Of a stretch of DNA of 64,000 nucleotides, positions 1 to 64,000 are shown piece by piece; within the stretch, counting starts at the first letter, position 1, and each line of letters opens with the position of its first letter. The position numbers and the translations under genes are program-made. The DNA is from Chloroherpetonaceae bacterium (GTDB lineage Bacteria; Bacteroidota; Chlorobiia; Chlorobiales; Thermochlorobacteraceae). The DNA is taken from contig JBDNCJ010000006.1 of NCBI GenBank assembly GCA_046719715.1, forward strand, positions 8,492-72,491, in the 5' to 3' direction. The notes below the pieces were generated by a model. The model was not told the DNA's origin. It worked only from the letters and a program-made list of their open reading frames with translations, and ran no database searches.

Positions 1-20
1 TTGAAGACAAGAGTTAAGGG

Positions 21-1397
21 TTATCCGCCTGAAAATCCGCCGCTTCGCCCCCATGAGCCGGAACGGCTTGAACTTCGCGTGCCGAGCGAGCGCGAGCCTG
101 TGCGGCTGGTGTTGGTTGAAACGCGCCCGAACCCGCTTGGTTTGGTTTTGCCAACGCCGGCTAATCCGCCCGTTGTGCGCGAGGCAAAGGAGGTCGGACG
201 TCGGACGGGCTGGTAGGTCGGTCTTGAAATTCTCGATGGTACGCGGCTTCCATAGTAGCCGTAATTGAATGCCGGATAGAAAAACGGCGAGGGCATAAAC
301 ATCGGAAATGCCCAGAAAAACCAAGGAAAGAAAAATGGACTTCCACCGTAGTGATAGATGTTCGTTACTTGCCCGCTCGGTGTGGTTTCGGTGGTCGGCA
401 CTTTTTTGGCTTGTTCAATTTCTTCGGGCTTGGCGTCAGGCGTGACGGCGGCAGTAATCGGCACGGTCGGTTTGAAGTTTGTTGCCGCAAGCATCGTTAC
501 GGGCATGCCTTTTTCTTTGAAGGTTGCGAAGTCGTCATTCAAGTCGTCGAGTTCTGTCGATTGCGATTCAGACGGCGACAGATACATCACACTTTTAATG
601 CCAAGCGATTGCAACTTATCGGCGGTTGGAATTTTCGCCACGTAGCGATTATCAAATTCTCTCTCACTGTCTTGCGGCGCGGTCAGGCGTCGGTTGTCCA
701 AGAGCATCACGGTTGCGGCTTTATCGCTCCGCTTTTCTTTTTTGGATTCAACTTCGGCGGCGTAATAGACCAGCGCGCCTAAAACTTCGTGCGACTTCAC
801 CGTGCCTTTCGGGTGCGGATAGTTATCAAATCCAAGCACCACGTCCGCCACTTCACTCATTGCCGCCGCAAATGCGACCGACTCCTTGCCGTCTAAATCG
901 GCGATGAGCAAAATCGTTTCGGGGTTGTTGCTCCGCTTGATGAGTTCGCGCATGCCTAATCCGCGCGAATAGGCTTCTTTCATTTCAGGCGTGCAAATGG
1001 GCTTGATTTGCGATTTGAGCGACGGTTGAGAGAGCGATTGCACCAGCGTTGCTACAACGAATGGATTCCACTCGCTTCGCTTCGGCGCATATGCTTTGAG
1101 AAGTTCAGTTGAATCCAAATACGTCGACCACGACAGCGAGCCTTTGCTATCGAGCCCCGTTACATCGGGCAGTGAAATCGTATTAGATTCCGCGCCAACG
1201 CTCCACCCTTCCCTTTTTTGAAGTTCAAGCGCATCGTTTTCCTCTACGACGCCGTCATCATTGTCGCACCCTTGCATAATGCCTGACACGGAAAGCAAAG
1301 CGGCAAGCGTGCCGAGTTTCGCCAAGCGCAGATTGGCTTCGCGTCGCGTGATGGATTCTTCCCACCACGAAGATGGTTGCTTTGTGTTGTCGCTCAT
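21..1397 (-). CDS. hypothetical exported lipoprotein-like protein with aromatic/Pro-rich and Arg/Ser/Gly-rich C-terminal tail
   Basis: 458-aa ORF. The N-terminus RREANLRLAKLGTLAALLSVSGIMQGC looks like a Tat/lipoprotein signal with a lipobox Cys. No family recognised. It starts 13 nt downstream of the ATP-grasp ligase gene on the same strand. Confidence 0.55.
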   Translation of the reverse strand: MSDNTKQPSSWWEESITRREANLRLAKLGTLAALLSVSGIMQGCDNDDGVVEENDALELQKREGWSVGAESNTISLPDVTGLDSKGSLSWSTYLDSTELLKAYAPKRSEWNPFVVATLVQSLSQPSLKSQIKPICTPEMKEAYSRGLGMRELIKRSNNPETILLIADLDGKESVAFAAAMSEVADVVLGFDNYPHPKGTVKSHEVLGALVYYAAEVESKKEKRSDKAATVMLLDNRRLTAPQDSEREFDNRYVAKIPTADKLQSLGIKSVMYLSPSESQSTELDDLNDDFATFKEKGMPVTMLAATNFKPTVPITAAVTPDAKPEEIEQAKKVPTTETTPSGQVTNIYHYGGSPFFFPWFFWAFPMFMPSPFFYPAFNYGYYGSRVPSRISRPTYQPVRRPTSFASRTTGGLAGVGKTKPSGFGRVSTNTSRTGSRSLGTRSSSRSGSWGRSGGFSGG

Positions 1398-1410
1398 GGC
1401 TTTACTGAAA

Positions 1411-2655
1411 TTAGCGTTTCAAAAATGTTGCGGCGCATTGCGCGTTGTAATCGGTCGCTCGTTTGGCAACGCGCGTGAAAATTCCCGATGCGCGTCCTCC
1501 AACAAGATAAATCCCGAAGTTTGTATTTCTGTCGTCTTTAATCGCGTCGAAATAGCGTTGCACAATCCATCGGTTCGGATTTGCTTTTTGAAGCGAGGCG
1601 TTCCAGATGTCTTCCGAGACGAGATTTCCAATAATGACTTCATCGCCCTCGCACCCGTAATCGGATTTGAGCACCCAATCGTTTTTTTCGAGAGATGCCT
1701 TGTCTAACACATCGGAAATGCACAGGGTTTCGGGGATATACGCACGAATGGCATTTTGGTTTTCAGGGCTAAACTTCGCGAGATATTTCCACAAAAATGC
1801 CATTGAGAGCTTGTTTTGTGTAAGCACCGCACCCAGCGGATTGATGAGCGCGATTTGTTTGGATTGCTCGGCTTCAATGAGCCAGAAAAGTTCTGTTGCC
1901 AACGGCTCGCTGTCTTCAAACGCTTCGCCGTCGAGCCACGCGGATTCACGCTCGCCCCACCAATCGGTTTTGTAATGGCGATAGAGGATATCGATTTCAC
2001 TGCCGAAGAGCGTCAGTTTGCCTTGTGAGTTTTTTCCCAAATTTCTCGGTGAGCCTAAGACGACTTTCATGCCGCGCGATTCAAACCAGCGTCGATACAG
2101 TTCAATCATCGATAAATCTTCGGGCAAATCGGTTGGATAAACAATCCCGAGCGTCGGCGTTTGTTTGACTTCGCGAACCGTTTTTTGATAGTATTGCAAA
2201 ACGGCTTGGCAAAACGCCTTCTCAAACTGTTCGTTTGGATTCAGTAAGTTTTCTTGTTGGAGTTGTTGATTAAACAGGATTTGATTGAGCAGAACGGCTT
2301 CGGCTTCGCCGCTGGGCGTATCGCTATTCATTTCGCAGATTTGGATTCGCCCATCGTTGGTCAGGAACACATCGAGCCGAGCAATCGCGTGCCACGCGCC
2401 GCCAGAGGCAAGCCACATGAGTTTTTGAAACGGCGTGAGGTAAAAAAAATCGTCCAAGTAAGTCGGGTTATTCCAGACGATTTGGGCGAGTTCGTTGTAG
2501 GCATTTCCGATGGATTCAGCGGCTCGGCACATCGCGCTGTAAGTTTCTTGGGAGATGATGACGGGGTCGGTTTGGAATCGTTCTGCGCCGTTGAGCCATG
2601 CGTCGGAGATGATGCCGGTTTTGAGGAGCGCGTCAGCAAGTTCGCTGTAAGTCAT
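1411..2655 (-). CDS. glutathionylspermidine-synthetase-like ATP-grasp amidoligase (YgiC/YjfC family)
   Basis: 414-aa ORF alignable by eye to E. coli YgiC/YjfC blocks: ARLDVFLTNDGRIQICEMNSDTPSG, NPLGAVLTQNKLSMAFLW, WVLKSDYGCEGDEVIIG, WIVQRYF..GIYLVGGRASGIFTR. Its ATG overlaps the stop of the upstream kinase gene (ATGA at 2652-2655). Confidence 0.85.
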   Translation of the reverse strand: MTYSELADALLKTGIISDAWLNGAERFQTDPVIISQETYSAMCRAAESIGNAYNELAQIVWNNPTYLDDFFYLTPFQKLMWLASGGAWHAIARLDVFLTNDGRIQICEMNSDTPSGEAEAVLLNQILFNQQLQQENLLNPNEQFEKAFCQAVLQYYQKTVREVKQTPTLGIVYPTDLPEDLSMIELYRRWFESRGMKVVLGSPRNLGKNSQGKLTLFGSEIDILYRHYKTDWWGERESAWLDGEAFEDSEPLATELFWLIEAEQSKQIALINPLGAVLTQNKLSMAFLWKYLAKFSPENQNAIRAYIPETLCISDVLDKASLEKNDWVLKSDYGCEGDEVIIGNLVSEDIWNASLQKANPNRWIVQRYFDAIKDDRNTNFGIYLVGGRASGIFTRVAKRATDYNAQCAATFLKR

Positions 2656-4697
2656 GGCGCGTTTGCGTGAGTTCGAATTGGAAGTTCAACGCAGAATGTT
2701 GCGCCCTTTCCCTTGCCTTCGGATTCCGCCCAGACTGTTCCGCCGTGCAGGTCGACGATTTTCTTGACGATGAAAAGCCCCAAGCCTGTTGAAGTTTCTT
2801 CGTCCGTCGGTCTTGCCGAGAGGCGTTGAAAGCGTCCGAAGAGTTTCGTCATGTCCGTTTTAGACAGCCCTTGCCCTTCATCTTTGACCGTGATTCTGAC
2901 GACTTCCGAGACGTCTTCTACCAAATCCGTCGCTTGTCGATCATGGTTTGATTTTATCGGCAGTTTTTTCATGGATAATCGAATCGTTTTTTCTCGCGGG
3001 CTGTATTTGACGGCGTTGCTAATTAAGTTTTCAAACACTTCGCGAATTCGGCTCCCATCAAGCATGAGCTCGATTTCTTCGGTATGCTCAATCAGGAGCG
3101 TTTGCGATTTTTTCTTTGCAATGAATTGATTTTCATAAACGACGCTTTCTAAAATTTTATCAACGCGAGCCAATCTAAAATTGAGGGTTATTTCCCCAAT
3201 ATCGAACTCATTGCTTCTGAGCATTTCGTTAATGAGAGAGAGCATTCGATTTGCCGCGCTCTCGACGTGGGTGGCGTAGTCGTAGATGTTCAGAATGTCG
3301 GATTGAGGCGTTTCTTTAATGACGGCGGAAAAGCCGATGATGCTTTGAAGGGGGCTTTTAAGGTCGTGCGCGGCGATAGAAAGCAGTTGCGTTTTAATCT
3401 GATTGGCTTCGATGGCGAGTTTTCGTTGATTCTCGGCTTCCGACAAGGCTTTTTCAAGTTCAATACTGCGTTCCTTTTCTCGCTCGGCTTCTCGGCGCGC
3501 TTGTTCGGTTTCATACATCGCTTGCATTTCGCGAAGTTTTTTGGCTTGCACTTCGCTGAAACGCTCCCGCTCAACTTCTTGGTAACGCTCGTAGCAGTGG
3601 GTCGCTTTCTCGAAAAGTTTTCTCGACTTATACAGTTTCGCAAGCGCGATGAGTAAATCCGCCGTCTCCTGTGTCGCTTTTTGAGATTCCGCTAATTCAA
3701 GCCCTTTGAGAAGATGTGATTCGGCTTTTTCAGGCTCGCCTAAATCGTGGTAGCACAGCCCAATCACGTTGTGCGAGATTATGACACCTTGTATGTGGTT
3801 GATTTTCTCGCGCAGTTCCAAACATTCCAACTGCCTTTGGAGCGATTCTTCATGTCGCTCCAAGCCCGACAAAGCAGAGGCGATGTTTCCAAGAATTTGA
3901 GCACGCACTAACAAATCAGGCGAATCTTGCAAAGCATCTTTGGCATGTTCAAAACGGCGAAGCGCCTCGTCAAATTTTTTTTGCCGATAAAAGATATTTC
4001 CAATGTTCATCAAGGTGTGGGCGAGGCTTGCCAGGGGCGCACCGCTCTTTTGTTTTAAGGTCAGGCTTTGTTCGTAGTAGTCGCATGCTTTTTCCAAATC
4101 ATCGATGACGTAATAAACGTTTCCAATGTTCATGAGTGTCATGGCGATTTCATGTTCGTTGCCGAGTTTTTCTTTGAGGGAAAGGCTTTTTTGATAAACG
4201 TCGAGGGCTTTATCCAATTCGGAGAGTTTGAAATACGCATTGCCGATGTTGTGCAGCGACGTTGCGATTGCCATTGTGTTGTCAAGCGTTTCAGCAAGTT
4301 TAAGCCGCTCGTGATGAAGGCGGAGTGCGTCGGTGTAATTGCTGATGTTCCAATTCGCATTTCCAAGCGCGCCCAAAATTTTCAACAAGAGCGGCTTATC
4401 GCCGATTTCCGTTGCGAGTTCTTTTGCGTCGGTGAGGTATTGGATTGCTTTCGTCGAGTTGGAGACTTTCAGTTCTGCCATGCCGAGCATAGCAAGCGCA
4501 AACGCCGTTTGTCCTTTTTGAAATAATTTTAGTTCAGATTGAGCAAGCAGGTTCAAAGCGCGTTCGGCAAGCGTGCGTGTGCGCTCTGGCTCGCGCTCTA
4601 TCAAGGCTTCGGCAAGTTTGTTTAAGGCGGTAATTTGTTCGTCTCTTTCCTTTGCCGATTGCGCTTTTATCTCCAACTCGTCAATCGTCTCGGTCAT
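2652..4697 (-). CDS. cytoplasmic TPR-repeat sensor histidine kinase
   Basis: 681 aa. The N-terminal ~380 aa carry recurrent TPR-like units (..NIGNAYFKL.., ..NIGNVYYVI.., ..NIGNIFYRQ..), followed by a coiled-coil linker. H-box AAHDLKSPLQSI. ATPase boxes NLISNAVKYSP, DEGQGLS and GLGLFIVKKIVDLHGG. No TM segment seen. Confidence 0.9.
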   Translation of the reverse strand: MTETIDELEIKAQSAKERDEQITALNKLAEALIEREPERTRTLAERALNLLAQSELKLFQKGQTAFALAMLGMAELKVSNSTKAIQYLTDAKELATEIGDKPLLLKILGALGNANWNISNYTDALRLHHERLKLAETLDNTMAIATSLHNIGNAYFKLSELDKALDVYQKSLSLKEKLGNEHEIAMTLMNIGNVYYVIDDLEKACDYYEQSLTLKQKSGAPLASLAHTLMNIGNIFYRQKKFDEALRRFEHAKDALQDSPDLLVRAQILGNIASALSGLERHEESLQRQLECLELREKINHIQGVIISHNVIGLCYHDLGEPEKAESHLLKGLELAESQKATQETADLLIALAKLYKSRKLFEKATHCYERYQEVERERFSEVQAKKLREMQAMYETEQARREAEREKERSIELEKALSEAENQRKLAIEANQIKTQLLSIAAHDLKSPLQSIIGFSAVIKETPQSDILNIYDYATHVESAANRMLSLINEMLRSNEFDIGEITLNFRLARVDKILESVVYENQFIAKKKSQTLLIEHTEEIELMLDGSRIREVFENLISNAVKYSPREKTIRLSMKKLPIKSNHDRQATDLVEDVSEVVRITVKDEGQGLSKTDMTKLFGRFQRLSARPTDEETSTGLGLFIVKKIVDLHGGTVWAESEGKGKGATFCVELPIRTHANAP

Positions 4698-4704
4698 CTC
4701 TTGC

Positions 4705-5553
4705 TTAAGAAAGTTCCGTTACCAAAATCGCCGTCGCAATATACGCAGTTGCTTCAATGACGCTGACGCCGACGTTGCGGTCTTTGGAAACTTCCTCGTC
4801 CAATTTGCCGCCGTAGGGCGCAAAGCCGCCGCCGAGCAAAACGCCCTGCACCAAAAATTGCCGAATCGGATAAAACGACAGCACAACCAACAACGATTTT
4901 CCAAAACCGATGAAACTGGTTTGATAGTCAATGAAGTCGCCGCGCAAGCCGCTTCCGACGGCAATGCCGATACCCACCATCACGCCTGCGTAGCTAATCG
5001 CCGCCGCAATGTTGCCGCCGATGAACTCTTGCGTGTCGTTGTAGTTCGTCAGCATCCGATACAAGCGTGCAATCGCAATGAGCGCAAGTTGCCCGACCAA
5101 AAAGAAAACCACGCTGGTCAGCACTGTTCCGCCTTTGGCATCGCCTGAAATCGTGCCCGCAATCACAAGCCCTGTGGCGATGAATCGTCCCGCCGCAACA
5201 ATCCCCACCGCGACATTTCGTTTTTCAATTTCTTCGAGATAATCCACCGCATGAAAGAGTTTGAACCCGAAAAGCGAAATGAACGCGAGAAAGAGCACGC
5301 CGCCCGTGCCGTAGGCTAAGGCAATGAGTCCATCTTGCACCATGTCGCCGCTTCCTTCGCCGCGCATAATAGCCGTTGTAATCAGCACCACGCCGAAAAC
5401 GTATCCTGCAATCGCAACACCCAACGCAGGATTATCTGCTTTCAATAGCGCATCGCTTAAATGTGTCTTCATCAACAGTTGATTGACGAGACGCGCAAAG
5501 ACGACCATCAAAACCATAATGATGGCGACGAAGAGAATCGTTTGAATCGGCAT
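4705..5553 (-). CDS. polytopic membrane protein with four DUF350-like repeats (YjfL-like)
   Basis: 282 aa and very hydrophobic. It has four repeats of the DUF350-type signature: ADNPALGVAIAGY, KRNVAVGIVAAGR, GGNIAAAISYAG, KDRNVGVSVIEA. Confidence 0.7.
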   Translation of the reverse strand: MPIQTILFVAIIMVLMVVFARLVNQLLMKTHLSDALLKADNPALGVAIAGYVFGVVLITTAIMRGEGSGDMVQDGLIALAYGTGGVLFLAFISLFGFKLFHAVDYLEEIEKRNVAVGIVAAGRFIATGLVIAGTISGDAKGGTVLTSVVFFLVGQLALIAIARLYRMLTNYNDTQEFIGGNIAAAISYAGVMVGIGIAVGSGLRGDFIDYQTSFIGFGKSLLVVLSFYPIRQFLVQGVLLGGGFAPYGGKLDEEVSKDRNVGVSVIEATAYIATAILVTELS

Positions 5554-5570
5554 TACTTTGAGTTTGTGGT

Positions 5571-5997
5571 TTAGTTGTTTGACTTACTTTCAGTTTGCCC
5601 TTGCTCCAAAAGCCAAGCGGCGAATTTTTCAAAATCGCTTAGTCTTGTCTCTATGATTTTTCTGACGACTTTAAGATTGAGCGATGTATAATCATGGACG
5701 GCAATGTTTCTGAATCCAACCATTTTTTGCAGTTGCTCACCTAAATTTTTATCGAGAAGCCCCGCATTTATCAGCGTTTCAAATGCTTCTCGACTGGTCT
5801 GGGGAACACCCAATCGCTTGACTTTGATTAGATGATTTGCCGCGTCAATCGCCGCTTCCGATGCGCGTTGCAAATTCAAAATCACGGAATCTTGCTTTGT
5901 AAAATTCGTCTCGAACTCGCTTTCATAGCCCACATATTCCTCTCGCACTCTTGCGGCGCACCGTTCAATGACGTTCGCTTTTCCGACTAAAATTTCA

Positions 5998-6014
<17 letters not shown>
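5571..6014 (-). CDS. hepT: HepT-type HEPN (DUF86) toxin of a type VII MNT/HEPN module
   Basis: Canonical Rx4HxY motif FRNIAVHDY. The ORF-track start (6149) lies inside mntA. I place the start at the in-frame GTG at 6014 (VEKFIDEIL..), which gives a 17-nt overlap with the mntA stop. Confidence 0.8.
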
Positions 6015-8827
<2,813 letters not shown>

Positions 8828-9075
8828 TTGACTACGTTTTTCCTGCAAAAACTTCTGCAAATATCACGAAGTTTGAGCGAAGCCCGAGCACCTTTTTCCG
8901 ACATTCAAAACGTGCCGAAACAGCGCATCATCAAGCGCGCCACAGTCGCACAGTTTAGCGTCTTTGTTCCGACGCTTGCAGATTTCTTTTCCGTCAAGTT
9001 TTACGCTGGGGATTTCAACAAGTGTGCGGAAAAACGCACTGTTCGGCGTATCTTTGCACCGTCAAAATCATTCGA

Positions 9076-10170
9076 ATGCACAAGGCGCACTCCTTTCCAA
9101 CGACCGTTTTAACGACCGAAATCGCTACTGCACAATCCGAGCCGACCTATCCGAGCGTTGATGTAGTTATTCCTCATTTCAACGGAGCGGAAATTTTACT
9201 TGGCTGTCTTTCAACGCTCACACGAACGACCTATCCAAACTTCTCGATTACGATTGTCGACAACGGCTCAACCGACGAAAGCCTTACGCTTGCCAAAGCC
9301 CAATATCCAACGATTCAAGTGCTTCACACGGGAGCCAATTTAGGCTACGCAGGCGGATGCAACTTCGGCTTTGAGCGCACGACGGGCAAGTATGTCGTTT
9401 TCCTCAACAACGATACGGAGCAAGAACCGACTTGGCTTTCAGAACTTGTTTCAATCGCCGAACAAGACGAGCGCATCGCAAGCCTGCAACCGAAACTTCT
9501 TTCCATTCAAGCGCGCAATCGCGGCGAGCGAATCTTCGACTACGCAGGCGCGGCGGGCGGAATGATTGATAAACTCGGCTATCCTTATTGCTTAGGACGC
9601 ATTTTAGACCGATTGGAAATCGATTATGGACAATATGACATGTCTAAGCCGATTTTCTGGGTGTCGGGTGCGGCGATGTTTGCCCGACGCAGTGCGCTCG
9701 AAACGGTCGGCGTGTTTGACGAAGCGTTTTTCGCCCACATGGAAGAAATCGACCTTTGCTGGCGGCTCTGGAAGGCGGGGTTTTTGCTCTACTCGGCACC
9801 AAAATCCATCGTCTATCACTACGGCGGCGCGACGCTTTCGCAAACCAATCCACGAAAGGTCTATCTCAACCACCGAAATAATGTGATAATGCTAACAAAA
9901 AATGCCGACGCAATACGCTTATATTTGATTTTGCCTTTGCGTTTGGTGCTTGAACTTTTGTCGATGCTGTTTTACTTGAAATCCAAACGTCCTGAGGCAA
10001 GCCGAGCAGCCTTTGACGCGCTCGTTTGGAACGCCAGACATTTTTTTAATCATTTGAAAAAACGTCGCCATTCGGCGTGCCTTCGCAAAAGAAGCGACGC
10101 GGAAATTTTCAAGATATGCAACGCAGAAACCGCCGTTGTGCTTCAAGCCATTCTCGGCAAACGATATTGA
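9076..10170 (+). CDS. family 2 glycosyltransferase
   Basis: GT2 motifs VVIPHFNG, IVDNGSTDES, NLGYAGGCN and FLNNDTE. The likely start is ATG 9076; the ORF-track start at 9022 is a non-ATG codon upstream. Confidence 0.85.
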   Translation: MHKAHSFPTTVLTTEIATAQSEPTYPSVDVVIPHFNGAEILLGCLSTLTRTTYPNFSITIVDNGSTDESLTLAKAQYPTIQVLHTGANLGYAGGCNFGFERTTGKYVVFLNNDTEQEPTWLSELVSIAEQDERIASLQPKLLSIQARNRGERIFDYAGAAGGMIDKLGYPYCLGRILDRLEIDYGQYDMSKPIFWVSGAAMFARRSALETVGVFDEAFFAHMEEIDLCWRLWKAGFLLYSAPKSIVYHYGGATLSQTNPRKVYLNHRNNVIMLTKNADAIRLYLILPLRLVLELLSMLFYLKSKRPEASRAAFDALVWNARHFFNHLKKRRHSACLRKRSDAEIFKICNAETAVVLQAILGKRY

Positions 10171-10188
10171 AACCAACGATTCTGACCT

Positions 10189-11271
10189 ATGAAGAACGCG
10201 ATTAAATACATTTTTTCCATTGCGCTTGCGGGCTTGTTTTTTTGGCTTGCCTTCAAAGATTTCACGCGCGAAGACTTTGAAAAATTGGGCGAAGTTTTCT
10301 CGCGAATTGATTATCGGCTCGTTTCGGTCGCATTTCTTTCTCTGACGCTCAGTCATGTGCTTCGGGCTTGGCGGTGGGGCGTGCTCCTATCGACGGTCAA
10401 AGAAAAAATGAGTTTGAAACATCTCTTCAACGCGACCATGATTGGCTACGCGGTGAATTTGGCTTTGCCGCGCGTCGGCGAAATCACCAAAGCCGTCAAT
10501 TTGGCGCAACAAGAAAACATTGACGGCAAAAAAGTGCTGGCGTCGGTCGTCATTGAGCGGATTTTGGATACCTTAATGTTTGCCTTACTTCTCGCGCTTT
10601 CAGTTTTTATCTTCCGCCGAAAAATCAACGAAGCCTTCGGCGAGGTGCATTTGGGCGGTTTGCACTTGTCGTTTGAATTGGCATCATATTTGATTTTACT
10701 TGTCTCGGTGATGGTTTTAATTTTTTTTGCGGTTATGTCGCTTTATCCGTCTCAAATTGCGGCGCGATTCAAGTTACTCTTTCACCGTCTTTCGCCGAAG
10801 TGGTCGGTGCGGCTGTCCAACGCGCTCGAGTCGTTTATTGAGGGCACGGCGGCATTGAAAAATCGGGCGAAATATGCCGAAATTGTCATTTCCTCAATCG
10901 TCATTTGGGGGTGCTATTTGCTTGCGGGCTTAATGCCGATGTATGCGATTGACTGGTCTACGACGAACATGTTCGGCTGGGCGGAAGGCTTGACGACGAT
11001 GAGCATTTCAGCCTTCGGTTCGCTCATCACGCCCGCTGGCGCCGGCACTTATCAATATGCTTGCTCTAAAACGCTTGAAAAAATTTTTGATTTTAGTCTG
11101 ATTGTCGCGTCCAGCTACGCGCTTCTGACTTTTGCCATCAATAATTTGACCTCGTTTATTCTCGGACTATTCAGCTTCCTTTGGCAACGAAAAGACAAAC
11201 TCGTGGAACTTGCCGACGCCAAGGCTTCGGACGATAAAACACCGGCAACGACGAACATCAACCTTATCTGA
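10189..11271 (+). CDS. flippase-like / lysylphosphatidylglycerol-synthase-TM-region family membrane protein (UPF0104)
   Basis: 360-aa polytopic membrane protein with the family-typical LRAWRWGVLL motif. It lies immediately downstream of a GT2 gene, a common pairing. Confidence 0.65.
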   Translation: MKNAIKYIFSIALAGLFFWLAFKDFTREDFEKLGEVFSRIDYRLVSVAFLSLTLSHVLRAWRWGVLLSTVKEKMSLKHLFNATMIGYAVNLALPRVGEITKAVNLAQQENIDGKKVLASVVIERILDTLMFALLLALSVFIFRRKINEAFGEVHLGGLHLSFELASYLILLVSVMVLIFFAVMSLYPSQIAARFKLLFHRLSPKWSVRLSNALESFIEGTAALKNRAKYAEIVISSIVIWGCYLLAGLMPMYAIDWSTTNMFGWAEGLTTMSISAFGSLITPAGAGTYQYACSKTLEKIFDFSLIVASSYALLTFAINNLTSFILGLFSFLWQRKDKLVELADAKASDDKTPATTNINLI

Positions 11272-11279
11272 AACAATCA

Positions 11280-13691
11280 ATGGATAACGCCAACGGCTAC
11301 ACACGCAACGGAAACGGATTGCAAGACGGCGCAACTTATCGCCAACTTCAACAAGCTTTGCAAGAAAGCCAATCGCAAGAAATAGACCTTTCAGGCTACC
11401 TTCGCGCCTTTTTCAAAGGCAAATGGATTATTCTGACGGTGTTCGTCGTCTCGCTTCTCATCGGCATGTTCATTGCCTATTCCCAGCCCAACATCTACGA
11501 AAGCACAACAACGCTCATTTTGCGCAATCCTTCGTCGTCCGCTTCGGTCATTGTCAGTTTCAGTTCCGATAAAGACGCCGAAGATAGGGGCAACGAGATT
11601 CAAATTCTCAAAAGTCGCTCGCTCGGCGAAGAAGTCGCTTACGAACTCGTGCAAGCCGTTTATCAAAATCCGAACACGCGCGTCGATACGCTCGAAATCA
11701 TCAAAGATGAAAACGGCAACATTGCACCGATTGATGTAATTGCCGCCCGTGTGCGAAGCGGGCTCGATGTCAAACTTGCCAAAGGAAGCACGTTTATGGA
11801 GGTGAGTTTCCGCGCCCTCAATCCTTACGAAGCGGCGTTGGTTTCACGCACGGCGGTTAAAGTTTATGAAGACCGTAAGAAAAAATCCGCCAGCAAAGCC
11901 GCCACCGCGCTTCGTATTTTCTTGCAAGAACAATTAGAACAAAAACGCGGAAAACTTTTAGACAGCGAAGAACGCCTTCAGCGTTATATGGAAGACCAGC
12001 GCGTCGTTGCCATCGGCGAAGAATCAAATCGTATGATTGCGCGCTACTCCGATGCGCTCGCCAAAGTCGATGAAGCCCAAGTCATGCTCAACGCGCTCAC
12101 GGCGTCGCTCAACGCCTACAAACAAGAAATGACCGCCCTCGAGCCGAAACTTGCAAACTCCGCCGTTCAAGCCAGCACGGAAAATTATACTAAGCTCTTC
12201 CAACAAGTCATCGCCCAAAAGCAGGTTGATAGAGATAAAATCCTTTCCGACCCCAACCAAGACAACCAGAACGTTCAACTTCAACTTCGCCAATTCGACG
12301 CCGAAATTGAAGTCTATAAACAAAAACTTCAAAAGGAATTCGAGCAACAAGTCAAAGACGGCTACGCCAACATTCAATACCCCGAATACTATCAAGACGT
12401 CGCCAAGAAAAAACTCGCCACCGAACTTGAAATCATCGGCATTCAATCGCGCCTGACGGCGTATCGCAAACTCGCCGAAGAGTATGATAAAGCCTTCCTG
12501 CGCACCCCCGCCAAGAACATTGAATTTGCACGCCTTCAACGCAACGCGCAAACCTATCAAGAGCTTTACAACTTGCTCGAAAAACGCTATCAAGAGGCGT
12601 TGATTTCAGAAGAGCAAACGCCGAGCGGCATTGAGGTTGTGGATTTAGCCGTTCCCGAATACAAGCCCGTCTTGCCGAAGCGTCCGATTACCATTGCGTT
12701 CGGCGTGGTGATTGGATTGATTTTAGGGATTGGAATTGTAATGCTTATTCACGCGCTCGACCGAAGCATTCACACGCCCGAACAAGCCGAAAAGTTCGGC
12801 ACGCTTCTCGCCACCATTCCCGTTATTGAAACCTTTGACGAAAATATCCGCGCCAAAGCCTCAACCAACGTCAAGGTGATTGAAGGTCCGGAATCGGAGT
12901 CGCGTAAAATCGCCTCTCACTTGGTTACACACTTCGACCCGAAGAGTTCGGTTTCGGAAGCGTATCGAGCGTTGCGCACGAGCTTGCTCTTCTCGCGCGT
13001 CGGCAATGTTCAACCCGACGGCACGAAACTCGGCAACCTTTTCGGCGTTACGAGTTCCGCCCCGAAGGAGGGTAAATCAACGACCATTTCAAATCTCGCC
13101 ATTACCGTTGCGCAAGGCGGTCAGAAGGTGCTTTTGATTGACTGCGATTTGCGCCGCCCCGTGCTTCACGCGGTTTTCGGATACAACAAAGAGCCGGGCA
13201 TTACAAACTACCTCGTCGGACGTGCGATGGTCGACGACATCATTCGAACCTCGCCCATTCGCAACCTCGACATCATCACCTCCGGCACCATTCCGCCGAA
13301 CCCGTCGGAACTCATCGGCTCTGAGCGCATGAAGGAGTTTCTTGCCGAAATGCAAAAACGCTACGACCTGATTTTAATCGACACGCCGCCCGTCATCGCC
13401 GTAACTGACGGACAAATCGTCTCCACGCTCGTCGACGGCATGTTGCTCATCATCTCTTCGGGCGTTACACAAACCGAACTCGCCAAGCGTTCTAAAGAAC
13501 TCATCTTGAAAGTCGGCGGAAAAGTTATCGGCATGGTTCTCAACAACTTCGACATCTACAACACCTACGGCTCTTACTACAAGTATTATCGCTATTACAA
13601 CTACTACTATGAATCCAAAAAACCACAGCCGTTAAAGAAAACGCTTTTGGATTCCATCGTCGACCGTTTCTCAAACAAATCATCTGTTTAA
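11280..13691 (+). CDS. polysaccharide co-polymerase / BY-kinase (Wzc/GumC-like tyrosine autokinase)
   Basis: 803 aa with an N-terminal Wzz-type TM region and a long coiled coil. Kinase Walker [11 protein letters not shown], Walker A-prime LIDCDLRRP, Walker [10 protein letters not shown]-terminal Tyr cluster [19 protein letters not shown]. Confidence 0.9.
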
Positions 13692-13710
13692 CTTAAACTT
13701 GCACGCAACA

Positions 13711-15024
13711 ATGGACGCACTTCGCTACTCCGACCCTGAAATCTACGCCGCCGTTCAATCCGAATTAGAGCGTCAAACCGACACCGTTGAACTCATCGCA
13801 TCGGAAAACTTTACCAGTCGCGCCGTTATGGAAGCGTGCGGTTCGGTAATGACGAACAAATATGCCGAAGGCTACCCCGGCAAACGCTACTACGGCGGTT
13901 GCGAATTTGTCGACATCGCTGAAAACCTCGCTCGCGAGCGCGTTAAAAAACTCTTTGGGGCGGTGTATGCGAACGTGCAACCACATTCCGGCTCAAACGC
14001 CAATATGGCGGTCTTCTTCGCCGTCCTCAAACCCGGCGATTCCATTCTCGGCTTCGACCTCTCGCACGGCGGACATCTCACGCACGGCTCGCCCGTCAAT
14101 TTCTCCGGCAAACTTTACAACGCGCATTTCTACGGCGTCGAAAAAGAAACCGGACGCATCGATATGAATCGCGTCGCCGACATTGCTAACAAGGTCAAAC
14201 CTAAACTGCTCATCTGCGGCGCAAGCGCCTATTCCCGCGATTGGGACTTCAAAGCGTTCCGCGAGATTGCCGACCGCGTCGGCGCCTTCCTGCTTGCCGA
14301 CATTGCCCACCCCGCCGGACTTATCGCCACAGGGCTTTTGAACAATCCGATTCCACACTGCCACTTCGTCACCTCTACGACGCATAAAACGCTTCGCGGA
14401 CCGAGAGGCGGCATTATCCTGATGGGCGAAGATTTTGAAAATCCCATGGGTCTCAAACTCAAAACGAAAAACGGCGAGCGGCTGAAATTGATGTCGGAAG
14501 TGCTCGATACCGAAGTCATGCCCGGTGTTCAAGGCGGACCGCTCATGCACGTCATTGCCGGAAAAGCCGTCGGCTTCGGCGAAAATCTTAAACCCGAATA
14601 CAAAGACTACACGCTTCAAGTCAAGAAAAATGCGTCGGCGATGGCTCAAAAATTTCTCTCGCTCGGCTACAACATCATCTCGGGCGGAACCGACAATCAC
14701 CTCATGCTCATTGACCTTCGCAATAAAAATGTCAGCGGCAAAGAAGCCGAACATTTGCTCCACGAAGCCGGCTTTACGACGAACAAAAACATGGTGCCGT
14801 TTGACGATAAAAGCGCCTTCGTTACCAGCGGCATTCGTCTCGGCACGGCGGCAATGACTACGCGCGGCATGAAAGAATCCGAAGCTGAACTCGTCGCCGA
14901 ATGGATTGACCGCATCATTACCCACGCACACAGCACAACGATTGACGCCATCTGCAGCGCAACAAAACATGAGGTTAAAGAACTGACGTCCAAGTTCCCG
15001 CTCTACGACTTCGTCATGGCATAA
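13711..15024 (+). CDS. glyA: serine hydroxymethyltransferase
   Basis: SHMT pattern [10 protein letters not shown] with PLP-lysine block [15 protein letters not shown] 13711 (MDALRY..) is preferred over the TTG at 13699. Confidence 0.96.
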
Positions 15025-15035
15025 CGCTTTGCCAT

Positions 15036-15072
15036 AAGGCTCTTCGCAAAAACGGAGAGCCTTTCTTATTTT
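15036..15072 (+). terminator. putative rho-independent terminator after glyA
   Basis: Perfect 8-bp inverted repeat AAGGCTCT (15036-15043) / AGAGCCTT (15056-15063), followed by the T-rich run TCTTATTTT. Confidence 0.6.
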
Positions 15073-15130
15073 AGCTCATCTTGAAACCACGTTGTAACGA
15101 CCTTCTCAAAAAACCAACCAAGTTGTAAAA

Positions 15131-16567
15131 ATGAAACGCACTAAAATTATCTGTACGCTCGGACCTTCCACCAACTCCGTTGAAAAAATTGTCGAGCTTG
15201 TTCATGCCGGCATGGATATTGCCCGCATGAACTTCTCGCACGGCACGCACGCCGACCACAAATCACGAATCGACATGGTGCGCGAAGCCTCCAAAATTAC
15301 AGGCAAGCAAATCGCCATTCTGCAAGACCTTCAAGGTCCGAAAATCCGCATCGGCGATTTAGAGAAAACCGTGCTACTCAAACAAGGCGACCGATTCACC
15401 ATCACCACCAAAGACGTGCTCGGCACTTTCGATCGCGTTTCAACCTCTTACAAAGAAATCGCCAAAGACGTCCGCCCCGGTGATCGAATCTTGATGGACG
15501 ATGGGCTTTTGGAAGTGCGCGTGCTGGAAAAATCAGATACGGACGTCGTTACCGAAGTCGTTATCGGCGGCTTGCTCAAATCCAAAAAAGGTCTGAACCT
15601 GCCGGGCGTGAATATGTCCGTCCCATCTCTTTCTGAAAAAGATATTCAAGACGTCTATTTCGGACTGGACAACAATGTGGATTTAATCGCGCTTTCCTTT
15701 GTGCGTTCCGCTCAAGACATTCACGACCTTCGCCAAATCATCAATCTGCGCCGTAAAGACACATGGATTGTCGCCAAAATCGAGCGTCCCGAAGCCATTA
15801 CGAATCTTGAACAAATCGTTGATGCCACCAACGCCGTCATGGTCGCACGCGGCGATTTAGGCGTGGAAATGAAAACCTCTTCCGTCCCGATTCTGCAAAA
15901 GCGAATCGTCCAAACGTGCAACGCGAAGTATAAGCCCGTCATTATCGCCACACAGATGCTTGAATCTATGACGGAAAACCCTCGTCCGACGAGAGCCGAA
16001 GCCAGCGACGTCGCCAACGCTGTTTATGACGGCACCGACGCCGTCATGCTCTCAGGCGAAACCGCCTCCGGCAAATATCCGATTGAAACCGTACGAACCA
16101 TGTCGGAAATTATCCTCAATGTTGAATCAAGCGAGAATTACAGCCTCCTTGCCAAAGAACGTTACGCCCTCGCACACAATGTTCCGAATAACGCCCTAGT
16201 TGATTTGAGCGAGGCGATTGCCGTTTCCGCCGTTGACGTCGCCAGCACCGTTCGCGCCAAAGCCATCGTTGTTTTGAGCCACACCGGCTCGACAGCGATT
16301 AAGGTCTCTAAGCAAAAACCGAATACGCAAATCGTCGTCATCACCGATAACGAATCCGTCCAACGACGCATGAACCTTGTCTGGGGCGTGCAAACCATCT
16401 TTACCGAAACCCTCACATCAACCGACGAAAGTTTCAAAGCCATTGAGCAACGGCTCATTGAGCATGGTCTCGTTCAGTATGGCGACGTCCTCGTCTATAC
16501 GATGGGCATTCCCATCTTGAAGCACGGCACAACCGATACCATCAAAGTGAGCAAAGTCGGGGCGTAA
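15131..16567 (+). CDS. pyk: pyruvate kinase
   Basis: MKRTKIICTLGPS, NFSHG, MVARGDLGVE and SGETASGKYP are present; 478 aa. Confidence 0.96.
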   Translation: MKRTKIICTLGPSTNSVEKIVELVHAGMDIARMNFSHGTHADHKSRIDMVREASKITGKQIAILQDLQGPKIRIGDLEKTVLLKQGDRFTITTKDVLGTFDRVSTSYKEIAKDVRPGDRILMDDGLLEVRVLEKSDTDVVTEVVIGGLLKSKKGLNLPGVNMSVPSLSEKDIQDVYFGLDNNVDLIALSFVRSAQDIHDLRQIINLRRKDTWIVAKIERPEAITNLEQIVDATNAVMVARGDLGVEMKTSSVPILQKRIVQTCNAKYKPVIIATQMLESMTENPRPTRAEASDVANAVYDGTDAVMLSGETASGKYPIETVRTMSEIILNVESSENYSLLAKERYALAHNVPNNALVDLSEAIAVSAVDVASTVRAKAIVVLSHTGSTAIKVSKQKPNTQIVVITDNESVQRRMNLVWGVQTIFTETLTSTDESFKAIEQRLIEHGLVQYGDVLVYTMGIPILKHGTTDTIKVSKVGA

Positions 16568-16759
16568 TCCGAAACGGATTTGAGAAGATGCAGACTGAGG
16601 CAAATGAAAAAGAGATGTTAGGGTGTCGGGAAGAAGTTAAAAAAAGCGACAAGTAGCAAGTATGAACTCTCGTCTCATCGCTTTGAATCTCAGGCGGGCG
16701 CTTGACGGCTCCGCCACAGCACAAGCGGCTTAAGGCGGAGCGCAAGCCAATCATATCTT

Positions 16760-17122
16760 TTATGCCTCGATGGGTTTGGGTGTGCGCTCTTTGACTTTCG
16801 TCGCGGCTTTGCCCGTGCGCTCACGCAGGTAGAAGAGTTTGGCGCGACGCGCTTTGCCTTCCTTCACCACTTCAATTTTCGCAATGCTCGGCGAATGAAT
16901 CGGAAACACGCGCTCAACGCCGACGCCGTTTGAGATTTTACGAACCGTAATCGTTTCCGACATTCCCGACCCTCTGCGGTTAATGACGATGCCTTGATAC
17001 TGTTGGATACGTTCCTTATCGCCTTCCACCACGCGCACGTGGATATTCACCGTATCCGACGAACGAAACGCGGGAATATCCGTTCTCTTGAATCCCGCTT
17101 CCACTAATTGAATTTTGTCCAT
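16760..17122 (-). CDS. rplS: 50S ribosomal protein L19
   Basis: 120 aa with an L19 pattern ([29 protein letters not shown]). It is the last gene of the conserved rpsP-rimM-trmD-rplS block. Confidence 0.95.
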
Positions 17123-17172
17123 GACTTTGCTTTCAGTTAAAAGTTAAACTTGTCGTTCTAAAAGGTTTTAAT

Positions 17173-17871
17173 TTATTGTTTTGCGTCGTTTTTGTTTTCG
17201 AGCAAATCGGGTCGCCGTTCTTTTGTGCGCGTTAAGGCGTTTTGCACTTGCCACTCGCGAATTTTCTCGTGATGTCCAGAAAGAAGCACATCAGGGACTT
17301 TCATGCCGCGAAAGTCGGCGGGGCGCGTGTAGTGCGCGCAGTCGAGCAAGCCGGTTTGGAACGAATCGAGTAATGCGGATTCGGAGTCGTTCATCGCGTT
17401 TGGAATCAGTCGCACGATGCTATCAATCAGAACCAACGCAGGCAGTTCGCCGCCTGAGAGCACATAATCTCCGATTGAAATTTCTTTTGTTATCAGCGTT
17501 TCTCGCACGCGTTCATCAACGCCTTTGTAATGACCGCACAAAAAAATGAGATTCTTTTTCAAAGAACATTCATTGGCGAGGCTTTGCGTGAGTCTTTCGC
17601 CGTCAGGCGTTAGGAAAATCACCTCGTCGTAGTCGCGCTCCGCTTTGAGTTTTTCAATGCAAGTAAAAATCGGCTCTGGTTTCATAATCATTCCGGAGCC
17701 GCCGCCGAAGGGCGCATCGTCAACTTGCTTATATCGCCCAAGCCCGTAGTCGTGCAAGTTATGCACATGAATCTCAATCAATCCCTTTTCTTTGGCAATC
17801 CTCACGATTCCGTTTTCGAGCGGACTTTTGAGATATTGCGGCATCACCGTCAGAATTTCAATGCGCATCAC
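17173..17871 (-). CDS. trmD: tRNA (guanine37-N1)-methyltransferase
   Basis: TrmD motifs [28 protein letters not shown] and [18 protein letters not shown]. It overlaps the rimM stop. Confidence 0.95.
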
Positions 17872-18371
17872 AGGAACTCTTCGTATCGTTTGACCTTCAC
17901 ATAACCGTTTGTGAGGTTCACTTCTTCAATGAACTCGGAAATTGCCGGTATTAGAATTTTTTTTCCATCGGCAAGCGAAATTTCATACACGTCGTTAGAT
18001 GGCACTTTTATTACGTCGGTAAGTTTGCCGATTTCAGTTTCGCCTGAACCAACGCGAAGCCCGATGAGTTCGTGAATGTAAGCGACGTCGCCTTTGAGTT
18101 TTGGCAAGTCTGATTCTGCCACAAAAAGGCTTTTTCCGACGAGCGTTTTCGCCTGTTCGGGCGAATCGATTCCGATGAAGCGATAGGTTGCGGCGTCGGG
18201 TGCGATTGAAACAGATTTGACTTTGATTTCAACCGCTGTATCGGGCGCGACACCAATCCAGAGCGTTTTTCGCGTTTTCAAGCGTTCAGGGAAGTCGGTT
18301 TCGAGCATAACTTTGACTTCCCCTTTCAAGCCTTTGATTTTCACGATTCGCCCAATTTCAAAGCGTCGCAT
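17868..18371 (-). CDS. rimM: 16S rRNA processing protein RimM
   Basis: 167 aa. N-terminal [16 protein letters not shown] and a PRC-barrel-like C-terminus. Its position between rpsP and trmD is conserved. Confidence 0.9.
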
Positions 18372-18380
18372 GTGCTCGGG

Positions 18381-18860
18381 TTAGGAAGCGGATTCGGCTT
18401 TCTTGGCTTCGGCTTCTTTTTTCGCCTTGCGACGGCGGGCTTTGCGCTCTAAGTTTCGCGTTACGCGGGCGTTTCGGTTTTCTTGCCATTTTTGCATTTC
18501 CGCGTTGATTTCCTCTTCGCTCTTGCCTTTCTTTTTGAGGTAAAGGCGATGGAGCAATCCCGTGCCGCGAATTACACTGCGGGCAGTATCGGTCGGCTGT
18601 GCGCCGACGCCGAGCCAATAAGCGACGCGGTCTTCTTTGAGCTCAACCTTGTGCGGACGCGCTTTCGGAGCGTATTGCCCCAGCACTTCTAAAAACGCGC
18701 CATCGCGTCGCGCGCGTGCGTCTGTCGCCACAATTTGATAAATCGGCAGTTTCTTTCTGCCCGTGCGTCTCAATCTAATCTTAACCAATTCAGTATCCGG
18801 TTTATGTTGAAAGTAAGTTGTGTTGTTTGAAAATTTGAAATCCCGATTGCCCTCGTTCAT
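18381..18860 (-). CDS. rpsP: 30S ribosomal protein S16 (start ambiguous)
   Basis: The conserved S16 core [29 protein letters not shown] begins at the in-frame TTG at 18788. The ORF also extends 24 codons upstream to the ATG at 18860, which overlaps the ffh stop (ATGA). The C-terminal extension is Lys/Arg/Glu-rich. Confidence 0.9.
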
Positions 18861-20209
18861 CGCCGCGCCGCCAAGCGTTCTAATGGAATGTTGTCGGCGG
18901 TGATGCGTCGCCCGGCTTTATCTAACTTCGTGAGCGACTTCATCATTTTTTTCATCTCGGCAAATTGTTTGAGCAGGCTATTAACTTCTTGAACGCTCGT
19001 GCCGCTTCCTTTGGCGATTCTGGCTCGGCGGCTTCCGTTGATGATGTCGGGATTGCGCCGTTCTTCTTTCGTCATGGACGAAATCATCGCTTCGACGCGC
19101 TTCATTTCCTTCTCGTTGATTTGGTCGGCGGGAATCATTTTGTTCATTCCCGGTATCATTGAGACGAGGCTTTGAAGCGAGCCCATTTTTTTAATCTCTT
19201 GAATCTGTGCGTAGAAGTCGTCGAGGTTAAATTCGTTTTGGAGGAGTTTCTTTTGAAGTTCTTCGGTCTTTTTGAGGTCGAGGCGTTCTTGTGCGCGTTC
19301 TACGAAACTGACGATGTCGCCCATGCCGAGAATGCGTTGCGCCATGCGGTCGGGATAAAAAATATCAAGGTCGTCGACCTTTTCGCCGCTACTGACGAAT
19401 TTAATCGGCTTATTGACGACCGTTTTAATCGAGAGTGCCGCACCGCCGCGCGTGTCGCCGTCCATTTTGGTGAGCACCACGCCGTCGAAGTCCAATCGCT
19501 CGTTGAAGGTCTTGGCGGTATTGACGGCTTCTTGCCCAATCATCGCATCAACCACGAACAGAATTTCTTCGGGGTTGAACATCTTTTTGAGCGTTTCCGC
19601 CTCTTGCATCATCTCTTCGTCAATCTGCAAGCGTCCTGCGGTGTCGATGATGGCGATGTCGCGTGCGTTTTGCTTTGCGTATTCAACGCCTTCTTTTGCA
19701 GTTTTAATGGCGTCTTTTTCTTCAATGGCGAAAACAGGAATTTCGATTTGCGCGCCAAGCGTTTTGAGTTGGTCGATGGCGGCGGGGCGATAGACGTCAG
19801 CGGCAATCAGCAGTGGATTTCGTCCGCGCTTTTTGAGGTGCAATGCCAATTTCGCCGTGAAGGTCGTCTTCCCTGCGCCTTGCAACCCTGCGACCATAAT
19901 CACCGCCGGAATGCGATTGGTTTTGAGGTTCAAATCAACCTGCTCGCCGCCCATCATCTCTTTGAGTTCATCAAAGACGATTTTGACAATCATCTGCGAG
20001 GGCGAAACGCTCTTAATGACTTCCGCGCCAAGTGCTTTTTTGCGAACTTGCTCGATGAAGTTTTTCGTAACGGCGTAGTTGACGTCCGCGTCTAACAGCG
20101 CACGCTTGATGTCGCGCAACGCATTGCCGACATTGACCTCATTGATTCGCGCTTGTCCGGAAAGTTTCTTTAAGGCGGAATCGAGTTTATCGCTGAGTGA
20201 TTCAAACAT
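18857..20209 (-). CDS. ffh: signal recognition particle protein Ffh
   Basis: GLQGAGKTT and DTAGRL GTPase motifs, plus a Met-rich M domain ([19 protein letters not shown]). Confidence 0.96.
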
Positions 20210-20519
20210 AATCGTTGACGAAAATCAAATTTCACGAGATTTCGTTGCAGGCAATTCAACCTGAACTGCTCGACATGAATCGTCCTGAAACCCGTTGAAA
20301 AATCCTTGAATTTTTATCAAAAAACTTAAACAAGGGCGGCAAAGATAAGAAAAGATATATTGCGCGCAAAAAAGAAGCGACATATTCAGACTTGTCAGAT
20401 TCGTCAGACTCGGCTGTTTCGGCTATCTTTTTAACGAAGCCTTCGGCGGCAACTCGTTTCGATAGTGTTCTTATCTTCTCGTTTTGTTGTAACTTTGCGT
20501 TTTCAATTTTTAAGAATTT

Positions 20520-21317
20520 ATGTGGAAACTCGCTCAAACATATTCAGCGTCGCTTGAAGAGAAACTCAAAGGCATCGTGTTTTCGATGCAGGATTTTCTC
20601 TTTTTTGCATGGCGCGCGTTTCGTGCGATAGGCGCAAGCAAACGCTATTGGCGCGACGTGCTCGACCAAGCCTACATCTGCGGCACGGAGTCGCTTCCGA
20701 TTTTAATGGTCAGCGCACTCTCGATTGGCTCGCTGATTGTCATTGAAGTGGGTCATCAACTGGCGGAGTTTGGGGCAAAAACCATGACGGGACGCAGTGT
20801 TGCGCTCTCGGTGGTGCGTGAAATCAGTCCGCTCGTCGCAGGCTTGATGTTAGCGGCGCGAGTCGGGGCGCGCAATAGTTCCGAACTCGGTGCGATGCAA
20901 ATTTCCGAACAAATCGACGCGCTTCGCGCCTTCGGCACTGACCCGATTGCCAAACTCGTTGTGCCGCGTCTTGTCGCTTCGTTCCTCATGTTCGTTCCGC
21001 TTATCGCCCTTTGCGACCTTGTCGGGCTTATCAGCGGGGCTTATCTCGCCGAGTGGGATTTGCATTTGGACAGAGGGATTTACTGGAATTCCGTCATCGA
21101 CATTCTTCGCCCAATGGATTGGCTCGTAGGTTTCTCAAAGCCGCCTGTTTTCGCGATTGGCATTTCGCTGATTAGTTGCTACACGGGGTTCAGCACGACG
21201 GGCGGCACGGCGGGCGTGGGCAAAAGCACCATTAAGGGCATTGTGTATTCTTCCGCCTTTGTTTTAGTGATGAATTTTTATCTCTCCAAAGTCATTTTGG
21301 ATTTGATGCGCGGCTAA
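20520..21317 (+). CDS. mlaE: MlaE-family ABC transporter permease
   Basis: 265-aa polytopic protein with MlaE/Ttg2B-like blocks (GAMQISEQIDALRAFGTDP). It is followed by the ATPase and MCE genes. Confidence 0.88.
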   Translation: MWKLAQTYSASLEEKLKGIVFSMQDFLFFAWRAFRAIGASKRYWRDVLDQAYICGTESLPILMVSALSIGSLIVIEVGHQLAEFGAKTMTGRSVALSVVREISPLVAGLMLAARVGARNSSELGAMQISEQIDALRAFGTDPIAKLVVPRLVASFLMFVPLIALCDLVGLISGAYLAEWDLHLDRGIYWNSVIDILRPMDWLVGFSKPPVFAIGISLISCYTGFSTTGGTAGVGKSTIKGIVYSSAFVLVMNFYLSKVILDLMRG

Positions 21318-21357
21318 GTGCATCGTTCGTGCGTCGCAGTTAATTGAACGCTTTCCA

Positions 21358-22086
21358 ATGATTGAACTTCGCAACGTCTCGCTTCGCTACGGCTCACGCG
21401 AGATTCTGAAAAACGTTTCGCTCACGATTGAAGACAAAAAAGTCAAAGCGATTTTAGGACCATCGGGCGTGGGCAAAAGCACCATCATCAAACTCATGCT
21501 CGGCTTGATTAAACCGACGTCGGGACAGATTTTAGTCGACGACGTCGATATCACGCATTTCAGCGAGGTTGAACTCTTTCCGATTCGTCAGAAAATGGGC
21601 ATCGTCTTTCAAGGCAATGCGCTCTTCGACTCCATGACGATTACGGAAAACATGAGTTTCTTTTTGCGCGAAAACCTGAACCTGCCCGAAACTGAAATTA
21701 CCGCTCGCGTTCAGGAACAGATGAAATTTGCAGGTTTGGAAGGATTTGAAAATAATCTTCCCGACAGTTTATCGGGCGGCATGCGAAAGCGCGTCGCGAT
21801 TGGTCGCGCGCTCATCTTTCACCCTAAAATGATTCTCTTCGATGAGCCAACTGCTGGACTCGACCCCGTCAGTTCAAAAAAAATTTTAGATTTAATCAAA
21901 CGCCTTCAAAGCGACATCGGGCTTGGCGCAGTCATTGTTACGCACATCTTGAGCGACGTCTTTTCCGTCGCCGATTCCGTCGCCGTTCTTTATCAAGGCG
22001 GAATTATCTTCAACGACGCGCCTCAAAAGCTTTACGATTCAACGCATTCATTCATCACATCATTTTTATCTAATCCAGAGGATTAA
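21358..22086 (+). CDS. mlaF: MlaF-like ABC transporter ATP-binding protein
   Basis: Walker A GPSGVGKST, signature LSGGMRKRVAIGRAL, Walker B ILFDEPTAGLD. Confidence 0.9.
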   Translation: MIELRNVSLRYGSREILKNVSLTIEDKKVKAILGPSGVGKSTIIKLMLGLIKPTSGQILVDDVDITHFSEVELFPIRQKMGIVFQGNALFDSMTITENMSFFLRENLNLPETEITARVQEQMKFAGLEGFENNLPDSLSGGMRKRVAIGRALIFHPKMILFDEPTAGLDPVSSKKILDLIKRLQSDIGLGAVIVTHILSDVFSVADSVAVLYQGGIIFNDAPQKLYDSTHSFITSFLSNPED

Positions 22087-22100
22087 CTTCAGACGCATCA

Positions 22101-23042
22101 ATGTCATCTTCACGCGGAAATCTCAAATGGAGCGACCTTCGCACCGGGCTTATCTTCGTCATCGGGCTGATTGTGGCGGGCGTTCTGCTTCTTATCGTCG
22201 GTAAAAACAGCCCCGTCATCAACAAGTTCATCGACCTTAAAATCTTCGTTCAAGACATCGAAGGGCTTGCCGAAAACAACTTCGTGGCAATTTCAGGCAA
22301 AAAAGTCGGAACTGTCCAGTCAATGACGATTAAAGAGCGCAACGATACGATTGGCGTGGAAGTCGTGATGAGCGTGCGCGCCGAATTTCAATCCGTCATT
22401 ACCAAGGATTCCAAAGCGAAAATTAAGCCACTTGGCGTTTTGGGCGATAAATATGTCGACATCACGCTCGGCAGCGGCGAATATGTTTCCGATGGCGACT
22501 TTCTGCTTGTAGAAAAAGATTTAGGGCTTGCCGACATCACCACCGAAGGCGTCAAACTTATCCGCAGTTTGAACGAAGTGCTCGAAAAAATCAATCGCGG
22601 GGAAGGCACGCTTGGAAAACTTATCACCTCGTCGGAACTCGTCGATAAACTCACGCGCACGGCGGAAAATTTAGAGCGCGTTTCTGAATCACTTTCCTCT
22701 AATCGCGGCTTGGCGGGGCGGCTCATGAACGACGCTGAACTTGCCAATCGATTTGCGGGAATGGTCAAAGATTTAGAGTCGATTACCGCGTCGCTTCGAG
22801 AAGGCAAAGGCTCGATGGGAAAACTTTTGGTTGATGAGTCGTTCTACAACAACTTGAACGCAACGACGAAACGCCTCGATTCGCTCGTCTTGGGATTGCA
22901 AAACCCGTCGGGCACGATTGGCAAATTAACGACGGATTCTCTGCTTTATCACAATCTGAATCGCTCCTCGATTGCACTTGATTCGCTGTTGCGCGACTTA
23001 AAGGCAAATCCCAGCCGATACATCAACGTGCGCGTGTTTTAG
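22101..23042 (+). CDS. mlaD: MlaD/MCE-domain substrate-binding protein
   Basis: N-terminal TM anchor, MCE-like core and a long helical C-terminus. It is the third gene of an mlaEFD-type cluster. Confidence 0.82.
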   Translation: MSSSRGNLKWSDLRTGLIFVIGLIVAGVLLLIVGKNSPVINKFIDLKIFVQDIEGLAENNFVAISGKKVGTVQSMTIKERNDTIGVEVVMSVRAEFQSVITKDSKAKIKPLGVLGDKYVDITLGSGEYVSDGDFLLVEKDLGLADITTEGVKLIRSLNEVLEKINRGEGTLGKLITSSELVDKLTRTAENLERVSESLSSNRGLAGRLMNDAELANRFAGMVKDLESITASLREGKGSMGKLLVDESFYNNLNATTKRLDSLVLGLQNPSGTIGKLTTDSLLYHNLNRSSIALDSLLRDLKANPSRYINVRVF

Positions 23043-23094
23043 GTCTGCACGCTCAAACTTCACGAGCCTTGCAGACCTTTCACACTGGCTTTAC

Positions 23095-23316
23095 TTATTT
23101 TTTGTAGACGATTTTGCGAATCGTGTCGAACTGCAAGTAAGGATACTCGCGTTGCACGTATTCAATCGCGTCGGCGGCGGAAAGCCGTTGTTCGCGTGCG
23201 CCTTTGAAAATTTGTCGAATGTGATAATCGCGAAGTTGCTTTTCATCCAGCAATCGGTGAGCGCGTAGCTTCGAGAGAACTTCATCAGGAACGAAATCAC
23301 GGATTGGGTTTCGCAT
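23095..23316 (-). CDS. small hypothetical protein (73 aa)
   Basis: ORF with a good GGAG Shine-Dalgarno about 8 nt upstream of the ATG. Basic and helical; no family recognised. Confidence 0.5.
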   Translation of the reverse strand: MRNPIRDFVPDEVLSKLRAHRLLDEKQLRDYHIRQIFKGAREQRLSAADAIEYVQREYPYLQFDTIRKIVYKK

Positions 23317-23537
23317 CTTTTTCTCCGGTTAGGTTTCAGTTGATAATGATTGTTAAAGAATTGGCGCAAGTATGACAGTTCGCCACTAATGTTCAAAGCA
23401 TTATCACTTGTTTGATGCGATGTTCTCCGATTTTGGTTGGATTGTTGTGATTTTGATAGAGCGAATATAGAACGGCTGACTTATATTTGCAACTCCTTTC
23501 GAAAAAAAACAAGACCACATTTTTGGCATCAATTGCA

Positions 23538-24536
23538 ATGACGAAAAAAAACCTCGAGCTGCTTTTTCAGAGTTTCGAAAAAAAGCGCATAGCCGTTATC
23601 GGCGATGTGATGTTGGATAAATATATCTTTGGCAAAGTCGAGCGCATTTCGCCCGAAGCCCCTGTTCCCGTCATTGACGTCTCGTCGCAAAGTTATCGCT
23701 TGGGCGGCGCGGCGAACGTTGCGACAAACCTCCGCTCGCTCGGCGCAACCGCAATGCTCTTCGGCGTTATCGGCGACGACGACGACGGCGCAATCCTCGC
23801 CTCGCAATTAAACAAAGAATTTCTTTCAGCCGACTTTCTCATTACCGAACACACACGACCCACGACCGCCAAAACCCGCGTCATCGCTCAAAACCACCAC
23901 ATCGTCCGCATCGATTCCGAAACGCGCAAACCCATTTCAAGCGCGACGGAGCGCACGATTTTGGCGCTTCTTTCCGAACACCTTCACACGCTTGACGCGA
24001 TTATTTTTGAAGATTACAACAAAGGCGTTCTGACTGCGCCACTCATCAAAAAAATCATTGCGCTTGCCAAAAAGCGCGACGTGCCCGTTACCGTCGACCC
24101 CAAGAAAGACAACTTCTTTGAATACAAACACGCCACCGTTTTTAAGCCAAACCTCAAAGAAATTTCCGACGCCTTCGGACGCAAATTCACGAACAGCGAC
24201 AGCGACGCAACGCTCGCTTGCCAAATGCTTCAAAAGAAAATCAAAGCGAAGAACATCGTGCTGACGAGAAGTGAAAAAGGTATGACGGTTTTCAACGGGA
24301 AGGCGGAGCATATTCCTTCAATGGCATTGGAAGTGGCGGACGTTTCCGGCGCAGGCGATACCGTGATTGCCGCATTGACGCTCGCTCTTGCGTCGGGATT
24401 AGATGTAACGGCGGCGGCGAAAGTCGCTAATCTTGCCGCAGGCGTCGTCTGCGCCGAAGTCGGTGCGGTAGCAGTCGATAAGAACAAACTTCTTTCCGCT
24501 TGCACGCGCTATTTCAGTGCCGCGTCTATTTCTTGA
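23538..24536 (+). CDS. rfaE: D-glycero-beta-D-manno-heptose-7-phosphate kinase (RfaE domain I / PfkB family)
   Basis: IAVIGDVMLDKYIFGKVERISPEAPVPV, LGGAANVA and GAGDTVIAAL are present. ATG 23538 is preferred over the upstream TTG at 23487. Confidence 0.85.
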   Translation: MTKKNLELLFQSFEKKRIAVIGDVMLDKYIFGKVERISPEAPVPVIDVSSQSYRLGGAANVATNLRSLGATAMLFGVIGDDDDGAILASQLNKEFLSADFLITEHTRPTTAKTRVIAQNHHIVRIDSETRKPISSATERTILALLSEHLHTLDAIIFEDYNKGVLTAPLIKKIIALAKKRDVPVTVDPKKDNFFEYKHATVFKPNLKEISDAFGRKFTNSDSDATLACQMLQKKIKAKNIVLTRSEKGMTVFNGKAEHIPSMALEVADVSGAGDTVIAALTLALASGLDVTAAAKVANLAAGVVCAEVGAVAVDKNKLLSACTRYFSAASIS

Positions 24537-25410
24537 TTTTGAAGTTGAAGGGTATCACGATGGCGCCGGCGACGGTTTTTCCGCCTGAAATTTTTGCCGG
24601 CTTGAATTCTGTTTCTTCCGTCAATACGCGCATGACTTCAGCGTCGAGAATCGGGTTGATGCTTTTGAGAAAGTTGACTTTCACGATACTGCCTTCTTTA
24701 TCCACAAAGACTTGGGCGATGGCTTTTCCTTCAACGCCGGCTTTTAAGGCAAGGTCGGGATACTTGATGCTTTTGTAAATTTGCTCCACTCCGCCGACGA
24801 TGTCGACGTTGCTTTCAAGCGTCGCCACTTGCTCGATATCGTCTGCATTCAGGTTTTCTTCGGTCAGATTAATCAGTTCTTCGGTTCCTTTTTCGTCTTC
24901 ATCGTCCTCACTTTTGAGTTGCGAAACAATTTCTTTACGCAGTTCTGGGGCTTTATCCACCGCCACCACTTCAATCGACTCTTTCTTTTTAACGACGGGC
25001 ACCGTCTTCTTCACGGCGGTCGATGTCGATTTCTTCGTTTCGGCAACGACGACGTTTTCCTCTGCTTCTCCTGCGCCTAATTTCACATCAATTCGCGTAA
25101 TTGAATTGGCGATGACGGCTAAATCGGAATTCCAAGCACTGTAGCCGCGCTTGTATGTTCTAATCTTGTAGTTTTCAGGCGGAACATTGAGGAAAGTGTA
25201 GTAGCCTTGCGCGTTTGAAACTGCCGCTTGCGTTATATTTGCAGAGGTAATGTAGATGGTTGCACCTGCAACCGGCTTGCCTGAACTATCGAGCACTCGT
25301 CCCATCAATCGCCCTTGCTGCCCAAACGCTTCGACTTTGAAGGCAAAGCAAAGTGCAATCAACATGAGTGCTCCATGCAGCCATTTTGGTGATGGATACT
25401 GTTGTCTCAT
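24526..25410 (-). CDS. TonB-family protein with N-terminal carboxypeptidase-regulatory-like domain
   Basis: Signal peptide, then a CarboxypepD_reg-like block (GRVLDSSGKPVAGATIYI..GYYTFLNVPPENYKI), an acidic linker, and a TonB C-terminal domain (YPDLALKAGVEGKAIAQVFVDKEGSI). The ORF extends to 25455. Confidence 0.72.
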   Translation of the reverse strand: MRQQYPSPKWLHGALMLIALCFAFKVEAFGQQGRLMGRVLDSSGKPVAGATIYITSANITQAAVSNAQGYYTFLNVPPENYKIRTYKRGYSAWNSDLAVIANSITRIDVKLGAGEAEENVVVAETKKSTSTAVKKTVPVVKKKESIEVVAVDKAPELRKEIVSQLKSEDDEDEKGTEELINLTEENLNADDIEQVATLESNVDIVGGVEQIYKSIKYPDLALKAGVEGKAIAQVFVDKEGSIVKVNFLKSINPILDAEVMRVLTEETEFKPAKISGGKTVAGAIVIPFNFKIKK

Positions 25411-25518
25411 TGTCAACTTACTTAAAATGTTGTAGTGGGCGCGTTGGCGGCACATCTGGACTCCGCCACGTTCTAAAATTCTCCACCGATAAAATTCCCC
25501 ACCTAAATTGGCGAGAAA

Positions 25519-27165
25519 TTATCTATCGTTTGTCAGATTTGCAAGTGTTTTTGCTTTTGGGAGCAGGTTTAAGGCTTCTTTCAGCACGGCGTCTTCTAAA
25601 ATTAAAATTGAGGTTTGCGCCTTCCAGCCCCAGATTTGTCGGGCGAGCGTGGCTTTGACCATGTTTTTGAAATAGCGTTCGTCTTGTTTGTACTCGCGCT
25701 CGTTGTAGGGTATGTCTTTTTTTGCCGCAAGCGCGATGAGCGACTGCATCATGGATTCAGAGACGACGAAGTTTTTTCGGAAGTCTTCTACTTTTTCGTA
25801 GGTTTGTTTGAGCGATTTATTTTGGTCGAGATAGGCTAATGCAAATTCATCAAAGAGTTGTTTGGAGAGCATTTGGCGATAGTATCGTGTGAGCGTATCG
25901 TTCCAGCAGAAGTAATCGGGAATGATGCCGCCGCCGCCCAGCACGACACGCCCCAGCGGCGTTTTGAAGACTTCGTGAGTGGAGTCGCGCTCGACAAACG
26001 AAGCGGCTTCAACGGGCTTTCGGGTTTCGCTCCACAGTTTTTTGGCTTCGCTCTCGAAGAAACGCTCGTCGTTGTCGCGTTCAGAAAGTTCGTTGTAGTA
26101 ATCTTCCCTGCCGCGTTTTCCGCTTCCATATTTGCGTTGAATGAGTCGCCCCGACGGCGTGTAATACTTTGAAATTGTAACTCGAATTGCCGATGAATCA
26201 GCTAAATCAAATTGGCGTTGGACAAGCCCTTTTCCAAACGAAGTTTCGCCGACAATCAGGGCGCGGTCGTAATCTTGCAGCGCGCCCGCAACAATTTCCG
26301 ATGCCGACGCACTCCCACGATTCATCAGCACGACCACCGATTCTTTTTCAAACATATCGTTCGGCTTTGAAAAAAAATCTTCGTCTTTGACGTGCGCGCC
26401 GCGCGTGTAGACGAGTTTCTTCATGCCGCCGATGAACTCGTCGGCGATTTTAATCGCTTGGTCTAAGTAGCCGCCCGGATTGCCGCGCAAATCAAGGACG
26501 AGTTGCGTCATGCCTTGCCCTTTGAGCGACTTCATGGCGTCCATGAATTCATCGTAGGTGGTTTGCACGAAGCGGTCGAGTTTGATGTAGCCGGTTTTCT
26601 CGTCGAGCATCATGACTGCGCCGACGCTGTATGTCGGAATTTTATCGCGCGTAATGGTGAAGGCAAGCGGCGCGGGTTCGCCTTGACGAAGAATTTTAAG
26701 ATTGACTTTCGTGCCTTTTTGTCCGCGCAATTTTCGGAAGACGTCCTCCCGTGTAATTCCGACGGCGGTTGAATCGTCAATCATGATGATTCGGTCGCCG
26801 GATTGAACGCCGATTTTTTCGCTCGGTCCGCCGGCAATCGGCGTGACGACGACAAGCGTATCAGCGATGATGTCGAACTCAATGCCAACGCCCTCGAAGT
26901 TGCCTTGAAATTCTTCTTTGGATTTACGCACTTGCGCAGGAGTCATATAAACGGAATGTGGGTCTAACTGCTCCAACATTCCTCTAATCGCACTTTCCGA
27001 GAGGTTGGCTTCGTCGATATTGTCGACGTAATTTTTCTTCACAATCGCGACCACTTGCCCGACTTTCGCCGCCGAATCCGCGCCGCCGAACTGCAACTTA
27101 CTTCCGACGATAAGCCCGAAAACGATTGCTCCGACAATCAGTAAAATTCCTACAACGACCCTCAT
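25519..27165 (-). CDS. S41 family C-terminal processing peptidase
   Basis: N-terminal TM anchor and a PDZ region (GDRIIMIDD). Catalytic blocks NRGSASASEIVAGAL and GETSFGKGLVQ. Confidence 0.9.
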   Translation of the reverse strand: MRVVVGILLIVGAIVFGLIVGSKLQFGGADSAAKVGQVVAIVKKNYVDNIDEANLSESAIRGMLEQLDPHSVYMTPAQVRKSKEEFQGNFEGVGIEFDIIADTLVVVTPIAGGPSEKIGVQSGDRIIMIDDSTAVGITREDVFRKLRGQKGTKVNLKILRQGEPAPLAFTITRDKIPTYSVGAVMMLDEKTGYIKLDRFVQTTYDEFMDAMKSLKGQGMTQLVLDLRGNPGGYLDQAIKIADEFIGGMKKLVYTRGAHVKDEDFFSKPNDMFEKESVVVLMNRGSASASEIVAGALQDYDRALIVGETSFGKGLVQRQFDLADSSAIRVTISKYYTPSGRLIQRKYGSGKRGREDYYNELSERDNDERFFESEAKKLWSETRKPVEAASFVERDSTHEVFKTPLGRVVLGGGGIIPDYFCWNDTLTRYYRQMLSKQLFDEFALAYLDQNKSLKQTYEKVEDFRKNFVVSESMMQSLIALAAKKDIPYNEREYKQDERYFKNMVKATLARQIWGWKAQTSILILEDAVLKEALNLLPKAKTLANLTNDR

Positions 27166-27214
27166 GCGTGATTGAATTGGAGTTAAAAAATGTAAAAGAA
27201 TCTACATTGATTTC

Positions 27215-27257
27215 GTCAAAAAAAACAAGGCGTCCCGAATGGCTTTTCGGAACGCCT
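27215..27257 (-). terminator. rho-independent terminator after the Roadblock-like genes
   Basis: 12-bp stem with one mismatch, AGGCGTCCCGAA (27228-27239) / TTCGGAACGCCT (27246-27257). On the minus strand it is followed by TTGTTTTTTTTGA. Confidence 0.8.
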
Positions 27258-27288
27258 ACTTTTAGATGAAAAGATTATGAAACCGCCG

Positions 27289-27801
27289 TTACTTTTTATC
27301 GGTGAGCGTTTTAGTCAGTTGCTCGTCAAGAAGCGCGCTGAAATTATCATCGAAGATGTTCGAGAGGTCGACCTCCATTTCTTCCGACGCAATCACTTCC
27401 AAGAGTTTGGCTTTGGCTTGCTTGGAGTAGATGCGAATAGTTCCGGGCGGAATCGAGGCTTTGAAAATAATTTCAAGCAAATACTTTTCATTAAGGCTGA
27501 TGAGATAAATGCTTCGCGATTCTCCTTCATGAAAGAGCACTTCAAACGACGCCTTCTCACCGATTTGCTTTGCCATTTCGGCGGTGGCGACGAAGTTTGA
27601 GGCGGCGAGTACGCTGAAAATCTCGAGGTCTCGGTCTAAAAGACCGCCGTATTTCGCCAGGATTTGTCCAGTCATATCGCCGAGAATGACCGCCGAAGAA
27701 CCTGTTTTTGCCGCAAATTCTTTCAAAACTTTTTCAGCCGTGCTGATTTGGGTTTCGGTCAGAATGACTTTTCTAAATTCATCTTTTCCCGTAACGCTCA
27801 T
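27289..27801 (-). CDS. Roadblock/LC7-like domain protein (divergent, extended)
   Basis: 170 aa. Central region SSAVILGDMTGQILAKYGG..IFSVLAASNFVATAEMAKQIG..FHEGESRSIYLISL fits the Roadblock/MglB-type alpha-beta pattern. It is adjacent to a clearer Roadblock gene. Confidence 0.55.
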   Translation of the reverse strand: MSVTGKDEFRKVILTETQISTAEKVLKEFAAKTGSSAVILGDMTGQILAKYGGLLDRDLEIFSVLAASNFVATAEMAKQIGEKASFEVLFHEGESRSIYLISLNEKYLLEIIFKASIPPGTIRIYSKQAKAKLLEVIASEEMEVDLSNIFDDNFSALLDEQLTKTLTDKK

Positions 27802-27820
27802 ATTGAATTAGGTTTAGGAC

Positions 27821-28180
27821 TTAAAGTTGTTTTTGTATTTCGGGAACAAATTTTGAGACTTGATAACGGATGTTTCCAAGCATGACGCTTTGGTCGGCGA
27901 TGACGGTCAAGATGATATTGCCATCGGGGAAAATTCTCGATAAAATAATCCCGTTTTCATACTCGACCATGCTTTGCTCAACCTTTCCGACATTAAGTTC
28001 GTTGCCGATGCTCTCTGAACTGTGCAACCCACCAATAACGATTGCACCGACGGTTTCCATATCGACCTTGCCGTTGCGTGTCTTTTGTTCAATGACGAAT
28101 CCGTCTCGTCCAATAAGTGCCACGGCTTTTACGCCGTCGGCTTTGACAAGATTGCCGAGCAAATCCGATATTTCGGGCAT
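27821..28180 (-). CDS. Roadblock/LC7 (MglB-like) domain protein
   Basis: 119 aa. VKAVALIGRDGFVIEQK...VGAIVIGGLHSSESIGNEL..GIILSRIF..NIILTVIAD is a typical Roadblock/LC7 pattern. Confidence 0.75.
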   Translation of the reverse strand: MPEISDLLGNLVKADGVKAVALIGRDGFVIEQKTRNGKVDMETVGAIVIGGLHSSESIGNELNVGKVEQSMVEYENGIILSRIFPDGNIILTVIADQSVMLGNIRYQVSKFVPEIQKQL

Positions 28181-28368
28181 ATAAGGTTAGTGTATTGATG
28201 AAATTGAAAATTTTTATGGTCGCTGATTATATGGTTGCTGACTGTAATATACTTGTCTTCCAAAATATATCGGATTACCGTAAATTTACAAAACTTGAAG
28301 CATCGTTGCTTTGATTAAGTTTCTTTTAATTGTCAATTTCTCTTTATCGACGATGTTTTTTTGAGCAC

Positions 28369-29625
28369 ATGAAAAGCCGCTTCTTCGTATTTGCTTCTGT
28401 ATTGTTCTTTCTGCCGCAGTTTGCTTCTGCTCAATCGGATTCAAGTTTAGATTCATTGCTCGCTTCTCCACCCCCTAACTATGCACTGTCGTTTTTGGAT
28501 TCAAGCGAAACGATATGGCGCGAACTTCTCGAGAGCCTTTTTCAAGATACGCTTTCGCTTCCTGATACAGGGCGCACTTCGTTTTACGCCGTTGCGCAGT
28601 CGGTTGATGGCGTTTTCAAATCGCATCTTTTTGAGGCACGCACGCGCCTTTCAACTTCTTCGGAGCCTTCTGCTTCTACGTTACGCATTTCACGCGAGCA
28701 AGCGCGTTTAGCCGACCTCCTGCTCACGCTCTACGATTCGCTTTCACGCACTTTTGAGGCTCTGCTTCCACCGAAAAGCCTTGTGCGAACTGCGTCTTCG
28801 GAAGACTACAAAGAACTCTCAGACGCCCTGCTCATCAATCGTACTAGCGCACACCGCGTTCAGTTCGGCACGGCATATCAAAGCCGCTCGGTTTGGCGCG
28901 GCATTGAGCAAAATTCAGGCATGGGCACATATTCGTTTTCAGCACTGTATCAACATCGGTCTGGAATTTTTCTTTCGGCAAGCGCGCTTGGGCTTCAAGG
29001 TCAAGTTCCCGTAATCGACCAAGCCTCCGCGAGCGTCGGAATAGATTATCAGCCTCTCGATTTTTTTCTTCTTTCATTTGCCTACGCCCGTCATTATTAC
29101 AGCGAATCCAGCGTGCAGGTACGAGCGTTCATCAACAGCGACCTTACGCTTTGGCTGTCGTTTCAGACGGAGTGGCTTACGCCGTCGGTCATGTTTCTTT
29201 GGGCGTTCAGCGACGAAGGAAACAAGTTTTTTTGCTCTTGGGAAATTTCTCGCGCTGTTCTCCTCTCACAATTTTCGTGGGGCAAATTGGCTCTCGTTCC
29301 AAGCATGAGCGGCGAGTATGGGACGATTTCAACCGTCAGCGTTGAGCGACGAAGACCTACGCGCTTGAATCCAGAGCCACAAACGCTCATTCAACGCGCT
29401 GAGCCGTTTGTGCTTACGAACTACCTCTTTTCGCTCTCTCTGCTCTGCGGCATCGGGAATTTTTCCATTGCTCCTGAATTTCTTTTGGTTGTTCCCGTCA
29501 ATCTTCCCAGCCTGACCTTCACTTCAACCAGTGCAGGCAATCTCATTCAACCTGTTCAGCGTATCGTTAGGCTCAACGATACTCCGTTTGGGTATTTTTC
29601 GCTTCAAGTGTCTTACTCGCTTTAA
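28369..29625 (+). CDS. hypothetical exported protein, possible outer-membrane beta-barrel
   Basis: Signal peptide MKSRFFVFASVLFFLPQFASAQ. The C-terminal ~250 aa have an alternating hydrophobic/polar pattern rich in Y/F/S/L. No family recognised. Confidence 0.55.
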   Translation: MKSRFFVFASVLFFLPQFASAQSDSSLDSLLASPPPNYALSFLDSSETIWRELLESLFQDTLSLPDTGRTSFYAVAQSVDGVFKSHLFEARTRLSTSSEPSASTLRISREQARLADLLLTLYDSLSRTFEALLPPKSLVRTASSEDYKELSDALLINRTSAHRVQFGTAYQSRSVWRGIEQNSGMGTYSFSALYQHRSGIFLSASALGLQGQVPVIDQASASVGIDYQPLDFFLLSFAYARHYYSESSVQVRAFINSDLTLWLSFQTEWLTPSVMFLWAFSDEGNKFFCSWEISRAVLLSQFSWGKLALVPSMSGEYGTISTVSVERRRPTRLNPEPQTLIQRAEPFVLTNYLFSLSLLCGIGNFSIAPEFLLVVPVNLPSLTFTSTSAGNLIQPVQRIVRLNDTPFGYFSLQVSYSL

Positions 29626-29677
29626 TTCCTTATCTTTGCCGCGTTTTTATCACTCAAACACTTCAATCACAAACAAC

Positions 29678-30205
29678 ATGAAACTCACATCTTCTTTCAC
29701 ACGGTATGCTTTCGCACTCGCGCTTTTGTTTTCCGCCTGTGGACCGAGTGCCGAACAAACAAAACTCCTCAACGACTTTAAGTCGACAGTCGAACAACTT
29801 GCCTCACAAGACAAGGCATTTCAAGAAGCGGAACAAGACATGGAAAAAATGCATGCCGAGATGGAGCAAAAACACAACGAACTCAAAGCCAAAGGCGTTG
29901 ACATGCCAACTCACGACTCCCTCATCGCGGTTCATCAAAAGCTTGCCAAAGGGCATGAGGCGATGCACGACGCACACAAGAAAATGATTGCGGACTATCA
30001 AGCGAAAGTGGAATCGTTTGCCAAGCAAATGCCTTCGGTTGACGCATTGAAACAAGCATATGCTTCGGCAATGAGCGACCTTGACAATCTCAAAAAGGAT
30101 TACGAAAAAATGAAAGCCGAGCATGAGCAAATGCACAAAGAGCACGCTCAAATGGAAGCCGAGCATGCCGCACTCACATCAAAAGAAGCAAAGACGAAAA
30201 AGTAA
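29678..30205 (+). CDS. His/Met/Lys/Glu-rich helical lipoprotein
   Basis: Lipoprotein signal MKLTSSFTRYAFALALLFSAC (ATG 29678). The mature part is predicted helical with repeated H/M clusters (EKMHAEMEQKHNE, GHEAMHDAHKKM, KAEHEQMHKEHAQMEAEH). Confidence 0.6.
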   Translation: MKLTSSFTRYAFALALLFSACGPSAEQTKLLNDFKSTVEQLASQDKAFQEAEQDMEKMHAEMEQKHNELKAKGVDMPTHDSLIAVHQKLAKGHEAMHDAHKKMIADYQAKVESFAKQMPSVDALKQAYASAMSDLDNLKKDYEKMKAEHEQMHKEHAQMEAEHAALTSKEAKTKK

Positions 30206-30210
30206 TTTTA

Positions 30211-31266
30211 ATGCCGAAAAAAGTCTCGTTCAACGATTTAGTAACGGCGATTAGCAAGGGAAGAATCGATCCCGTGTATTTTTTTTACGGCAAAGAAGAT
30301 TTCCTGATTGAAGAATTGATTGAACTGCTCCGCGCCAAAGTCTTTCGCACGAAAGAAGAGGCGGGGGCGAACTTCACCGTGCTTTTCGGCGGCACGGGCG
30401 CGGAAAAATCCATCTCGCTCGGCGACATTCTTTCTGCCGCTTCCGCCTACGGAATGTTTGCCGAACAAAAGATGATTGTCGTGCGTGAGTTCGACAAAGT
30501 TCAAAAGCCGAAAAAAGATTTTCAGAAATCCACCTACAACGCCCTCGCCGAATATCTCAAAAATCCGCTTGAAACCACCGTGTTGGTGCTTTGCGCCGGC
30601 GAACTCGACAAGAAAGACCTTGCCAAAGAGCCGTTCTCACTCTTGGATTCCGTCGGGTATGAGTTTCCCGCGATGCGCGACATTTCAGGCTTCGCCGACG
30701 ATTACGCCAAACGCTTGGGCTGGCGGCTCACACCCGAAGCCCTACGGATATTGGTGATGTATGCCGGCAGTTCCGCGCGCGACGTTGGCAATGAACTTCA
30801 AAAGCTCACGCTCTATGCAGGCAATCGCGAGGATAAAACGCTGACGGAAAAAGACGTCTCGGAAGTCGTCGGCATTTCGCGCGAGTATAACGTGTTTGAA
30901 CTTCAAAAGGCGATATGCAGTCGCGACCTACGGCAGTCGTCGGGCGTCGCGCTTAAAATTTTGGAGAAGGAAGAGCCCGTTTCCATCGTCAATACTTTGA
31001 CGGTGTTTTTTACGCGGCTTTGGAAATTGCACTCCCCCGTGCTTCAACGCATGTCGGAGCAAGACGCGGCAAAGGAACTTGGCATGTTCGGGGGGCAAGC
31101 CTACTTTTTGCGCGACTACAAACAATACGCGACGCAATTTACGCCGACGCAGATTGAACGCGCTTTGACGGCGTTGAGCTTTGCCGACCAAACACTTAAA
31201 GGCATCTATCCGCCGATTGAGCATCCGCTTTTGATGCTCAAATTGATTCGCGAAATTTTGTCGTGA
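30211..31266 (+). CDS. holA: DNA polymerase III subunit delta
   Basis: 351 aa. Typical N-terminus (..PVYFFYGKEDFLIEE..) and overall HolA-like layout. Confidence 0.82.
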   Translation: MPKKVSFNDLVTAISKGRIDPVYFFYGKEDFLIEELIELLRAKVFRTKEEAGANFTVLFGGTGAEKSISLGDILSAASAYGMFAEQKMIVVREFDKVQKPKKDFQKSTYNALAEYLKNPLETTVLVLCAGELDKKDLAKEPFSLLDSVGYEFPAMRDISGFADDYAKRLGWRLTPEALRILVMYAGSSARDVGNELQKLTLYAGNREDKTLTEKDVSEVVGISREYNVFELQKAICSRDLRQSSGVALKILEKEEPVSIVNTLTVFFTRLWKLHSPVLQRMSEQDAAKELGMFGGQAYFLRDYKQYATQFTPTQIERALTALSFADQTLKGIYPPIEHPLLMLKLIREILS

Positions 31267-31325
31267 ATGTTATTTTGTTTCAACGCAGTTTTATTTGTTT
31301 TCACCATCAAACTTGAAACTCACGA

Positions 31326-32198
31326 ATGTCGCTCATCAGCCTCGTCAAACACATTCTCTGCCCCGTTGACTTTTCCGAAAAATCACTTCAAGTTATTGAC
31401 CATGCCCTGCGTTTGTGCGACGTGTTCGGCGCGACAATTTCTGTCTTGAACGTCGTCGATGATTCTTCACCTGAATATGCTTCATATCGACGCAGTGAGA
31501 AGGATATGCAGATGCTTCGACGCACGCTCGAGCAAGATTCGCAAAATCGAATGAAGTTGCACATCGAGCCGCGCTTGCGCAGTTTCTCAAATGCAACCAT
31601 GACGACCCTTTTCGGAAAACCTTCGGACGTGATTGTCAAAATCGCCAAAGAGCAACGCGCCAATTTAATTATGATGGCGACGCGCTCGCTCGGCTTGACG
31701 GGTCAATTCATTTTGGGAAGCACCACTTACAAAATTCTTCGAACCGCGCCTTGCCCTCTGATGGTTTTTTCAAAACCTGAAATGAAGTTTCGAGCTATTC
31801 GTATTTTATTCCCAACCGATTTTTCCGAGATTTCTCAACTCTCGCTCCCCTACCTTTTCAAATTAGCCGTTGATTACGGTGCCGATATTCACCTCGTTCA
31901 TTATCGCCAGATGCACAACGCCGTCTCCAAAGACCCGACGCGCGACCTTGAACTCATTAAGCGCAACGCCATCTCGAATCGTATTCCCGCCAACCGCATT
32001 TTCATAAACGACGACATTAAAGGCATTACGCCCGGCGCGGCGATTCTCAAATACGCCAAAGAAAACGCCATCGACTTGACGATTCTTTCCGCTCATGGTG
32101 CGTCGGGCTACAAACAGTTTTTTCTTGGTACAACTGCAGTTGAAATTTCAAGCAAAAGCGAATCGCCCGTGTTGCTCATTCGCAAAATGGAGTTCTGA
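31326..32198 (+). CDS. tandem-domain universal stress protein
   Basis: Two Usp domains: ILCPVDFSEKS...GSTTYKILRTAPCPLMV and ILFPTDFSEIS...GTTAVEISSKSESPVLLI. Confidence 0.85.
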   Translation: MSLISLVKHILCPVDFSEKSLQVIDHALRLCDVFGATISVLNVVDDSSPEYASYRRSEKDMQMLRRTLEQDSQNRMKLHIEPRLRSFSNATMTTLFGKPSDVIVKIAKEQRANLIMMATRSLGLTGQFILGSTTYKILRTAPCPLMVFSKPEMKFRAIRILFPTDFSEISQLSLPYLFKLAVDYGADIHLVHYRQMHNAVSKDPTRDLELIKRNAISNRIPANRIFINDDIKGITPGAAILKYAKENAIDLTILSAHGASGYKQFFLGTTAVEISSKSESPVLLIRKMEF

Positions 32199-32275
32199 TA
32201 CCATTCAACTAAGCTTGTAAATGGCAAGACAGAATTAAGTGTGAAGTGGATAAACAGACACGTCATTATATCGTG

Positions 32276-32351
32276 GTCATTCCGAGCGACGCGAGGAATC
32301 CATTTGACGAGCTCGGCGAGGCTCGCTGATGGATTCTTCACTACGCTGACG
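32276..32351. repeat. imperfect inverted repeat / nested hairpin element in intergenic region
   Basis: GTCATTCCGAGCGACGCGAGGAATCCAT (32276-32303) pairs imperfectly with ATGGATTCTTCACTACGCTGACG (32329-32351). The loop contains a second small palindrome, CGAGC..GCTCG. Confidence 0.6.
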
Positions 32352-32446
32352 CCCCGTTCTGAACGGCATGCTCTTTTGGTATGAGACGTTGAAATAGACC
32401 GCCGATGCCACGACATTTGCGTCTCCTTTGCTTGTCTCTTCATCGC

Positions 32447-33010
32447 TTATTCGCCAGCCGCTTCTTGTGCGAGTAAGGCGAGCATTTGTGCGTTTTCGGG
32501 GTGAGCGGGAAGTTGGTCGGCGAGTGAAAGTCCGCTGACGTATTTGAACTGAATCGCGCCGTTTTTATCGAGCAGAAATTGTGCGGGAAGCGGCGCGCCG
32601 AGTGCCGCTCCAAGCCCGTATTGCTTGAAGACGCGCCATTCTGAATCGGAAAGCATCACGAAGGGATAGGCTTGTTCGGTCATGATTTGCTTCGTCATCT
32701 CGATATTTGTGGAAGAAACCACGACTACGTTTCCACCCTTTTCAAGAAAGGCTTGGTAATCTTTTTTGAGGTTGTTCAAATGCGGGAAGCAAAGCGGGCA
32801 GAAAATTTTATCGGTAAAAATTCTGGTGAAAACGAGCAAGAGCGGCTTTCCACGAAAGTCAGAGAGTTTGTGCATGTTGCCGTCTGCGTCGGGCAGTTCA
32901 AAATCGGGTGCGACTTCTCCGATTTGAAACTTATTTTCGGCGAAGCGCGGCACGAAGTTCGCAACGAAATTTGCATTGATTGGATTGATGGAGTCAAAAA
33001 TCGACGGCAT
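32447..33010 (-). CDS. AhpC/TSA-family peroxiredoxin-like thiol-disulfide oxidoreductase
   Basis: GEVAPDFELPDADGNMHKLSDFRGKPLLLVF followed by the redox motif FCPLC. Confidence 0.8.
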   Translation of the reverse strand: MPSIFDSINPINANFVANFVPRFAENKFQIGEVAPDFELPDADGNMHKLSDFRGKPLLLVFTRIFTDKIFCPLCFPHLNNLKKDYQAFLEKGGNVVVVSSTNIEMTKQIMTEQAYPFVMLSDSEWRVFKQYGLGAALGAPLPAQFLLDKNGAIQFKYVSGLSLADQLPAHPENAQMLALLAQEAAGE

Positions 33011-33146
33011 TGAAATCTATTGATTTTGTAGATTGGATAAGGCGTTTCGGTTGATTCAAAGAACGATTAAGAACGTGCGATTCGTTTCCAATGATGTTTC
33101 TATTTTATGCTCACAACTGCCGACCAATCACCGTGAAAGCCTGACG

Positions 33147-33335
33147 ATGAAAAACTTGAAAAAAGAGCGATACACGAAATCCACGCTTCCTGAAAAAATT
33201 TGCGAGAGCTGCAATCGCCCGATGTCGTGGCGCAAAGCATGGGCGAAGAATTGGGAAGAGGTTAAATACTGCTCCGACCGATGCCGCGCCGAATCCAAAC
33301 AGAAGCGCAAAACTCAAACTTCAAAGCCTCAATGA
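33147..33335 (+). CDS. DUF2256-type small zinc-ribbon protein
   Basis: CESCNRPMSWRKAWAKNWEEVKYCSDRCR matches the DUF2256 pattern. ATG 33147 is preferred over the upstream start at 33033. Confidence 0.75.
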   Translation: MKNLKKERYTKSTLPEKICESCNRPMSWRKAWAKNWEEVKYCSDRCRAESKQKRKTQTSKPQ

Positions 33336-33667
33336 AAAATAAATATGCCAAACAGCCTTCCGCAATGGAAGTTGAAAATCTCATCTATGAAGTCGCACTC
33401 AATCGCGCCTTGATTTTGATGTTGCTTGAAGAATTAGAGAAAACAAATCCGGGATTGACTGAGCGCGTTCAAGACCTACTGAACGCGGAATCACAGCGCA
33501 TTTACGGGCTGGTTTCTCAATTCGTTGAAGAGCCATCGCCGTATTACGCCCCGCTTTTAGAGATGCGTAAAACACACGACGACGCCGATAAAGCGGCGGC
33601 GATTCTCAAAAGCATTTTGAACGACCCCGAACCGCCCGCAAAACCAAAAGGGAGAAAAAAACGATAG
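33332..33667 (+). CDS. hypothetical protein (111 aa)
   Basis: The ATG at 33332 overlaps the stop of the DUF2256 gene (ATGA). Helical with a basic C-terminus (PAKPKGRKKR). No family recognised. Confidence 0.5.
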   Translation: MKNKYAKQPSAMEVENLIYEVALNRALILMLLEELEKTNPGLTERVQDLLNAESQRIYGLVSQFVEEPSPYYAPLLEMRKTHDDADKAAAILKSILNDPEPPAKPKGRKKR

Positions 33668-33684
33668 GCACTTCTGCTTGAAGT

Positions 33685-35934
33685 TTATGCTTGCAGGGCG
33701 GGCGACTTCGCCTCAACCAGCACGCCAACCGCTCCCGCAATCAGCCCGTTTGAAATCATCGGCGAAAAATGAAAATCGACTTGCGACTCGGCGACGACGA
33801 GCGATGTTGCAACCGATTCCCCCGATAGCACCCGACGGAACGCGCCAAGAAGTTGAGGATACTTGCCGTAGAGTTCATAAATGGATTTCCCTTTTGCAAG
33901 CGTTGACGCCGATTGATGTAGGTCGGTGGATTTTCCGAAGATGCCGGTGATGACTCCCGCATCGTCAAAGGTGATGAGGGAAATTGGCGCGGCGTCGAGC
34001 ATCGGCTCAATCTGCTGTTTGAACTCGCGATATTCGCTCTCGATGGTGGCACGCTTGGTAGCGTCAGTGAGCAAGGTGAGCACGCCGAGCGGATTTCCGA
34101 CCTCGTCGTCGAGGCGCGAAATGAACATCTCCGCGATTTTTTGTTCGCCGTCAGGCGTAAGATATTTGATTTTGCCGTCCCACCGTCCGACGCTTTGCAG
34201 CGACTCCATCGCGGCTTTGCGCTCTTTTGAGGAGGCATACTTGTATTTCATAATTTCGTCCGACTTCTTACCCAACGCCTCGCCCACAGACACGCCGTGA
34301 AACATCGCCGCCGCTTCATTCCAATATCGGATTTCACCAGAGACGCTCACCATCACGACGGCAAGATTAAGCGCGTTGAGAATCGCTGATTTTTCCGTCA
34401 GCATCCGCTCTTTTGCTTTTAACTCTTTTTGTGCCTCGTGGAGTTTGGCGGATTTTTCCTGAACACTGCTTTCTAAAATTTTCACGTCGCTTTCAAGACG
34501 CTCGACTTCTCGGTCGGCTTGCTCCCAATCGGCACGCAACTGCGAAATCGTGCTTTGGGCGTCGGCGAGTTCGGCAACGAGTTTTGCAATTTCAGTTTCA
34601 AGTTTTGCTTCTTTTTCGGGATTGCCTTTTGGCTGTGCCGCAAGGGTTTGAATGGTTTGATTTGCCTGTGAAAGTTCTTGTTCGAGCTTTTGTCGTTTGC
34701 TTGTTTCTTCGCCGAGTTTTGCGCGAAGGTCGGCGAGTTCTTTGGTGAAACGTTGAGCGAGCGACTGCGCCGATTCTTGCGCCGCTGTCAATTTTGATTC
34801 AAGGCTTCGCTTTTCTTCTTCGGCGTTTACCAGTTCGGCTTTTGCGGTTTCGATTTGTTCGGAAAATGCGCCGGCGTTGTTTACTTGCTTATTGAGCGCG
34901 GCGTCGTATTGCTTGAACATCGCTTCAAATTGAGCGAGTTGGTTGCCTGCATTCTCGACGGCTTCGCGAAGTTGATTGCCGGTGATGAGCGCGTCTTGAA
35001 GCTCGATGCGCAGTTGCATTTCCGCCTCTTGCGCTTTATCGACCTCGTTCATCAATTCTTTTTCGCGCTCTGCTTTTTCGGAGAGTTCGGCTTTGAGCCG
35101 CGTATTGGCTTGTCGCTCTTCTTCGTAGGCGATTGCCGAAAGCCGCGCTTTTTCTTCCGCTGTTTTCAAGGCATCGGTAAGTTCATTGAGGGTTTGGCGC
35201 GCCGCTTCAAGTTGCGATTCAAGATGTGAATTTATTGATGCGTTGCTTTGAAGCGATTGAAGTTGAGCACGAGACAGGTCGAGGGCGTTTTGGAGTTCGA
35301 AGTTGTTTGCATTCAGCGTGGCAATGGTATCGGTAAGCTCATCGATTTTTTTCTGCATATCGTCTATGACGACGGAGGAAGCGGCGTGGCTCGACACATC
35401 AGGCAAGGCGGGCTTGTGCGGTTCTTTTTCCGTCGTTGGCGCGGGAAGCGGTTCATCTTCAAGAAACGGCGACTGCAATCGCGCTAATTGTGCTCGTACC
35501 GCTTCGAGATTTCTCATGAAGTCTTCCGACGGTTGCGGGATTTGCGTCTGCGGGTTTGAGACGGGCTTCCGACTTAAAATTTCCCGAATTGCCGCCGTTA
35601 AAAATTTCAAATGCGACTTAAACACATAATCCGATGCGCCGCTTTTCAAGACCTCCGCAACGACGGCTTCATCGGTAATTTTTGAGAGCACAATGACGGG
35701 AATATGAATCGATTTTGATTTCAAGTGAGCGATGACGTCGCTCACAGTTTTGCGCTTTTGAAGAGCGTATTCGCAAAGCACCAAGTCAAAGGTTTGCTCT
35801 TCGAGTGCTTCTTCAAATTCTTCAAATGATTCTACATGCTCAATATCGGGGTGGAGTTCATCGCTTTTGAGCGTCAGCCAAGCCACTTGCGCGTCCAAGA
35901 GCGAGGTGTCAAAATGAAGAATGCGAATACTCAT
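33685..35934 (-). CDS. atypical receiver (Asp->Glu) - long coiled-coil - tandem PAS protein
   Basis: 749 aa. The N-terminal CheY-like fold has E where the phospho-acceptor D is expected (FDLVLCEYAL). Conserved S (VIVLSK) and K (DYVFKS) are retained. About 330 aa of heptad-rich sequence follow, then C-terminal PAS-like regions. No recognisable output domain. Confidence 0.7.
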   Translation of the reverse strand: MSIRILHFDTSLLDAQVAWLTLKSDELHPDIEHVESFEEFEEALEEQTFDLVLCEYALQKRKTVSDVIAHLKSKSIHIPVIVLSKITDEAVVAEVLKSGASDYVFKSHLKFLTAAIREILSRKPVSNPQTQIPQPSEDFMRNLEAVRAQLARLQSPFLEDEPLPAPTTEKEPHKPALPDVSSHAASSVVIDDMQKKIDELTDTIATLNANNFELQNALDLSRAQLQSLQSNASINSHLESQLEAARQTLNELTDALKTAEEKARLSAIAYEEERQANTRLKAELSEKAEREKELMNEVDKAQEAEMQLRIELQDALITGNQLREAVENAGNQLAQFEAMFKQYDAALNKQVNNAGAFSEQIETAKAELVNAEEEKRSLESKLTAAQESAQSLAQRFTKELADLRAKLGEETSKRQKLEQELSQANQTIQTLAAQPKGNPEKEAKLETEIAKLVAELADAQSTISQLRADWEQADREVERLESDVKILESSVQEKSAKLHEAQKELKAKERMLTEKSAILNALNLAVVMVSVSGEIRYWNEAAAMFHGVSVGEALGKKSDEIMKYKYASSKERKAAMESLQSVGRWDGKIKYLTPDGEQKIAEMFISRLDDEVGNPLGVLTLLTDATKRATIESEYREFKQQIEPMLDAAPISLITFDDAGVITGIFGKSTDLHQSASTLAKGKSIYELYGKYPQLLGAFRRVLSGESVATSLVVAESQVDFHFSPMISNGLIAGAVGVLVEAKSPALQA

Positions 35935-35955
35935 CGTTGTGTAGTTTTTTCAAAA

Positions 35956-36897
35956 TTATTCAAAAAGTGCTTGAACGAATTTCCGTCGGTCGAAGAGTTG
36001 CAAGTCGTCAATTTTTTCGCCGACGCCGATATACTTGACGGGAATGTTCAGTTCGTTTGAAATGGCAATCACCACGCCGCCTTTGGCTGTGCCGTCGAGC
36101 TTGGTGAGAATCAGCCCTGTTACATCGACGGCTTTGGTAAATTCTTTGGCTTGATTGAGAGCATTTTGCCCTGTTGAGCCATCTAAGACGAGCAAAACTT
36201 CATTTGGCGCGTCGGGCAGTTTCTTTTTCATCACGCGCTTGATTTTGGCGAGTTCTTCCATCAAGTGCGTTTTGTTGTGCAAGCGTCCCGCCGTATCGAC
36301 CAAGACGACGTCGACGTCTTTTGCAATGGCGGAAGAAACAGCGTCAAAAACGACGGCGCTGGGGTCGACGCCCTGACCTTGCGAGACAATCGGCACACCG
36401 GCGCGCTCCGCCCAAATTTCCAACTGCTCTGTGGCGGCGGCGCGAAACGTATCGGCGGCGGCAATCAAGACCTTCTTCCCCGCGCTTTTGTAATTATACG
36501 CCATCTTTCCAATGCTCGTCGTTTTTCCAACACCATTGACGCCGACAATCATAATCACATAGGGCTTCTTGGGCAATGTTGCGTCAAAATCGACCACCGT
36601 TACCTCGCGTGCGTCGCGCATCAATTTTTGAATTTCATCGCGGAGCATCGCGTCTAACTCTTGCTCGCTGGTATAACGCTCTTTTTTAGCGCGCATCGAG
36701 ATGGATTCCACGATTTTAAGCGTCGTTGGCACGCCCACATCTGCCGAAATGAGAATTTGCTCCAACTCCTCCAAAAATTCATCATCTATTTTTGTTTTGC
36801 CCTTTACAAGACGAGAAATTTTTCCGAACAAATTTTCCCTCGTTTTTGCAAGACCTTCTTTCAGTCGCGAAAGTTTGAAGGCGTCAAAAAAGCCCAT
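35956..36897 (-). CDS. ftsY: signal recognition particle receptor FtsY
   Basis: GVNGVGKTTSIGK, DTAGRLHNK and LTKLDGTAKGG are present. Confidence 0.95.
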   Translation of the reverse strand: MGFFDAFKLSRLKEGLAKTRENLFGKISRLVKGKTKIDDEFLEELEQILISADVGVPTTLKIVESISMRAKKERYTSEQELDAMLRDEIQKLMRDAREVTVVDFDATLPKKPYVIMIVGVNGVGKTTSIGKMAYNYKSAGKKVLIAAADTFRAAATEQLEIWAERAGVPIVSQGQGVDPSAVVFDAVSSAIAKDVDVVLVDTAGRLHNKTHLMEELAKIKRVMKKKLPDAPNEVLLVLDGSTGQNALNQAKEFTKAVDVTGLILTKLDGTAKGGVVIAISNELNIPVKYIGVGEKIDDLQLFDRRKFVQALFE

Positions 36898-36908
36898 GTT
36901 GGTTGTGC

Positions 36909-37652
36909 CTATGATTTTAAGGTTATTAAATTTTCGGCGAAGCCGACGGCGCGCGTGGCAAGTTCCAACGCTGTTTTTGCGTCAACTTCAAATTCAACGC
37001 TCTCGTAGCGCATCTCGACGGCAAAGTCGTTGAGTTTTGACGCATCGTTTAACTCTGCTTCAACTTCAATTGCGTTTGCCGCAAGCAATTTCAAAATCTC
37101 TCCCAAATCGTGCGTTCTCGGAAAATGAACGTTCTGATGCGCAAGCACGGCTTTGAGTGCCTTCTCTACCGCTTGTTGCGCATTGAAGCCAATTCCTTCC
37201 ATATCGTTTGGGCTGACTGCAAAGAGCGTTTCGGCTCGCTCTTTATCTTTCTTGGCTTTTTCCAAGAGGGTTTTCGCAATGTCCTGATTGGTTTTCATTT
37301 CCGCTGGGTTGTTCGCCATTCGCTTTGCTGACACATCTTCGTAAAGCACAACGCCTTCGTCTCTGATGTTTCGCCACAGTCCGACCGTTACGCCCTTCAT
37401 CGCCTCGCACTCCGATTGATGCTTGACCAACAGTTGAACCCGTGCGGGCAACTTCCCCACTGCCGATTTCAATTTCATTCGTTCCTGTTTCAAATCCACC
37501 TCGTCCGAAAGCATCACGAGCACATCGTAATCGCTTTCTTCGTCGTAATCGCCTCGCGCCCGCGAGCCAAACAGCACCACCTTCACAGGCGACGACACCC
37601 GACGCACTTCGCCGAGAATTTCTTGCTCAATTTCATCTATGACGGTTTTCAT
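36909..37652 (-). CDS. nucleotidyltransferase-HEPN fusion protein, copy A
   Basis: 247 aa. N-terminal minimal NTase (VVLFGSRARGDYDEESDYDVLVML) and a C-terminal classical HEPN-like four-helix region (..QQAVEKALKAVLAH..FPRTHDLGEILKLL..FAVEMRY). Confidence 0.8.
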   Translation of the reverse strand: MKTVIDEIEQEILGEVRRVSSPVKVVLFGSRARGDYDEESDYDVLVMLSDEVDLKQERMKLKSAVGKLPARVQLLVKHQSECEAMKGVTVGLWRNIRDEGVVLYEDVSAKRMANNPAEMKTNQDIAKTLLEKAKKDKERAETLFAVSPNDMEGIGFNAQQAVEKALKAVLAHQNVHFPRTHDLGEILKLLAANAIEVEAELNDASKLNDFAVEMRYESVEFEVDAKTALELATRAVGFAENLITLKS

Positions 37653-38357
37653 GGATTCACAGTCCTTTTGTTAGCAATGCTTCAGCGAAGGCGACGGCGC
37701 GTGTGGCAAGTTCCAACGCTGTTTTTGCGTCAACTTCAAATTCAACGCTCTCGTAGCGCATCTCGACGGCAAAGTCGTTGAGTTTTGACACATCGTTTAA
37801 CTCTGCTTCAACTTCAATTCCGTTTGCCGCAAGCAATTTCAAAATCTCTCCCAAATCGTGCGTTCTCGGAAAATGAACGTCGTGATGCGCAAGCACGGCT
37901 TTGAGTGCCTTCTCTACCGCTTGCTGGCAGTGAAATCCGATTGCTTCCATTTCATTCAAGTGCTCGTTCAGCACCAATGCCGATTTCAAATCTACTTTCG
38001 CTTTTTCCAAGAGGGTTCTCGCGACGTCTTGATTGGTTTTCATTTCCGCTGGGTTATTCGCCATTCGCTTTGCTGACACATCTTCGTAAAGCACAACGCC
38101 TTCGTCTCTGATGTTTCGCCACAGTCCGACCGTTACGCCCTTCATCGCCTCGCACTCCGATTGATGCTTGACCAACAGTTGAACCCGCGCGGGCAACTTC
38201 CCCACTGCCGATTTCAATTTCATTCGTTCTTGTTTCAAATCCACCTCGTCCGAAAGCACCACGAGCACATCGTAATCGCTTTCTTCGTCGTAATCGCCTC
38301 GCGCCCGTGAGCCAAACAGCACCACCTTCACAGGCGACGACACCCGACGCACTTCGC
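36944..38357. repeat. tandem direct duplication (~670 bp x2, period 748/745 bp)
   Basis: 36944-37612 and 37692-38357 are nearly identical nucleotide for nucleotide, with scattered single differences. The exception is one divergent patch, 37176-37254 versus 37924-37999. Confidence 0.9.
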
Positions 38358-38439
38358 GAAGTATTTCCACTTCAAATCCATCAAGCGCGATTTTGTGCTC
38401 AACTTGACTATCTTCAATTCCTTTGAAAGCCAAAGCCAT
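37657..38439 (-). CDS. nucleotidyltransferase-HEPN fusion protein, copy B
   Basis: Near-identical paralogue of copy A. The ORF runs to 38487, but that ATG overlaps the thiL ATG head-to-head, so the internal ATG at 38439 (MALAFKG..) is more plausible. Confidence 0.78.
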   Translation of the reverse strand: MALAFKGIEDSQVEHKIALDGFEVEILREVRRVSSPVKVVLFGSRARGDYDEESDYDVLVVLSDEVDLKQERMKLKSAVGKLPARVQLLVKHQSECEAMKGVTVGLWRNIRDEGVVLYEDVSAKRMANNPAEMKTNQDVARTLLEKAKVDLKSALVLNEHLNEMEAIGFHCQQAVEKALKAVLAHHDVHFPRTHDLGEILKLLAANGIEVEAELNDVSKLNDFAVEMRYESVEFEVDAKTALELATRAVAFAEALLTKGL

Positions 38440-38480
38440 CTTTTTCGTTATTTTGTCTGAATATAAAACTTCCTTGTTCA

Positions 38481-39686
38481 ATGTCATTTACACGCATCTC
38501 TGAAATCGGGGAATTTGCTTTGATTGACCGACTTGCAACCCTCATTCAACCAACCGAATCTCAACTTTCCACGCTCAAAAAAGGTATCGGCGACGACTGC
38601 GCCGTCATTGAACTTCCAAACGGCAAATTGCAAGTCATTTCCACCGATTTGCTCATTGAACAGATTCATTTTGATTTACTCACCACGCCGCTCGAGCACT
38701 TGGGCGCGAAAGCCATCAGCGTGAATGTTTCTGACATTTGCGCCATGAACGCCAAGCCGCTTTATGCGACGATGAGCATTGGACTTTCCAACAATGTTTC
38801 CGTCGAGATGATTGAGCAGATTTACGAAGGCGCGACGCGCGTTGCCAAGCAATACGGCATTGCGATTGTCGGCGGCGACACGTCGGCGAGCATCACGGGA
38901 TTGGTGATTTCGGTTACGATTGTCGGCGAAGTTGATGCCGATAAAATCACCTATCGAAGCGGCGCAAAGTCAGGCGACTTCATCTGCATTACGGGCGATG
39001 TCGGACGGTCGTTTGCGGGCTTGAAAGTGCTTATGCGCGAGCGTCAAACGATGCTTGATACCTTCGCGGAAAATCCCGATATGGATAAATCCACTTACAA
39101 AGCCGATTTGTCGGAATATCAAAAAGCGATTGAAAAACACCTGCTTCCCAAAGCGCGCATTGATGCGGTCAAGTTTTTTCATGAGGCGGGAATTGTTCCA
39201 ACCTCAATGATTGATGTTTCAGATGGCGTTGCGTCTGAACTCAAACACCTCTGCCGAAATTCACAAACGGGCGCGTTGATTGAAGAATCCAAGATCCCGA
39301 TTCTTTCCGAGACGCGCGAAGTTTCGGACGAATTCGAAGATGATGGCACCACCTACGCGCTTTTCGGTGGCGAAGACTACGAATTGCTTTTTACGATTTC
39401 GCCAAACGATTTAGAAAAACTCTCTGCGTTTAAAGACATTCACATCATCGGCAAAGTGCTCGACGCTTCCCATGGCGTTAAAATGCGCGACCTCTTCGGC
39501 ACCGATATCGACTTGCAAAACACTTCTGGCTTTCAACACTTCGCCGAAGAAGACGAGCACTTTTTTGAAGACGAAGACGAACACACTCACAACGGACACG
39601 ACCACGATGCACACGGTCGTAATGGGCATAATCATAACGGACATGATGACGCGGACGAAGACATTTGGGGCGAGCGCAAAAATTAA
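38481..39686 (+). CDS. thiL: thiamine-monophosphate kinase with His/Asp/Glu-rich C-terminal extension
   Basis: ThiL blocks IGDDCAVIE, DICAMNAKP and VGGDTS are present. About 50 extra C-terminal residues read EEDEHFFEDEDEHTHNGHDHDAHGRNGHNHNGHDDADED. Confidence 0.88.
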   Translation: MSFTRISEIGEFALIDRLATLIQPTESQLSTLKKGIGDDCAVIELPNGKLQVISTDLLIEQIHFDLLTTPLEHLGAKAISVNVSDICAMNAKPLYATMSIGLSNNVSVEMIEQIYEGATRVAKQYGIAIVGGDTSASITGLVISVTIVGEVDADKITYRSGAKSGDFICITGDVGRSFAGLKVLMRERQTMLDTFAENPDMDKSTYKADLSEYQKAIEKHLLPKARIDAVKFFHEAGIVPTSMIDVSDGVASELKHLCRNSQTGALIEESKIPILSETREVSDEFEDDGTTYALFGGEDYELLFTISPNDLEKLSAFKDIHIIGKVLDASHGVKMRDLFGTDIDLQNTSGFQHFAEEDEHFFEDEDEHTHNGHDHDAHGRNGHNHNGHDDADEDIWGERKN

Positions 39687-39706
39687 CGTGGCTATGATTG
39701 ACGCCG

Positions 39707-40225
39707 TTACTTGAAAATGTCTTCCAAGCGCAGTTCCACTCCTGTGGCTTTGTCAGTAATCAAGCCTTTGGTGAAAGTTTCTGTCGGTGAATCAGGATAA
39801 AAGATGTGAACGGTTTTCAGCGGCGGAAGGATAATCCAAGCGGATTTGACGCCAGCGGGAAAGTAGACATCGCGGATTTTTTCCACCAGCTCGTTGAGCG
39901 GCTGGGTCGGCGAAAGAATTTCAATCGTTGTAATCGGCGGAGTTTTCATTTTCGGCTCGTCGCGCTCCCAATCATCTTGCATTACAGGATAGATTGCCAA
40001 ATCGGGGTTTGCTTTCCCCGAACTCAATTCCAAACTCAGCTCACTGAACACATCATACTTTTCATCATATCGGCTTATCAGAGCGAATGATAATCGTGCT
40101 TCAATCTTTGAATGGTTTTTGCTTGGCATAGGTTTTCCACGTTCAAGTTCGTATTGAGAGAGCGTTTGTTGGGTTTCAAGTGCGGTGGTTTCCATCGTGC
40201 GATTTCGGTTTAGGTTATGCGCCAA
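39707..40225 (-). CDS. Uma2-family (DUF820) putative endonuclease
   Basis: YELERGKPMPSKNHSKIEARLSFAL.. and the D/E..EILSP pattern (TIEILSPTQ) are typical of the Uma2/PD-(D/E)xK-like family. Confidence 0.68.
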   Translation of the reverse strand: MAHNLNRNRTMETTALETQQTLSQYELERGKPMPSKNHSKIEARLSFALISRYDEKYDVFSELSLELSSGKANPDLAIYPVMQDDWERDEPKMKTPPITTIEILSPTQPLNELVEKIRDVYFPAGVKSAWIILPPLKTVHIFYPDSPTETFTKGLITDKATGVELRLEDIFK

Positions 40226-40295
40226 ATTTTCAACGGGTGAAACATAGTCAAACGGACGGGTTCTCGCAATTGAGGGCGAAGTTTCGTATTATTGA

Positions 40296-41429
<1,134 letters not shown>

Positions 41430-41474
41430 TTCAACCAACCATTTCACAGTTCTTTACAAAGCCCTCTTTTTATT

Positions 41475-41505
41475 GCGAGGATTACAGCGAGGATTACAGC
41501 GAGGA
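41475..41505. repeat. 12-nt tandem repeat GCGAGGATTACA x2.6 downstream of gap
   Basis: Read directly: 41475-41486, 41487-41498 and a partial copy at 41499-41505. It is flanked by AAAGCCCTC (41458-41466) and GGGGGCTTT (41508-41516), which can pair, followed by a T-run. Confidence 0.7.
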
Positions 41506-41549
41506 AAGGGGGCTTTTTCCTAAAATGAACAGCCACAAGGAGTTTTGCG

Positions 41550-42002
41550 ATGATTCACATTCAAAAAATTCTCTGCCCGATTGACTTTTCGGCGCCGTCT
41601 CGAAACGCGCTTCGCTATGCCAATGAGTTCGCCAAAGCGATGAACGCTAAAATCACCGTCATGCACGTCATACAGCCCCAACCGATTGCCGCCGACGTCA
41701 ATGTGCCTTACGTGCCGCTTGAAATTGAACTTGAAAAAAACGCAAAAGACGATTTAGCGCGAATCGTTAAAGAGGAAGTTCATGATGGCGTTTTGGTCGA
41801 GCAAGTCTTGGCATTTGGCTTGCCGTCGGATTGCGTGATTGCGCAAGCAAGAAAAGAAAACGTCGACCTAATTATTCTGGGCACGCACGGACGAACAGGA
41901 ATTTCCCGCTTGTTGATGGGAAGCACGGCGGAAAGCGTCATTCGCCAAGCCGCGCGTCCCGTTTTAGTCGTCAAAGCGTCTGAAAAAGAGTTTATTTCAT
42001 GA
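41550..42002 (+). CDS. universal stress protein
   Basis: ILCPIDFSAPS ... ILGTHGRTGISRLLMGSTAESVIRQAARPVLVV. Confidence 0.88.
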   Translation: MIHIQKILCPIDFSAPSRNALRYANEFAKAMNAKITVMHVIQPQPIAADVNVPYVPLEIELEKNAKDDLARIVKEEVHDGVLVEQVLAFGLPSDCVIAQARKENVDLIILGTHGRTGISRLLMGSTAESVIRQAARPVLVVKASEKEFIS

Positions 42003-42005
42003 GTT

Positions 42006-42038
42006 CGATTGCGCTTTGCTCAATCGGTTACTTTTTTT
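42006..42038 (+). terminator. possible weak rho-independent terminator after usp
   Basis: 6-bp stem CGATTG (42006-42011) / CAATCG (42021-42026), followed after a short spacer by TTTTTTT (42032-42038). Confidence 0.4.
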
Positions 42039-42092
42039 CCTGAAAGTCCATTTCGTATCTTTCTCGCAAACTTTATTAATCACTCCAATTCT

Positions 42093-42932
42093 ATGTCTTG
42101 GTATAAGCGAGAGCGTCCTTCGGTACTGACTGAAAAGAAACGCGATATGCCCGAAGGACTATGGTGGAAATGCGATGAGTGCGGCGCGACCATTCATCGC
42201 AAACAGTTGGAAGACCATCTCTACACTTGTCCAAGTTGTGGCAATCACTTCCGAATTTCACCTCAAAAGTATTTCGAGATTCTTTTTGACAGCGAAAAGT
42301 TCGAGGAGTTCGATGCCAACCTTCGTTCAGCCGACCCGCTTCATTTCGTCGATACTAAACGCTATGTTGACCGAATCCAGAGCACGATTAAAAAAACGGG
42401 ATTGAACGACGCCTGCCGCAACGCAGTCGGGAAGATTTCAGGACGGGAGACGGTTGTTTCGGCAATGGATTTCGGATTTATCGGCGGCTCGATGGGTTCA
42501 GTGGTGGGCGAAAAAGTGGCACGTGCGATTGATAAAAGCCTCGCACTCAAAGCCCCGCTGGTCGTGATTTCACAATCCGGCGGCGCACGCATGATGGAAG
42601 CGGCTCTTTCGCTGATGCAAATGGCGAAAACTTCCGCTCGTTTGACGCGCCTTCACAAAGCAGGCATTCCATATATCTCACTGATGACCGACCCAACAAC
42701 GGGCGGCGTTACAGCATCGTTTTCTATGCTGGGCGATTTCAACCTTGCCGAACCCGGGGCACTTATCGGCTTTGCCGGTCCGCGCGTCATCAAAGAAACC
42801 ATTCGCCGCGAATTGCCCGACGGATTTCAACGCGCGGAATTTCTGCAAGAACATGGCTTCGTTGATAAAATCGTTCATCGGAGAGAACTCAAAAACACTC
42901 TGTCTCAACTCTTTGACCTCATTTGCGATTAA
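42093..42932 (+). CDS. accD: acetyl-CoA carboxylase carboxyltransferase subunit beta
   Basis: N-terminal zinc ribbon [26 protein letters not shown] and the CT domain ([20 protein letters not shown]). ATG 42093 (MSWYKRE..) is preferred over the ORF-track start at 42009. Confidence 0.94.
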
Positions 42933-42947
42933 CTCGACCGATTAGCT

Positions 42948-43856
42948 ATGAAAGTTCGACTCATCGGCGTTCCTTTGGATTTAGGCTCGGATTATCAAGG
43001 CGCAAATTTAGGTCCTGCCGCCATTCGCATCGCTGGATTGCAAGAGAAGATTGAAGAATTAGGACATGAGGTCTACGACGACGGTGATTTACCCGTCCCG
43101 CCTCGCAAGTCGCTTTCGGTGGGCGCGCCGAATGCCAAGTTCCTTGACACGATTCAGAAAATTGCCACCGACCTTTGCGAGCGCGTTAATCAGGCGTTAA
43201 GCGAAAATGCGTTTCCCGTTGTCATTGGCGGCGACCATGCCATGGCCATCGGCACGATTGCCGGCGTTTCCAAATTTTTCAGACAGCGCGGTCAAAAAAT
43301 CGGACTGATTTGGATTGACGCACATGCCGACATCAACACGCCCGAAACGTCGCCCAGCGGCAACATTCACGGCATGCCGCTTGCCTCCGTTCTCGGCATG
43401 GGGCGTCCTGAACTTGTAAATATCGGCGGCGACGGCACCAAACTTCTGCCCGAACACGTGCATCTTATCGGAATCCGCTCGGTTGATAAAGCTGAGAAAA
43501 CTCTGCTAAAAAAAATGGGCGTTAATTTTTACACCATGACCGACATTGACAAACGCGGCATTCAAGAAATCATCAGCAAAGCCTCTGCGCATTTGGTTAA
43601 ATCCGTCGATGCCATTCACATCAGCCTTGATTTGGACGGATTAGACCCCGACATCGCGCCCGGCGTTGCAACGCCTGTCAAAGGCGGTCTCGACTACCGC
43701 GAAGCCCACCTCATCATGGAAACGATTGCGGAAACAGGCAAACTCGCTTCAATGGAAGTTGCCGAGCATAATCCGATTTTGGATATTCGAAATCGCACCG
43801 CCGAAACGGCAGTCGAGCTTATTCAATCCGCACTCGGTAAACGCATTGTCGATTAA
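42948..43856 (+). CDS. rocF: arginase (ureohydrolase family)
   Basis: Mn-binding blocks GGDHAMAIG, WIDAHADINTPETSPSGNIHGMPLA and SLDLDGLDP. Confidence 0.88.
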   Translation: MKVRLIGVPLDLGSDYQGANLGPAAIRIAGLQEKIEELGHEVYDDGDLPVPPRKSLSVGAPNAKFLDTIQKIATDLCERVNQALSENAFPVVIGGDHAMAIGTIAGVSKFFRQRGQKIGLIWIDAHADINTPETSPSGNIHGMPLASVLGMGRPELVNIGGDGTKLLPEHVHLIGIRSVDKAEKTLLKKMGVNFYTMTDIDKRGIQEIISKASAHLVKSVDAIHISLDLDGLDPDIAPGVATPVKGGLDYREAHLIMETIAETGKLASMEVAEHNPILDIRNRTAETAVELIQSALGKRIVD

Positions 43857-43877
43857 CCTCAAAATAAACTTCTACCA

Positions 43878-44261
43878 ATGATTATTTTTATTGACGACGA
43901 TACACAGATTTTAGAAGTCCTCAACGATTTTTTCAGCGACCTCTACGAAGTAAAAACCTTTGACCAGCCTTGGCAAGCCCTTCGTTTCATTGAAGACAAC
44001 AAACGCTTGATTGAAGTTTGCGTTACCGATTACAAAATGCCCACCGCAAATGGGATAGAACTTGCCAAAAAAATTCGTGCGGTTGACCCCAACATCATGA
44101 TTATCCTCATGTCGGGCTTCATTGACTTTCCGACCATTGAAGAACACTTGAAATCACGCTTGATTTACCAATTCATCAACAAGCCTTTCGTTTTGGAGCG
44201 AATGGCGCAAACGATTGAAACAGCGAGTAAAATTTATTTAAAGAAAAGTTCTCTTTTATAA
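43878..44261 (+). CDS. stand-alone response regulator receiver protein
   Basis: 127 aa. IIFIDDD.., acceptor context VCVTDYKMPTANG, ILMSGF and the conserved K in FINKPF. Confidence 0.85.
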   Translation: MIIFIDDDTQILEVLNDFFSDLYEVKTFDQPWQALRFIEDNKRLIEVCVTDYKMPTANGIELAKKIRAVDPNIMIILMSGFIDFPTIEEHLKSRLIYQFINKPFVLERMAQTIETASKIYLKKSSLL

Positions 44262-44281
44262 TTGTGATTCTTTTAACCAAT

Positions 44282-44312
44282 GAGCCAGCGCGCGCCGGCT
44301 CGTTCTTTTATT
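44282..44312 (+). terminator. rho-independent terminator after the receiver gene
   Basis: GC-rich near-palindrome GAGCCAGCGCGCGCCGGCTC (44282-44301), followed by GTTCTTTTATT. Confidence 0.6.
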
Positions 44313-44337
44313 CCTTAACACAAACCGCATCTCAACA

Positions 44338-47300
44338 ATGAAAAACACACGACTCTTAACGCTTCTGCTTGTGTTGCTTCTGCAGACGTTTGCTTTTGCG
44401 CAAGCACAAGAGTCAAACTCCGAGCGGACGTTTGAACAACTCTTTGCCGAAAAAAATGCACGCACGCCGGCACAGCAAAAAATTGAATCCAACATTCTGC
44501 AAAAAGCGTCGGCAATGCGCCAAGCAGGCTTGACGTCGCAAAACGCTCAAATGCGAAACGCCAGTCAGTTCAGCGATAAGCACGGCGTTCAAGTCGATGA
44601 ACAAGGCAGAGTTTATGTGTATCTGCGTCCGACGAAGAGCGCGACCTTTGAGCAACTTGAATCCATCGCGCTTCAATATGGTGCAAAACTTGGCGCCACC
44701 AATTCAGAGTTCAAAATCGTTCAAGCGTGGATTCCGTTTGATAAGTTGGAAGACGTGGCAGGACAAGCGGCGATTGCCTCTATTCAGCCCGTCTTGCGTC
44801 CTGTAACACAAGTAGGCAGTGTGATTTCACAAGGTCGTGATAAATCGCGCGCCAACACGATTCACACGCGCTACAACGTGCGCGGCGGCGGCGTGAAAGT
44901 CGGCGTGCTTTCCGACGGATGCGACGGGTTTCAACAATCCATCGCGTCAGGCGACTTGATTGGACTTCAAGTGATTGACAACAGCGCGGGCGGCGCTGAA
45001 GGAACGGCGATGCTTGAAATCATTCAGGACGTTGCGCCGCTTTCCAACCTTGCCTTTGCAACGGCATTTGGCGGTGTTGGTGGATTCATCAACAACATTC
45101 AAGCCCTTGCCGATGCGGGTTGCAAAGTCATTACCGACGACGTGCGCTACTTCGGCGAACCTGTCTATGAAGACGGTCCGATTGCGCAAAAGGTCGACCA
45201 AGTTGCAACGATTAACGACGTCGTCTATACCTCTTCGGCGGGCAATAACAACCTTGAAACCTACTCGACTGACCTCTATGTCGGAATGTCGCCCGTTACT
45301 TTACCGCAACTTGTCGGCACGGTTCACAACTTTGGCACGCAAGCCTCACCTGACGATAATCAAACATTTAGCGCACCGACTAGCGCAGGCGTCTCGGTTG
45401 AACTTCAATGGGCAGATGCCTTCGGTGCCTCGAGCAACGACTACGACCTTTACATTGTCAATTTGAATAACAACACCATCGTTGCCAGCGGCACGAGCAC
45501 ACAAAACGGCACACAAGACCCGTTGGAATTTGCCACGCTCAGCGCGGGCGGCACATTCCGCGCCGTTGTGCATTTGAAGAGCGGCAACCCCGTTCCATTC
45601 AAAATTTTCTACCGCTCGTTTGCAGGCACAGCTTCAATTAGCCTTTCATCACCAGCGGCACCGCAAATTGCAAATACGGGCGGACACGCGGGCGCAAATG
45701 GCGCATTAGGGTGCGCGGCAGTCAATGGCGGCACAACGGCGACGACAGGCTCACCATCCGCAATTCGCAATTACAGCGCACGCGGTCCTGTAACGATTTA
45801 CAACGGCGGATTCCCAAACCTTTTGGAGACGCGCAATAAGCCCGACATTACAAGTTTCGACGGCGTGCGCGTTACGGGCAACGGCGGATTCCCAACCGTC
45901 TTTGATGGCACTTCGGCGGCGGCACCGCATGTGGCGGGCATTGCGGCACTCATTCGTTCTGCAAGTCGCAACCTCACGGCGGCACAAGTGCGCAACGCGA
46001 TTCGCAACACCGCCGTGGATTTAGGCGACGCCGGCTTTGACCCCGTCTTCGGATTTGGACGCGCCGACGCATACAGCGCCGTAACTTCCGTGCTTGAAGG
46101 CACCGCGATTTATCAGAACCTAAATCTTCTGGCGATTCCCGACAATGACACGACGGGCGTCAGTGTTACGGTCAATGTCAGTGGCTCTGGCACCGTGAGT
46201 TATGTTGCCTTGAGCCTCTCGACGACGCATACGCGCTTAGGCGATTTAGTCGTTACGCTTCGCTCGCCGACGGGCACAACGCGCACGCTTGTCAATCGCT
46301 CGGGTGCAACCACAGGTGCGTCAACGGCTCAACGCGCACATATTGCCCTTGAAAATGTCGGCGCGCTTTCGATTGGCACGACGCAAACGAACGCAAACCT
46401 CATCGGCTACTTCCGACCTGTTCCTGATACATTTGCTTTCTTCGGAGAGGCAATTAATGGGAACTGGATTGTTACGGTTTCCGACCGCGCCGCAACCAAC
46501 GTCGGCGCACTTCAACAAGTTGGGTTAATCATCAACGCGACGCCGGCACTTGCCGCGCCCGTATTTGTTTCTACACCGCCGACCGTTGTTGTTGGAGGTT
46601 CAGTCTACTCTTACACGGCGATTGCGGCAGGCAATCCCACACCGACGCTCTCTCTGACGACCGCACCACAAGGCATGACGCTTAATTCTGCGACGGGCGC
46701 AATCAGTTGGAATACGCAAAGCGTTGCCTTCGGCACATATCCCGTCGTCGTTCAAGCGCAAAATTCGCAAGGCACGGTTACACAAGAGTTCAGCGTTACC
46801 GTCCGCGCCAGCGATTGGACGCGCCAAACGCCCGCCGCACAACTTGCCAACTTCCAACTCTACGAAGTCGCGCTTGCCGGCGGCAGTGATACGCTCAATA
46901 TCTGGGCGGTCGGTTCGCAATCGCTTCAATCCGGTCCGACGCGCGTCATGCGTAGTACCGACGGCGGCACGACTTGGACAAACGCCACAGGAAATCTGAC
47001 CACATCAGGCAGAGCCTTCACGATTGGTGCGGCGTCTGACCAAATTGCGGTTGTCGGCTTTGAAAACGGCACGGCGTTCCGAACCGTGAACGGCGGCACG
47101 ACTTGGTCGGCGGTTACTTGGCCTCCGCCCGTCAATACCTTTATGAACCGTGTTCTCTTCGTCAGCCCAACCGTCGGTTATGCACAAGGCGACCACGCCC
47201 CTGCGCCCAACCTTCAATGGCCCGTCTATAAAACCACTGACGCAGGCGCAACTTGGACACTCACCAATACGCCAAACGCCTTGCAACAAGGCAGCGATAT

Positions 47301-48105
47301 TGAGTATGGACAAAATTCCGGCGTGTTCTTCCTCAACGAAAACATCGGTTGGTTTACGGGCGTGATTGGCAACAGTCCGCAAACTTCGCCCAGCCGCGTC
47401 TATCGCACCACAGATGGCGGAAATTCTTGGTCATTTACGACACTCCCACAAGGCACGGGCTTCAACATCAACATTGCCGCTTTTGATGCGAATAATGTTT
47501 TCGTGATGATGCAACAAGCCGCCCCGACCGTCCGACGTTCGACTGACGGCGGCGCCACCTTCGTCAACCCGACGCCCGGACTTTCCACGATTCCCACTGC
47601 GATTGCCGCACGCCCAAATACAAACGAACTTTATGTAACCACCTCCAACAGTATTCTCAAATCCACCGACGGCGGCAATACTTGGACACCCGAAGCGATT
47701 CCTTCCATAATCACAAGCCTTAACTTCCTCATCTTCGCTAACGAGCGTCATGGTTGGGCTTGCGGCGCAAACGGTATGATTGTCAAATATCAACCTGCAA
47801 CGACTTCCTCCGTCGGCGGCGGCACGATTTCGGAGAAACCCTCCGCCTTCAAACTCATGCAGAACTATCCGAACCCGTTCAACCCCGCAACCACTATCAC
47901 CTATCAACTTGCGGCGTTCAGCGATGTGAAGTTGGAAGTCTTCGACGTGCTCGGCAGAAAAGTCGCAACGCTTGTCAATGCACGTCAAACGGCGGGCGCA
48001 CACAGCGTCAACTTCAATGCGTCGGCTTTCGCCAGCGGCGTCTATTTCTATCGCTTGCAAGCCGGTTCATTTGTTGAAACGAAGAAGATGATGCTCGTCA
48101 AGTAA
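44338..48105 (+). CDS. secreted multidomain S8 subtilisin-like protease with P-domain, Ig-like domain, six-Asp-box beta-propeller and T9SS C-terminal sorting domain
   Basis: Signal peptide. S8 residues include VGVLSDG and GTSAAAPHVAGIAALI. Proprotein-convertase P-domain-like block LGDLVVTLRSPTGTTRTLVNRSG, and an Ig-like block (APQGMTLNSATGAISWNT). Six BNR/Asp-box motifs are present: STDGGTTW, VNGGTTW, TTDAGATW, TTDGGNSW, STDGGATF, STDGGNTW. Por_Secre_tail-like end: YPNPFNPATTITYQL...GVYFYRLQAGSFVETKKMMLVK. Confidence 0.85.
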   Translation: MKNTRLLTLLLVLLLQTFAFAQAQESNSERTFEQLFAEKNARTPAQQKIESNILQKASAMRQAGLTSQNAQMRNASQFSDKHGVQVDEQGRVYVYLRPTKSATFEQLESIALQYGAKLGATNSEFKIVQAWIPFDKLEDVAGQAAIASIQPVLRPVTQVGSVISQGRDKSRANTIHTRYNVRGGGVKVGVLSDGCDGFQQSIASGDLIGLQVIDNSAGGAEGTAMLEIIQDVAPLSNLAFATAFGGVGGFINNIQALADAGCKVITDDVRYFGEPVYEDGPIAQKVDQVATINDVVYTSSAGNNNLETYSTDLYVGMSPVTLPQLVGTVHNFGTQASPDDNQTFSAPTSAGVSVELQWADAFGASSNDYDLYIVNLNNNTIVASGTSTQNGTQDPLEFATLSAGGTFRAVVHLKSGNPVPFKIFYRSFAGTASISLSSPAAPQIANTGGHAGANGALGCAAVNGGTTATTGSPSAIRNYSARGPVTIYNGGFPNLLETRNKPDITSFDGVRVTGNGGFPTVFDGTSAAAPHVAGIAALIRSASRNLTAAQVRNAIRNTAVDLGDAGFDPVFGFGRADAYSAVTSVLEGTAIYQNLNLLAIPDNDTTGVSVTVNVSGSGTVSYVALSLSTTHTRLGDLVVTLRSPTGTTRTLVNRSGATTGASTAQRAHIALENVGALSIGTTQTNANLIGYFRPVPDTFAFFGEAINGNWIVTVSDRAATNVGALQQVGLIINATPALAAPVFVSTPPTVVVGGSVYSYTAIAAGNPTPTLSLTTAPQGMTLNSATGAISWNTQSVAFGTYPVVVQAQNSQGTVTQEFSVTVRASDWTRQTPAAQLANFQLYEVALAGGSDTLNIWAVGSQSLQSGPTRVMRSTDGGTTWTNATGNLTTSGRAFTIGAASDQIAVVGFENGTAFRTVNGGTTWSAVTWPPPVNTFMNRVLFVSPTVGYAQGDHAPAPNLQWPVYKTTDAGATWTLTNTPNALQQGSDIEYGQNSGVFFLNENIGWFTGVIGNSPQTSPSRVYRTTDGGNSWSFTTLPQGTGFNINIAAFDANNVFVMMQQAAPTVRRSTDGGATFVNPTPGLSTIPTAIAARPNTNELYVTTSNSILKSTDGGNTWTPEAIPSIITSLNFLIFANERHGWACGANGMIVKYQPATTSSVGGGTISEKPSAFKLMQNYPNPFNPATTITYQLAAFSDVKLEVFDVLGRKVATLVNARQTAGAHSVNFNASAFASGVYFYRLQAGSFVETKKMMLVK

Positions 48106-48106
48106 A

Positions 48107-48176
48107 GAGGTTGAAGGTGAGAGGTTGAAGGTGAGAGGTTGAAGGTGAGAGGTTGAAGGTGAAAGGTTGAAAGTTG
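48107..48176. repeat. 14-nt tandem repeat GAGGTTGAAGGTGA, 4 perfect + 1 degenerate copy
   Basis: Read directly: 48107-48120, 48121-48134, 48135-48148 and 48149-48162 are identical, and 48163-48176 is degenerate. There is no cytosine on the + strand across the tract. It lies between the protease stop codon and its terminator. Confidence 0.95.
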
Positions 48177-48198
48177 GTTAGGGATTCTCTTACAAATC

Positions 48199-48227
48199 GG
48201 GGCGGGCGTTTGGCTCGCCCCTTTTTT
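48199..48227 (+). terminator. rho-independent terminator of the S8/T9SS protease gene
   Basis: 9-bp GC-rich stem GGGGCGGGC / GCTCGCCCC (one G-U pair) with loop GTTTG, followed by TTTTTT. Confidence 0.85.
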
Positions 48228-48264
48228 ATTCAAGCGTTTCTATGATGATTGATTTTATGAAAGT

Positions 48265-49212
48265 TTAATAAATCGTCTTTGTGCTGATACTGCTTCGCAA
48301 CGCGCTGAGCAGTTCTTCGATGGAACGAGAGGCTGACTCGTCGCTTCGGAACACTTTTTTCTCCATCGCTTTTAAGTTGAAGGCTGGATTTTGTCCCGAA
48401 ACTTTGAAATGAAGCACGGCTGATTCAACTGTCAGACGGAGCGATTCGCGCGGAAACGGTTTGACAAGATAACGATACACGCTTCCTTCGTTAATCATTC
48501 GAATGGCTTGCTTTGCATCTTGCGAACTGGTCATCAAAATGGTAACAATGTTTGGATATTTGTCCTTAACTGCAATTAAAAAATCTCCGCCATTGATTTC
48601 GCCAAGTTCTACATCAGCGACAACAACGGCAATGTTATGTCTGGGAATCCATTCAAAGGCGTCGAGTGCATCGGTGGTAATGTGTGTTTTATACTTCGGC
48701 TCAAAGAAGGCTTTGAATTGCTCCAAGTGCTTGGGATTGCTGTCGACAAAGAGCAGTTCGTATTCCGATGTCCCCTCGCTTGGCATTTGAAGTGATGGAA
48801 TGGCGAGAGCCGACGGTCTCGATGCGGTCATAGCACGGCGCTGCTCGGCAACGGTGCAAGCAAATCGGACGGTTTCTTTGAGTTTTTCAGCATTCCAAGG
48901 TTTGTTGATATATCGGAAAATTTCGCCGACATTGACTGAATCGACAACGGCTTGCAAATCGGCGTAACCCGTCATCAAAATTCGGATTGAGTTCGGTGAA
49001 ATTTCTTTTGCACATCGCAGAAAGTCTACACCCGACATTTGCGGCATGCGTTGGTCGCTGATAACAACATCTATCGTATTCTGTTTCAAAATTTCTAACG
49101 CGTCCGCGCCGCTTTCCGCCGTGAAAACGATGTATTCATCAAAGAGAATACTGAGCGATTGCAGAATCAGGGGTTCATCATCAACGAATAACAGTTTCGA
49201 TTGGCTTGACAT
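48265..49212 (-). CDS. response regulator with two tandem receiver domains and no output domain
   Basis: REC1: LLFVDDEPL..VVISDQRMPQMSG..NKPW. REC2: LLFVDSNPK..VVVADVELGEINGGDF..LVKPF. Confidence 0.85.
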   Translation of the reverse strand: MSSQSKLLFVDDEPLILQSLSILFDEYIVFTAESGADALEILKQNTIDVVISDQRMPQMSGVDFLRCAKEISPNSIRILMTGYADLQAVVDSVNVGEIFRYINKPWNAEKLKETVRFACTVAEQRRAMTASRPSALAIPSLQMPSEGTSEYELLFVDSNPKHLEQFKAFFEPKYKTHITTDALDAFEWIPRHNIAVVVADVELGEINGGDFLIAVKDKYPNIVTILMTSSQDAKQAIRMINEGSVYRYLVKPFPRESLRLTVESAVLHFKVSGQNPAFNLKAMEKKVFRSDESASRSIEELLSALRSSISTKTIY

Positions 49213-49348
49213 CGTAAAATAGTTTCGTGGTAAAAAAGTTTGATGCTTCAGGCTTTGCGAATAAATCAGATAATTTCCGATGACTTAGCCTAACAGTTGG
49301 CGGGCTGAATGTATGTTCAACCCGCTCCTTTGAAACCTTGCGCCCGAC

Positions 49349-50983
49349 TTATTCGGCGAAGGGTGAATCGGCGAAGGGCGAATTTACGCTTTGCTTGCTT
49401 GCGCCAACAGGGGTTGCACTTGAAATAGGCAAGGTGATGGTAAATTCCGTTCCGCGTCCGACTTGGCTTTGCACATCGATTTTCCCGCCGTGCTTTTCAA
49501 TGATTTTGTAAGCGATAGAAAGCCCAAGCCCGGTGCCTTGTCCGACGGGCTTCGTTGTAAAGAACGGGTCAAAAATTTTCTTCAAGTTTTCGGGCGGTAT
49601 GCCTTTGCCGTTGTCAATGACTTTGACCACGACGTGATTACCTTGCGTCATGGTTTTGATGGTAATTCTTCCTGTGCGCTCATCGACGGCGTGAACGGCG
49701 TTGGTGATGAGGTTCAAGAAGACTTGGTTCATTTGAGCAGGGAAGGCTTGAACCAGCGGCACTTGGGTGAACTCTTTGATGACTTGAATGCCACCTTTGA
49801 ACATGTGTCCGGCAATTTTGAGCGTCGTCTCGATATTTTCGTTCATATCAGTCGGCTTGAAGTCGGCTTCGTCCAAGCGCGAGAAGTTTTTGAGGTTGAG
49901 CACCAAGTCTTGAATTCGGTCGATGCCTTCAACCGAACTGCGAAAGAGGTTTTCGGATTCTTGCCAGATTCGGTTCTTCACTTTTTGAGCGGCGTTATCG
50001 ATTTGCGAGAGAAGCAACGCGACGTCGTTTGGACTGCCATACATGATTTGCGAGCGCAGCTTTTCGTATAGTGCGATGAGTTCTTTGATTTCTTTGTTTT
50101 TGGACTCGAGCATTTCAATGTTGTTCTTGACGAATCCAAGCGGCGTGTTCATTTCGTGCGCCAAGCCTGCGACCATTTGACCGAGCGACGACATTTTTTC
50201 CGTCTGCATCATCATCACTTCATTTTGACGCGATTCTTCTCGCAGATGCGAGAGTTCGGTAACGTCCATAACGAAGGTTACTTTTTTCGGCTTGCCGTCC
50301 GTTCCGACGATTCGCGCGGCATCGGCGAGAATGGTAAGCAGTTTTCCCGACTTGTGAACCGTGTTCCATTCCCCACGAATTTCTTTGTAGCCTGCAAGGT
50401 ATTTGTCGTGCAAATCTTTCCAGAAGTCCTTTTTATCGGGCTGAACAATCATTGTGAAGGATTTACCAATCAAATCCGCAGGTTGATAACCGTAAATGTC
50501 GGAATAGGCTTTATTGACATATTCAAAAATGCAGTCTTGATTGGTGATACAGATGCCGAGTGGTGTTGCGTCGATGATGGTTCTCAAGCGCGCTTCGCTC
50601 TGCCTAATGGCTTCGTCGACACCGGCGCCAGAGGAAATTGAAGCGGGCGCTGGCGACGGAGTAGCAGGCGCAATCGGCTGTCCGCCTTGTCGCATTTGCA
50701 GTTTTTTCAACCATTCATCGTAGCCCATGGGCGGCGGTTCGCCATTTGTAGCTGTTGGCGGAGCGTGCATCGGCGCGCCAGAGACGGGCAGTTGAAGTTG
50801 TTGCATGAATTGCTGCGTAGCAACGGAAAACTCCGACGCCAGCATACGCGGCGAAAGATTCGGCGGCAGTTGCCCCGTTTGTTGCGCCCTCATCAACTCC
50901 TCGAGCAACTCCATTTGCTCAATAGATTTCAAAGCTTTTTTGAGCGACTTTTTGATTTTTTTGTAATCGAGCATAGCTGTCAA
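49349..50983 (-). CDS. PAS-domain sensor histidine kinase (soluble)
   Basis: The N-terminus is Pro/Gln-rich and low-complexity. PAS region (ITNQDCIFEYVNKAYSDIYGY). H-box LAHEMNTPLGFV. ATPase boxes LNLITNAVHA, DNGKGIP and GTGLGLSIAYKIIEKHGG. Confidence 0.9.
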   Translation of the reverse strand: MTAMLDYKKIKKSLKKALKSIEQMELLEELMRAQQTGQLPPNLSPRMLASEFSVATQQFMQQLQLPVSGAPMHAPPTATNGEPPPMGYDEWLKKLQMRQGGQPIAPATPSPAPASISSGAGVDEAIRQSEARLRTIIDATPLGICITNQDCIFEYVNKAYSDIYGYQPADLIGKSFTMIVQPDKKDFWKDLHDKYLAGYKEIRGEWNTVHKSGKLLTILADAARIVGTDGKPKKVTFVMDVTELSHLREESRQNEVMMMQTEKMSSLGQMVAGLAHEMNTPLGFVKNNIEMLESKNKEIKELIALYEKLRSQIMYGSPNDVALLLSQIDNAAQKVKNRIWQESENLFRSSVEGIDRIQDLVLNLKNFSRLDEADFKPTDMNENIETTLKIAGHMFKGGIQVIKEFTQVPLVQAFPAQMNQVFLNLITNAVHAVDERTGRITIKTMTQGNHVVVKVIDNGKGIPPENLKKIFDPFFTTKPVGQGTGLGLSIAYKIIEKHGGKIDVQSQVGRGTEFTITLPISSATPVGASKQSVNSPFADSPFAE

Positions 50984-51258
50984 TGTTTGTGATTGGAGCG
51001 AGTTATGCTTCCCGTTGCCCGCTCATTGAATTAAACCTGTCTATTGCAATGTGAAAGCTATGTTTGAACACAGTTTCATCGCATATAAAACTAACTCAAT
51101 TCGTTTGTAAAGGCAAACCATGTGCCAAAGCCTTAACGATTTGGAAAAATGTTCTTTCCCTCGCGCTTGGCTTGTTTGCGTCGGCTTTGATGCACAATTT
51201 TCGCCGATTGTGGAAGAAAATACGCCAAGTGCTATGGCTCGTTTAACGGTTTAACACT

Positions 51259-51951
51259 TTATCGCTTGTCTCGATTGTATCGCTCCAAGCGCGCTTTGGC
51301 TTCACGCTTGAAGTAGGCGTCGATGTAGGGATAGCGTTCTTCGGCTTTGAGGCAAGCGTTGAGAGAGCCGAGCGCGTCGCGGTGATTGTAGAGCGCGAAG
51401 TAGCACTCGGAAAGTCGGTAGTAAGTCATCGCTAAAAATTCACCTTCCAATTTCACTTGAAGCAAATAGAGCAAGGCTCGGTCGTAATCGCTTTCAGGCA
51501 GTGCGCCGTAAAGTATTTTCGCAAGAAAGGATTTAATTCCTCCCAGTTTTAAAATCTCGATGTTCATGGTCGCATACACGAGCGAGGCGATGATATTTGA
51601 GGGGTCTCGTTTCAGGAGGCTATCAAGTATGGGTTTGTAGAAGTTGAGGATTTTGACGGCGGAATCGTTGGGAAGAAAATGCGTCAGTTCAAGGTGATGC
51701 GCCGCCATCAGAAGCGTATCGTTGCTTTCACGTGCAAATTCAAGTCCCTTTGCGAGCGCGGCTTGTCGGAAGAGGGTGCTATCGGGATATTTGAACGAAT
51801 AAAAAAAATACTGCCGCGAGAGTTCACGGCGCATTTGCTCTTTGAGCGAATCGGGCGACGCGTTTAAGCGCGATTCCAACGCCGACCTTACACTATCTTG
51901 CGCGAAAAGTCCAGATGGAACAAGCAACAACAAAAACAGCACGCGCATCAT
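51259..51951 (-). CDS. hypothetical secreted helical-repeat protein
   Basis: Signal peptide MMRVLFLLLLVPSGLFAQ. The body is helical and TPR-like. Its ATG overlaps the bcp stop (ATGA). No family recognised. Confidence 0.5.
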   Translation of the reverse strand: MMRVLFLLLLVPSGLFAQDSVRSALESRLNASPDSLKEQMRRELSRQYFFYSFKYPDSTLFRQAALAKGLEFARESNDTLLMAAHHLELTHFLPNDSAVKILNFYKPILDSLLKRDPSNIIASLVYATMNIEILKLGGIKSFLAKILYGALPESDYDRALLYLLQVKLEGEFLAMTYYRLSECYFALYNHRDALGSLNACLKAEERYPYIDAYFKREAKARLERYNRDKR

Positions 51952-52472
51952 TTTGAAACATTTTGAACTTGTGCGAGCAGTTCATTAACCGAGCGATAAA
52001 CGACGGGCAAGAGTTCGCTGTGCGCATAACTCACCGTTCCCTCTTCGTCAATCAGCACGTAGGCACGCTGCGAGACGCCGAAAAAACTTAATGCGTCGTA
52101 TTGCTTGGAGACCACTTTGTCTTTATCGCTTAAAATCGGAAACGGGAATTGATATTTCTCTGCAAAATTTTTCTTTGATGCCGCGCCGTCGGTGCTGATG
52201 CCCAAAATCTGAATGCCCGCTTCTTCGAAGGCGGAAAAATTATCTCGATACGAACACAGTTGCGCTGTGCAGACGGGCGTGTTGTCGCCGGGATAAAACA
52301 CGAGCAAAACCTTCTTGCCTTTAAATGACGCAAGCGAAACGCTTTTGCCGTGTTGGTCGAGGAGCGAAAAATCAGGTGCTTTTGTGCCGACAGAAATCAT
52401 TGATGTTTGTTGATTAAATTGTGCGATTGAAAGAACACGCTTCTTCTCATCGTCGTTCAAATTATTGCTCAA
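51948..52472 (-). CDS. bcp: thioredoxin-dependent thiol peroxidase (Bcp-type peroxiredoxin)
   Basis: GTKAPDFSLLDQHGKSVSL..KKVLLVFYPGDNTPVCTAQLC. Confidence 0.9.
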   Translation of the reverse strand: MSNNLNDDEKKRVLSIAQFNQQTSMISVGTKAPDFSLLDQHGKSVSLASFKGKKVLLVFYPGDNTPVCTAQLCSYRDNFSAFEEAGIQILGISTDGAASKKNFAEKYQFPFPILSDKDKVVSKQYDALSFFGVSQRAYVLIDEEGTVSYAHSELLPVVYRSVNELLAQVQNVSK

Positions 52473-52508
52473 CGCGCAACTTCGAGTTGCATTTTTTCAG
52501 TTTCAAAT

Positions 52509-52925
52509 ATGCATCGAAACAGCATTTTTTTCTTTCTCGGCTCATTGATTTTGCTCGGCATTTTGGGCGCGTATTCGTTTTGGGAACTCAATCGCCATGA
52601 GGGCTTGGTCAAGGAGTATTACCGCGACGGCTCGCTTCGTTCCGAAGTCGTCTTCAAAAACGGTTTGCCCGACGACACCGTGCGCCTTTACTACAAAAAC
52701 GGCAACCTGCGCCGCCTCGCCTACTTCAAAGACGGCAAACAGCAAGGACGAACGCTCAGCTACTACGAAAACGGAACGCTCAAAGCCGATGAATACTACA
52801 AAGACAGCATGCTCGAAGGTCGATGTAAATTTTACGACCAGAACGGCGCGCTTCAATGGGAAGCGGATTTCAAAAATGGACTTATCGTTCCCGGCACGCG
52901 CAAAGACTATACGAAATCCAATTAG
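52509..52925 (+). CDS. MORN-variant repeat (YwqK-like) membrane-anchored protein
   Basis: N-terminal TM anchor, then repeats YYRDGSLRSEVVFKNG, YYKNGNLRRLAYFKDGKQQG, YYENGTLKADEYYKDSMLEG and FYDQNGALQWEADFKNG. Confidence 0.78.
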   Translation: MHRNSIFFFLGSLILLGILGAYSFWELNRHEGLVKEYYRDGSLRSEVVFKNGLPDDTVRLYYKNGNLRRLAYFKDGKQQGRTLSYYENGTLKADEYYKDSMLEGRCKFYDQNGALQWEADFKNGLIVPGTRKDYTKSN

Positions 52926-53059
52926 AACTTTCTATCTTTGTTTCACTGTGGCTACGCTCTTGAACACCGCTCTTCGCATCGCACTCACGGATTAGCGTCT
53001 CGCTTTTTCATCGTTCAAATTGATTTGCAATTCAACCATTCAATTTCTGATACGCCTTC

Positions 53060-54973
53060 ATGTCTCTGTCAAAAGTTCGTTCCGCGCTTCAATCGCTTGC
53101 TTACCATCAACCCTATTTTATTCCATCGCTTTGGAAAAATCCAACTTCGGAAGCCTTAACGGCGATTGAGGTTTCTCCGAAGACATTTTTTACCGAAGTC
53201 ATTGATTCCATTCTCGCGTCTCCGAAAGCGGAGATTGTGCCGACGGAAAACGGCGAGTGGTCGCGCTCGGCAGTCATTTACAATCTTTTTCCGCGTCTGA
53301 CGGCGGCGTTTGACCACAATCAAAACAAACGCATTGACACCCTACCCGATGAAGCGTTGCGCGAAACCGGCACGTTTTTGAAGTGCATCGCGCTCTTGCC
53401 CTACATCAAATCGCTTGGCGCAACGGTGGTGCATCTGCTTCCGATTACGTCCATCGGCAAAGACGGCAATAAGGGCGCGCTCGGCTCGCCTTACGCGATT
53501 AAAAATCCTTACAAACTCGATGAACGACTTTCTGAACCCGCACTCAATCTTGATGTTGAAACGGAATTTGCCGCGTTTGTTGAAGCGGCACATCACTTGG
53601 GGTTACGAATCGTGTTGGAGTTTGTCTTCAGAACCGCCGCAAAAGACGGCGATTGGGTCAAAGAACACCCCGAATGGTTTTATTGGATTGATAATCGCTT
53701 GCAAGACCGAAGCCCACAGCATCGGAGCGGACTTGTCTATGGCAACCCGATTTTCTCGCGCGAAGAACTCGCCATCATCAACGCCAAAGTCAATTCGGGC
53801 GACTTCCGCGACTTGCCGCCCCCCAGCGACCTTTATCGCTCGTTTTTCACCGACACCCCTGAAACCGTCCAACTCATCGGCGGACGATACATCGGCAAAA
53901 CCAAAGATGGACGCGAATGCCGAATCCCCGGCGCATTCGCCGACTGGCCTCCCGACGATACCCAACCGCCATGGGGCGATGTAACCTATCTCAAAATGTA
54001 TGACCACCCCGATTTCAACTACATCGCTTACAACACCATTCGCATGTATTCGGCGGAACTTGCTCAACCCAAATTCGCCAATAAGCCGCTTTGGAAAAAA
54101 ATCATCGGCATCATTCCCCACTATCAAGACGCCTTCGGCATTGACGGCGTAATGATTGACATGGGGCACGCGCTTCCCTTCGAACTTAAAAAAGAAATGG
54201 TGCGCGTCGCACGCGAAAAAAATCCCGACTTCGCATTTTGGGACGAGAACTTCGACATCACCCGCAAGAGCGTCGCCGAAGGCTACAACGCCGTCATGGG
54301 TAGCCTCATTTTCGTTGGTCATCAATTTGACGAGCTCAAAAAATTTCTCATGTTTTTCGCCCAACAAGGCGTGCCGATTCCCTTTTTCGGTTCAGCGGAA
54401 AATCACAACACGCCGCGCACCGCTTCACGATTCGGCGGCGGCGAGGCGGGCGCGAATTATTCCAAATTCATTTTCGCCGTCGCTTGCGCTTATCCGACCA
54501 TTCCCTTTATTCATTCAGGCATGGAACTTTGCGAATGGTATCCGGTCAATACCGGCATCGGCTTCGCGCCTTCCGACTTACAAAAATTTCCATCAGAAAA
54601 ACTTGCCTTATTCAGCGAAGAGCATTACAACTGGACGGGCGGCAACGGCGTTGCGCCAATCATTCCGTTCATTAAGCGCGTGCTCGAGGTGAGAAAGAAA
54701 TACGAAAAGCTTATCGTCGACCCGTCGCCCGATACGATTACATTTTTGGAGATTCCAAACAGCCCCGTGCTGGGCATCGTGCGGAGCGGCTACGGCAAAA
54801 AACTGCTCTTTTTGGCAAACGCCAATCCATACCAAACAACAGAAGTTTCCGTGCCGCTTCAAAGCGCGAAGGCGGAACTCAAAGAGTTAATTTCAGGAGA
54901 ACTTCATCGAATCGGCGACAATGTGCTCACCGTTCGGCTTGGCGCGGGCGAAAGCGCGTGGTTTGAACTTTAA
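53060..54973 (+). CDS. GH13 alpha-amylase-family enzyme, GlgE-like
   Basis: Blocks resemble GlgE-type alpha-glucan enzymes: GATVVHLLPITSIGKDGNKGALGSPYAIKNPYKLDE, LGLRIVLEFVFRTAAKDGDWVKEHPEWFYW, a nucleophile region GIDGVMIDMGHAL, and an acid/base region FAFWDENF. Confidence 0.75.
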   Translation: MSLSKVRSALQSLAYHQPYFIPSLWKNPTSEALTAIEVSPKTFFTEVIDSILASPKAEIVPTENGEWSRSAVIYNLFPRLTAAFDHNQNKRIDTLPDEALRETGTFLKCIALLPYIKSLGATVVHLLPITSIGKDGNKGALGSPYAIKNPYKLDERLSEPALNLDVETEFAAFVEAAHHLGLRIVLEFVFRTAAKDGDWVKEHPEWFYWIDNRLQDRSPQHRSGLVYGNPIFSREELAIINAKVNSGDFRDLPPPSDLYRSFFTDTPETVQLIGGRYIGKTKDGRECRIPGAFADWPPDDTQPPWGDVTYLKMYDHPDFNYIAYNTIRMYSAELAQPKFANKPLWKKIIGIIPHYQDAFGIDGVMIDMGHALPFELKKEMVRVAREKNPDFAFWDENFDITRKSVAEGYNAVMGSLIFVGHQFDELKKFLMFFAQQGVPIPFFGSAENHNTPRTASRFGGGEAGANYSKFIFAVACAYPTIPFIHSGMELCEWYPVNTGIGFAPSDLQKFPSEKLALFSEEHYNWTGGNGVAPIIPFIKRVLEVRKKYEKLIVDPSPDTITFLEIPNSPVLGIVRSGYGKKLLFLANANPYQTTEVSVPLQSAKAELKELISGELHRIGDNVLTVRLGAGESAWFEL

Positions 54974-55007
54974 CTTTACCGCCAGCACTTCATTTTTCAG
55001 CGTTGCA

Positions 55008-55352
55008 GTGAGATTGCCAAATGGGGAGAAAGCCGTGATTCCACCTTCAAAAGTTGAAGGCTATGCGTTGAACTTTCAACACGAAACAGGAAAGCACAAA
55101 GCCATAAGATTCAAATCCGTTTTGGGAATTGAATTACATAATTCAGATATTCTTTACGAGGCACTGCGTGATGCCGCCAGAAGTGGAAATGCAGAGCTTT
55201 TACTGACGAGTAACTACGGAGATATTTTTAGGATTGATTTTGTTCTAACAACCTCACATGGCAATGCGATTGTCCGCAGTGGTTGGCTGGTTGATAAAGA
55301 AACTTCTCTTCCGAAACTCACAACCGTTTTTGTAAAAGAACCTATCGTCTGA
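55008..55352 (+). CDS. DUF6883-like protein (start inferred at GTG)
   Basis: KVEGYALNFQHETGKHKAIRFKSVLGI fits the DUF6883 pattern (K..Y.L...H..G..KA..F...LG). The ORF-track start at 54921 overlaps the GH13 gene, and the in-frame GTG at 55008 lies after its stop. Confidence 0.6.
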   Translation: MRLPNGEKAVIPPSKVEGYALNFQHETGKHKAIRFKSVLGIELHNSDILYEALRDAARSGNAELLLTSNYGDIFRIDFVLTTSHGNAIVRSGWLVDKETSLPKLTTVFVKEPIV

Positions 55353-55354
55353 AC

Positions 55355-55594
55355 ATGCTGAACGTTTTAGATGTTGTTGCCTTAAATGAAGATTTGCGCG
55401 CCAGTCATTATGAGAGCAAACTTCCTATCTTGCTCAAGCGTGGTCAAGTTGGAACAGTTTTGGAAGTGTATGAACAAGGCGCATCTTATTTGGTAGAGTT
55501 TGCCGACCAACAGGGCGTTATGTTTGCCTTAGAAATTCTTGAATCGAAACAACTGATTCCCTTGCACCATCAATGCTTTATTGAATCTACATAA
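55355..55594 (+). CDS. DUF4926-like small protein
   Basis: 79 aa. DVVALNEDL...LKRGQVGTVLEVYEQGASYLVEFADQQGVMFALEILESKQL matches the DUF4926 pattern. It starts 2 nt after the upstream gene's stop. Confidence 0.7.
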   Translation: MLNVLDVVALNEDLRASHYESKLPILLKRGQVGTVLEVYEQGASYLVEFADQQGVMFALEILESKQLIPLHHQCFIEST

Positions 55595-55631
55595 ATTCGT
55601 TTTCATCTGACTTCATCTCAAACTCATATCT

Positions 55632-56543
55632 ATGTCCTTTCTTACCATCGGTTCGGTCGCGATAGACCATCTTGAAACGCCGTTTGAAAAGCGCGACAAC
55701 GTTTTGGGCGGCGCGGCAACATTCATCAGCATTACGGCGAGTTACTTCATTGATAAGCCCATGCTCGTCGGCGCGGTCGGTGAAGACTTCGGCGACGAAA
55801 ACCTCAAAGTGCTTAAAGAAAAAAACGTCGACCTCTCTGGTTTGCAAATCGTTAAAGGCGGAAAAACCTTTCGCTGGCACGGACGCTACCATTACGACAT
55901 GAACAACCGCGACACGCTCGATACCCAACTCAACGTGCTCGGCGACTTCAATCCGTCTCTTCCTGATTCGTTCAAACATGCAAAGTATGTTTGTCTCGGA
56001 AACTTAGACCCTGTAATTCAACTCAACGTGCTCTCGCAAATCAAATCGCCGAAACTCGCCGTTTGCGACACCATGAATTTTTGGATTGAAGGCAAACTGC
56101 CCGAACTCAAAGAGACCTTGAAACACGTCGACGTGCTTATCATTAACGATAGCGAAGCGCGCTTGCTTTCACAAAGCCCGAACCTTGTTAAAGCCGCTCG
56201 CATCATTCGTGCCATGGGTCCGAAATTTCTCGTGATTAAAAAAGGCGAACACGGCGCGTTACTTTTCACCGAAACCTCTGTCTTTTCCGCACCCGCCTAT
56301 CCGCTCGAAACCATCGTCGACCCAACAGGCGCAGGCGATACATTCGCGGGCGGCTTCACGGCTTACCTTGCCAAAGTCAACCAAATCAATGAGACTACGC
56401 TTCGCAAAGCCGTGCTCTACGGAAGCACTATGGCAAGCTTCTGCGTCGAAAAGTTTGGCACGGAAGGTTTGCTCAATTTGAGCCTTTTAGAAATTGACGA
56501 CCGCTATCGCAGTTTCTTAGAACTTAGCCGCATCGACGAATGA
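55632..56543 (+). CDS. PfkB-family carbohydrate kinase
   Basis: N-terminal GSVAIDHL..GGAATF and the C-terminal signature DPTGAGDTFAGGF. Confidence 0.85.
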   Translation: MSFLTIGSVAIDHLETPFEKRDNVLGGAATFISITASYFIDKPMLVGAVGEDFGDENLKVLKEKNVDLSGLQIVKGGKTFRWHGRYHYDMNNRDTLDTQLNVLGDFNPSLPDSFKHAKYVCLGNLDPVIQLNVLSQIKSPKLAVCDTMNFWIEGKLPELKETLKHVDVLIINDSEARLLSQSPNLVKAARIIRAMGPKFLVIKKGEHGALLFTETSVFSAPAYPLETIVDPTGAGDTFAGGFTAYLAKVNQINETTLRKAVLYGSTMASFCVEKFGTEGLLNLSLLEIDDRYRSFLELSRIDE

Positions 56544-56929
56544 TGTTCAAGCCCGGCGATGTTGTTTCCTTCGTCTGCAAAGACGGCTCTTTCGGCATGG
56601 CGAAACTTTTGCGCATCGACACGCACGACGATTTACCTGTTCCGCAACCCGTCTATCACTTCTTGATTTATTCGCTGCGGAACCTCTTTCCGCCGAACAT
56701 TGCTTACTTGCCTGACGCCAAAGTCTTTATTCCGCATTTGCCGATTATGGAATCGGGCGTCAAACAGTCGGGCGCGACCTTCATCGCCTATCAAGACGTT
56801 TCGGAGGAAGAACTTGACGCCTACACCATTTGGAAACAAGCCTTCTTCGCAGGCGAAGCGGGCGTTTTCGAGCTCACGATTGATGAAGCCATCTCAATTA
56901 TGATAGAAGCCTTGGGCTTATCGCCGTAA
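56540..56929 (+). CDS. hypothetical protein (129 aa)
   Basis: The ATG overlaps the kinase stop (ATGA). No family recognised. Confidence 0.45.
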   Translation: MMFKPGDVVSFVCKDGSFGMAKLLRIDTHDDLPVPQPVYHFLIYSLRNLFPPNIAYLPDAKVFIPHLPIMESGVKQSGATFIAYQDVSEEELDAYTIWKQAFFAGEAGVFELTIDEAISIMIEALGLSP

Positions 56930-57003
56930 TCTTCAACGCTTAACTGTGCGGAAAAATCTTGAAGAGGTTGTAATTTCAACCCGCCATTCACTTAACCAAT
57001 ACT

Positions 57004-57077
57004 GCCCTTGTAGCTCAGATGGATAGAGCAAGAGTTTCCTAAACTCTGCGTCGGCAGTTCGACTCTGCCCAAGGGCA
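57004..57077 (+). tRNA. tRNA-Arg (anticodon CCT)
   Basis: Perfect cloverleaf folded by hand. Acceptor GCCCTTG/CAAGGGC, D stem GCTC/GAGC, anticodon stem AGAGT/ACTCT with loop TTCCTAA, T stem GGCAG/CTGCC with loop TTCGACT. CCA is encoded at 57078-57080. Confidence 0.93.
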
Positions 57078-57100
57078 CCAACTAACAAACGAAGAACATT

Positions 57101-57484
57101 ATGCCTCTTATTACGATTACACTTCACAAAGGCAGAACCTCCTCAGAAAAACGTGCGATTGCCGACTCGATTCACGACGCCCTCGTTCAATCGGGCGTCC
57201 CTCAACACGACCGATTTCAACGCTTCCTTGAACTCAGTGCCGACGATTTCATTTACGACCTTACTTATCCAAACCTTGCCAACGCGCGTAGTTCAAAATT
57301 TATCATTGTCGAAATCTTGCTCTCGGTTGGTCGAAGCGTGAAGGTTAAAAAAGAACTTTTGAAAACCTTGATTTCAAACCTTAACGAACGCGCCTCAATT
57401 TCTCCTAACGACGTCATGGTTGTTTTCAAAGAGACGCAGTGGGAAAATTGGGCGTTCGCTCATGGCGAACTACTTCATACCTGA
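57101..57484 (+). CDS. tautomerase-superfamily protein (4-OT-like, long form)
   Basis: Begins MPLITITL.. (catalytic Pro-1 context) and continues ..SEKRAIADSIHDALV. 127 aa. Confidence 0.75.
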   Translation: MPLITITLHKGRTSSEKRAIADSIHDALVQSGVPQHDRFQRFLELSADDFIYDLTYPNLANARSSKFIIVEILLSVGRSVKVKKELLKTLISNLNERASISPNDVMVVFKETQWENWAFAHGELLHT

Positions 57485-57497
57485 AAGGACACTGGCT

Positions 57498-58964
57498 ATG
57501 CATACCATCTTAGTCGTTGATGATGAACCCCTTCTCGTTGAGTTCATTGAAGAATCTCTCTCTTGCGAGGGCTACCATGTTGAGACGGCGTCGGACGGCG
57601 CGAGTGCGCTAGAAATCGCACGTCAGTCATTTCCCGATATTGTTTTACTTGATTACCACTTGCCCGACATGAGCGGCATTGATGTTCTCAAAAAATTGCG
57701 CGAGCATGATGACGGCGTGCAGGTGCTCATGCTTACCGGCTTCAACGACGTGCGCACCGCCTTCGATGCTATCCGACATGGCGCGGCGGATTATATCTTA
57801 AAACCATTTGAACTTGACGCCCTTAAACTCTCGATTGCTAAGGTTGCTGAAAAAATTTCGCTTCGCAATCAAATCCGAATTTTGAGCAAAGAAACCTTGC
57901 GCCGATACACAGAATCCGAGTTTATTCTCTGCCCGTCTCCGAAAATGACGAAGGTCTATGAACTCGCGGCACAAGTCGCTCAAACCAACGACACCACCGT
58001 TCTCATTTTGGGCGAAAGCGGTTCGGGCAAAGAGCATATAGCCAAGTTCGTTCATCACAGTTCGGCAAGAAAGTCGAAGCCGTTTGTAGAAATCAACTGC
58101 GCCGCCATTCCTGAAAACTTGCTTGAAGCGGAACTCTTTGGCTACGAGCCGGGCGCATTTACCGACGCACGCAGCAAAAAAATCGGGCTGTTTGAATACG
58201 CCGACGGTGGCACGCTCTTTCTCGATGAAATCGGCGATATGCCGCTTGCCACACAAGCCAAAGTGCTCAAACTCATTGAAACCAAAACCTTTCGGCGCGT
58301 AGGCGGGTTGCGCGATATGAAAAGCGACGTGCGCATCGTTGCCGCCACGAATCGCGACCTCGCACGGCTCATCGACGAAGGCAAGTTTCGGGAAGATTTA
58401 TACTACCGCTTGCAAGTCGTTCCGATTGAGCTGCCGCCGCTTCGAGAGCGTCCCGAAGACATTCTCCAACTTGCTGATTTCTTCCTTAAAAACTTCTGCC
58501 AAACCATGCGCAAGCGCTTGGAGTTTTCCGACGAAGCCTTCGCCACGATGCTCGGCTACGGTTGGAAAGGCAATGTGAGAGAACTTAAAAACGTGATTGA
58601 ACGCGCCGTCATCATCACGCCAAATGCGGAGAAAATCATGCCTCATCATCTCGCGCTGGATAGTCGTCGCAAAGTAGCCGCCCCCATGCTATCGTCAAAG
58701 CCCGCCGCCGATGGAATGATTAGAGAAGAGCCTTCCCATCAGCCGAACTTGCCGTTTTCTTTGCGAGAGCACTTAGACAACATCGAGCGCAAATACATCT
58801 TAGACGCACTTCAAAAAACCGACGGCAACCAACTCCGCGCCGCAAAACTCTTAGGCATTGAGCGGCACGTGCTTCGATATCAGATGAAAAAATTAGGCAT
58901 TGCTCTCAAAGAGGAATCAGCACCCAGTCGCCGCGTCAGCGATGAATCTACCCACGAGTCGTAG
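57498..58964 (+). CDS. sigma-54-dependent Fis-family response regulator (NtrC-like)
   Basis: REC domain (ILVVDDEP..IVLLDYHLPDMSG). AAA+ domain (GESGSGKE, GAFTDA loop, ELFGYEPGAF). C-terminal Fis HTH (GNQLRAAKLLGIERHVLRYQMKKLGI). ATG 57498 is preferred over 57420, which overlaps the tautomerase gene. Confidence 0.92.
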   Translation: MHTILVVDDEPLLVEFIEESLSCEGYHVETASDGASALEIARQSFPDIVLLDYHLPDMSGIDVLKKLREHDDGVQVLMLTGFNDVRTAFDAIRHGAADYILKPFELDALKLSIAKVAEKISLRNQIRILSKETLRRYTESEFILCPSPKMTKVYELAAQVAQTNDTTVLILGESGSGKEHIAKFVHHSSARKSKPFVEINCAAIPENLLEAELFGYEPGAFTDARSKKIGLFEYADGGTLFLDEIGDMPLATQAKVLKLIETKTFRRVGGLRDMKSDVRIVAATNRDLARLIDEGKFREDLYYRLQVVPIELPPLRERPEDILQLADFFLKNFCQTMRKRLEFSDEAFATMLGYGWKGNVRELKNVIERAVIITPNAEKIMPHHLALDSRRKVAAPMLSSKPAADGMIREEPSHQPNLPFSLREHLDNIERKYILDALQKTDGNQLRAAKLLGIERHVLRYQMKKLGIALKEESAPSRRVSDESTHES

Positions 58965-59019
58965 CGAATGCGCGTTTCCCAAGATTCCCCCTTTTTTCTT
59001 TTCTGAAATCGTTGTTTAT

Positions 59020-59047
59020 TAGTCCGAACTTTTTAGTCCGAACTTTT
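59020..59047. repeat. perfect 14-nt direct tandem repeat TAGTCCGAACTTTT x2 in the promoter region of the large OM protein gene
   Basis: Read directly: 59020-59033 and 59034-59047 are identical. Confidence 0.9.
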
Positions 59048-59143
59048 AACACTTCTTTCAAACCGACTCAACTTGTATTGACGCACATCTACGGCTCGAC
59101 TTCGTTATATTTCTCTTTCAAACTTGAACTTCACCTTGAACTC

Positions 59144-62100
59144 GTGAAACGGTTTTCACTTTTAGCGACGATTCTTCTTTTTTCATCATCGTTTTTGTTT
59201 GCTCAACCCGAGGCTTACAGCCACCCCGAACTGAATTGGAAGACCATTGAGACCGAACACTTTACGGTTAGTTTTCATGACGGCGCGGAGCGTTCAGCGC
59301 GACTTGCGGCAAAAATCGCCGAAGAAGCGTATCCCGTCATCACGTCGCTTTACAAGCACGACCCGGGCAAAGTCAACATCGTTATCAAAGACACGGACGA
59401 CTACTCCAACGGCGGCGCGTATTTCACCGAAAATAAAATTGAGATTTGGGCACCGTCGCTCGAATTTCCGTTTCGGGGTCAGCATCAGTGGCTACGCGAC
59501 GTGATTACCCACGAATACACACACATTGTAACGCTCACAGCGGCAATGAAGGTGGGCGCGTTTATGCCTGCCGCTTTTATTCAAGCCTTTGGCTACGAAC
59601 CCACACGGCGTAATGATATTCTTTACGGCTTTCCCAATCGCCTCGTCTCTTATCCGATTGCGGGCTTCAATGTTCCGTTTTGGTTGGCGGAAGGCGTGGC
59701 ACAGTATCAACGTCCCGAACTGCGCTACGATATGTGGGATAGCCATCGCGATATGATTCTGCGCAGTGATGTCTTGGCAGGAAAAATGGCGTCGCTTTCA
59801 GAGATTTCAAATCCCGTGATTCGTCCCGGCTTTGGCGGCGAACAGTGGTATAACTACGGCTTTGCGTTCACACGTTACCTTGCGATGAAATACGGCGAAC
59901 CCTCGCTCGAACGCTTGATGAAAAATTTTGCCTCACTTTCAAATTACAACGTCGACGCCGCCCTCGAAGAAACTTACAACAAACCCGCCGAAACCATTTA
60001 CGCCGAGTGGAAAGCCTATCTTGCCGCTGACTACAAAGCCCGCACCCAAGCCATTGAAGTTCAAGCCGGTAAAATTATTGAGCACGAAGGCATGAACTTT
60101 TCGCCCATCTTTTCGCCCGACGGAAAGAAGATGTATTACATCTCCAACGGCGGCGCAACCATCGGCGGCTACGGCATTTTCGTGCGAGAATCGGGAAACG
60201 ATAGTTCGTTCAAAACCGCCAGCCGACCGACCGTCAAAGACGTTTTCGTCAATCATCGCCCTTCCGAACACGGCTTGTGCAACGCGTGCGGCTATCACTT
60301 CTCCGAAAGCAAATCGCTCTTGCGCGGCGTCTCATCACGGCTTGCGACAACGGCGGACGGCTCAAAACTCCTCTACTCCAAATACTCCGGCACAAGTTGG
60401 AAAGTCCAACGCTACAACGACCTTTTCATCTACGACATCAAAAAAGACGAAGAAACCCGCCTCACCTACCAAAAGCGATTAGAAACGCCCGCACTCTCGC
60501 CCGATAACAAAACCTTCGTTGCGGTTGCGCAAAAAGACGGCACGGAAAATCTCGTTGAAGGAAACTTCACGACCGATACGCTCCGCCAGAACTTGCGCAC
60601 GCTCACGCAGTTTAAGAACGGCGAGAAAGTACTCACCCCGATTTACTCCGCCGACGGCTCAAAAATTTTCTTCGCACTCGGCTTTCGCAATCAACGCCGA
60701 TTGATGTCGCTCGATAGGACTTCGGGAGCAATCTCGCCCCTGACCGAAGCGATTGACGAAAGAAATCCTTACCTCACGATTGACGAGCGCGACCTTTCGC
60801 TCACGCCCGACGGCAAATACCTGCTTTACGCCTCAAACCCGACGGGCATTTTCAACCTTTATCGCTTGAACCTTGAAACGCGGCAATCGGAACAACTGAC
60901 CAATGTACTCACGGGCGCATTTATGCCGTCGATGAATCCATCAGGCAAAATCGCTTACGCGCATTTCACGCACACGGGCTACAAATTGGCGTTGCTCGAC
61001 ACGATTCAGCCCGTTCAAAATCCCAACGCGGTATATCGCAAAGAGCCAACGCGTCTGACCTTCGAAGGTGCAACAGCCGATGCGCCACAACTGGCTTCGC
61101 TTTCCTCACGACTTACCGATGTGCCAACAGAGCGCGATTCGCTTTACAAATCTTTAATTGAATACGACGATACCACGCTCCCGCAATACGAGGCGCGCGA
61201 ATACACGAAACTGTTTTCAACCATCAACATCGTTCCGCTTGTTCGCTTCGATGCTTATACCAAACCACAAGGCGGATTTTGGCAAGATGCTTGGCGGGCG
61301 GCAAAGTTCGGGGCGGCGTTCAACTCGTCGGAAGTGTTGGGTCAGTTTAATTTGTTCGGCGTGTTTGCTTTTGCACCGGGAAGTGGCTTCGCCGATGGCG
61401 CACAAAATCCCGTTACCAAAATTTTTGAAATGGAACGCGACGCCTATCTCTCGTTTGAATACACCGACCAAACGATTCTCCCCGCCTCGATGCTTCCGAA
61501 ATTCTCGCTCGATGTGTTTCACATCACGCGCAACGTGCCCGAAGCTGGTCAGTTAGGCGGATATAGAACCGATTTCAGTCCTGCGGATAGTGCATTTTAC
61601 AATGTCTCGTTTGCCGCCACGCAGTTTGACCTTTCGCTTCGATTCCGTATTCCGATTAACAACCTTTTCTTTCAAGCCAGCTCGTTTCGCACGACGTTCT
61701 CGCTTGGTATTTACAGTTCGAAAATCAACTCATTTTTTTGGGAGCCCGTCGGTCAAACCCTTCCGGCAAGTAGCGATAACTACTTCATCGGACGAAGCGC
61801 GTCGCTCTTTTGGAAGTTGGATTTACGCGCCCGCTCGTTCAACCAAAACATTAACCCTGTTGGATTTCTCTCGCGCGTGCGATTGGATTACGAAAACAGC
61901 AAACTGCAAACCGGAAACGAATTTGTAGAATCCAACGGCACGTTCCGACCGGTGTATGACACATTTGATTTTGTTCGCTTGACCGCCGACCTAAACTACT
62001 ACTTCCCGCTTCCGACTTGGAATCCGCGCTTTCAGCACACGCTTTCGCTTCGCACCTTTGGCGCGTTCAACTTCGGCAACGAAACGGATTTCTTCTTTCA

Positions 62101-62563
62101 CAATTTCATTTCTGGCTTAATTGGCATGCGCGGCTATGAGTTCTTCGCTATTGGCGGCGACCGTGCGGCGTTTGCTCATCTTGAATACCGCGTCCCGATT
62201 TTTACCAATCTCGATGTGCAGTTCTTCCATCTCTACTTCAATCATCTTTATTTCTCGACTTACTTCGACATCGGTGCGGCATGGGGCGCGAAAATCCCCT
62301 CGCTCAATAATTGGCGCAAAGACATCGGCTTCGAACTTCGGCTTGCCTCAAATTCTTTTTATGCCTTTCCGACCAGCATTTTCATCAGCGCAACATATGG
62401 GTTAGACCGATTCGACCAGCCGCTCCGTCGTGGCTTTGAACAACAAGGCGGACAAAATTTTGTAACCTACGGACGCGAATGGCTCTTTCACTTCGGCATG
62501 CTCTTCGACTTCGATTTTCTCGCCGACGAAACCGTTCGCGGCGCGCGCCTTCTGCTTCGTTAA
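59144..62563 (+). CDS. large exported protein: HEXXH metallopeptidase-like module + PD40/TolB-like beta-propeller repeats + Omp85-type beta-barrel
   Basis: A GTG start at 59144 gives the signal peptide VKRFSLLATILLFSSSFLFAQ. HEXXH in VITHEYTHIV. PD40-like repeats: FSPIFSPDGKKMYYIS, ALSPDNKTFVAV, IYSADGSKIFFAL, LSLTPDGKYLLYAS, MNPSGKIAYAH. The C-terminus carries the surface-antigen barrel motif GMRGYEFFAIGGDRAAFAHLEYRVPIF. Confidence 0.72.
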   Translation: MKRFSLLATILLFSSSFLFAQPEAYSHPELNWKTIETEHFTVSFHDGAERSARLAAKIAEEAYPVITSLYKHDPGKVNIVIKDTDDYSNGGAYFTENKIEIWAPSLEFPFRGQHQWLRDVITHEYTHIVTLTAAMKVGAFMPAAFIQAFGYEPTRRNDILYGFPNRLVSYPIAGFNVPFWLAEGVAQYQRPELRYDMWDSHRDMILRSDVLAGKMASLSEISNPVIRPGFGGEQWYNYGFAFTRYLAMKYGEPSLERLMKNFASLSNYNVDAALEETYNKPAETIYAEWKAYLAADYKARTQAIEVQAGKIIEHEGMNFSPIFSPDGKKMYYISNGGATIGGYGIFVRESGNDSSFKTASRPTVKDVFVNHRPSEHGLCNACGYHFSESKSLLRGVSSRLATTADGSKLLYSKYSGTSWKVQRYNDLFIYDIKKDEETRLTYQKRLETPALSPDNKTFVAVAQKDGTENLVEGNFTTDTLRQNLRTLTQFKNGEKVLTPIYSADGSKIFFALGFRNQRRLMSLDRTSGAISPLTEAIDERNPYLTIDERDLSLTPDGKYLLYASNPTGIFNLYRLNLETRQSEQLTNVLTGAFMPSMNPSGKIAYAHFTHTGYKLALLDTIQPVQNPNAVYRKEPTRLTFEGATADAPQLASLSSRLTDVPTERDSLYKSLIEYDDTTLPQYEAREYTKLFSTINIVPLVRFDAYTKPQGGFWQDAWRAAKFGAAFNSSEVLGQFNLFGVFAFAPGSGFADGAQNPVTKIFEMERDAYLSFEYTDQTILPASMLPKFSLDVFHITRNVPEAGQLGGYRTDFSPADSAFYNVSFAATQFDLSLRFRIPINNLFFQASSFRTTFSLGIYSSKINSFFWEPVGQTLPASSDNYFIGRSASLFWKLDLRARSFNQNINPVGFLSRVRLDYENSKLQTGNEFVESNGTFRPVYDTFDFVRLTADLNYYFPLPTWNPRFQHTLSLRTFGAFNFGNETDFFFHNFISGLIGMRGYEFFAIGGDRAAFAHLEYRVPIFTNLDVQFFHLYFNHLYFSTYFDIGAAWGAKIPSLNNWRKDIGFELRLASNSFYAFPTSIFISATYGLDRFDQPLRRGFEQQGGQNFVTYGREWLFHFGMLFDFDFLADETVRGARLLLR

Positions 62564-63615
62564 TGTTTAATTCCATTTCTATGAAAGCCTCTCTTCTCGC
62601 TTTGCTTCTTGCTGTTTCCCTCTTCAACGCTTACGCCGAAGACCCTAAAAACGCCTTGAAGCGCGAACGCTTGATTTCGCTCGTCTCCAACGATTCAACG
62701 CACAAGCATGCGGAAGTGGGAATCGCAGTGCTTTCTCTGAACCGTCCGCTCGTGATTGACGGGCAGTATATTGCTTACAACGATGCAGGAATGATTTCGC
62801 CTTCCATGCCGACGCGGAAACTGCGCACGCCAGTTATCGGTGCGGTTTTTTCAGCCATCGTGCCGGGCGCAGGTGAGTTTTATGCGGAAAGTTATTGGCG
62901 TTCCGCGCTTTTCTTCGCCGCCGAAGTGGCACTCTGGGCGACGGCGATTCACTATCAAAACAAAGGGCGGCAAGGTGAGCGCGATTTTGTCGCCTTTGCC
63001 GACGGGCTTGCGCCTAACGGAGCAGGTTTGGCAAATGACGGACGCGCACGCTGGGACGCCGTCCGCTTCGCAGAACGCATGTCGGAAATTTATACGACGG
63101 AACGCTTCCTCAATTCGGGGCTTGTTTCAAACGCCAACCAAATTCGGCAACTTGCCGCTGAACTCGGCACTGAACAACGCCTGAACGAAATCCGCAATCG
63201 CGACTATCGTTTCCTCAATGCTTTTGAGCGCATTGCCGTCTCCGCCGCAAACAACGCTACGCTTTCGCATACGCTTCCGCCCTACGGCGACCAACAGTAT
63301 TACGAACTCATCGGCAAATACAGCGAGTATGCGATTGGTTGGTATGATTACGACGTTTCACGAATGAACAATCGGTTTGAAATCCACTCCGCGACTTACT
63401 TGCAATACGCTTCGATGCGCGGCATGGCGAATCAAAATCTGAAAACGGCGTCGAACTTTTTCTCGCTCGTCGTGCTTAACCACGCGCTTTCCGCCGTCGA
63501 TGCGCTCGTCGCCGTCAATCAATACAACGACCGCATTCGCACTTCGCTTCAATTCCAGCAAGACGCCATGACGCAGACGATTTATCCATCAGCCTCAGTC
63601 GCCGTCTCGTTTTAG
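62563..63615 (+). CDS. hypothetical exported/membrane protein
   Basis: The ATG at 62563 overlaps the upstream stop (TAATG); ATG 62581 is an alternative start. Signal peptide MKASLLALLLAVSLFNAYA. One internal hydrophobic hairpin (VIGAVFSAIVPGAGEFYAESYWRSALFFAAEVALWATAI). Confidence 0.5.
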   Translation: MFNSISMKASLLALLLAVSLFNAYAEDPKNALKRERLISLVSNDSTHKHAEVGIAVLSLNRPLVIDGQYIAYNDAGMISPSMPTRKLRTPVIGAVFSAIVPGAGEFYAESYWRSALFFAAEVALWATAIHYQNKGRQGERDFVAFADGLAPNGAGLANDGRARWDAVRFAERMSEIYTTERFLNSGLVSNANQIRQLAAELGTEQRLNEIRNRDYRFLNAFERIAVSAANNATLSHTLPPYGDQQYYELIGKYSEYAIGWYDYDVSRMNNRFEIHSATYLQYASMRGMANQNLKTASNFFSLVVLNHALSAVDALVAVNQYNDRIRTSLQFQQDAMTQTIYPSASVAVSF

Positions 63616-63930
63616 AAGAAAAATCCAAAAGGAACAATTGAAATTGGAGCAACCCAAACTTACGCGCTACTGGATAAACTTGGCGACGAAATCGGTCAAG
63701 ACTATAATCAAAAAATAAGACTTTCTATTTTGGCGCACGGCTTTAAGCCGATTTCAAATCAAGAATATGACAAAGTGAAAGATGTTTTAGGCGGATTTAT
63801 TGAGCAATCACTCAAAAAACTTATGAATGGCAAAAAATCATTTGCAAATCAGTTTCCAACCGTCTTGAGTGGAAATCCCACCAACGCATCTTATAGCCCT
63901 CGTAAAATTCTTCGTTTAAATGTTTGGTGA
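63616..63930 (+). pseudogene. possible start-less HEPN-like gene remnant
   Basis: The frame is open from the stop at 63613-63615 to 63930. It encodes ..IRLSILAHGFKP.., an Rx5H HEPN-like motif. The only canonical in-frame start (TTG 63730) lies downstream of the motif Arg. Confidence 0.3.
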
Positions 63931-64000
63931 AGCATTAGGAAACGGCGTGCTCGAGCGAGCGGAGTTTCTTCAATGTTTTTTCCAGTTAGGGCGGGCTTCA

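Follow-up and report, generated by a model that had tools for sequence, protein, structure and literature searches.

A GspS-like ATP-grasp ligase and its neighbors form the upstream half of a PspA-type envelope-stress array in Chloroherpetonaceae

What do four tightly packed genes have in common when they encode a multi-unit DUF350 membrane protein, a TPR histidine kinase, an ATP-grasp ligase and an exported protein with a basic tail? The genes lie at one edge of the 64,000-nucleotide stretch of Chloroherpetonaceae DNA analyzed here (the window), where a preliminary description had placed them: all four are on the minus strand and encode proteins of 282 (4705–5553), 681 (2652–4697), 414 (1411–2655) and 458 residues (21–1397), respectively. 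Direct reading of the sequence confirmed their spacing, with seven nucleotides (gcaagag) between the DUF350 stop codon (TAA) and the kinase ATG, an ATGA overlap between the kinase and ligase genes, and 13 nucleotides between the ligase TAA and the ATG of the tail-protein gene.

These four genes had been taken for the entire array. In a longer contig (L001), the array runs past the window edge into genes for a 209-residue acidic DUF1517-like protein (p209), a J-domain protein, a CesT_Tir_1 chaperone and PspA (Pfam E-values of 2.7e-5, 4.2e-14, 5.6e-46 and 1.1e-39 for DUF1517, DnaJ, CesT_Tir_1 and PspA_IM30, respectively). The eight genes are encoded on one strand in the order DUF350, TPR histidine kinase, ligase, tail protein, p209, J-domain protein, CesT_Tir_1 and PspA, with gaps of at most 38 nucleotides from DUF350 through PspA, and a strong terminator with a 12-bp stem follows 3′ of pspA (L001:14954–14984). 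With these four additional genes, the array is a PspA-type envelope-stress cluster of eight genes in Chloroherpetonaceae (Chlorobiota), of which the window genes make up the upstream half, and their initial designation as an envelope-associated module is a fair one. A HepT/MntA toxin–antitoxin pair is located directly upstream of the array.

The ligase (1411–2655) is a GspS/YjfC/YgiC-like ATP-grasp carboxylate-amine ligase, predicted to be cytoplasmic and lacking an amidase domain. Its membership of the GSP-synthetase fold family, proposed at the outset, is supported by Pfam (GSP_synth, 70.5 bits against a cut-off of 29.3) and by Foldseek searches with its AF2 model (pLDDT 90.5), which retrieved GspS (2io8, E = 6.9e-19), YjfC (7uk6, E = 2.1e-18, TM 0.73/0.78) and YgiC (7uk8 and 7uka). 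Two invariant motifs, R93-x-D95 and E108-x-N110-x-D112-T113, correspond in the alignment to GRMD...EYNADS of GspS, and the catalytic motifs are intact. Other invariant motifs, such as RHYKTDWWGER, are specific to the family. Sequence identity to GspS, YjfC and YgiC is 14–17%, and comparison with YjfC yielded a BLASTP E-value of 0.017 and an hhalign probability of 4.9%, so that the E. coli substrate cannot be transferred to this ligase.

Automatic annotation at NCBI and JGI names the protein glutathionylspermidine synthetase. That it is a genuine enzyme of this kind, with incidental neighbors, agrees with the Pfam match and with GspS being the best fold match, but is very improbable given the missing amidase domain, the 15–17% identity to GspS and the fact that it neighbors the tail protein and p209 across phyla. 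Nor is glutathione synthesis known in green sulfur bacteria. The amidase-less E. coli YgiC is reported to have no Gsp synthetase activity (Sui et al. 2012). RefSeq now names YjfC and YgiC peptide–spermidine ligases (Pederick et al. 2023), and both work on free peptides in vitro (PMC11762307). The initial statement that the substrates of such ligases are unknown is therefore outdated as regards these activities and still holds for the physiological substrate (PMC11762307).

We surveyed conservation across 81 related loci. The ligase gene immediately precedes the tail-protein gene in 32 of 69 loci, from Chlorobiota/Ignavibacteria and Acidobacteriota (two phyla); in one Blastocatellia assembly, it is not beside the tail-protein locus and a ligase with 51% identity is encoded at another site.

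The first gene of the array (4705–5553) encodes a DUF350 (YjfL-type) membrane protein with eight hydrophobic segments, predicted to be transmembrane. Pfam detects it as two stretches of the current 133-position model (E = 1.9e-37), whereas a 74-residue single-unit profile matches four times (residues 3–65, 100–137, 149–204 and 251–278), so that the label of a quadruplicated DUF350 protein is correct when counted in units. DUF350 occurs near the ligase in 17 of 25 well-flanked ligase loci versus none of 28 well-flanked ligase-less loci; in the loci surveyed, it was found solely where the ligase is present. The linkage of DUF350, ligase and tail protein recurs well beyond the source genome, as the preliminary description had anticipated.

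The last gene inside the window (21–1397) encodes an exported protein, which we refer to as the tail protein. It has 182 homologs in Chlorobiota, Kapabacteria, Ignavibacteria and Acidobacteriota, and none of 26 family members scored above noise against Pfam. The export signal (1266–1397) comprises R18 and R19, a hydrophobic stretch and Cys44. The two arginines are invariant in the 26 homologs; Cys44 forms part of an atypical lipobox (MQGC), while homologs carry a canonical L/V-x-G/S-C or, in some cases, no cysteine. We infer that export depends on Tat, with weak TAT-signal matches in just two of the 26 members. A globular α/β (Rossmann-like) domain follows (residues ~56–310, 468–1232), with AF2 pLDDT values of 84–97 over residues 71–300 and the invariant polar motifs DLxGxES, FDNxPHPxG, FDNRY and ELDDLNDDF. 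A Foldseek search of the PDB with this domain returned nothing significant (best E = 0.03, TM <0.2).

The C-terminal part of the tail protein begins with an aromatic and proline-rich hydrophobic segment (residues 348–382, YHYGGSPFFFPWFFWAFPMFMPSPFFYPAF..., 252–356) that includes the invariant Y350-G351-G352. It scores −19.4 kcal/mol on the Wimley–White octanol scale (family range −1.6 to −19), is not called by Kyte–Doolittle analysis and, in many members, is short with a high His and Tyr content. We consider it a possible second membrane segment. The remainder (residues 383–458, 24–251) is a basic Gly/Ser/Arg tail, predicted to be disordered by AF2: residues 376–458 (83 residues) contain 14 K/R and no D/E, compared with 12–24 K/R and 0–3 D/E across the family. 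The motifs RRPTxF, KPSGFGR and RSGS[FYW]GR are conserved, and the protein ends in GG, SS or SG. These C-terminal residues are the same with or without an adjacent ligase, which about half of the loci lack, so that the tail has a role independent of the ligase. The likeness of the tail to DUF1190 tails (YjfM/YgiB) is purely compositional and did not exceed that of composition-matched shuffles.

The acidic p209 (pI 4.4) is encoded just past the window edge. Its match to Pfam DUF1517 (24.7 bits against a cut-off of 23.3) is partial, covering profile positions 7–130 of 184, and kinship with YjfK/DUF2491 was not detectable. An exhaustive profile search found 222 representatives, which are mostly stand-alone proteins of 180–215 residues among the 150 listed, and some homologs have an N-terminal TM helix. 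The p209 gene is downstream of the tail-protein gene in 64 of 72 loci; p209, and not the ligase (32 of 69), is thus the partner that the tail protein keeps most often. Ligase, tail protein and p209, in that order, form the evolutionarily stable core, whereas the DnaJ/CesT/PspA block is adjacent solely in Chloroherpetonaceae, with PspA adjacency confined to four closely related loci. Gene order is kept across two phyla at 36–54% protein identity, which argues against chance packing of unrelated genes. Together with an anti-phage defense island, for which the toxin–antitoxin pair upstream and a generic PADLOC TPR match of the kinase might speak, chance is the least credible reading, and PADLOC returned no match for DUF350, ligase, tail protein, p209, DnaJ, CesT or PspA.

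The TPR histidine kinase (2652–4697) behaves differently in the survey. It is predicted to be soluble, with no hydrophobic segment detected, and combines a TPR region acting as putative sensor or scaffold (residues ~70–370, 3588–4490; TPR_12, TPR_1, TPR_10 and TPR_MalT matches, E = 7.7e-38 for TPR_12), a HisKA phospho-acceptor domain (residues 435–494, 3216–3395, E = 6e-9) with the H-box AAHDLKSPL, and a HATPase_c catalytic domain (residues 547–675, 2673–3059, E = 8.6e-24). The TPR region also resembles that of FimS (NCBIfam), in a weak and partial match far under the cut-off. The kinase has no receiver domain of its own, and none was found within 40 kb of it: the nearest in the window lie at ~44, 49 and 57.5 kb and the 10 kb past the window edge contain none, in accordance with the initial remark that no response regulator is nearby.

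We considered the earlier proposal of a single co-evolved module for signaling and modification that would comprise all four genes, with the TPR kinase sensing or controlling the ligase. Co-expression is implied by the ATGA overlap and the seven-nucleotide gap, an orthologous kinase (60% identical) occupies the same position in locus L006, beside an extra TPR-only gene, and signaling genes of other types are repeatedly found beside tail-protein loci (a HAMP kinase in L020, FHA and Ser/Thr kinase genes in Blastocatellia, and histidine kinase–response regulator pairs in L032 and L056). Among the 81 loci, however, the kinase is present solely in the window/L001 and L006. Loci L005 and L007, with tail proteins 89–91% identical to that of the window, have a 79-nucleotide spacer in its place, and it is absent from every other ligase-bearing locus surveyed (~30). 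Co-conservation of the four genes thus held in the neighborhood survey for DUF350, ligase and tail protein and failed for the kinase, which is a recent clade-specific insertion between the DUF350 and ligase genes and not a conserved part of the cluster. With no cognate response regulator found within 40 kb either, we regard a kinase-centered module as unlikely.

The reading that we favor, with a probability of about 0.55, is that of a cytoplasmic carboxylate-amine (polyamine) ligase that would cooperate with DUF350 and the tail protein at the membrane in a PspA-type array. The ligase would use ATP to activate a carboxylate and join it to an amine; as for YjfC and YgiC, this could attach a polyamine to a peptide or protein C-terminus, here at the inner membrane face. 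The best candidate target would be the Gly/Ser-ending basic tail of the neighboring tail protein, which might lie in the cytoplasm, preceded by the aromatic segment as a C-terminal membrane span, or receive the modification ahead of Tat export. DUF350 would act as the membrane partner, and p209 could bind the basic tail through charge complementarity (+14 in residues 376–458 versus pI 4.4). The J-domain protein, the CesT-like chaperone and PspA would contribute to membrane maintenance, and the orphan kinase might provide regulatory input through an unlinked response regulator.

Alternatively, the product may be a soluble small molecule, either a polyamine amide or a short peptide–polyamine conjugate, with no protein being modified; DUF350 would move or handle it, the periplasmic α/β domain would bind it (via the acidic ELDDLNDDF motif) and PspA would respond to the membrane change. 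This possibility, to which we give appreciable but clearly lower weight, fits with DUF350 tracking the ligase and not the tail protein, with retention of the tail even where no ligase is adjacent, with GspS making a small molecule and YjfC and YgiC using free peptides, and with the suggestion by Ravi et al. 2024 (PMC11237479) that clusters of this sort serve to monitor polyamines or polyamine derivatives. It leaves unexplained why the order of ligase, tail protein and p209 is so strict over two phyla, a transporter function for DUF350 is not known, and a SpeE probe detected no polyamine-biosynthesis gene either in the window or in related loci.

The cluster kind, initially thought to be uncharacterized, has already been described: Ravi et al. 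reported CesT/Tir–PspA dyads with an ATP-grasp ligase, DUF350 and a lipoprotein, and also eight-TM DUF350 proteins with a lipoprotein made of a LipoSIG, a domain and a low-complexity region. The array is the Chlorobiota counterpart of these PspA/CesT, DUF350, lipoprotein and GspS-like ligase clusters, of which E. coli yjfIJKLMC is an example; reading that operon confirmed the presence of DUF350 (YjfL) and a GspS homolog (YjfC). Both this array and yjfIJKLMC (‘third group’ CesT/Tir–PspA operons) contain a DUF350 membrane protein, an amidase-less GspS-like ligase and, adjoining it, a signal/lipobox protein whose C-terminus is low in complexity and rich in Gly, Ser and Arg, as well as a small acidic cytoplasmic protein and a CesT/Tir-fold chaperone, and their PspA proteins (YjfJ in E. 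coli) are 25% identical (E = 3e-4). Gene order is inverted here, DUF350 has eight TM segments (four units) instead of four, the lipoprotein does not belong to DUF1190, the match of the acidic protein is to DUF1517 and not DUF2491, and that of the chaperone is to CesT_Tir_1 (PF22550) and not DUF2170; the J-domain protein and TPR histidine kinase are extra, and a K+ channel is absent.

The ligase shares its fold with YjfC/YgiC (7uk6, 7uk8, 7uka) and the GspS synthetase domain (2io7–2iob; Foldseek E-values of 1e-17 to 1e-19, TM ~0.7) and has in common with them the R-x-D ... E-x-N-x-D-[ST] motif, but at 14–17% identity there is no significant full-length pairwise or profile match. Like YjfC and YgiC, it lacks the amidase domain, and its gene adjoins that of a lipoprotein whose tail is rich in Gly and Ser (yjfM–yjfC and ygiB–ygiC in E. 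coli). The partial DUF1517 match and the N-terminal TM helix of some p209 homologs recall FLAP1 of cyanobacteria and chloroplasts. The ‘second group’ operon (Shewanella SO_3765 type: LipoSIG+Ctha_1186+Low-comp, eight-TM YjfL, 7TM-spermidine synthase, CesT, PspA, DUF4178) also couples an eight-TM DUF350 protein to a CesT–PspA-linked lipoprotein with a signal, a globular domain and a low-complexity tail; in the present array, DUF4178 and RHH are absent and a GspS-like ligase replaces the membrane-bound spermidine-synthase-like enzyme. As the Ctha_1186 domain is named after a gene of Chloroherpeton, which belongs to the same bacterial family as the window, it may represent the same lipoprotein family as the tail protein.

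The array occupies the minus strand and comprises, from high to low coordinates, a DUF350 gene (4705–5553; 282 aa, Pfam DUF350 E-value 1.9e-37), a TPR histidine kinase gene (2652–4697; 681 aa, Pfam TPR_12, HisKA and HATPase_c), a ligase gene (1411–2655; 414 aa, Pfam GSP_synth) and a gene for a 458-aa protein without a Pfam match (21–1397), termed here the tail protein and listed in the preliminary description as an odd lipoprotein. Read directly, the DUF350–kinase junction is TAA, 7 nt and ATG, the kinase and ligase genes overlap by ATGA, and the ligase–tail protein junction is TAA, 13 nt and ATG. A profile of the 74-aa single unit locates four DUF350 units in the 282-aa protein, which displays eight hydrophobic segments. 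The kinase carries HisKA and HATPase_c, as for a two-component-system histidine kinase, and no hydrophobic segment resembling a membrane span was found in the kinase, the ligase or the downstream proteins. No cognate response regulator lies beside the kinase: the sole receiver-domain matches in the window, at about 44.0, 48.9–49.2 and 57.5–57.9 kb, are at least 40 kb away, and L001, a longer contig carrying the same array, has none. These receiver domains are candidate distant partners of the orphan kinase. The four open reading frames, their spacing, the quadruple DUF350 protein, the soluble kinase and the lack of a nearby response regulator are therefore fully confirmed.

Assembly GCA_046719425.1 carries the ligase sequence too, on a contig of 46.8 kb, as do two Logan contigs; names on homologues place the organism, a member of the Chloroherpetonaceae, in the phylum Chlorobiota. 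The array runs on past the 458-aa gene with four more same-strand genes separated by gaps of 12–38 nt. All four lie past the window edge, which cuts the array, and were read on L001; they encode an acidic 209-aa protein (p209; Pfam DUF1517 at 24.7 versus 23.3 bits, pI 4.4), a 139-aa J-domain protein (DnaJ 4.2e-14), a 138-aa CesT_Tir_1 protein (5.6e-46) and a 244-aa PspA/IM30 protein (PspA_IM30 1.1e-39). A hairpin with a 12-bp stem and a T tail lies 3′ of pspA (L001:14954–14984); apart from this hairpin, promoter and terminator scans gave counts at chance level. Beyond the phosphoglucomutase gene that comes after pspA, L001:16494–16865 encodes a protein of 123 aa. Its N-terminus resembles a signal sequence, its matches to Metal_resist (CpxP/Spy-like) and to RIP_P131-like models are weak, and it may be another envelope-stress protein.

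On the 5′ side of the DUF350 gene, a HepT/MntA type VII toxin–antitoxin pair (window 5571–6405, minus strand; NCBIfam HepT_toxin 2.9e-45, MntA_antitoxin 1.1e-28) lies between that gene and pgi. The hepT and mntA genes overlap one another, and mntA overlaps pgi by 4 nt. HepT is listed as a 192-aa TTG open reading frame versus a shorter, 147-aa gene on the public contig, and the pair is found at the same position in the related loci L005 and L006. A reading of the region as a defence system was rejected, PADLOC having yielded nothing specific.

The ligase matches GSP_synth (PF03738) with 70.5 bits against a cut-off of 29.3 (E-value 2e-19), covering profile positions 85–363 of 371. Its AF2 model, built on 28 homologues, has a pLDDT of 90.5 and is matched by Foldseek to E. 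coli YjfC (7uk6; E-value 2.1e-18, TM 0.73/0.78), to YgiC (7uk8 and 7uka) and to the GspS synthetase domain (2io8; E-value 6.9e-19), the GspS match spanning only the synthetase part with a TM normalised to the target of about 0.5. Sequence searches are weak, with a marginal BLASTP match to YjfC (E-value 0.017; hhalign probability 4.9%), no phmmer match to PDB sequences and, for a ligase profile searched against solved structures, only a partial GspS match (E-value 0.02); the link to solved structures was settled by structure comparison. A tblastn search of plasmids with the ligase returned only distant GSP-synthase-family genes. Residues R93, D95, E108, N110, D112 and T113 are invariant in the 28 ligase sequences and align with GRMD...EYNADS of GspS; the GspS structure paper is said to assign this GR-x-D ... 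E-Y-N-A-D-S motif a role in Mg/acyl-phosphate binding. Unlike GspS proper, in which an N-terminal CHAP-type amidase is fused to the synthetase in chains of about 600 aa, the 414-aa ligase has no amidase domain, its only matches being GSP_synth/CP_ATPgrasp. The protein thus represents a subfamily of its own among the GspS-like ATP-grasp carboxylate–amine ligases and is apparently active; its substrates are not readable from sequence.

The tail protein belongs to a family of at least 182 members with no Pfam model. In an alignment of 26 homologues, a twin arginine (R18-R19) preceding a hydrophobic stretch is invariant; TAT-signal Pfam matches are weak and confined to two of the 26 (E-values 0.009 and 0.035), and there is no NCBIfam match. 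The box of the window protein, I-M-Q-G-C44, is atypical relative to the lipobox [LVI][ASTVI][GAS]C, and canonical lipoboxes (VVGC, LAGC, LTSC) occur in many homologues. The lipobox cysteine ends the hydrophobic stretch in most Chlorobiota members and many Acidobacteriota members have no cysteine. An alpha/beta domain with many invariant polar residues is confidently modelled, and searching the PDB with it gave no significant fold match (best E-value 0.03, TM <0.2). An invariant Y-G-G leads into an aromatic and proline-rich hydrophobic segment, and the disordered tail holds conserved motifs (RRPTxF, KPSGFGR and RSGS[FYW]GR), 12–24 K/R and at most 3 D/E. It ends in GG, SS or SG (for example ...SGSWGRSGGFSGG, with SS or SG ends as variants), and this C-terminal dipeptide shows no correlation with the presence of a ligase.

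This tail resembles those of the E. coli DUF1190 proteins YjfM and YgiB. We considered homology with DUF1190 on the basis of a 57-residue BLASTP match (E-value 0.007), but a tail HMM did not set YgiB and YjfM apart from shuffled sequence: out of 1000 composition-matched shuffles, 439 and 932, respectively, reached the real score. We therefore take the likeness to be confined to architecture and composition and to fall short of demonstrable homology. Pfam DUF1190 likewise matched neither the 458-aa protein, nor its C-terminal 159 aa (E-values up to 10), nor the 26 family members.

The acidic p209 is complementary in charge to the basic tail, and RRxFF is conserved at its N-terminus. Some lineages have a p209 that begins with a transmembrane helix and then basic residues, which places the p209 domain in the cytoplasm. 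An equivalence with YjfK (DUF2491) was rejected since p209 matches DUF1517 and not DUF2491, and hhalign (0.4% probability) aligned only a 14-residue N-terminal motif. In a comparison of L001:12657–12700 and L004:6303–6350, the p209 N-terminus (MNRRNFFSNLFGKRR) resembles the start of E. coli YjfK (..GFFQRLFGKDN) over these 14 residues (E-value 0.15, not significant); the two stretches each open the small acidic protein of the cluster concerned. No fusion of p209/DUF1517 to a Gly-rich tail was present among the matches listed by word-index and exhaustive profile searches or in eight sequences inspected. In one library sequence, P0459 (406 aa), a single open reading frame contains the C-terminal half of a tail protein, a garbled Arg-rich linker and a p209 sequence; this is probably no true fusion but the result of a frameshift across neighbouring genes of a high-GC genome.

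To assess conservation of the neighbourhood, we scanned the 26-sequence alignment against one genome per GTDB species, which gave 80 loci, and analysed these by local tblastn, ORF clustering and iterative HMM searches. The p209 gene lies downstream of the tail protein gene in 64 of the 72 loci with enough flank, and a ligase gene is directly upstream in 32 of 69. Ligase-bearing loci occur in Chlorobiota, Ignavibacteria and Kapabacteria and in Pyrinomonadaceae and other Acidobacteriota, and wherever the ligase is adjacent the order is invariably ligase, tail protein, p209. Of the 25 ligase loci with sufficient flank, 17 have a DUF350 gene nearby, in the four-unit form or as a 74-aa single unit; none was found in the 28 well-flanked loci that lack a ligase. 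DUF350, ligase, tail protein and p209 are thus co-conserved, which bears out the expected linkage for three of the four window genes. It does not hold for the kinase, found across 81 loci only in the window/L001 and, at 60% identity, in L006. In L005 and L007, the tail proteins of which are 89–91% identical to that of the window, a spacer of 79 nt separates the DUF350 gene from the ligase gene, and we regard the kinase as a clade-specific insertion. In L006, from a Thermochlorobacteriaceae relative, this interval holds a TPR-only gene (L006:5650–6726, 358 aa) and, after it, the orthologous kinase gene; two other close relatives lack both. The DnaJ/CesT/PspA block is adjacent in only four related loci (window/L001, L005, L006 and L007); adjacency to pspA is therefore lineage-specific here, but has a parallel in the gene arrangement of Proteobacteria.

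The genes upstream of the tail protein vary among lineages. In Blastocatellia, no ligase adjoins the tail protein and p209, and a conserved trio of genes stands before them, encoding a double-FHA protein, a Ser/Thr kinase that carries a fused FGE-sulfatase domain, and a secreted protein of the PEGA/CarboxypepD_reg type (seen in L034, L040, L043, L062, L065, L071 and further loci, some 4 kb upstream of the match position, 10001); Blastocatellia STL-ACI6, with a locus of this type, encodes a 51%-identical ligase elsewhere in its genome. In Pyrinomonadaceae-type loci (L030, L045, L047, L053 and L057), the DUF350 gene upstream of the ligase is the single 74-aa unit, preceded by genes for a TlpA-like TPR-thioredoxin, a CcdA-thioredoxin fusion, another thioredoxin-like protein and a 321-aa protein with DHH and GGGH motifs and without a Pfam match. 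In the Ignavibacteria locus L020 (484–4656), which has no ligase, a HAMP-HisKA-HATPase kinase is followed by the tail protein and a four-unit DUF350 protein, making it a second histidine kinase adjoining the tail protein, unrelated to the TPR kinase. The variety of signalling genes beside the tail protein (the TPR kinase here, the HAMP kinase of L020, and the FHA protein and Ser/Thr kinase of Blastocatellia) suggests that p209 and the tail protein may act together in signalling or as an adaptor pair.

We propose that the ligase, acting at the inner membrane face, would link a carboxylate to an amine, which to judge from YjfC and YgiC is probably a polyamine, with the DUF350 protein as its putative membrane partner and the J-domain protein, the CesT-like chaperone and PspA as a presumptive membrane-maintenance arm. 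The best candidate substrate or docking site is the tail of the neighbouring protein, which could meet the cytoplasmic ligase in two ways: the aromatic segment may be a second membrane span, giving an N-in/C-in topology that fits the positive-inside rule, or modification may take place ahead of Tat export. In its full form, the proposal holds that the natural substrate of the ligase would be the C-terminal Gly/Ser carboxylate of the tail protein, capped with a polyamine, and that by extension YjfC and YgiC would modify YjfM and YgiB. Such a C-terminal 'polyamination' mark, so far undescribed, would sit on an envelope sensor that is either transmembrane or exported by Tat, and would tune binding of the basic tail to p209 and the PspA membrane-repair machinery; other lineages would use Ser/Thr phosphorylation of the same tail, which would explain the FHA and kinase neighbours in Blastocatellia. 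We put the probability of this full reading at roughly one in eight. Three observations speak against a protein substrate and make a small-molecule product of the ligase a serious rival: loci without an adjacent ligase conserve the tail and its C-terminal residues just as well, the aromatic segment is short and His- and Tyr-rich in many members, and DUF350 tracks the ligase, not the tail protein.

The cluster bears on two open questions, the physiological substrate of the YjfC/YgiC class of 'peptide–spermidine ligases', which for YgiC is unknown according to a 2025 review (PMC11762307), and what polyamine-type enzymes do in PspA membrane-stress systems (PMC11237479). In both Chlorobiota and Acidobacteriota, a GspS-like ligase is kept beside an exported protein whose basic Gly/Ser/Arg tail is conserved, so that the tail peptides are testable candidate substrates for this ligase class; yjfM–yjfC and ygiB–ygiC are the E. 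coli analogue of the pairing, with a lipoprotein not demonstrably related. Our data also set two uncharacterised families, the tail protein and the DUF1517-like p209, as a conserved pair. Should the linkage be only regulatory or incidental, the array adds a further variant to an operon type already catalogued.

In E. coli K-12, the cluster yjfIJKLMC encodes YjfI (DUF2170), YjfJ (PspA family), YjfK (DUF2491), YjfL (DUF350), YjfM (DUF1190) and YjfC, so the statement in the preliminary description that a DUF350 protein and a GspS homologue share one cluster was correct; the genome also has the ygiB (DUF1190)–ygiC pair, and RefSeq names both YjfC and YgiC 'peptide--spermidine ligase', as names only. 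Several kinds of CesT/Tir–PspA operon have been catalogued (Ravi et al. 2024, PMC11237479). In one, a GspS-related ATP-grasp ligase occurs with DUF350, DUF2491 and a DUF1190 lipoprotein; another, the Shewanella SO_3765 type, combines an 8-TM DUF350, a 'LipoSIG+Ctha_1186+Low-comp' lipoprotein and a membrane-bound spermidine-synthase-like enzyme (PMC11237479). The tail protein may belong to the family of this second lipoprotein. Polyamine-type chemistry was proposed to be coupled to PspA membrane dynamics via cell-surface lipoproteins (PMC11237479). The earlier suggestion of an envelope-associated modification or signalling module stands in part, and clusters of this sort have been published before. 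With the yjfIJKLMC type (Ravi group 3) the present cluster shares the CesT/Tir–PspA dyad, a YjfL-family DUF350 and a GspS-related ligase. It differs in its lipoprotein, which is of another family than DUF1190 and analogous only in architecture, in its partner protein, which is DUF1517-like where E. coli has DUF2491, and in its CesT_Tir_1 chaperone, of a different subfamily from YjfI/DUF2170; relative to the published versions, it further adds a J-domain protein and a lineage-specific orphan TPR kinase.

Follow-up and report, generated by a model that had tools for sequence, protein, structure and literature searches.

A predicted aspartate-less pseudo-receiver joined to a coiled coil and a PAS pair, and its hybrid-kinase counterparts at the ftsY locus of Chloroherpetonaceae

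Pseudo-receivers account for several percent of all receiver domains, and the mechanisms by which those of bacteria are activated or inactivated are still a mystery according to a 2025 review (PMC12632262). Both Glu-type pseudo-receivers and the joining of a pseudo-receiver to a long coiled coil, as in FrzS and AglZ, are already known. Among aspartate-less receivers (ALRs), Glu is the commonest replacement of the acceptor Asp (26%), the acidic-1 residue is kept in 65% and the acidic-2 position is acidic in only 29%; the characterised examples are mostly transcription factors (PMC4395418; PMC12632262). Substitution of CheY D13 blocks Mg2+ binding and phosphorylation, and FrzS, which has S10 at this site, binds neither Mg2+ nor BeF3 (PMC1974792). 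In the account of PMC9811614 that is given in PMC12632262, FrzS works independently of phosphorylation, and its pseudo-receiver serves as a protein-docking surface.

The gene described here lies in a window of 64,000 nucleotides from a Chloroherpetonaceae bacterium (contig JBDNCJ010000006.1 of assembly GCA_046719715.1, positions 8,492 to 72,491). The open reading frame has exactly the extent that the sequence-only reading had given it, and its product, taken there as a receiver followed by about 330 residues of coiled coil and PAS modules without an output, has this composition according to profiles, fold and heptads:

33685..35934, minus strand: the target open reading frame, 749 residues plus stop, in the order E-type receiver, linker, coiled coil, PAS, PAS
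35572..35934, minus strand: predicted pseudo-receiver domain, residues 1-121, (beta-alpha)5, from PF00072, AF2, Foldseek and dN/dS
35365..35571, minus strand: linker of residues 122-190, rich in Pro and largely disordered; residues 137-152 form a short conserved helix
34369..35364, minus strand: coiled coil, residues 191-522 (332 aa), from periodicity and AF2 helices
34618..34638, minus strand: PKGNPEK hinge within the coiled coil, residues 433-439
34060..34368, minus strand: PAS1, residues 523-625, from PAS_4, TIGR00229, AF2 topology and dN/dS
33688..34059, minus strand: linker helix and PAS2, residues 626-749, a divergent PAS recognised by fold only

Pfam and NCBIfam profile searches found no enzymatic or DNA-binding output domain and no HisKA/DHp plus HATPase_c core, and the chain stops after PAS2. 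The AF2 monomer of the whole protein has low overall confidence (pTM 0.26), and the gene contains no internal DNA tandem repeats.

The N-terminal domain matches Pfam Response_reg (PF00072) over residues 25-108 with 38.4 bits, the gathering score being 30.2. In its AF2 model (pLDDT 73-86), five strands and five helices follow one another in order, and Foldseek places this predicted structure on the PhoB, DrrB and PhoP receivers with TM 0.86-0.89 and rmsd 1.6-2.2 A. The active-site positions are the following:

35770..35772, minus strand: codon GAA of E55, the phospho-acceptor (D) position, from PDB and profile alignments, MAFFT and family counts
35905..35910, minus strand: D9-T10, the 'DD' metal-binding pair, DD1 kept and DD2 replaced by Thr, from AF2, HMMER and residue counts
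35683..35685, minus strand: S84, the conserved T/S position, from MAFFT and family residue counts
35617..35628, minus strand: YVFK, from Y103 (switch aromatic) to K106 (conserved Lys), from MAFFT and family residue counts

The Glu that had been read at the acceptor position, in LVLCEYAL, is upheld by profiles, by PDB sequences and by the AlphaFold model: E55 shares its column with the acceptor Asp of SenB (liitDvrl), LvrB (lilsDfsl) and PhoP, and the profile alignment places no Asp there. E55 is also aligned with the Glu of PDB chain 2jb9 (lilleWml), which we take to be the PhoB D53E mutant. When the domain is aligned by MAFFT with CheY, PhoB, Spo0F and the four other receivers of the window, E55 falls in the CheY D57 column, and S84, Y103 and K106 fall in those of T87, Y106 and K109; the Ser and Lys described as kept downstream are S84 and K106. 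The four other receivers carry Asp, as had been read, in VTDYKMP, ISDQRMP, VADVELG and LLDYHLP, and no receiver was found in the window beyond these and the target. In the AF2 model, the C-terminal ends of beta3, beta4 and beta5 bear E55, S84 and K106, respectively, and beta1 ends in D9/T10. The counterpart of D9/T10 in the HMMER alignment is the E-D pair of Leptospira LvrB, the best PDB sequence match among the matches listed. The alternative placement of the DD pair at D14/A15 by MAFFT was rejected, since these residues lie inside helix alpha1 in the AF2 model and HMMER picks D9/T10.

Two of the five catalytic residues of a receiver are thus missing (D replaced by E55, DD2 by T10): there is no acceptor Asp and no complete acidic pair, and the Thr/Ser and Lys are present as S84 and K106. 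By the published definitions (PMC12632262, PMC4395418), which work at the level of sequence, the predicted domain is an aspartate-less pseudo-receiver, as it had been called from the sequence. The absence of Pro after the conserved Lys (K106-S107) was considered as a further pseudo-receiver trait and rejected, because Asp-bearing outgroup receivers also lack this Pro; the non-Pro residue characterises the parent receiver subfamily.

The linker has AF2 pLDDT below 50 except in the helix 137-152, and F139, N142, Q149, L150 and L153 are invariant. The long heptad-rich segment reported earlier stands up to periodicity analysis: residues 191-522 have dominant periods of 3.49 and 2.32 residues and an a/d enrichment of z = 10.3, a value reached by 0 of 300 shuffles, and AF2 predicts helices at 191-432 and 439-522. 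The length of the coil ranges from 321 to 432 aa in orthologues, varying through repeat indels. As an argument against transmission of a signal along the coil, these indels give a mixed picture: among 27 length differences, 18 correspond to multiples of 7, the others being 39-47 or 79 residues. Identity as an SMC, tropomyosin or filament protein was rejected, the matches being those of compositional coiled coil only (37 bits for SMC models with cut-offs of 567-729, and 17.9 bits against a cut-off of 40 for the filament model).

The predicted C-terminus is a tandem PAS pair, which gives substance to the PAS-like modules noted before, PAS1 by profile and fold and PAS2 by fold only. Pfam PAS_4, PAS_9 and PAS match residues 514-634; PAS1 reaches 39.7 bits with PAS_4 (PF08448; threshold 23.1, E 6e-10) and 46 bits with TIGR00229 (E 5e-12). 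PAS2 has no Pfam match, no similarity to PAS1 by hhalign, and a best profile hit among PDB sequences of only E = 0.12, to the PAS domain of DhaR. Its topology in the AF2 model is that of a PAS domain (pLDDT 74-91), and the protein ends right after the last strand. Foldseek matches to tandem-PAS structures extend over about 240-250 columns (E 7e-12), and the best of them include the dimeric tandem-PAS sensors FixL, NifL and PpsR. Inspection by eye reveals neither a LOV Cys nor a heme His motif in the pair.

Glu at the acceptor position is a property of the whole family. The comparison of orthologues for D or E at this position gives Glu in 48 of 48 family members and Asp in none. At DD2 every member has T, P or S; the family also conserves D9 and D50, and S84, Y103 and K106 are invariant or nearly so. 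The E55 codon is GAA in all 6 loci examined, though pS there is 0.5-0.78; since Asp is one third-position change away, Glu appears to be selectively maintained over Asp. The dN/dS values are 0.07-0.12 for the receiver, 0.04-0.11 for PAS1 and 0.14-0.17 for the coil, with all domains within 0.04-0.2, so that every domain is under purifying selection; the value for the receiver shows it to be functional. In 43 full-length orthologues the frame is uninterrupted. Neither a word-indexed search with the receiver only, which gave nothing useful, nor a third such search with divergent members as queries, which gave no new relatives, enlarged the family. All members come from uncultured Chloroherpetonaceae-type Chlorobiales. 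The hosts are MAG lineages.

The gene is anchored by its upstream neighbour:

35956..36897, minus strand: ftsY, directly upstream of the target gene on the same strand with a 21-nt gap, the conserved locus anchor

The two genes are probably co-transcribed. No terminator-like site was found between them, and a promoter/terminator scan gave counts at or below shuffle expectation. Downstream, no leftover kinase sequence is present; 18 nt beyond the target stop begins a conserved ORF in convergent orientation. Genomic context identifies no partner gene, the neighbours besides ftsY being housekeeping genes. The adjacency of ftsY in relatives with 32% identity was at one point taken as a deep functional linkage and then downgraded: with FtsY identities of 85-89%, these genomes are closely related and the adjacency amounts to ordinary synteny.

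In sister genomes, the same ftsY-downstream locus carries hybrid histidine kinases of 1641-1729 aa. Two of them from Chloroherpetonaceae, P0059 (cluster member KER11157.1) and P0062 (MCS7014019.1), are both at the AIRS/ftsY/X locus, and their N-terminal receivers carry the signature of the target, E-P...E...S...Y...K. Target residues 502-743 are homologous to the PAS pair of both (249 and 202 bits), with the shared motifs MKY[KR]Y in PAS1 and GKSIY..Y...LSG[DE] in PAS2, although identity over the pair is only 25-33% between kinase and kinase-less forms. The PAS pair is followed in both by HisKA and HATPase_c, and in P0059 also by a receiver, P0062 being cut at the contig end. The H, N, G1, F and G2 boxes are intact in P0059, and those of P0062 are intact as far as its sequence runs. 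The PAS2 region corresponds to residues 1210-1326 of P0059, just before HisKA; the target thus ends exactly where the DHp/catalytic core of its kinase relatives begins. The nearest Asp-containing receivers are likewise N-terminal receivers of REC-PAS-HisKA-HATPase-REC kinases. FtsY is 79-97% identical between populations carrying the kinase-bearing and the kinase-less variants.

The E-type receiver, the PAS pair and the locus are shared with the hybrid histidine kinases that are its nearest kin, so that the target is, as far as homology tells, a kinase-less offshoot of a two-component protein. The earlier contrast with two-component regulators has to be modified accordingly. That the kinase was lost rather than gained is inferred from outgroup architectures only, the relationships of the variants being poorly resolved. 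We would go further only tentatively: the locus may record the passage from a sensor kinase to a FrzS-like rod scaffold, in which the Asp-less receiver was retained together with the PAS pair next to the kinase, the GAF/PAS array gave way to a 330-aa coil and the catalytic core was lost, yielding a new phosphotransfer-free adaptor with a constitutive Glu-type docking module, while alternative forms persist among close populations. We regard this history as a rather speculative one.

We propose, as the explanation that we consider somewhat better than even, that the protein is a kinase-less rod of Asp-less pseudo-receiver, coil and PAS domains, the counterpart of a kinase, acting by protein contacts. 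Presumably not phosphorylated at the canonical site, and lacking a kinase, it would signal through protein-protein contacts. The protein is probably cytoplasmic and a homodimeric rod, with the pseudo-receiver at one end and the PAS pair at the other. The coiled coil would dimerise it and space its two ends, dimer and parallel orientation being assumed from heptads alone. The PAS pair may be the sensing or partner-binding end, and the pseudo-receiver may be a phosphorylation-independent docking surface, by analogy with FrzS probably on the alpha4-beta5-alpha5 face. Within a pathway related to two-component systems, the protein could serve as adaptor or modulator.

Several more specific or competing readings need to be weighed against this. 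First, the receiver could be constitutively phosphomimetic, the idea of the sequence-only reading: the Glu55 carboxylate would reach Ser84/Lys106 and lock the domain in an 'on'-like state, control being exerted via abundance, localisation or the PAS end. The near-invariance of S84, Y103 and K106 fits a T/K/Y coupling network that is still selected and open to Glu, but all three residues are ancestral in the parent subfamily, so their retention needs no phosphomimetic role. Selection that keeps Glu over Asp is in its favour, and D-to-E substitution activates several canonical regulators, Glu being the most frequent residue in Asp-less receivers (PMC12632262, PMC4395418); on the other hand, the same substitution alone is often insufficient, as in CheY, PhoB and Spo0A (PMC4395418; PMC12632262), and ChxR remains active when its Glu is changed to Asp or Ala (PMC4395418). 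The BeF3-activated receivers 1zes, 3nns and 6is1 are among the best fold matches, which is weak evidence, and the predicted model does not distinguish the active from the inactive state. This reading is possible but doubtful.

Second, the protein could be a polar or cytoskeletal scaffold in the manner of FrzS and AglZ, its coil anchored at a pole or filament, for example in gliding or cell organisation, and its pseudo-receiver recruiting a partner. Its layout matches that of FrzS: the pseudo-receiver is N-terminal, the position of CheY D13 holds Ser/Thr, and a coil of more than 250 aa follows (PMC1974792). Variation in coil length through repeat indels is as expected of a spacer rod. Chloroherpeton is a gliding bacterium, and a T9SS-tail protein encoded in the window indicates that the organism has type IX secretion. 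However, there is no specific sequence relationship to FrzS, the chain of which is absent from the best 60 of 66 PDB sequence matches (E<=1), from the 16 profile matches at E<=0.01 and from the 50 best fold matches; the window has no genes for motility, Frz or Mgl; the T-site Ser is kept and a PAS pair replaces the C-terminal tail, unlike in FrzS; and the relatives of the target are sensor kinases, not cytoskeletal proteins. The scaffold or cytoskeletal role suggested from the sequence is a fair analogy to FrzS and AglZ, but such a role would be unlikely.

Third, the protein might modulate kinases or serve as a decoy, either through PAS-PAS heterodimers with paralogous kinases or by docking its dead receiver on a DHp and blocking phosphotransfer. 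Intact hybrid kinases of the same bacterial family have a homologous PAS pair and a homologous receiver, PAS domains commonly dimerise, and the top fold matches of the target are dimeric tandem-PAS sensors. NifL, a kinase-like PAS protein that acts only by partner binding, is a precedent. Against this, the kinase and kinase-less forms alternate at one locus from genome to genome, and the identity between their PAS pairs is low for specific heterodimerisation, which makes this reading distinctly improbable.

That the domain is still phosphorylated, on one of the residues D9, D14 and D50 or through formation of an acyl phosphate by Glu55, is very improbable: D9 and D50 are conserved and phosphorylation of Glu is chemically possible (PMC4395418), but D50 at the start of beta3 and D14 inside alpha1 are both away from the pocket in the AF2 model, the DD2 residue needed for Mg2+ binding is replaced throughout the family, and no receiver is known to signal by Glu phosphorylation (PMC4395418). 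That the gene is a decaying, functionless remnant of a truncated kinase gene is hardly credible, for although it ends exactly at the PAS2/DHp boundary, its frame is intact across the orthologues, dN/dS is low in all domains, and downstream there are no kinase leftovers and instead the conserved convergent ORF.

The practical value of the protein is limited, as its hosts are uncultured hot-spring Chlorobiales, and no new biochemical principle is indicated. The locus offers a natural comparison: in syntenic position, the Glu-type pseudo-receiver and PAS pair are joined to a kinase core in some genomes and lack one in others, which would let the role of the pseudo-receiver be studied apart from phosphotransfer. 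It also bears on how receiver and coiled-coil proteins such as FrzS can arise.

Compared with the ALR class (Maule et al. 2015, PMC4395418; 2025 minireview, PMC12632262), the residue pattern of the target is the modal one, with Lys kept, whereas a long coiled coil with tandem PAS domains and no output is not among the characterised examples in these two papers. FrzS and AglZ of Myxococcus xanthus share with it the N-terminal pseudo-receiver followed by a long coiled coil, and FrzS also the Ser/Thr at the CheY D13 position, the conserved Lys and the switch Tyr; at the D and T sites, FrzS carries Ala and Gly, the target Glu and Ser, and FrzS has a short tail as its C-terminus instead of PAS-PAS and belongs to another phylum and gene context. 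The receivers of plant PRR/TOC1 and ascomycete Rim15p likewise have a natural Glu for Asp and are independent of Asp phosphorylation, as proposed for the target (PMC12632262); their architectures are eukaryotic and unrelated, with a CCT motif and a protein kinase, respectively, which points to an independent origin. In Caulobacter ShkA, a pseudo-receiver within a hybrid kinase is a regulatory, non-phosphorylated module (PMC7010744), but it is central and binds c-di-GMP, whereas that of the target is N-terminal and the kinase is lost. The closest likeness is to REC-PAS(n)-HisKA-HATPase-REC hybrid kinases, whose receiver subfamily is homologous to that of the target and bears E-D/D/S/Y/K and then a non-Pro residue as its signature; the derived E-P...E state is common to P0059, P0062 and the target. 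These kinases have HisKA, HATPase_c and a C-terminal receiver, all three absent from the target, and GAF/PAS arrays where it has the 332-aa coiled coil. What is new with respect to all these systems is the intact hybrid kinase with a predicted E-type receiver at the same ftsY-downstream locus in sister genomes.

The open reading frame at exactly 33685-35934 (minus strand) has 749 codons, and its product carries Glu at the phospho-acceptor position (D site) of its receiver. Pfam places Response_reg at residues 25-108 (38.4 bits versus a gathering score of 30.2) and PAS_4/PAS_9/PAS at 514-634, with only weak coiled-coil-type matches between them, all far under the cut-offs; NCBIfam is concordant. 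In a sequence search against PDB chains, E55 (LVLCEYAL) pairs with the acceptor Asp of SenB (liitDvrl), LvrB (lilsDfsl) and PhoP, and also with the Glu of chain 2jb9 (lilleWml), which we take to be the PhoB D53E mutant; a profile built from 16 orthologous receivers leaves this register unchanged. In an alignment with CheY, PhoB, Spo0F and the other receivers of the window, E55 shares a column with CheY D57, S84 with T87, Y103 with Y106 and K106 with K109. All of this bears out the sequence-only reading, which had put Glu at the acceptor position with the downstream Ser and Lys kept, and had assigned an acceptor Asp to four other receivers of the window. All four motifs were located with Asp in the D57 (acceptor) column, and no sixth receiver was found within the window:

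44022, VTDYKMP receiver motif, Asp in the acceptor column
48601, VADVELG receiver motif, Asp in the acceptor column
49042, ISDQRMP receiver motif, Asp in the acceptor column
57645, LLDYHLP receiver motif, Asp in the acceptor column

Two receiver genes of the window have neighbors of their own:

43878-44261, plus strand, single-domain CheY-like receiver, directly upstream of the subtilase gene
44338-48105, plus strand, 1255-aa subtilase with P-domain, BNR/sortilin repeats and a type IX secretion C-terminal sorting tail
48265-49212, minus strand, REC-REC protein, adjoining a PAS-HisKA-HATPase kinase (49349-50983, minus strand)

The pairing of CheY-like receiver and subtilase recurs in three related loci (L001, L004, L005). 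In the second receiver of the REC-REC protein, the acceptor Asp is kept (VADVELG) but the second metal-binding residue is Ser (FVDSN), and this receiver is thus also a pseudo-receiver by the strict five-residue definition.

In an AlphaFold2 model of the full protein (27-sequence alignment, mean pLDDT 65), residues 1-121 form a (beta-alpha)5 domain (pLDDT 73-86), which Foldseek likens to the receivers of PhoB, DrrB, PhoP and ArlR (TM 0.86-0.89, rmsd 1.6-2.2 A). Strand beta1 ends at F8, making D9/T10 the metal-binding pair (DD1/DD2); beta3 ends at C54, directly before E55, beta4 at S84, and beta5 at F105, followed by K106. The MAFFT placement of the pair at D14/A15 was ruled out, as both lie inside helix alpha1 of the model. 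The linker (122-190) is Pro-rich and mostly disordered, with a conserved short helix at 137-152 (35479-35526, minus strand). This helix is amphipathic, F139, N142, Q149, L150 and L153 in its region are unvarying in 27 orthologues, and it may serve as an interaction motif or partner the receiver within the same chain.

Beyond the linker, helices 191-432 and 439-522 are separated by PKGNPEK, a hinge that holds both Pro and one of the five Gly of the whole segment. Hydrophobic periodicities of 3.49 and 2.32 residues dominate 191-522, and the best-register a/d enrichment is 0.556 versus 0.283 +/- 0.027 in 300 shuffles (z = 10.3), none of which reached the observed value. As a rod, the segment would span ~49 nm at 0.148 nm per residue. 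In a focused model (pLDDT 75.5), residues 500-749 form two beta-beta-alpha(n)-beta-beta-beta modules with a 23-residue helix between them, and the closest folds in the PDB belong to tandem-PAS sensors (Brucella LOV-PAS, NifL, DosP, MmoS and FixL; E 7e-12 to 4e-9, ~240-250 columns). PAS2 has no Pfam match and no detected profile similarity to PAS1, and its profile reaches only E = 0.12 against the PAS domain of DhaR; thus it is assigned as a PAS domain by predicted fold alone. Nothing follows PAS2. The ~330 aa of coiled coil and the C-terminal PAS-like modules without output, both proposed earlier from the sequence, are recovered here. The coil is longer in several orthologues through duplicated units of 39-49 residues (P0001, P0003, P0020-P0022 and P0043; orthologue alignment A1, columns ~249-475), with three copies of KEESEKKINALTQTIDTLNASNAQLQTALEESRAQLQSL in P0020, and indels adjoining the hinge measure 7, 14 or 21 residues, always whole heptads.

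A word-indexed search gave 43 full-length orthologues (61-85% identity), the few named ones annotated as Chlorobiales or Chloroherpetonaceae MAGs, before scores fell sharply to generic receiver/PAS matches. Among GTDB species representatives, the gene is present in four, all of them MAGs of Chloroherpetonaceae or 'Thermochlorobacteriaceae'. E55, D50, S84, Y103 and K106 are invariant in the 27-sequence alignment. When the acceptor position was checked for Asp or Glu, Glu was found in 48/48 sequences, three distant relatives included. In the same set, DD1 is acidic (D or E) and DD2 never is: Thr occupies it in 39 sequences, Pro in 7 and Ser in 1. The T position has S or T, and K is retained. The constant Glu and the never acidic DD2, together with D14 lying inside alpha1 in the AlphaFold2 model, contradict a receiver that is still phosphorylatable. 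Nei-Gojobori dN/dS values against five orthologous loci are, by segment: receiver 0.07-0.12, PAS1 0.04-0.11, coil 0.14-0.17, PAS2 0.14-0.20, linker 0.18-0.29. A single third-position change would turn Glu into Asp, yet the E55 codon is GAA in 6/6 loci despite pS of 0.5-0.78; Glu is thus kept by selection, and drift, sequencing error and decay do not explain it. A decaying remnant is likewise contradicted by the full-length orthologues and the low dN/dS.

When 1.84 billion cluster representatives were searched exhaustively with HMMER, only 22 proteins matched the full-length profile at E <= 1e-30. Three distant relatives share the architecture at 26-33% overall identity (P0058, 643 aa; P0061, 727 aa; P0063, 814 aa with two extra PAS domains), and in all of them the D site is Glu and DD reads E-P. 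Their E-P...E...S...Y...K receiver signature is also present in two hybrid histidine kinases, P0059 (1729 aa; cluster member KER11157.1, 'Ca. Thermochlorobacteriaceae' MAG) and P0062 (1641 aa; MCS7014019.1, Chloroherpetonaceae). In both, GAF and many PAS domains come before a pair of PAS domains with homology to residues 502-743 of the target (249 and 202 bits), and HisKA and HATPase_c come directly after this pair. The kinase core of P0059 looks intact from its motifs (GGIAHDFNNLL, NLAVNAIDAM, DTGEGI and FEPFFTTKEVGKGTGLGLS), and its C-terminal receiver is canonical; the P0062 sequence stops at the contig end. The C-terminal end of the target aligns to ~residue 1326 of P0059, whose HisKA starts at 1354; the target therefore ends where PAS2 gives way to DHp. 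The closest receivers that do have Asp are the N-terminal ones of REC-PAS(n)-HisKA-HATPase-REC hybrid kinases. Among the receiver-domain matches examined, 63/79 have Asp at the D site, typically with the signature E-D/D/S/Y/K and then a non-Pro residue. The target thus has its non-Pro residue by inheritance from this subfamily; its D-site Glu and its missing DD2 acid are derived.

The target lies directly downstream of ftsY, in a neighborhood that includes the following:

33281-33667, plus strand, 128-aa ORF without Pfam match, convergent to the target, the two ends 18 nt apart
35956-36897, minus strand (as the target), ftsY, ending 21 nt before the target ATG
36909-37652 and 37657-38487, minus strand, two nucleotidyltransferase+HEPN fusion genes, tandem paralogues between ftsY and the AIRS-family gene

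No terminator-like site was found between ftsY and the target in the window. The order ftsY then target recurs in L001-L005, and ftsY also precedes P0058 and P0061; the P0063 gene is not beside ftsY but at another place in its genome. The genes for P0059 and P0062 sit where the target does, after a divergent AIRS-family gene and ftsY (gaps of 4 and 113 nt). Since FtsY is 79-97% identical among all nine genomes, which are thus close, the adjacency reads as synteny and gives no reason to link the target functionally to the SRP receptor. Between variant classes, identity in the shared modules is just 25-50%, and genomes with and without the kinase are not told apart by their FtsY identities, which points to either unusually fast in-place divergence or exchange of old variants.

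Across this locus (33685-39686; L005, L008-L011), the post-ftsY gene differs radically between genomes, coding in some for the coiled-coil form without kinase and in others for a hybrid kinase of 1641-1729 aa. The nucleotidyltransferase+HEPN fusion gene has one copy in L001-L004 and none in L005, L010 and L011; this insertion varies between loci and may be an element of the toxin-antitoxin or defence type. The 128-aa ORF is conserved at 88-92% in related loci and overlaps the end of a DUF2256 ORF (33033-33335) by 55 nt, so one start site is probably mis-set.

Under the definitions given in PMC12632262 and PMC4395418, the residues of the target receiver make it a pseudo-receiver, within the aspartate-less subclass. 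In CheY, loss of the D13 equivalent abolishes Mg2+ binding and phosphorylation, and FrzS, with Ser at this position, binds neither Mg2+ nor BeF3 (PMC1974792). With D and DD2 both replaced and no kinase core, the target almost certainly neither receives nor donates phosphoryl groups. We propose, as the most economical mechanism, a rod-shaped dimer with an interacting or sensing module at either end, in which the PAS pair would sense or bind a partner and the pseudo-receiver would act as a phosphorylation-independent docking module. Alternatively, the target may be a modulator of the related kinases, the rod may be a polar or cytoskeletal scaffold like FrzS/AglZ, or Glu55 may be phosphomimetic.

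No description of a REC(E)-coiled coil-PAS-PAS family was found in the searchable literature, and its members carry generic database names ('PAS domain S-box protein'). What is new is this combination, and the target as positional and sequence counterpart of intact hybrid kinases with the same pseudo-receiver. Its elements are already known singly, namely Glu-type Asp-less receivers, pseudo-receivers with a coiled coil (FrzS/AglZ) and receiver-PAS proteins that lack an output domain. In aspartate-less receivers, Glu is found at the D site in 26%, the first acidic residue is kept in 65% and the second position is acidic in only 29% (PMC12632262, PMC4395418); the residue pattern of the target is the commonest one of this class.

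Follow-up and report, generated by a model that had tools for sequence, protein, structure and literature searches.

A tandem pair of fused Class II HEPN/MNT genes between thiL and ftsY combines homogenised blocks with a divergent hairpin patch

Two tandem genes, here called A and B, lie between thiL and ftsY on the minus strand of the 64,000-nt stretch of Chloroherpetonaceae DNA that we analysed (the window). Their sequences identify the products as fused Class II HEPN/MNT proteins (PF05168/PF01909; COG2250/COG1708), in which a minimal nucleotidyltransferase (MNT) of the Pol-beta type is joined to a HEPN domain. Comparison with related genomes supports the view that gene conversion maintains the near-identity of the two copies, and that a cassette of 23-24 codons at the tip of the HEPN alpha1-alpha2 hairpin escapes homogenisation, its two forms predating the lineage splits. 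This patch is most likely a dimer-interface specificity cassette. With moderate confidence we favour an explanation in which old Class II paralogues evolve in concert, carry such a cassette and would work as a tyrosine-nucleotidylation switch.

The locus is a clean case of concerted evolution with one segment escaping homogenisation. It is also a natural experiment in which near-identical proteins differ at a 24-residue hairpin that maps to the dimer interface determined by experiment for VBP, the Agrobacterium VirD2-binding protein.

Gene layout and family membership

The coordinates, strand and Pfam scores (Table 1) agree with an earlier note on this DNA that had placed two tandem nucleotidyltransferase-HEPN ORFs at this site, each a single-chain fusion. 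Both proteins score above the gathering thresholds for NTP_transf_2 (PF01909; 45.2 and 47.6 bits, threshold 21) and for HEPN (PF05168; 75.6 and 77.1 bits, threshold 22), and they are 87 % identical to each other (211/243, E 5e-154). The AlphaFold2 (AF2) model of A has a pLDDT of 93 and a pTM of 0.88; that of B has a pLDDT of 89.7, with low confidence in the first ~20 residues. The neighbours are identified by TIGR00064 (FtsY, 377 bits, cutoff 261) and TIGR01379 (ThiL, 301 bits, cutoff 184), and ftsY is likely co-transcribed with A. The longest reading of ORF B reaches 38487 and would overlap the start of thiL. The start of B is most likely the ATG at 38439 (MALAFKG, 260 aa), because most homologues and called genes begin there and a promoter-like site lies just upstream; the gene of locus L089, called from a longer start, is an exception.

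Table 1. Positions of genes, domains, motifs and repeat segments in the window
Feature	Position	Strand	Description
ftsY	35956..36897	minus	11 nt downstream of A, same strand as A
ORF A	36909..37652	minus	downstream copy, 247 aa, fused MNT + HEPN (PF05168), patch type 1
ORF B	37657..38439	minus	upstream copy, 260 aa from ATG 38439, fused MNT + HEPN, patch type 2
thiL	38481..39686	plus	divergent from B
Promoter-like site	38460..38487	minus	ATGACA-16-TATATT, 10/12; thiL/B divergent spacer, 5' of B start codon; consensus match only
NTase domain of A	37338..37622	minus	residues 11-105; Pfam PF01909/PF18765
NTase domain of B	38083..38367	minus	residues 25-119 (260-aa numbering); Pfam, secondary structure
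GSx10DxD motif of A	37524..37568	minus	G29 S30 ... D41 x D43, read directly from sequence
GSx10DxD motif of B	38269..38313	minus	G43 S44 ... D55 x D57
HEPN domain of A	36918..37289	minus	residues 122-245; PF05168 E 4.7e-21, AF2
HEPN helices of A			a1 122-146, a2 151-172, a3 183-192, a4 199-215, a5 225-245 (AF2)
HEPN domain of B	37666..38034	minus	residues 136-258; PF05168 E 1.6e-21, AF2
Arg215-Tyr216 dyad of A	37005..37010	minus	Class II HEPN 'RY'; candidate nucleotidylation site
Arg228-Tyr229 dyad of B	37753..37758	minus
Homogenised block 1 of A	37251..37613	minus	NTase + linker + a1 start
Homogenised block 1 of B	37996..38358	minus	partner of A 37251-37613
Homogenised block 2 of A	36939..37178	minus	rest of HEPN
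Homogenised block 2 of B	37687..37926	minus	partner of A 36939-37178
Patch type 1 in A	37179..37250	minus	residues 135-158, KDKERAETLFAVSPNDMEGIGFNA
Patch type 2 in B	37927..37995	minus	VDLKSALVLNEHLNEMEAIGFHC, one residue shorter than type 1

The name Class II HEPN/MNT was given by Yao 2020, a study of 9,583 module sequences, to PF05168/PF01909 modules that lack RX4HXY, have a conserved tyrosine and retain GSX10DXD; no biochemistry is reported for the class (PMC7641770). A and B show all of these characters. The GSx10DxD motif stands in FGSRARGDYDEESDYDV and is invariant or nearly so among 48 homologues. The HEPN domains of A and B have no RX4HXY or Rx4-6H motif, as the earlier note had observed, and the corresponding region, EMRYESVEFEVD, holds no histidine after R215/Y216. 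The Class II residue set is kept (D136, Q160, E163, K164, K167, H181, R215 and Y216), and 34 stand-alone relatives have the same conserved HEPN residues; in these the dyad of tyrosine and adjacent conserved arginine is invariant, and in fused relatives it is near-invariant.

The single-chain arrangement had been presented as a departure from the norm, a reading that does not hold. Fusion of the PF05168 HEPN (HEPN-T) to MNT is catalogued in Table 1 of Anantharaman 2013 (PMC3710099), hundreds of fused relatives were found, and most of the best 150 representatives of 50 % clusters are 240-290 aa long and align with the query over both domains. As a genome feature, the pair belongs to an architecture that had been catalogued before, in a class with many sequences and fused relatives. 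Unlike other Class II modules, which are patchy and mobile, A and B occupy one fixed chromosomal site upstream of ftsY and form a tandem pair that evolves in concert and carries a two-form hairpin cassette.

A genuine class I type VII pair is present in the same window at 5571-6405, as the earlier note had proposed: HepT (5571-6149) scores 153 bits and MntA 99 bits, with a cutoff of 60 for each. Class I HepT/MntA pairs such as this one and SO_3165/3166 resemble A and B in their MNT fold, GSx10DxD motif and HEPN-superfamily partner, but they are encoded by separate genes and have a DUF86 HEPN with RX4HXY. We considered whether A and B could be active fused modules of this class, comparable to FhepTA of the Shewanella prophage CP4So, in which a HEPN RNase would be neutralised by self-oligoAMPylation. 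FhepTA, a single MNT-linker-HEPN chain of 276 aa, resembles A and B in size and has its domains in the same order (PMC13000451), and the NTase domains of A and B do match the MntA family weakly. These matches (39.2 and 37.8 bits to the MntA equivalog NF047752) fall below the cutoff of 60, and neither PF01934 (DUF86) nor the HepT model NF047751 matches A or B. FhepTA, which travels on mobile elements, has a HEPN of the DUF86 type with RphixxxH and a tyrosine (PMC13000451), whereas in A and B, which are chromosomal and syntenic, the PF05168 HEPN lacks that motif. Score cutoffs and motif absence refute class I membership, and we regard this explanation as highly improbable. Membership of the Hailong HalB family is rejected as well (NF051895, cutoff 190; 22.9 and 25.1 bits, from a stretch of 26 residues), and no HalA-like neighbour was seen beside A and B. 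PADLOC gives weak to moderate NTase-domain matches to the candidate family PDC-S09.

Another explanation is that A and B are small-molecule nucleotidyltransferases of the KNTase/ANT kind, as also raised in the earlier note; their HEPN domain would serve substrate binding only, and the two hairpins would confer two substrate specificities, for instance for antibiotics or metabolites. KNTase, ANT(4'), ANT(3'')(9) and AAD(9), which work as dimers, share the overall layout of an N-terminal Pol-beta NTase followed by a helical HEPN-like domain at the C-terminus. Foldseek ranks ANT(3'')(9), ANT(4'), AAD(9), AadA and KNTase as the best matches over the full length (E 2.5e-5 to 1e-3, TM 0.38-0.53). 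Anantharaman 2013 views the MNT-fused HEPN as a domesticated substrate-binding domain that is usually catalytically inactive (PMC3710099); a stable chromosomal site, and the ability of either patch type to stand alone, would also fit an enzyme. The resemblance is one of fold: A and B score 13.6 bits against ANT(3'')-II (cutoff 400) and 13.3 bits against ANT(9) (cutoff 340), have no match to KNTase_C (PF07827), and are 9-17 % identical to the ANT structures. Membership of the ANT/KNTase family is rejected on these curated cutoffs. HalB, which does not act on small molecules, is also among the top Foldseek matches. In relatives at a comparable distance, MNT and HEPN are encoded by two separate genes, and the HEPN shares its conserved residues with A and B, RY dyad included. 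We find this enzymatic role unlikely.

Homogenised blocks and a divergent patch

The repeat (36933-37622 against 37681-38367) is 92 % identical overall and had been described as a single block of ~670 bp with scattered differences. It consists instead of two homogenised blocks, with 351/363 nt (96.7 %) and 233/240 nt (97.1 %) identical, on either side of a patch of 69-72 nt in which 31 of 69 positions agree (45 %; Fisher test of patch against flanks, p = 5e-29). Within the HEPN domain the patch occupies the alpha1-alpha2 hairpin tip, where type 1 of A takes in the loop together with the adjoining halves of alpha1 (C-terminal) and alpha2 (N-terminal); AF2 predicts a confident helical hairpin for both types. 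The earlier note did not mention this strongly diverged segment, which is the most informative feature of the pair.

Two possible origins of the patch were discarded. A compensated frameshift is ruled out because nucleotide identity within the patch is only 45 %. DGR-like targeted hypermutation and silent donor cassettes are rejected because there are two discrete conserved types and no further copies of the repeat, blastn and tblastn finding none within the window.

Close relatives were gathered by a search for encoding contigs and a metagenome scan with FtsY. Across these lineages the flanking blocks cluster by genome: most pairs of copies from one genome share 92-100 % identity (84 % in the L089 NTase block), against 73-78 % between lineages. 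The patch behaves in the opposite way and clusters by type (42-49 % identity between types against 61-97 % within a type across lineages). Greater identity within than between genomes in the blocks, and the reverse in the patch, is the pattern of concerted evolution in tandem paralogues. The N-terminus and the C-terminal tail track gene position and not patch type. In L083, the N-terminus and patch of the upstream copy of L085 are joined to the tail of the L085 downstream copy, and the comparison supports unequal crossing-over as the source of single-copy recombinants.

The paralogues in the window differ by a dS of 0.04-0.10, against 0.8-1.3 between orthologues; the latter is similar to the dS of ftsY and thiL between lineages (0.55-0.98). 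Patch dS is saturated between types, and both types recur in sister lineages at a dS of about 0.9. Patch types common to such distant lineages, together with clustering of the rest by genome, indicate an old duplication with gene conversion still under way. Of the earlier suggestion of a very recent duplication or gene conversion, it is conversion that survives. The 96.7-97.1 % identity of the two blocks is what one would see if the pair had duplicated very recently or came from an assembly error, but the shared, saturated patch types speak against it, as does the recurrence of the same tandem arrangement in independent assemblies (L081, L085, L088, L089 and L094) and of the B-to-A junction, assembled independently in L092 too. 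The doubt about assembly raised in the earlier note is thus dismissed, and we give this explanation almost no weight.

Each patch type is under purifying selection. The module has a dN/dS of 0.13-0.27, and the type 1 patches of A and L081 differ by 10 synonymous and 0 nonsynonymous changes. The persistence of the patch could result in part from strong heterology blocking conversion and not from selection for two types. The conservation of both hairpin forms over a long divergence points to the segment in which the protein's specificity resides.

A putative dimer-interface cassette

The structural clue comes from VBP (PDB 4NQF, HEPN domain), which like A and B fuses an N-terminal NT to a C-terminal HEPN; Agrobacterium, too, has several vbp paralogues (three). 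A VBP-like protein, itself a match to 4NQF at 2e-60, aligns with the A/B family over both domains (hhalign probability 98.8 %, E 1.4e-16, 203 columns). The VBP dimer is held by alpha1/alpha2, and any one of the substitutions D173N, K184D and N186D removes dimerisation, AMPPNP binding and function (PMC3953389); class I HEPN dimers likewise use alpha1/alpha2 (PMC11586414). The equivalents of the three VBP residues fall at positions 135, 146 and 150, all inside the patch and all different between the two types, in a profile alignment at roughly 25 % identity that may be off by 1-2 residues. The VBP interface thus appears to coincide with the patch, and the mapping of these residues is the reason why we read the patch as most likely a dimer-interface specificity cassette. 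A type-specific partner surface outside the patch is rejected, since the NTase block and the rest of the HEPN are homogenised between the copies and the two ends of the protein track gene position.

Homology to VBP over both domains also suggests a different function, in which A and B would be non-catalytic adaptors that recruit protein or nucleoprotein cargo. VBP acts in recruitment as a dimer (PMC3953389), and related fused genes occur in conjugative transfer clusters on Sphingobium plasmid pUT1, where the gene stands between traA/traD and the T4CP gene. VBP genes themselves lie in conjugative transfer clusters and their products bind VirD2/VirD4, but no relaxase, T4CP or T4SS gene lies within about 4-6 kb of A and B at any syntenic locus. 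VBP is moreover longer (about 315 aa), has an extended NTase insert (GSx19DxD against the compact GSx10DxD here) and is only about 25 % identical. We consider an adaptor role very unlikely.

As in VBP, the cassette would form the HEPN-HEPN interface and, so placed, would decide which subunits pair (1:1, 2:2 or 1:2). The dimer would then create composite ATP sites from the NTase of one chain and the HEPN of the other, as happens in KNTase and has been proposed for VBP. At such a site the NTase would most likely nucleotidylate the conserved tyrosine beside Arg215 on the partner HEPN; modification of Tyr216 is suggested purely by analogy. The protein would then act as its own switch, regulatory or toxin-antitoxin-like, by analogy with class I MntA/HepT and with FhepTA, for which the oligomeric state is central to regulation (PMC13000451).

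Could the two types instead be complementary halves of one asymmetric enzyme, an obligate A/B heterodimer? Five of the six two-copy loci in which both patches are readable are heterotypic (the window, L081, L085, L089 and L094), and B and A are separated by 4 nt in the window and are 4 nt apart or overlapping in such pairs, suggesting translational coupling. Against an obligatory two-type state, intact ORFs under purifying selection occur in single-copy genomes with type 1 alone (L082, L083/84 and L086) or type 2 alone (L087 and L093), and L088 has a homotypic 1+1 pair. Its 93 %-identical relative L094 is 1+2, a difference that speaks for a recent conversion. An obligate heterodimer therefore seems to us unlikely. 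We hold as a tentative possibility that the hairpin is a swappable dimer-specificity module whose two forms are held by selection while conversion continues in all the sequence around it, so that the locus would encode two insulated single-chain nucleotidylation switches or one asymmetric one. If true, this reading would give Class II HEPN/MNT, an uncharacterised family, its first functional handle and would be an example of natural paralogue insulation confined to 24 codons.

Insertion and inheritance of the module

The earlier note had proposed a survey of copy number and synteny in related genomes. Thirteen loci whose FtsY is at least 94 % identical to that of the window carry one or two copies of the module. 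In the sister locus L095 (FtsY 86 %) thiL and ftsY are adjacent and there is no insert, and the same is true, wherever thiL could be placed, of loci at ~70 % FtsY identity. The module is restricted to a narrow Chloroherpetonaceae subclade, whose ancestor acquired it by a single insertion into the thiL-ftsY spacer; inheritance since then has been vertical and under purifying selection. The presence of near-clones beside essential genes, previously described as unexplained, follows from this single insertion, vertical inheritance and concerted evolution.

The neighbours in all syntenic loci are thiL, ftsY, a response regulator/PAS protein, Uma2 and gap. A position inherited so stably just upstream of ftsY is atypical of mobile toxin-antitoxin modules. 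A tandem fused pair was also seen in a Gemmatimonadaceae MAG (L002), where the same sharp mosaic is absent and the two copies are more diverged (roughly 55-60 % identical by eye).

Identity and class of the fused genes

A and B, two tandem ORFs flanked by true members of the FtsY and ThiL equivalogs, encode proteins that are 87% identical (E 5e-154). In both, NTP_transf_2 (PF01909) and HEPN (PF05168) exceed the Pfam gathering thresholds, which bears out the earlier note's description of each ORF as a fusion of an NTase to a HEPN domain. The most likely start of B lies downstream of its first ATG (see table), as suggested by the start used in most homologues and called genes (the L089 gene is called from the longer start) and by a sigma-70-like sequence match upstream of it; the first ~20 residues of the AlphaFold2 model of B have low confidence. 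The stop of B and the start of A are 4 nt apart and the stop of A and the start of ftsY 11 nt, spacings that suggest that B, A and ftsY are probably one transcription unit.

Features of the window discussed in the text
Feature	Position	Strand	Description
Class I HepT	within ORF 5571-6149	minus	153 bits; motif FRNIAVHDY = RX4HXY
Class I MntA	5998-6405	minus	99 bits
ORF adjoining the class I pair	6402-8045		547 aa
Receiver/PAS protein	33685-35934	minus	749 aa
ORF A	36909-37652	minus	247 aa
Patch in A	37179-37250		type 1
ORF B, first ATG	37657-38487	minus	276 aa
Patch in B	37927-37995		type 2
Most likely start of B	ATG 38439		260 aa, N-terminus MALAFKG
Sigma-70-like site	38487-38460		sequence match
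ThiL C-terminal tail	~39560-39686	plus	…EDEDEHTHNGHDHDAHGRNGHNHNGHDDADEDIWGERKN
ORF between thiL and gap	39707-40225	minus	172 aa

The GSx10DxD motif of the NTase domain is intact (G29 S30 ... D41 x D43), and Rx4-6H/RX4HXY is absent from the HEPN domain of A and B, confirming what had been noted about the canonical RNase motif. The HEPN domain keeps A133, D136, F156, Q160, E163, K164, K167, H181, R215, Y216 and D224, a set that is nearly invariant among distant fused homologues and 34 stand-alone HEPN relatives. The 2020 definition of the PF05168/PF01909 HEPN/MNT class (class II) includes a missing RX4HXY, a conserved Tyr and a retained GSX10DXD, and the class has so far had no biochemical study (PMC7641770). 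Fusions of PF05168-type HEPN to MNT were already listed by Anantharaman et al. in 2013 (PMC3710099). A and B are a real feature and a new example of this catalogued, uncharacterised architecture.

Searched exhaustively, 1.84 billion cluster representatives yielded 4,771 relatives (E <= 1e-3); among the best 150, the majority have lengths of 240-290 aa and match the query over both domains. The fused form is common, and fused relatives already carry the JGI label 'HEPN domain-containing protein/predicted nucleotidyltransferase'. At comparable distance many relatives are split, overlapping gene pairs with MNT first and HEPN second, found on Bacillus plasmids too.

Membership of other families was rejected for class I MntA (38-39 bits versus a cutoff of 60), HalB (23-25 bits versus 190) and the ANT families (13 bits versus 340-400), the last being the aminoglycoside nucleotidyltransferase reading raised previously. 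No close sequence relative of A or B was found among solved structures. In sequence, the NTase domain plus N-terminal helix comes closest among PDB entries to 9z7q, a 'Cmr1-MntA' fusion chain of a type III CRISPR complex (family profile, E 2.9e-8). Full-length comparison of folds ranks ANT/KNTase-type enzymes and HalB highest (TM 0.33-0.53); that A and B are KNTase-like enzymes acting on small molecules has, in our estimation, a lower probability than the dimer mechanism discussed below.

The canonical split type VII pair reported at 5571-6405 was recovered with both class I models, so that MNT/HEPN systems of class I (split) and of class II (fused) coexist in one genome. The pair adjoins an ORF resembling glucose-6-phosphate isomerase (pgi), a reading made by analogy with PF00342 genes called in the related loci L083/L084.

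Mosaic structure and concerted evolution

Aligned as DNA and by codon, A and B fall into five segments. The N-termini and the C-terminal tails have diverged, and between them lie, in this order, the NTase block (351/363 nt identical), a patch of 69-72 nt (31/69 identical) and the HEPN block (233/240 nt identical). Differences are concentrated in the patch far more strongly than chance would allow (Fisher p = 5e-29), so that the pair is a mosaic instead of the uniform near-clones first described.

Across related loci the NTase and HEPN blocks group by genome (92-100% identity within a genome in most pairs, 73-78% between lineages), with the NTase block of L089, only 84% identical within its genome, as the exception. 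The patch groups by type: patches of one type from different lineages are 61-97% identical, whereas the two types share only 42-49%. The type 1 patches of A and L081 differ by 10 synonymous and 0 nonsynonymous changes, and dN in the flanking blocks is 0.16-0.18; judged from the sequences, both patch types are under constraint. Taken together, these patterns point to an old duplication whose near-identity is upheld by gene conversion. Of the two explanations originally offered, very recent duplication is thus refuted and ongoing gene conversion is retained.

An assembly artefact, the remaining concern of the earlier note, is excluded by the tandem pair in independent assemblies and by the junction independently assembled in L092. 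That contig, from a near-identical MAG (GCA_046719425.1), has a type 2 upstream copy; shortly past this copy (region 3770-3930) it breaks off in the downstream copy, within the NTase block and ahead of the patch. Short-read assemblies typically break at repeats, and the copy number of the module (the fused gene or genes at this site) may therefore be under-counted in other MAGs.

The window has type 2 upstream and type 1 downstream, L081, L085, L089 and L094 have the reverse order, and L088 has type 1 in both copies. L088 is 93% identical to L094, so that its 1+1 state reflects recent conversion across the patch. Single copies are of type 1 in L082, L083/84 and L086 and of type 2 in L087 and L093. 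These genes look like the products of unequal crossover; in L083 the N-terminus and patch are those of the upstream copy of L085 and the tail that of its downstream copy.

A Gemmatimonadaceae MAG (L002, 5836-7621) carries an independent tandem fused MNT-HEPN pair, ~55-60% identical by eye, whose members differ more at the alpha1-alpha2 tip than in the highly conserved NTase core; the sharp mosaic is absent from it.

The patch as a predicted dimer interface

AlphaFold2 models (pLDDT 93 for A, 89.7 for B) place the patch at the tip of a helical hairpin: it takes in the second half of HEPN alpha1, the connecting loop and the first half of alpha2, and the loop is 1 residue shorter in B. Both types share D136, A140, L143, M151, E152, I154, G155 and F156, a spacing that would suit a helix-packing core; at the type-specific positions, type 1 has the more charged residues and type 2 the more hydrophobic ones. 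The N-terminus and tail track gene position, not patch type. With the rest of A and B interchangeable, we infer that the patch must pair either with itself or with an external ligand.

The Agrobacterium VirD2-binding protein (VBP), a fused NT-HEPN protein that has been characterised, dimerises by its HEPN domain via alpha1 and alpha2; any one of the substitutions D173N, K184D and N186D is enough to eliminate dimerisation, binding of AMPPNP and of VirD2/VirD4, and tumour formation (PMC3953389). Class I HEPN dimers likewise form through alpha1/alpha2 (PMC11586414). A Sinorhizobium VBP-like protein, matching the VBP structure 4NQF at 2e-60, aligns with the A/B family over both domains (hhalign probability 98.8%, E 1.4e-16). 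Through this alignment D173, K184 and N186 fall on positions 135, 146 and 150, all within the patch and all differing between patch types (K/V, V/H and D/E). Homology thus supports the patch as a dimer interface.

The shared architecture and two-domain homology also raise the possibility that A and B are VBP-like adaptors. VBP-like contexts include transfer genes, whereas no transfer genes lie near the module in the syntenic loci, which argues against a VBP orthologue and leaves the adaptor with lower probability. One such context is the Sphingobium indicum conjugative plasmid pUT1 (L175), where a fused NT-HEPN gene at 4935-5870, 26% identical to ORF A, lies between traA/traD and a type IV coupling protein gene.

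We hypothesize that the A and B proteins probably form HEPN-mediated dimers and that the choice of partner subunit would be set by the hairpin cassette. In such a dimer, the NTase of one chain and the HEPN of the other would together make up complete ATP sites. Nucleotidylation by the NTase would follow on the conserved Tyr next to Arg215, predicted to be Tyr216 in A and Tyr229 in B, a chemistry proposed by analogy only. Were the dimer an obligate A/B heterodimer, both types would be needed together; single-copy genomes of type 1 or type 2 argue against this, and we hold it less probable than pairing decided by the cassette. The unusual part of the locus is this conserved, two-form predicted dimer-interface cassette surviving in an otherwise homogenised tandem pair.

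History of the thiL-ftsY site

The evolutionary history of A and B is shown, as is their gene identification. Source names put the window in Chloroherpetonaceae. In 13 related loci with FtsY at least 94% identical, one or two module copies occupy the same site, between a divergent thiL and ftsY, with the response regulator/PAS gene next after ftsY. In the sister locus L095 (FtsY 86%) thiL directly adjoins ftsY with no insert, and the site is likewise empty in loci with ~70% FtsY identity and a locatable thiL. In the metagenome contigs L095-L111 (FtsY 69-86%) the two genes are divergent immediate neighbours ~85-300 bp apart, which appears to be the ancestral empty site. This distribution indicates a single insertion of the module into the thiL-ftsY spacer, followed by retention.

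Values of dS between lineages are similar for ftsY (0.6-0.9), thiL (0.55-0.98) and the module blocks (0.8-1.3), which argues for vertical co-inheritance. Judging by dN/dS (module 0.13-0.27, ftsY 0.03-0.045, thiL 0.08-0.10), selection on the module is looser than on its neighbours yet clearly purifying. One relative, 55% identical, has unrelated gene neighbours, and another, 37% identical, is cut short by a transposase gene, so that the family is mobile at greater evolutionary depth.

The 749-aa protein downstream of ftsY, kept in all syntenic loci, has an N-terminal receiver, a ~300-residue coiled coil with weak SMC-like matches and a C-terminal PAS domain. The 172-aa ORF has no NCBIfam match; its positional counterparts in L081-L089 are called as Uma2-family (PF05685). 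Most syntenic loci keep a gene at this position; L093 lacks it, L089 has it in duplicate, and in L086 and L087 it is fragmented. The His/Asp/Glu-rich C-terminal tail of ThiL (401 aa) lies outside the TIGR01379 model, is alignable only partly in relatives and may be a metal-binding extension.

Follow-up and report, generated by a model that had tools for sequence, protein, structure and literature searches.

How does a pair of tandem genes come to be nearly identical along most of its length and almost unalignable in one short block in the middle? The pair lies in a 64,000-nt stretch of Chloroherpetonaceae DNA, here called the window, at a site with conserved borders. The left border is a divergently transcribed thiL-like AIR synthase-family gene (38481-39686, plus strand), and a PF00586 neighbour is present at all related loci. 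The right border is ftsY (SRP54-type; 35956-36897, minus strand), 11 nt downstream of copy A and on the same strand, a border also found in L078, L079 and L080-L084 (related loci are labelled L plus a number). The ORF list places both genes on the minus strand: the downstream copy A (36909-37652) encodes a 247-aa NTase-HEPN protein with what we call a K-type patch, a 100% match to NCBI protein P0001 from a Chloroherpetonaceae MAG, and the upstream copy B (37657-38439) encodes a 260-aa NTase-HEPN protein with a V-type patch. The copy B ORF (276 codons) is open up to 38487. We take Met-17 (38439), rather than 38487, as the most likely start, because the NCBI orthologue P0003 begins MALAFKG, the Met codon upstream of Met-17 is Arg in four related loci, and a sigma-70-like promoter match covers 38460-38487 on the minus strand; this is a consensus match only, and promoter-like matches are not more numerous than in shuffled sequence. 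On that strand the intervals separating B, A and ftsY contain no site resembling a promoter or a terminator, and an Rfam scan of the 64-kb window reports one tRNA only, distant from the locus.

The patch of copy A (37176-37254, minus strand, 79 nt) is KKDKERAETLFAVSPNDMEGIGFNAQ, which by codon alignment takes in the final base of codon 133 and residues 134-159. That of copy B (37924-37999, minus strand, 76 nt) is KVDLKSALVLNEHLNEMEAIGFHCQ, with one codon fewer. These coordinates, the two peptides and the in-frame 3-nt length difference are exactly those of the initial annotation. Nucleotide identity between A and B is 96.9% in the 5' core (360 nt, pS 0.095), 45.8% in the patch (72 aligned nt) and 97.8% in the 3' core (231 nt, pS 0.019), so that the flanks total 591 nt at 97-98% identity. 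The patch holds 39 of the 55 mismatches, against 6 expected (hypergeometric P = 2.5e-30), and in 2000 shuffles no 72-site window collects more than 20, which supports the earlier claim that uniform drift could not give this pattern. An independent repeat search recovers two blocks whose copies start 745 and 748 nt apart. The 5' block (repeat family D1, minus strand) pairs 37257-37610 of copy A, codons 15-132 with the NTase domain, the linker and the start of HEPN helix 1, with 38002-38355 of copy B. The 3' block (repeat family D2, minus strand) comprises 36945-37175 of copy A, codons 160-236 with the rest of the HEPN domain, and its partner 37693-37923 in copy B, which includes the positions 37881-37882 discussed below. 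The flanks had been described as matching base for base; they are near-identical instead, with 11 mismatches on the 5' side and 5 on the 3' side, and the left patch edge is slightly ragged, with A/B differences at A codons 123, 125, 127, 133 and 134. Nor is the patch the only divergent block, since the edges of the repeat unit differ too. The first 14 codons of copy A and the first 44 of copy B (28 when counted from Met-17) are divergent, as are the last ~11 codons. The tandem-repeat junction (37611-37692, minus strand) thus runs from the divergent C-terminus of B, across a spacer of 4 nt, into the 14 divergent codons that open copy A.

Comparison with ~17 loci at the syntenic position in genomes and metagenomes of related Chloroherpetonaceae changes the picture of the patch. 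Among ~50 homologues it exists in only two forms, the K-type, with diagnostic residues K135, F144, S147, N157 and A158, and the V-type, with V, L, H, H and C at the corresponding positions, so that "hypervariable", the term used initially, does not describe it. Type-specific alignment columns are confined to residues 135-158, and the substitutions (S/H, N/H, A/C, K/V) and one-residue indel that set the types apart are radical and have become fixed. Neighbour-joining trees of the cores cluster sequences from the same genome, while the patch tree splits into a K clade and a V clade, each of which mirrors the lineage order. Core identity averages 0.93 within a genome (up to 0.99) against 0.80-0.81 between genomes, while patch nucleotide identity is 0.80 for the same type across genomes, against 0.81 for cores, and 0.47 between K and V types. 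Within a form, then, the patch and the rest of the gene diverge at the same rate, an outcome that the initial annotation had itself named as counting against its proposal. Synonymous sites in the patch are saturated between forms (pS about 1.0, or 0.985, against 0.02-0.10 in the window flanks), and because of this saturation we read the K/V divergence as old rather than as a recent burst of amino-acid change. Within forms, patch dN/dS is 0.056 (K) and 0.16 (V), against 0.17-0.22 in cores, which indicates that each form is under purifying selection; strong diversifying selection, the other early suggestion, finds no place beside these ratios and the synonymous saturation. Within-type patch dS is 1.1-1.5 against 0.7-0.8 in cores, a figure that comes from only ~14 synonymous sites.

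An exhaustive HMMER search with the HEPN half against 1.84 billion representatives, with inspection of the best distant matches, finds no K-like hairpin outside the clade, and distant HEPN relatives carry a V-like patch. Because of this resemblance the V-type is probably ancestral. By the same comparison the K-type is the derived form, confined to the Chloroherpetonaceae clade sampled. We considered a foreign donor for the K patch and rejected it, given the lack of K-like hairpins beyond the clade and the unremarkable GC content of the patches (0.47 and 0.43, where the genes have 0.49). An 8-bp inverted repeat in the K patch (37221-37244) was likewise rejected as a functional element; K-type genes keep it only in part, and it seems to arise incidentally from the KE...LF codons.

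The same mosaic appears in five other tandem pairs, as in L001, where the 5' core is 100% and the patch 45.8% identical, and the patch edges coincide in all six tandem pairs. At the syntenic site, the order K-V is found in L001, L023, L024, L025, L027, L078, L082 and L084, the order V-K in the window, and a K-K pair in L080. Single copies carry the K form (L022, L002) or the V form (L077, L081, L083), and all five of these have an upstream-type N-terminus and adjoin ftsY. About 9 of 10 tandem loci have one copy of each form, although these counts are not independent, many of the loci having been drawn from related metagenome populations. The junction in the window shows homology to those of the K-V tandems, with common strings CCGTCATAG, ATAACA(C/A)AAGGA and AA(A/T)CC(G/A)TGA; it is this short alignment that lies behind our description of the window order as a swap. 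A second assembly, from a sister strain, contains the 147 nt after the copy B stop codon (spacer and copy A start), 147/147 identical to the window. That strain differs from the window at only 4 positions in 4930 nt, and two of the four are the adjacent bases 37881-37882, where its copy B has the copy A state, the trace of a recent 2-nt A-to-B conversion. The L080 pair shows that conversion is able to cross the patch.

We propose that A and B are ancient tandem paralogues whose flanks have been homogenised by gene conversion and unequal crossing-over while two old patch forms were retained, and we hold this as the probable account of the locus as a whole. A two-domain NTase-HEPN protein would have been present as tandem paralogues at the fixed thiL-ftsY site in Chloroherpetonaceae. 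RecA-type recombination between the direct repeats would lead to repeated copy-to-copy transfer (interlocus gene conversion), and unequal or double crossing-over to the occasional deletion or reshuffling of copies. About 590 of the ~740 bp would then evolve in concert, and the pair therefore looks "recently duplicated", as a segment of 75-78 nt stays in its two old forms. The sharp patch edges would mark where conversion tracts halt at the 46%-identity block, and both forms would persist because each is under purifying selection; nearly all tandem loci retain the two. Along the lineage of the window, the patches would have exchanged places (V upstream, K downstream), possibly by a double crossover within the molecule, with one exchange in either homogenised tract and no loss of either form. 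The marks of concerted evolution are present: core paralogues are closer within a genome than between genomes, the patch groups by type, and traces of individual events are seen. Recombination is responsible for the pattern, as first suggested, although the exchange of a hypervariable cassette at the patch is not; recombination would act mainly on the flanks, which it homogenises.

Several other explanations start from the same observations. One has the ~75-nt block escape neutrally: at 46% identity it would stop heteroduplex extension, the two forms would be functionally equivalent, and there would be no selection for two specificities. The coincidence of the patch edges in the six tandem pairs speaks for this, and patch heterology alone may indeed hinder conversion without selection. 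Genomes with a single K, a single V or a K-K pair also imply that no lineage strictly needs both forms, and selection for the K/V pair is at best lineage-dependent, because five or six lineages are single-copy and L080 is K-K. Yet equivalent forms would hardly each be so strongly conserved (dN/dS as above) across lineages with ~75% core identity, nor differ by radical, fixed changes that include a one-residue indel. Since conversion can cross the patch, as in L080, K-K or V-V pairs should build up if selection does not act, yet ~9/10 of the tandems keep both forms. The neutral account also leaves unexplained how the block diverged inside a converting pair, and we regard it as unlikely. An explanation by recent duplication of a single-copy gene, followed by allelic import of the other patch form from a related strain, would fit the unusual V-K order of the window and the fact that its closest relatives are single-copy and of either form (L022 with K, 97% identical to the copy A patch, and L077 with V, 96% identical to the copy B patch). 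The homology of the window junction to distant K-V junctions argues instead for one old duplication, the same mosaic recurs in lineages with ~75% core identity, and the single-copy relatives can simply be unequal-crossover deletions, as L081 illustrates, with its upstream N-terminus and V patch beside ftsY and its closeness to the tandem L078. Such an import is, in our judgement, improbable.

The remaining alternatives have little to recommend them. Ongoing positive selection or programmed hypervariation at the patch, by a diversity-generating retroelement or by silent-cassette switching, would account for the very sharp contrast between patch and flanks and for the in-frame indel. It is next to impossible to reconcile with only two forms among all the homologues, with synonymous saturation between them and within-form dN/dS well below 1. 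The differences are not limited to adenine positions and the two patches are unalignable, and within 64 kb there is no third copy, template repeat or cassette. The silent cassettes that the initial annotation had envisaged did not turn up in the window, where blastn-short and tblastn with both patches return the two known copies only. An assembly artefact, a chimeric join of K and V strain alleles of a single-copy gene in a metagenome-assembled genome, might be suspected given that single-copy K and V alleles occur in related populations and that the repeat breaks contigs in the second assembly. Here too the probability is negligible. That independent assembly matches the B-to-A junction, A-specific start included, at 147/147 nt, the position-specific N- and C-termini differ between the copies, which joining alleles would not create, and tandem pairs occur in at least 9 other samples, on contigs of up to 232 kb.

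Where, then, does the patch lie in the protein? Both copies match, from N- to C-terminus, Pfam NTP_transf_2 (45.2 and 47.6 bits, cut-off 21) and HEPN PF05168 (75.6 and 77.1 bits, cut-off 22), above the gathering thresholds in each case. The NTase motif G[SG]-x9-13-D-x-[DE] is intact, as GSRARGDYDEESDYD in both copies, and invariant in 31 homologues. The HEPN half contains no Rx4-6H RNase motif, the sole R-x(4-6)-H match being RVQLLVKH in the NTase half. The predicted structure (pLDDT 86) has helices at 122-146 and 151-172 (pLDDT >90), so that the patch (residues 135-159) takes up the second half of HEPN helix 1, continues through the turn and ends in the first part of helix 2. It had been assigned to the NTase-HEPN linker plus the first HEPN helix; the linker (~106-121) does not differ between the copies. 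The residues that both forms conserve (D136, A140, L143) fall within one 60-degree arc of helix 1, and the type-specific residues are predicted to occupy exposed faces of the HEPN alpha1-turn-alpha2 hairpin in its distal half, a placement based on secondary structure, pLDDT and a helical-wheel argument. Foldseek matches are to ANT(4'), ANT(3'')(9)/AadA, KNTase and LinB (E ~4e-5 to 1e-3); the PDB matches 4ebj, 7uy4, 6xz0, 6un8, 1kny and 5g4a have E from 4e-5 to 4e-4, TM 0.38-0.53 and identity 10-17%. A PDB sequence search returns NTase-domain relatives only, and Pfam and NCBIfam scans of both copies report no ANT family. Membership in MntA-type toxin-antitoxin systems was considered and rejected (NF047752, 39.2 and 37.9 bits against a cut-off of 60, and no Rx4-6H in the HEPN domain), as was Hailong HalB (NF051895, 22.9 and 25.2 bits against a cut-off of 190, with thiL and ftsY as neighbours). 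PADLOC reports candidate PDC-S09 models only, over the NTase domain.

Among described proteins, the closest in architecture are the NTase proteins with a classical HEPN domain (PF05168) surveyed in PMC3710099, with which A and B share the Pfam architecture, an intact GSx10DxD and a HEPN domain without Rx4-6H; the two-form hairpin is new relative to them. HEPN domains fused to MNT usually lack the RNase residues and act as substrate-binding domains (PMC3710099). Like ANT enzymes, A and B have an N-terminal NTase and a C-terminal helical (HEPN-like) domain. In AadA, the last part of the helical domain's first helix, two residues inserted in the loop and the first part of the following helix set the substrate range, and the determinants W173, insertion 177-178, D182 and H185 lie at the end of that first helix and just after it (PMC6065190); the patch is at the same topological position. 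Unlike ANT enzymes, A and B sit at a chromosomal site beside ftsY with no hint of a resistance role, and at only 10-17% identity we could not align the drug-binding residues; we do not claim membership. With MNT/HEPN toxin-antitoxin systems the locus shares an MNT-type NTase joined to a HEPN domain. Those systems have a HepT/DUF86-type HEPN with an Rx4H RNase site and an acceptor Tyr, whereas the HEPN here is of PF05168 type without Rx4-6H, and it occupies a conserved chromosomal site, not a mobile element. Since the NTase AMPylates HEPN in those systems, modification within or between subunits is conceivable for A and B.

As the one segment that persists in two old, conserved forms, the hairpin is the likely functional difference between copies A and B. 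Because it is predicted to be solvent-exposed and nothing else consistently separates the two protein classes, the patch is the likely determinant of what the helical domain binds, either an acceptor substrate or a protein partner, and by analogy with the ANT enzymes a role as a specificity surface is plausible. As a speculation that we think has only a slim chance of being right, K and V proteins might form a heterodimer, an asymmetric recognition pair arranged head to tail as in KNTase, with the hairpin of one subunit against the NTase site or a partner surface of the other. If so, one paralogue would modify or regulate the other, conversion would keep the dimer scaffold matched while selection keeps the hairpins different, and the pair would count as a relative of MNT/HEPN toxin-antitoxin pairs that has become fused and domesticated on the chromosome, with its specificity in 25 residues. 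In that reading the V-specific His/His/Cys trio could form a metal, redox or acceptor site.

Whatever its role, the locus amounts to a natural chimera experiment. The two proteins of a genome are essentially alike but for an exposed HEPN hairpin of 25 residues, and a whole bacterial family preserves the same pair of hairpin forms. The hairpin is the part of this NTase-HEPN family most likely to decide target or partner, and K/V patch swaps would be a cheap test of that. The locus is also a compact bacterial case of concerted evolution, with homogenised flanks, an escaped block, conversion across the block, single-copy deletion and a positional swap all at one site. For annotation and dating it is a caution: without relatives, the pair mimics a recent duplicate with a "hypervariable" spot, the opposite of what we believe happened.

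The process we propose is an ordinary, well-known one, of which the K/V locus is a fresh example. A literature search for HEPN and gene conversion returned nothing relevant, and we found no paper describing such a mosaic for NTase-HEPN genes. Mosaic divergence, in which tandem paralogues selectively retain a divergent segment, has been described for long-lived mammalian gene pairs (PMC2720389) and for HMA4 in Arabidopsis halleri (bioRxiv 10.1101/2025.10.29.685298). As in those pairs, converted tracts here are closer within a genome than between orthologues, the tree of the unconverted segment follows paralogue type, synonymous divergence is sharply discordant, and copies are lost or reshuffled by what would be unequal crossing-over. 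The K/V locus differs from them in that its pair lies on a bacterial chromosome, its escaped block is mid-gene and very short (25-26 codons), and one site presents both orders, a K-K pair and single-copy derivatives.

The two NTase-HEPN paralogues in the window are adjacent on the minus strand. Copy A occupies 36909-37652 and encodes 247 aa; copy B lies upstream of it in an open frame at 37657-38487, with its likeliest start at Met-17 (38439), giving 260 aa. Both carry an N-terminal Pfam NTP_transf_2 domain and a C-terminal classical HEPN domain (PF05168), well over the curated cut-offs, and a Chloroherpetonaceae metagenome-assembled genome in NCBI encodes a protein identical to copy A. The ftsY gene lies 11 nts downstream of copy A and shares its strand; upstream of copy B, a thiL-like gene is divergently transcribed. 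There is a sigma-70-like consensus match upstream of Met-17 (38487-38460, minus strand), and a consensus scan of the same strand finds no promoter-like or terminator-like sites between B, A and ftsY, so that co-transcription of the three is plausible. The 48 nts from the thiL start to Met-17 of copy B (38440-38487) and their equivalents in 12 related loci have a conserved translation, TL[HN]KEVLYS.KIT.K, which persists even where there is no start codon at the first position; this stretch probably serves as a divergent promoter or 5' leader, conserved as such, rather than as coding sequence. After ftsY comes a minus-strand gene (33685-35934) for a 749-aa response regulator that combines PAS domains with a long coiled-coil. 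All related loci share this synteny, and thiL, NTase-HEPN, ftsY and response regulator therefore form a block conserved family-wide. A 34-nt direct repeat (40519-40552 and 41398-41431, 74% identity) near both ends of gap (GAPDH) is probably due to chance, being short and in two copies only.

DNA and codon alignments of A and B reproduce the patch reported in the initial annotation, 37176-37254 in A (79 nts) and 37924-37999 in B (76 nts), with both peptides and the in-frame 3-nt length difference. Identity is 96.9% in the 5' core (360 aligned nts), 45.8% in the patch (72 aligned nts) and 97.8% in the 3' core (231 aligned nts); the flanks, described before as matching base for base, are near-identical. 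An independent repeat search recovers two repeat blocks shared by A and B, with spacings of 745 and 748 nts. The patch holds 39 of the 55 A-B mismatches versus 6 expected (P = 2.5e-30), and when mismatches are shuffled, every 72-site window has at most 20. The copies also diverge in the N-terminal 14 codons of A and in the last ~11 codons, both at the margins of the repeat unit. The residues common to both patches (A133, K134, A140, L143, N149, I154, G155, F156, Q159) have almost all different codons in A and B, and the Nei-Gojobori proportion of synonymous differences is ~1.0 in the patch, and 0.095 and 0.019 in the flanks. Positive selection on a recent duplicate would raise non-synonymous change only. 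Synonymous change in the patch is saturated, so its sequences are old, and those of the flanks young.

A protein search finds ~30 close homologues (55-87% identity), every one of them in MAGs or metagenomes of Chloroherpetonaceae, Thermochlorobacteriaceae or Chlorobiales. Their patch regions fall into two classes only: K-type, the form of copy A, with 26 residues (KKDKERAETLFAVSPNDMEGIGFNAQ plus close variants), and V-type, the form of copy B, with 25 residues (KVDLKSALVLNEHLNEMEAIGFHCQ plus variants). We built a codon alignment from the DNA of 20 loci that encode a close homologue; the majority are complete and in synteny. The mosaic is found again in every tandem pair with one K and one V copy; for the L001 pair, the 5' core is 100% identical (354 nts) and the patch 45.8% identical. 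In neighbour-joining trees of the cores, both copies of one genome cluster together; in that of the patch, there is a deep split between a K clade and a V clade, with the lineage order mirrored in each. Only within residues 135-158 are there columns that separate K from V at 80% consistency or better, and none outside the patch tracks type. Patches of the same type from different genomes have an identity of 0.80, versus 0.81 for the cores, and patches of different types 0.47. Within a type, the patch has a dN/dS of 0.056 (K) or 0.16 (V), and the cores 0.17-0.22. By these values, the patch is under purifying selection and evolves at the rate of the rest of the gene. The terms hypervariable and strong diversifying selection, used in the initial annotation, do not describe these two conserved forms, and the per-site divergence and dN/dS comparison that it proposed gives the result it had itself named as refuting its reading. 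In the K patch of copy A, AAAGAGCG...CGCTCTTT (37221-37244, plus-strand coordinates) forms a perfect inverted repeat with arms of 8 bp and a loop of 8 nts. The nearest K-type genes (L022, L078, L084) retain it; in others it is shifted or has degenerated. The Lys-Glu ... Leu-Phe codons probably give rise to it incidentally.

Relatives have different arrangements at this one site between thiL and ftsY. K is upstream and V downstream in L001, L023, L024, L025, L027, L078, L082 and L084; the window has V upstream and K downstream; L080 has K in both copies; L022 and L002 have a single K, and L077, L081 and L083 a single V. The single-copy loci have an upstream-type N-terminus and directly adjoin ftsY, as would result from unequal crossing-over between both repeats; one of them, L081, is closely related to the tandem L078. 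The L080 tandem (2213-2986 and 3001-3756) is K-type twice, with no difference between its copies from the NTase domain to the end of the patch, an apparent conversion tract across the patch that erased the V form. Because the junction in the window (the end of B, 4 nts, the start of A) aligns with those of distant K-V tandems, with shared strings such as CCGTCATAG, the duplication was probably single and old, and the K and V patches probably swapped positions in the window lineage. As a mechanism we infer one crossover per homogenised tract, with neither form lost; the double crossover would amount to excision via one tract and re-integration via the other.

The order of V-type B followed by A is real and not an assembly artefact, because in a second assembly (GCA_046719425.1) the contig with the B orthologue continues 147 nts beyond the stop into the start of A, identical to the window at 147/147 positions; A and ftsY begin a separate contig there. 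This strain and the window differ at only 4 positions out of 4930, and copy B holds three of the differences. Adjacent changes at 37881-37882 convert B's His-Asp codons into A's Gln-Asn codons, which we read as a fresh short A-to-B conversion. In L079, a contig of the second assembly, the first 65 nts (1-65) are unlike the window and the rest is 100% identical from position 66 on, probably a contig-end mis-join at the repeat. The JGI metagenome loci L023-L027 (proteins P0014-P0027) have at least three haplotype blocks at residues ~50-75 and ~105-118, including AELKIEREKLESAVAKLPASVQLL, AKLKMEREKLKSAMMKLPVRVQVL and AELKAEQAKLKAAMMKLPARVQVL, whose assortment depends neither on patch type nor on gene position, suggesting that copies and strains in these populations recombine frequently.

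The patch is a real feature that the initial annotation spotted correctly and partly misread. We are fairly confident of the evolutionary mechanism, in which ancient tandem paralogues evolve in concert and a single short segment is retained in two forms, and considerably less confident of any specific functional role for that segment. The main rival is about the persistence of the block: it could persist through heterology alone, if the sequence difference stops conversion tracts. The existence of single-form genomes does indicate that the pair is not universally required. Conversion does cross the patch in L080, yet nearly all tandems pair a K with a V, and both forms are tightly conserved; for these reasons we favour selection retaining both. 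A recent duplication followed by allelic import is less likely, as the window junction is homologous to those of other tandems. Ongoing diversifying selection is rejected by the occurrence of just two forms, the synonymous saturation between them and the low within-type dN/dS, and these data reject programmed variation too.

As to where the two forms came from, an exhaustive HMMER search of 1.84 billion representatives with the HEPN half, in which the clade is collapsed to one representative (P0023, a K-like variant), found neither a K-like hairpin outside the clade nor a foreign donor for the patch. Patch GC content is unremarkable. Since the distant relatives have a V-like pattern, DL..A..L...GFHxQQAVEKALKA, and a K-like hairpin is found nowhere else, the V-type is probably ancestral and the K-type derived, having arisen within this clade. 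A homologue in a Chlorobiales MAG (L003, 1132-1794), possibly a copy in decay, is truncated at the N-terminus and departs from NTase residues that are otherwise invariant (KVVRFGLRARGD..., ...DYNVLGVL). A V-type homologue at 51-55% identity is found in L004, an 804-nt contig labelled Gloeomargarita sp. from a cyanobacterial bin, very short and with low coverage, which reflects either horizontal transfer or a co-occurring Chlorobi relative contaminating the bin.

In an AlphaFold model built from a 31-sequence alignment (mean pLDDT 86, pTM 0.78), HEPN helix 1 spans residues 122-146, the turn 147-150 and helix 2 151-172. The patch, assigned before to the NTase-HEPN linker plus the first HEPN helix, is placed by the model at residues 135-159, in the distal half of the helix1-turn-helix2 hairpin (pLDDT above 90); the linker (~106-121, low confidence) has the same sequence in A and B. 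The fixed K/V differences are K135/V, F144/L, S147/H, N157/H and A158/C, plus a one-residue indel at the turn. On the helix 1 wheel, D136, A140 and L143, common to both forms, are on one 60-degree arc and the type-specific residues elsewhere, which fits a hairpin with a conserved packing face and an altered exposed surface.

Foldseek matches include two-domain aminoglycoside nucleotidyltransferases (ANT(4')-IIb, ANT(3'')(9)/AadA, AAD(9), KNTase, LinB) and Hailong HalB, at TM 0.35-0.53, and for the C-terminal half the archaeal HEPN protein ST0689. Copies A and B have an intact NTase motif GSx10DxD, and the Rx4-6H RNase motif is absent from their HEPN halves. They do not reach the NCBIfam cut-offs for MntA (38-39 bits, cut-off 60) or HalB (23-25 bits, cut-off 190), and PADLOC reports candidate NTase-domain models only. 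According to a survey of the HEPN superfamily, HEPN domains fused to MNT are typically without catalytic residues and have a substrate-binding or regulatory role (PMC3710099); the recently described fused MNT-HEPN toxins, with a HepT-type HEPN and Rx4H (PMC13000451), are a different family from copies A and B. The evolutionary process at this locus is well known and the example new; the protein architecture is known but uncharacterised, and its 25-residue surface is a natural place to seek the specificity of these enzymes. In AadA, the substrate-range determinants (Trp-173, a two-residue insertion at 177-178, Asp-182 and His-185) are at the first-helix end of the helical domain, in the loop after it and in the next helix (PMC6065190). 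The patch occupies the same topological place, loop indel included, which we take as an analogy rather than a demonstrated equivalence.
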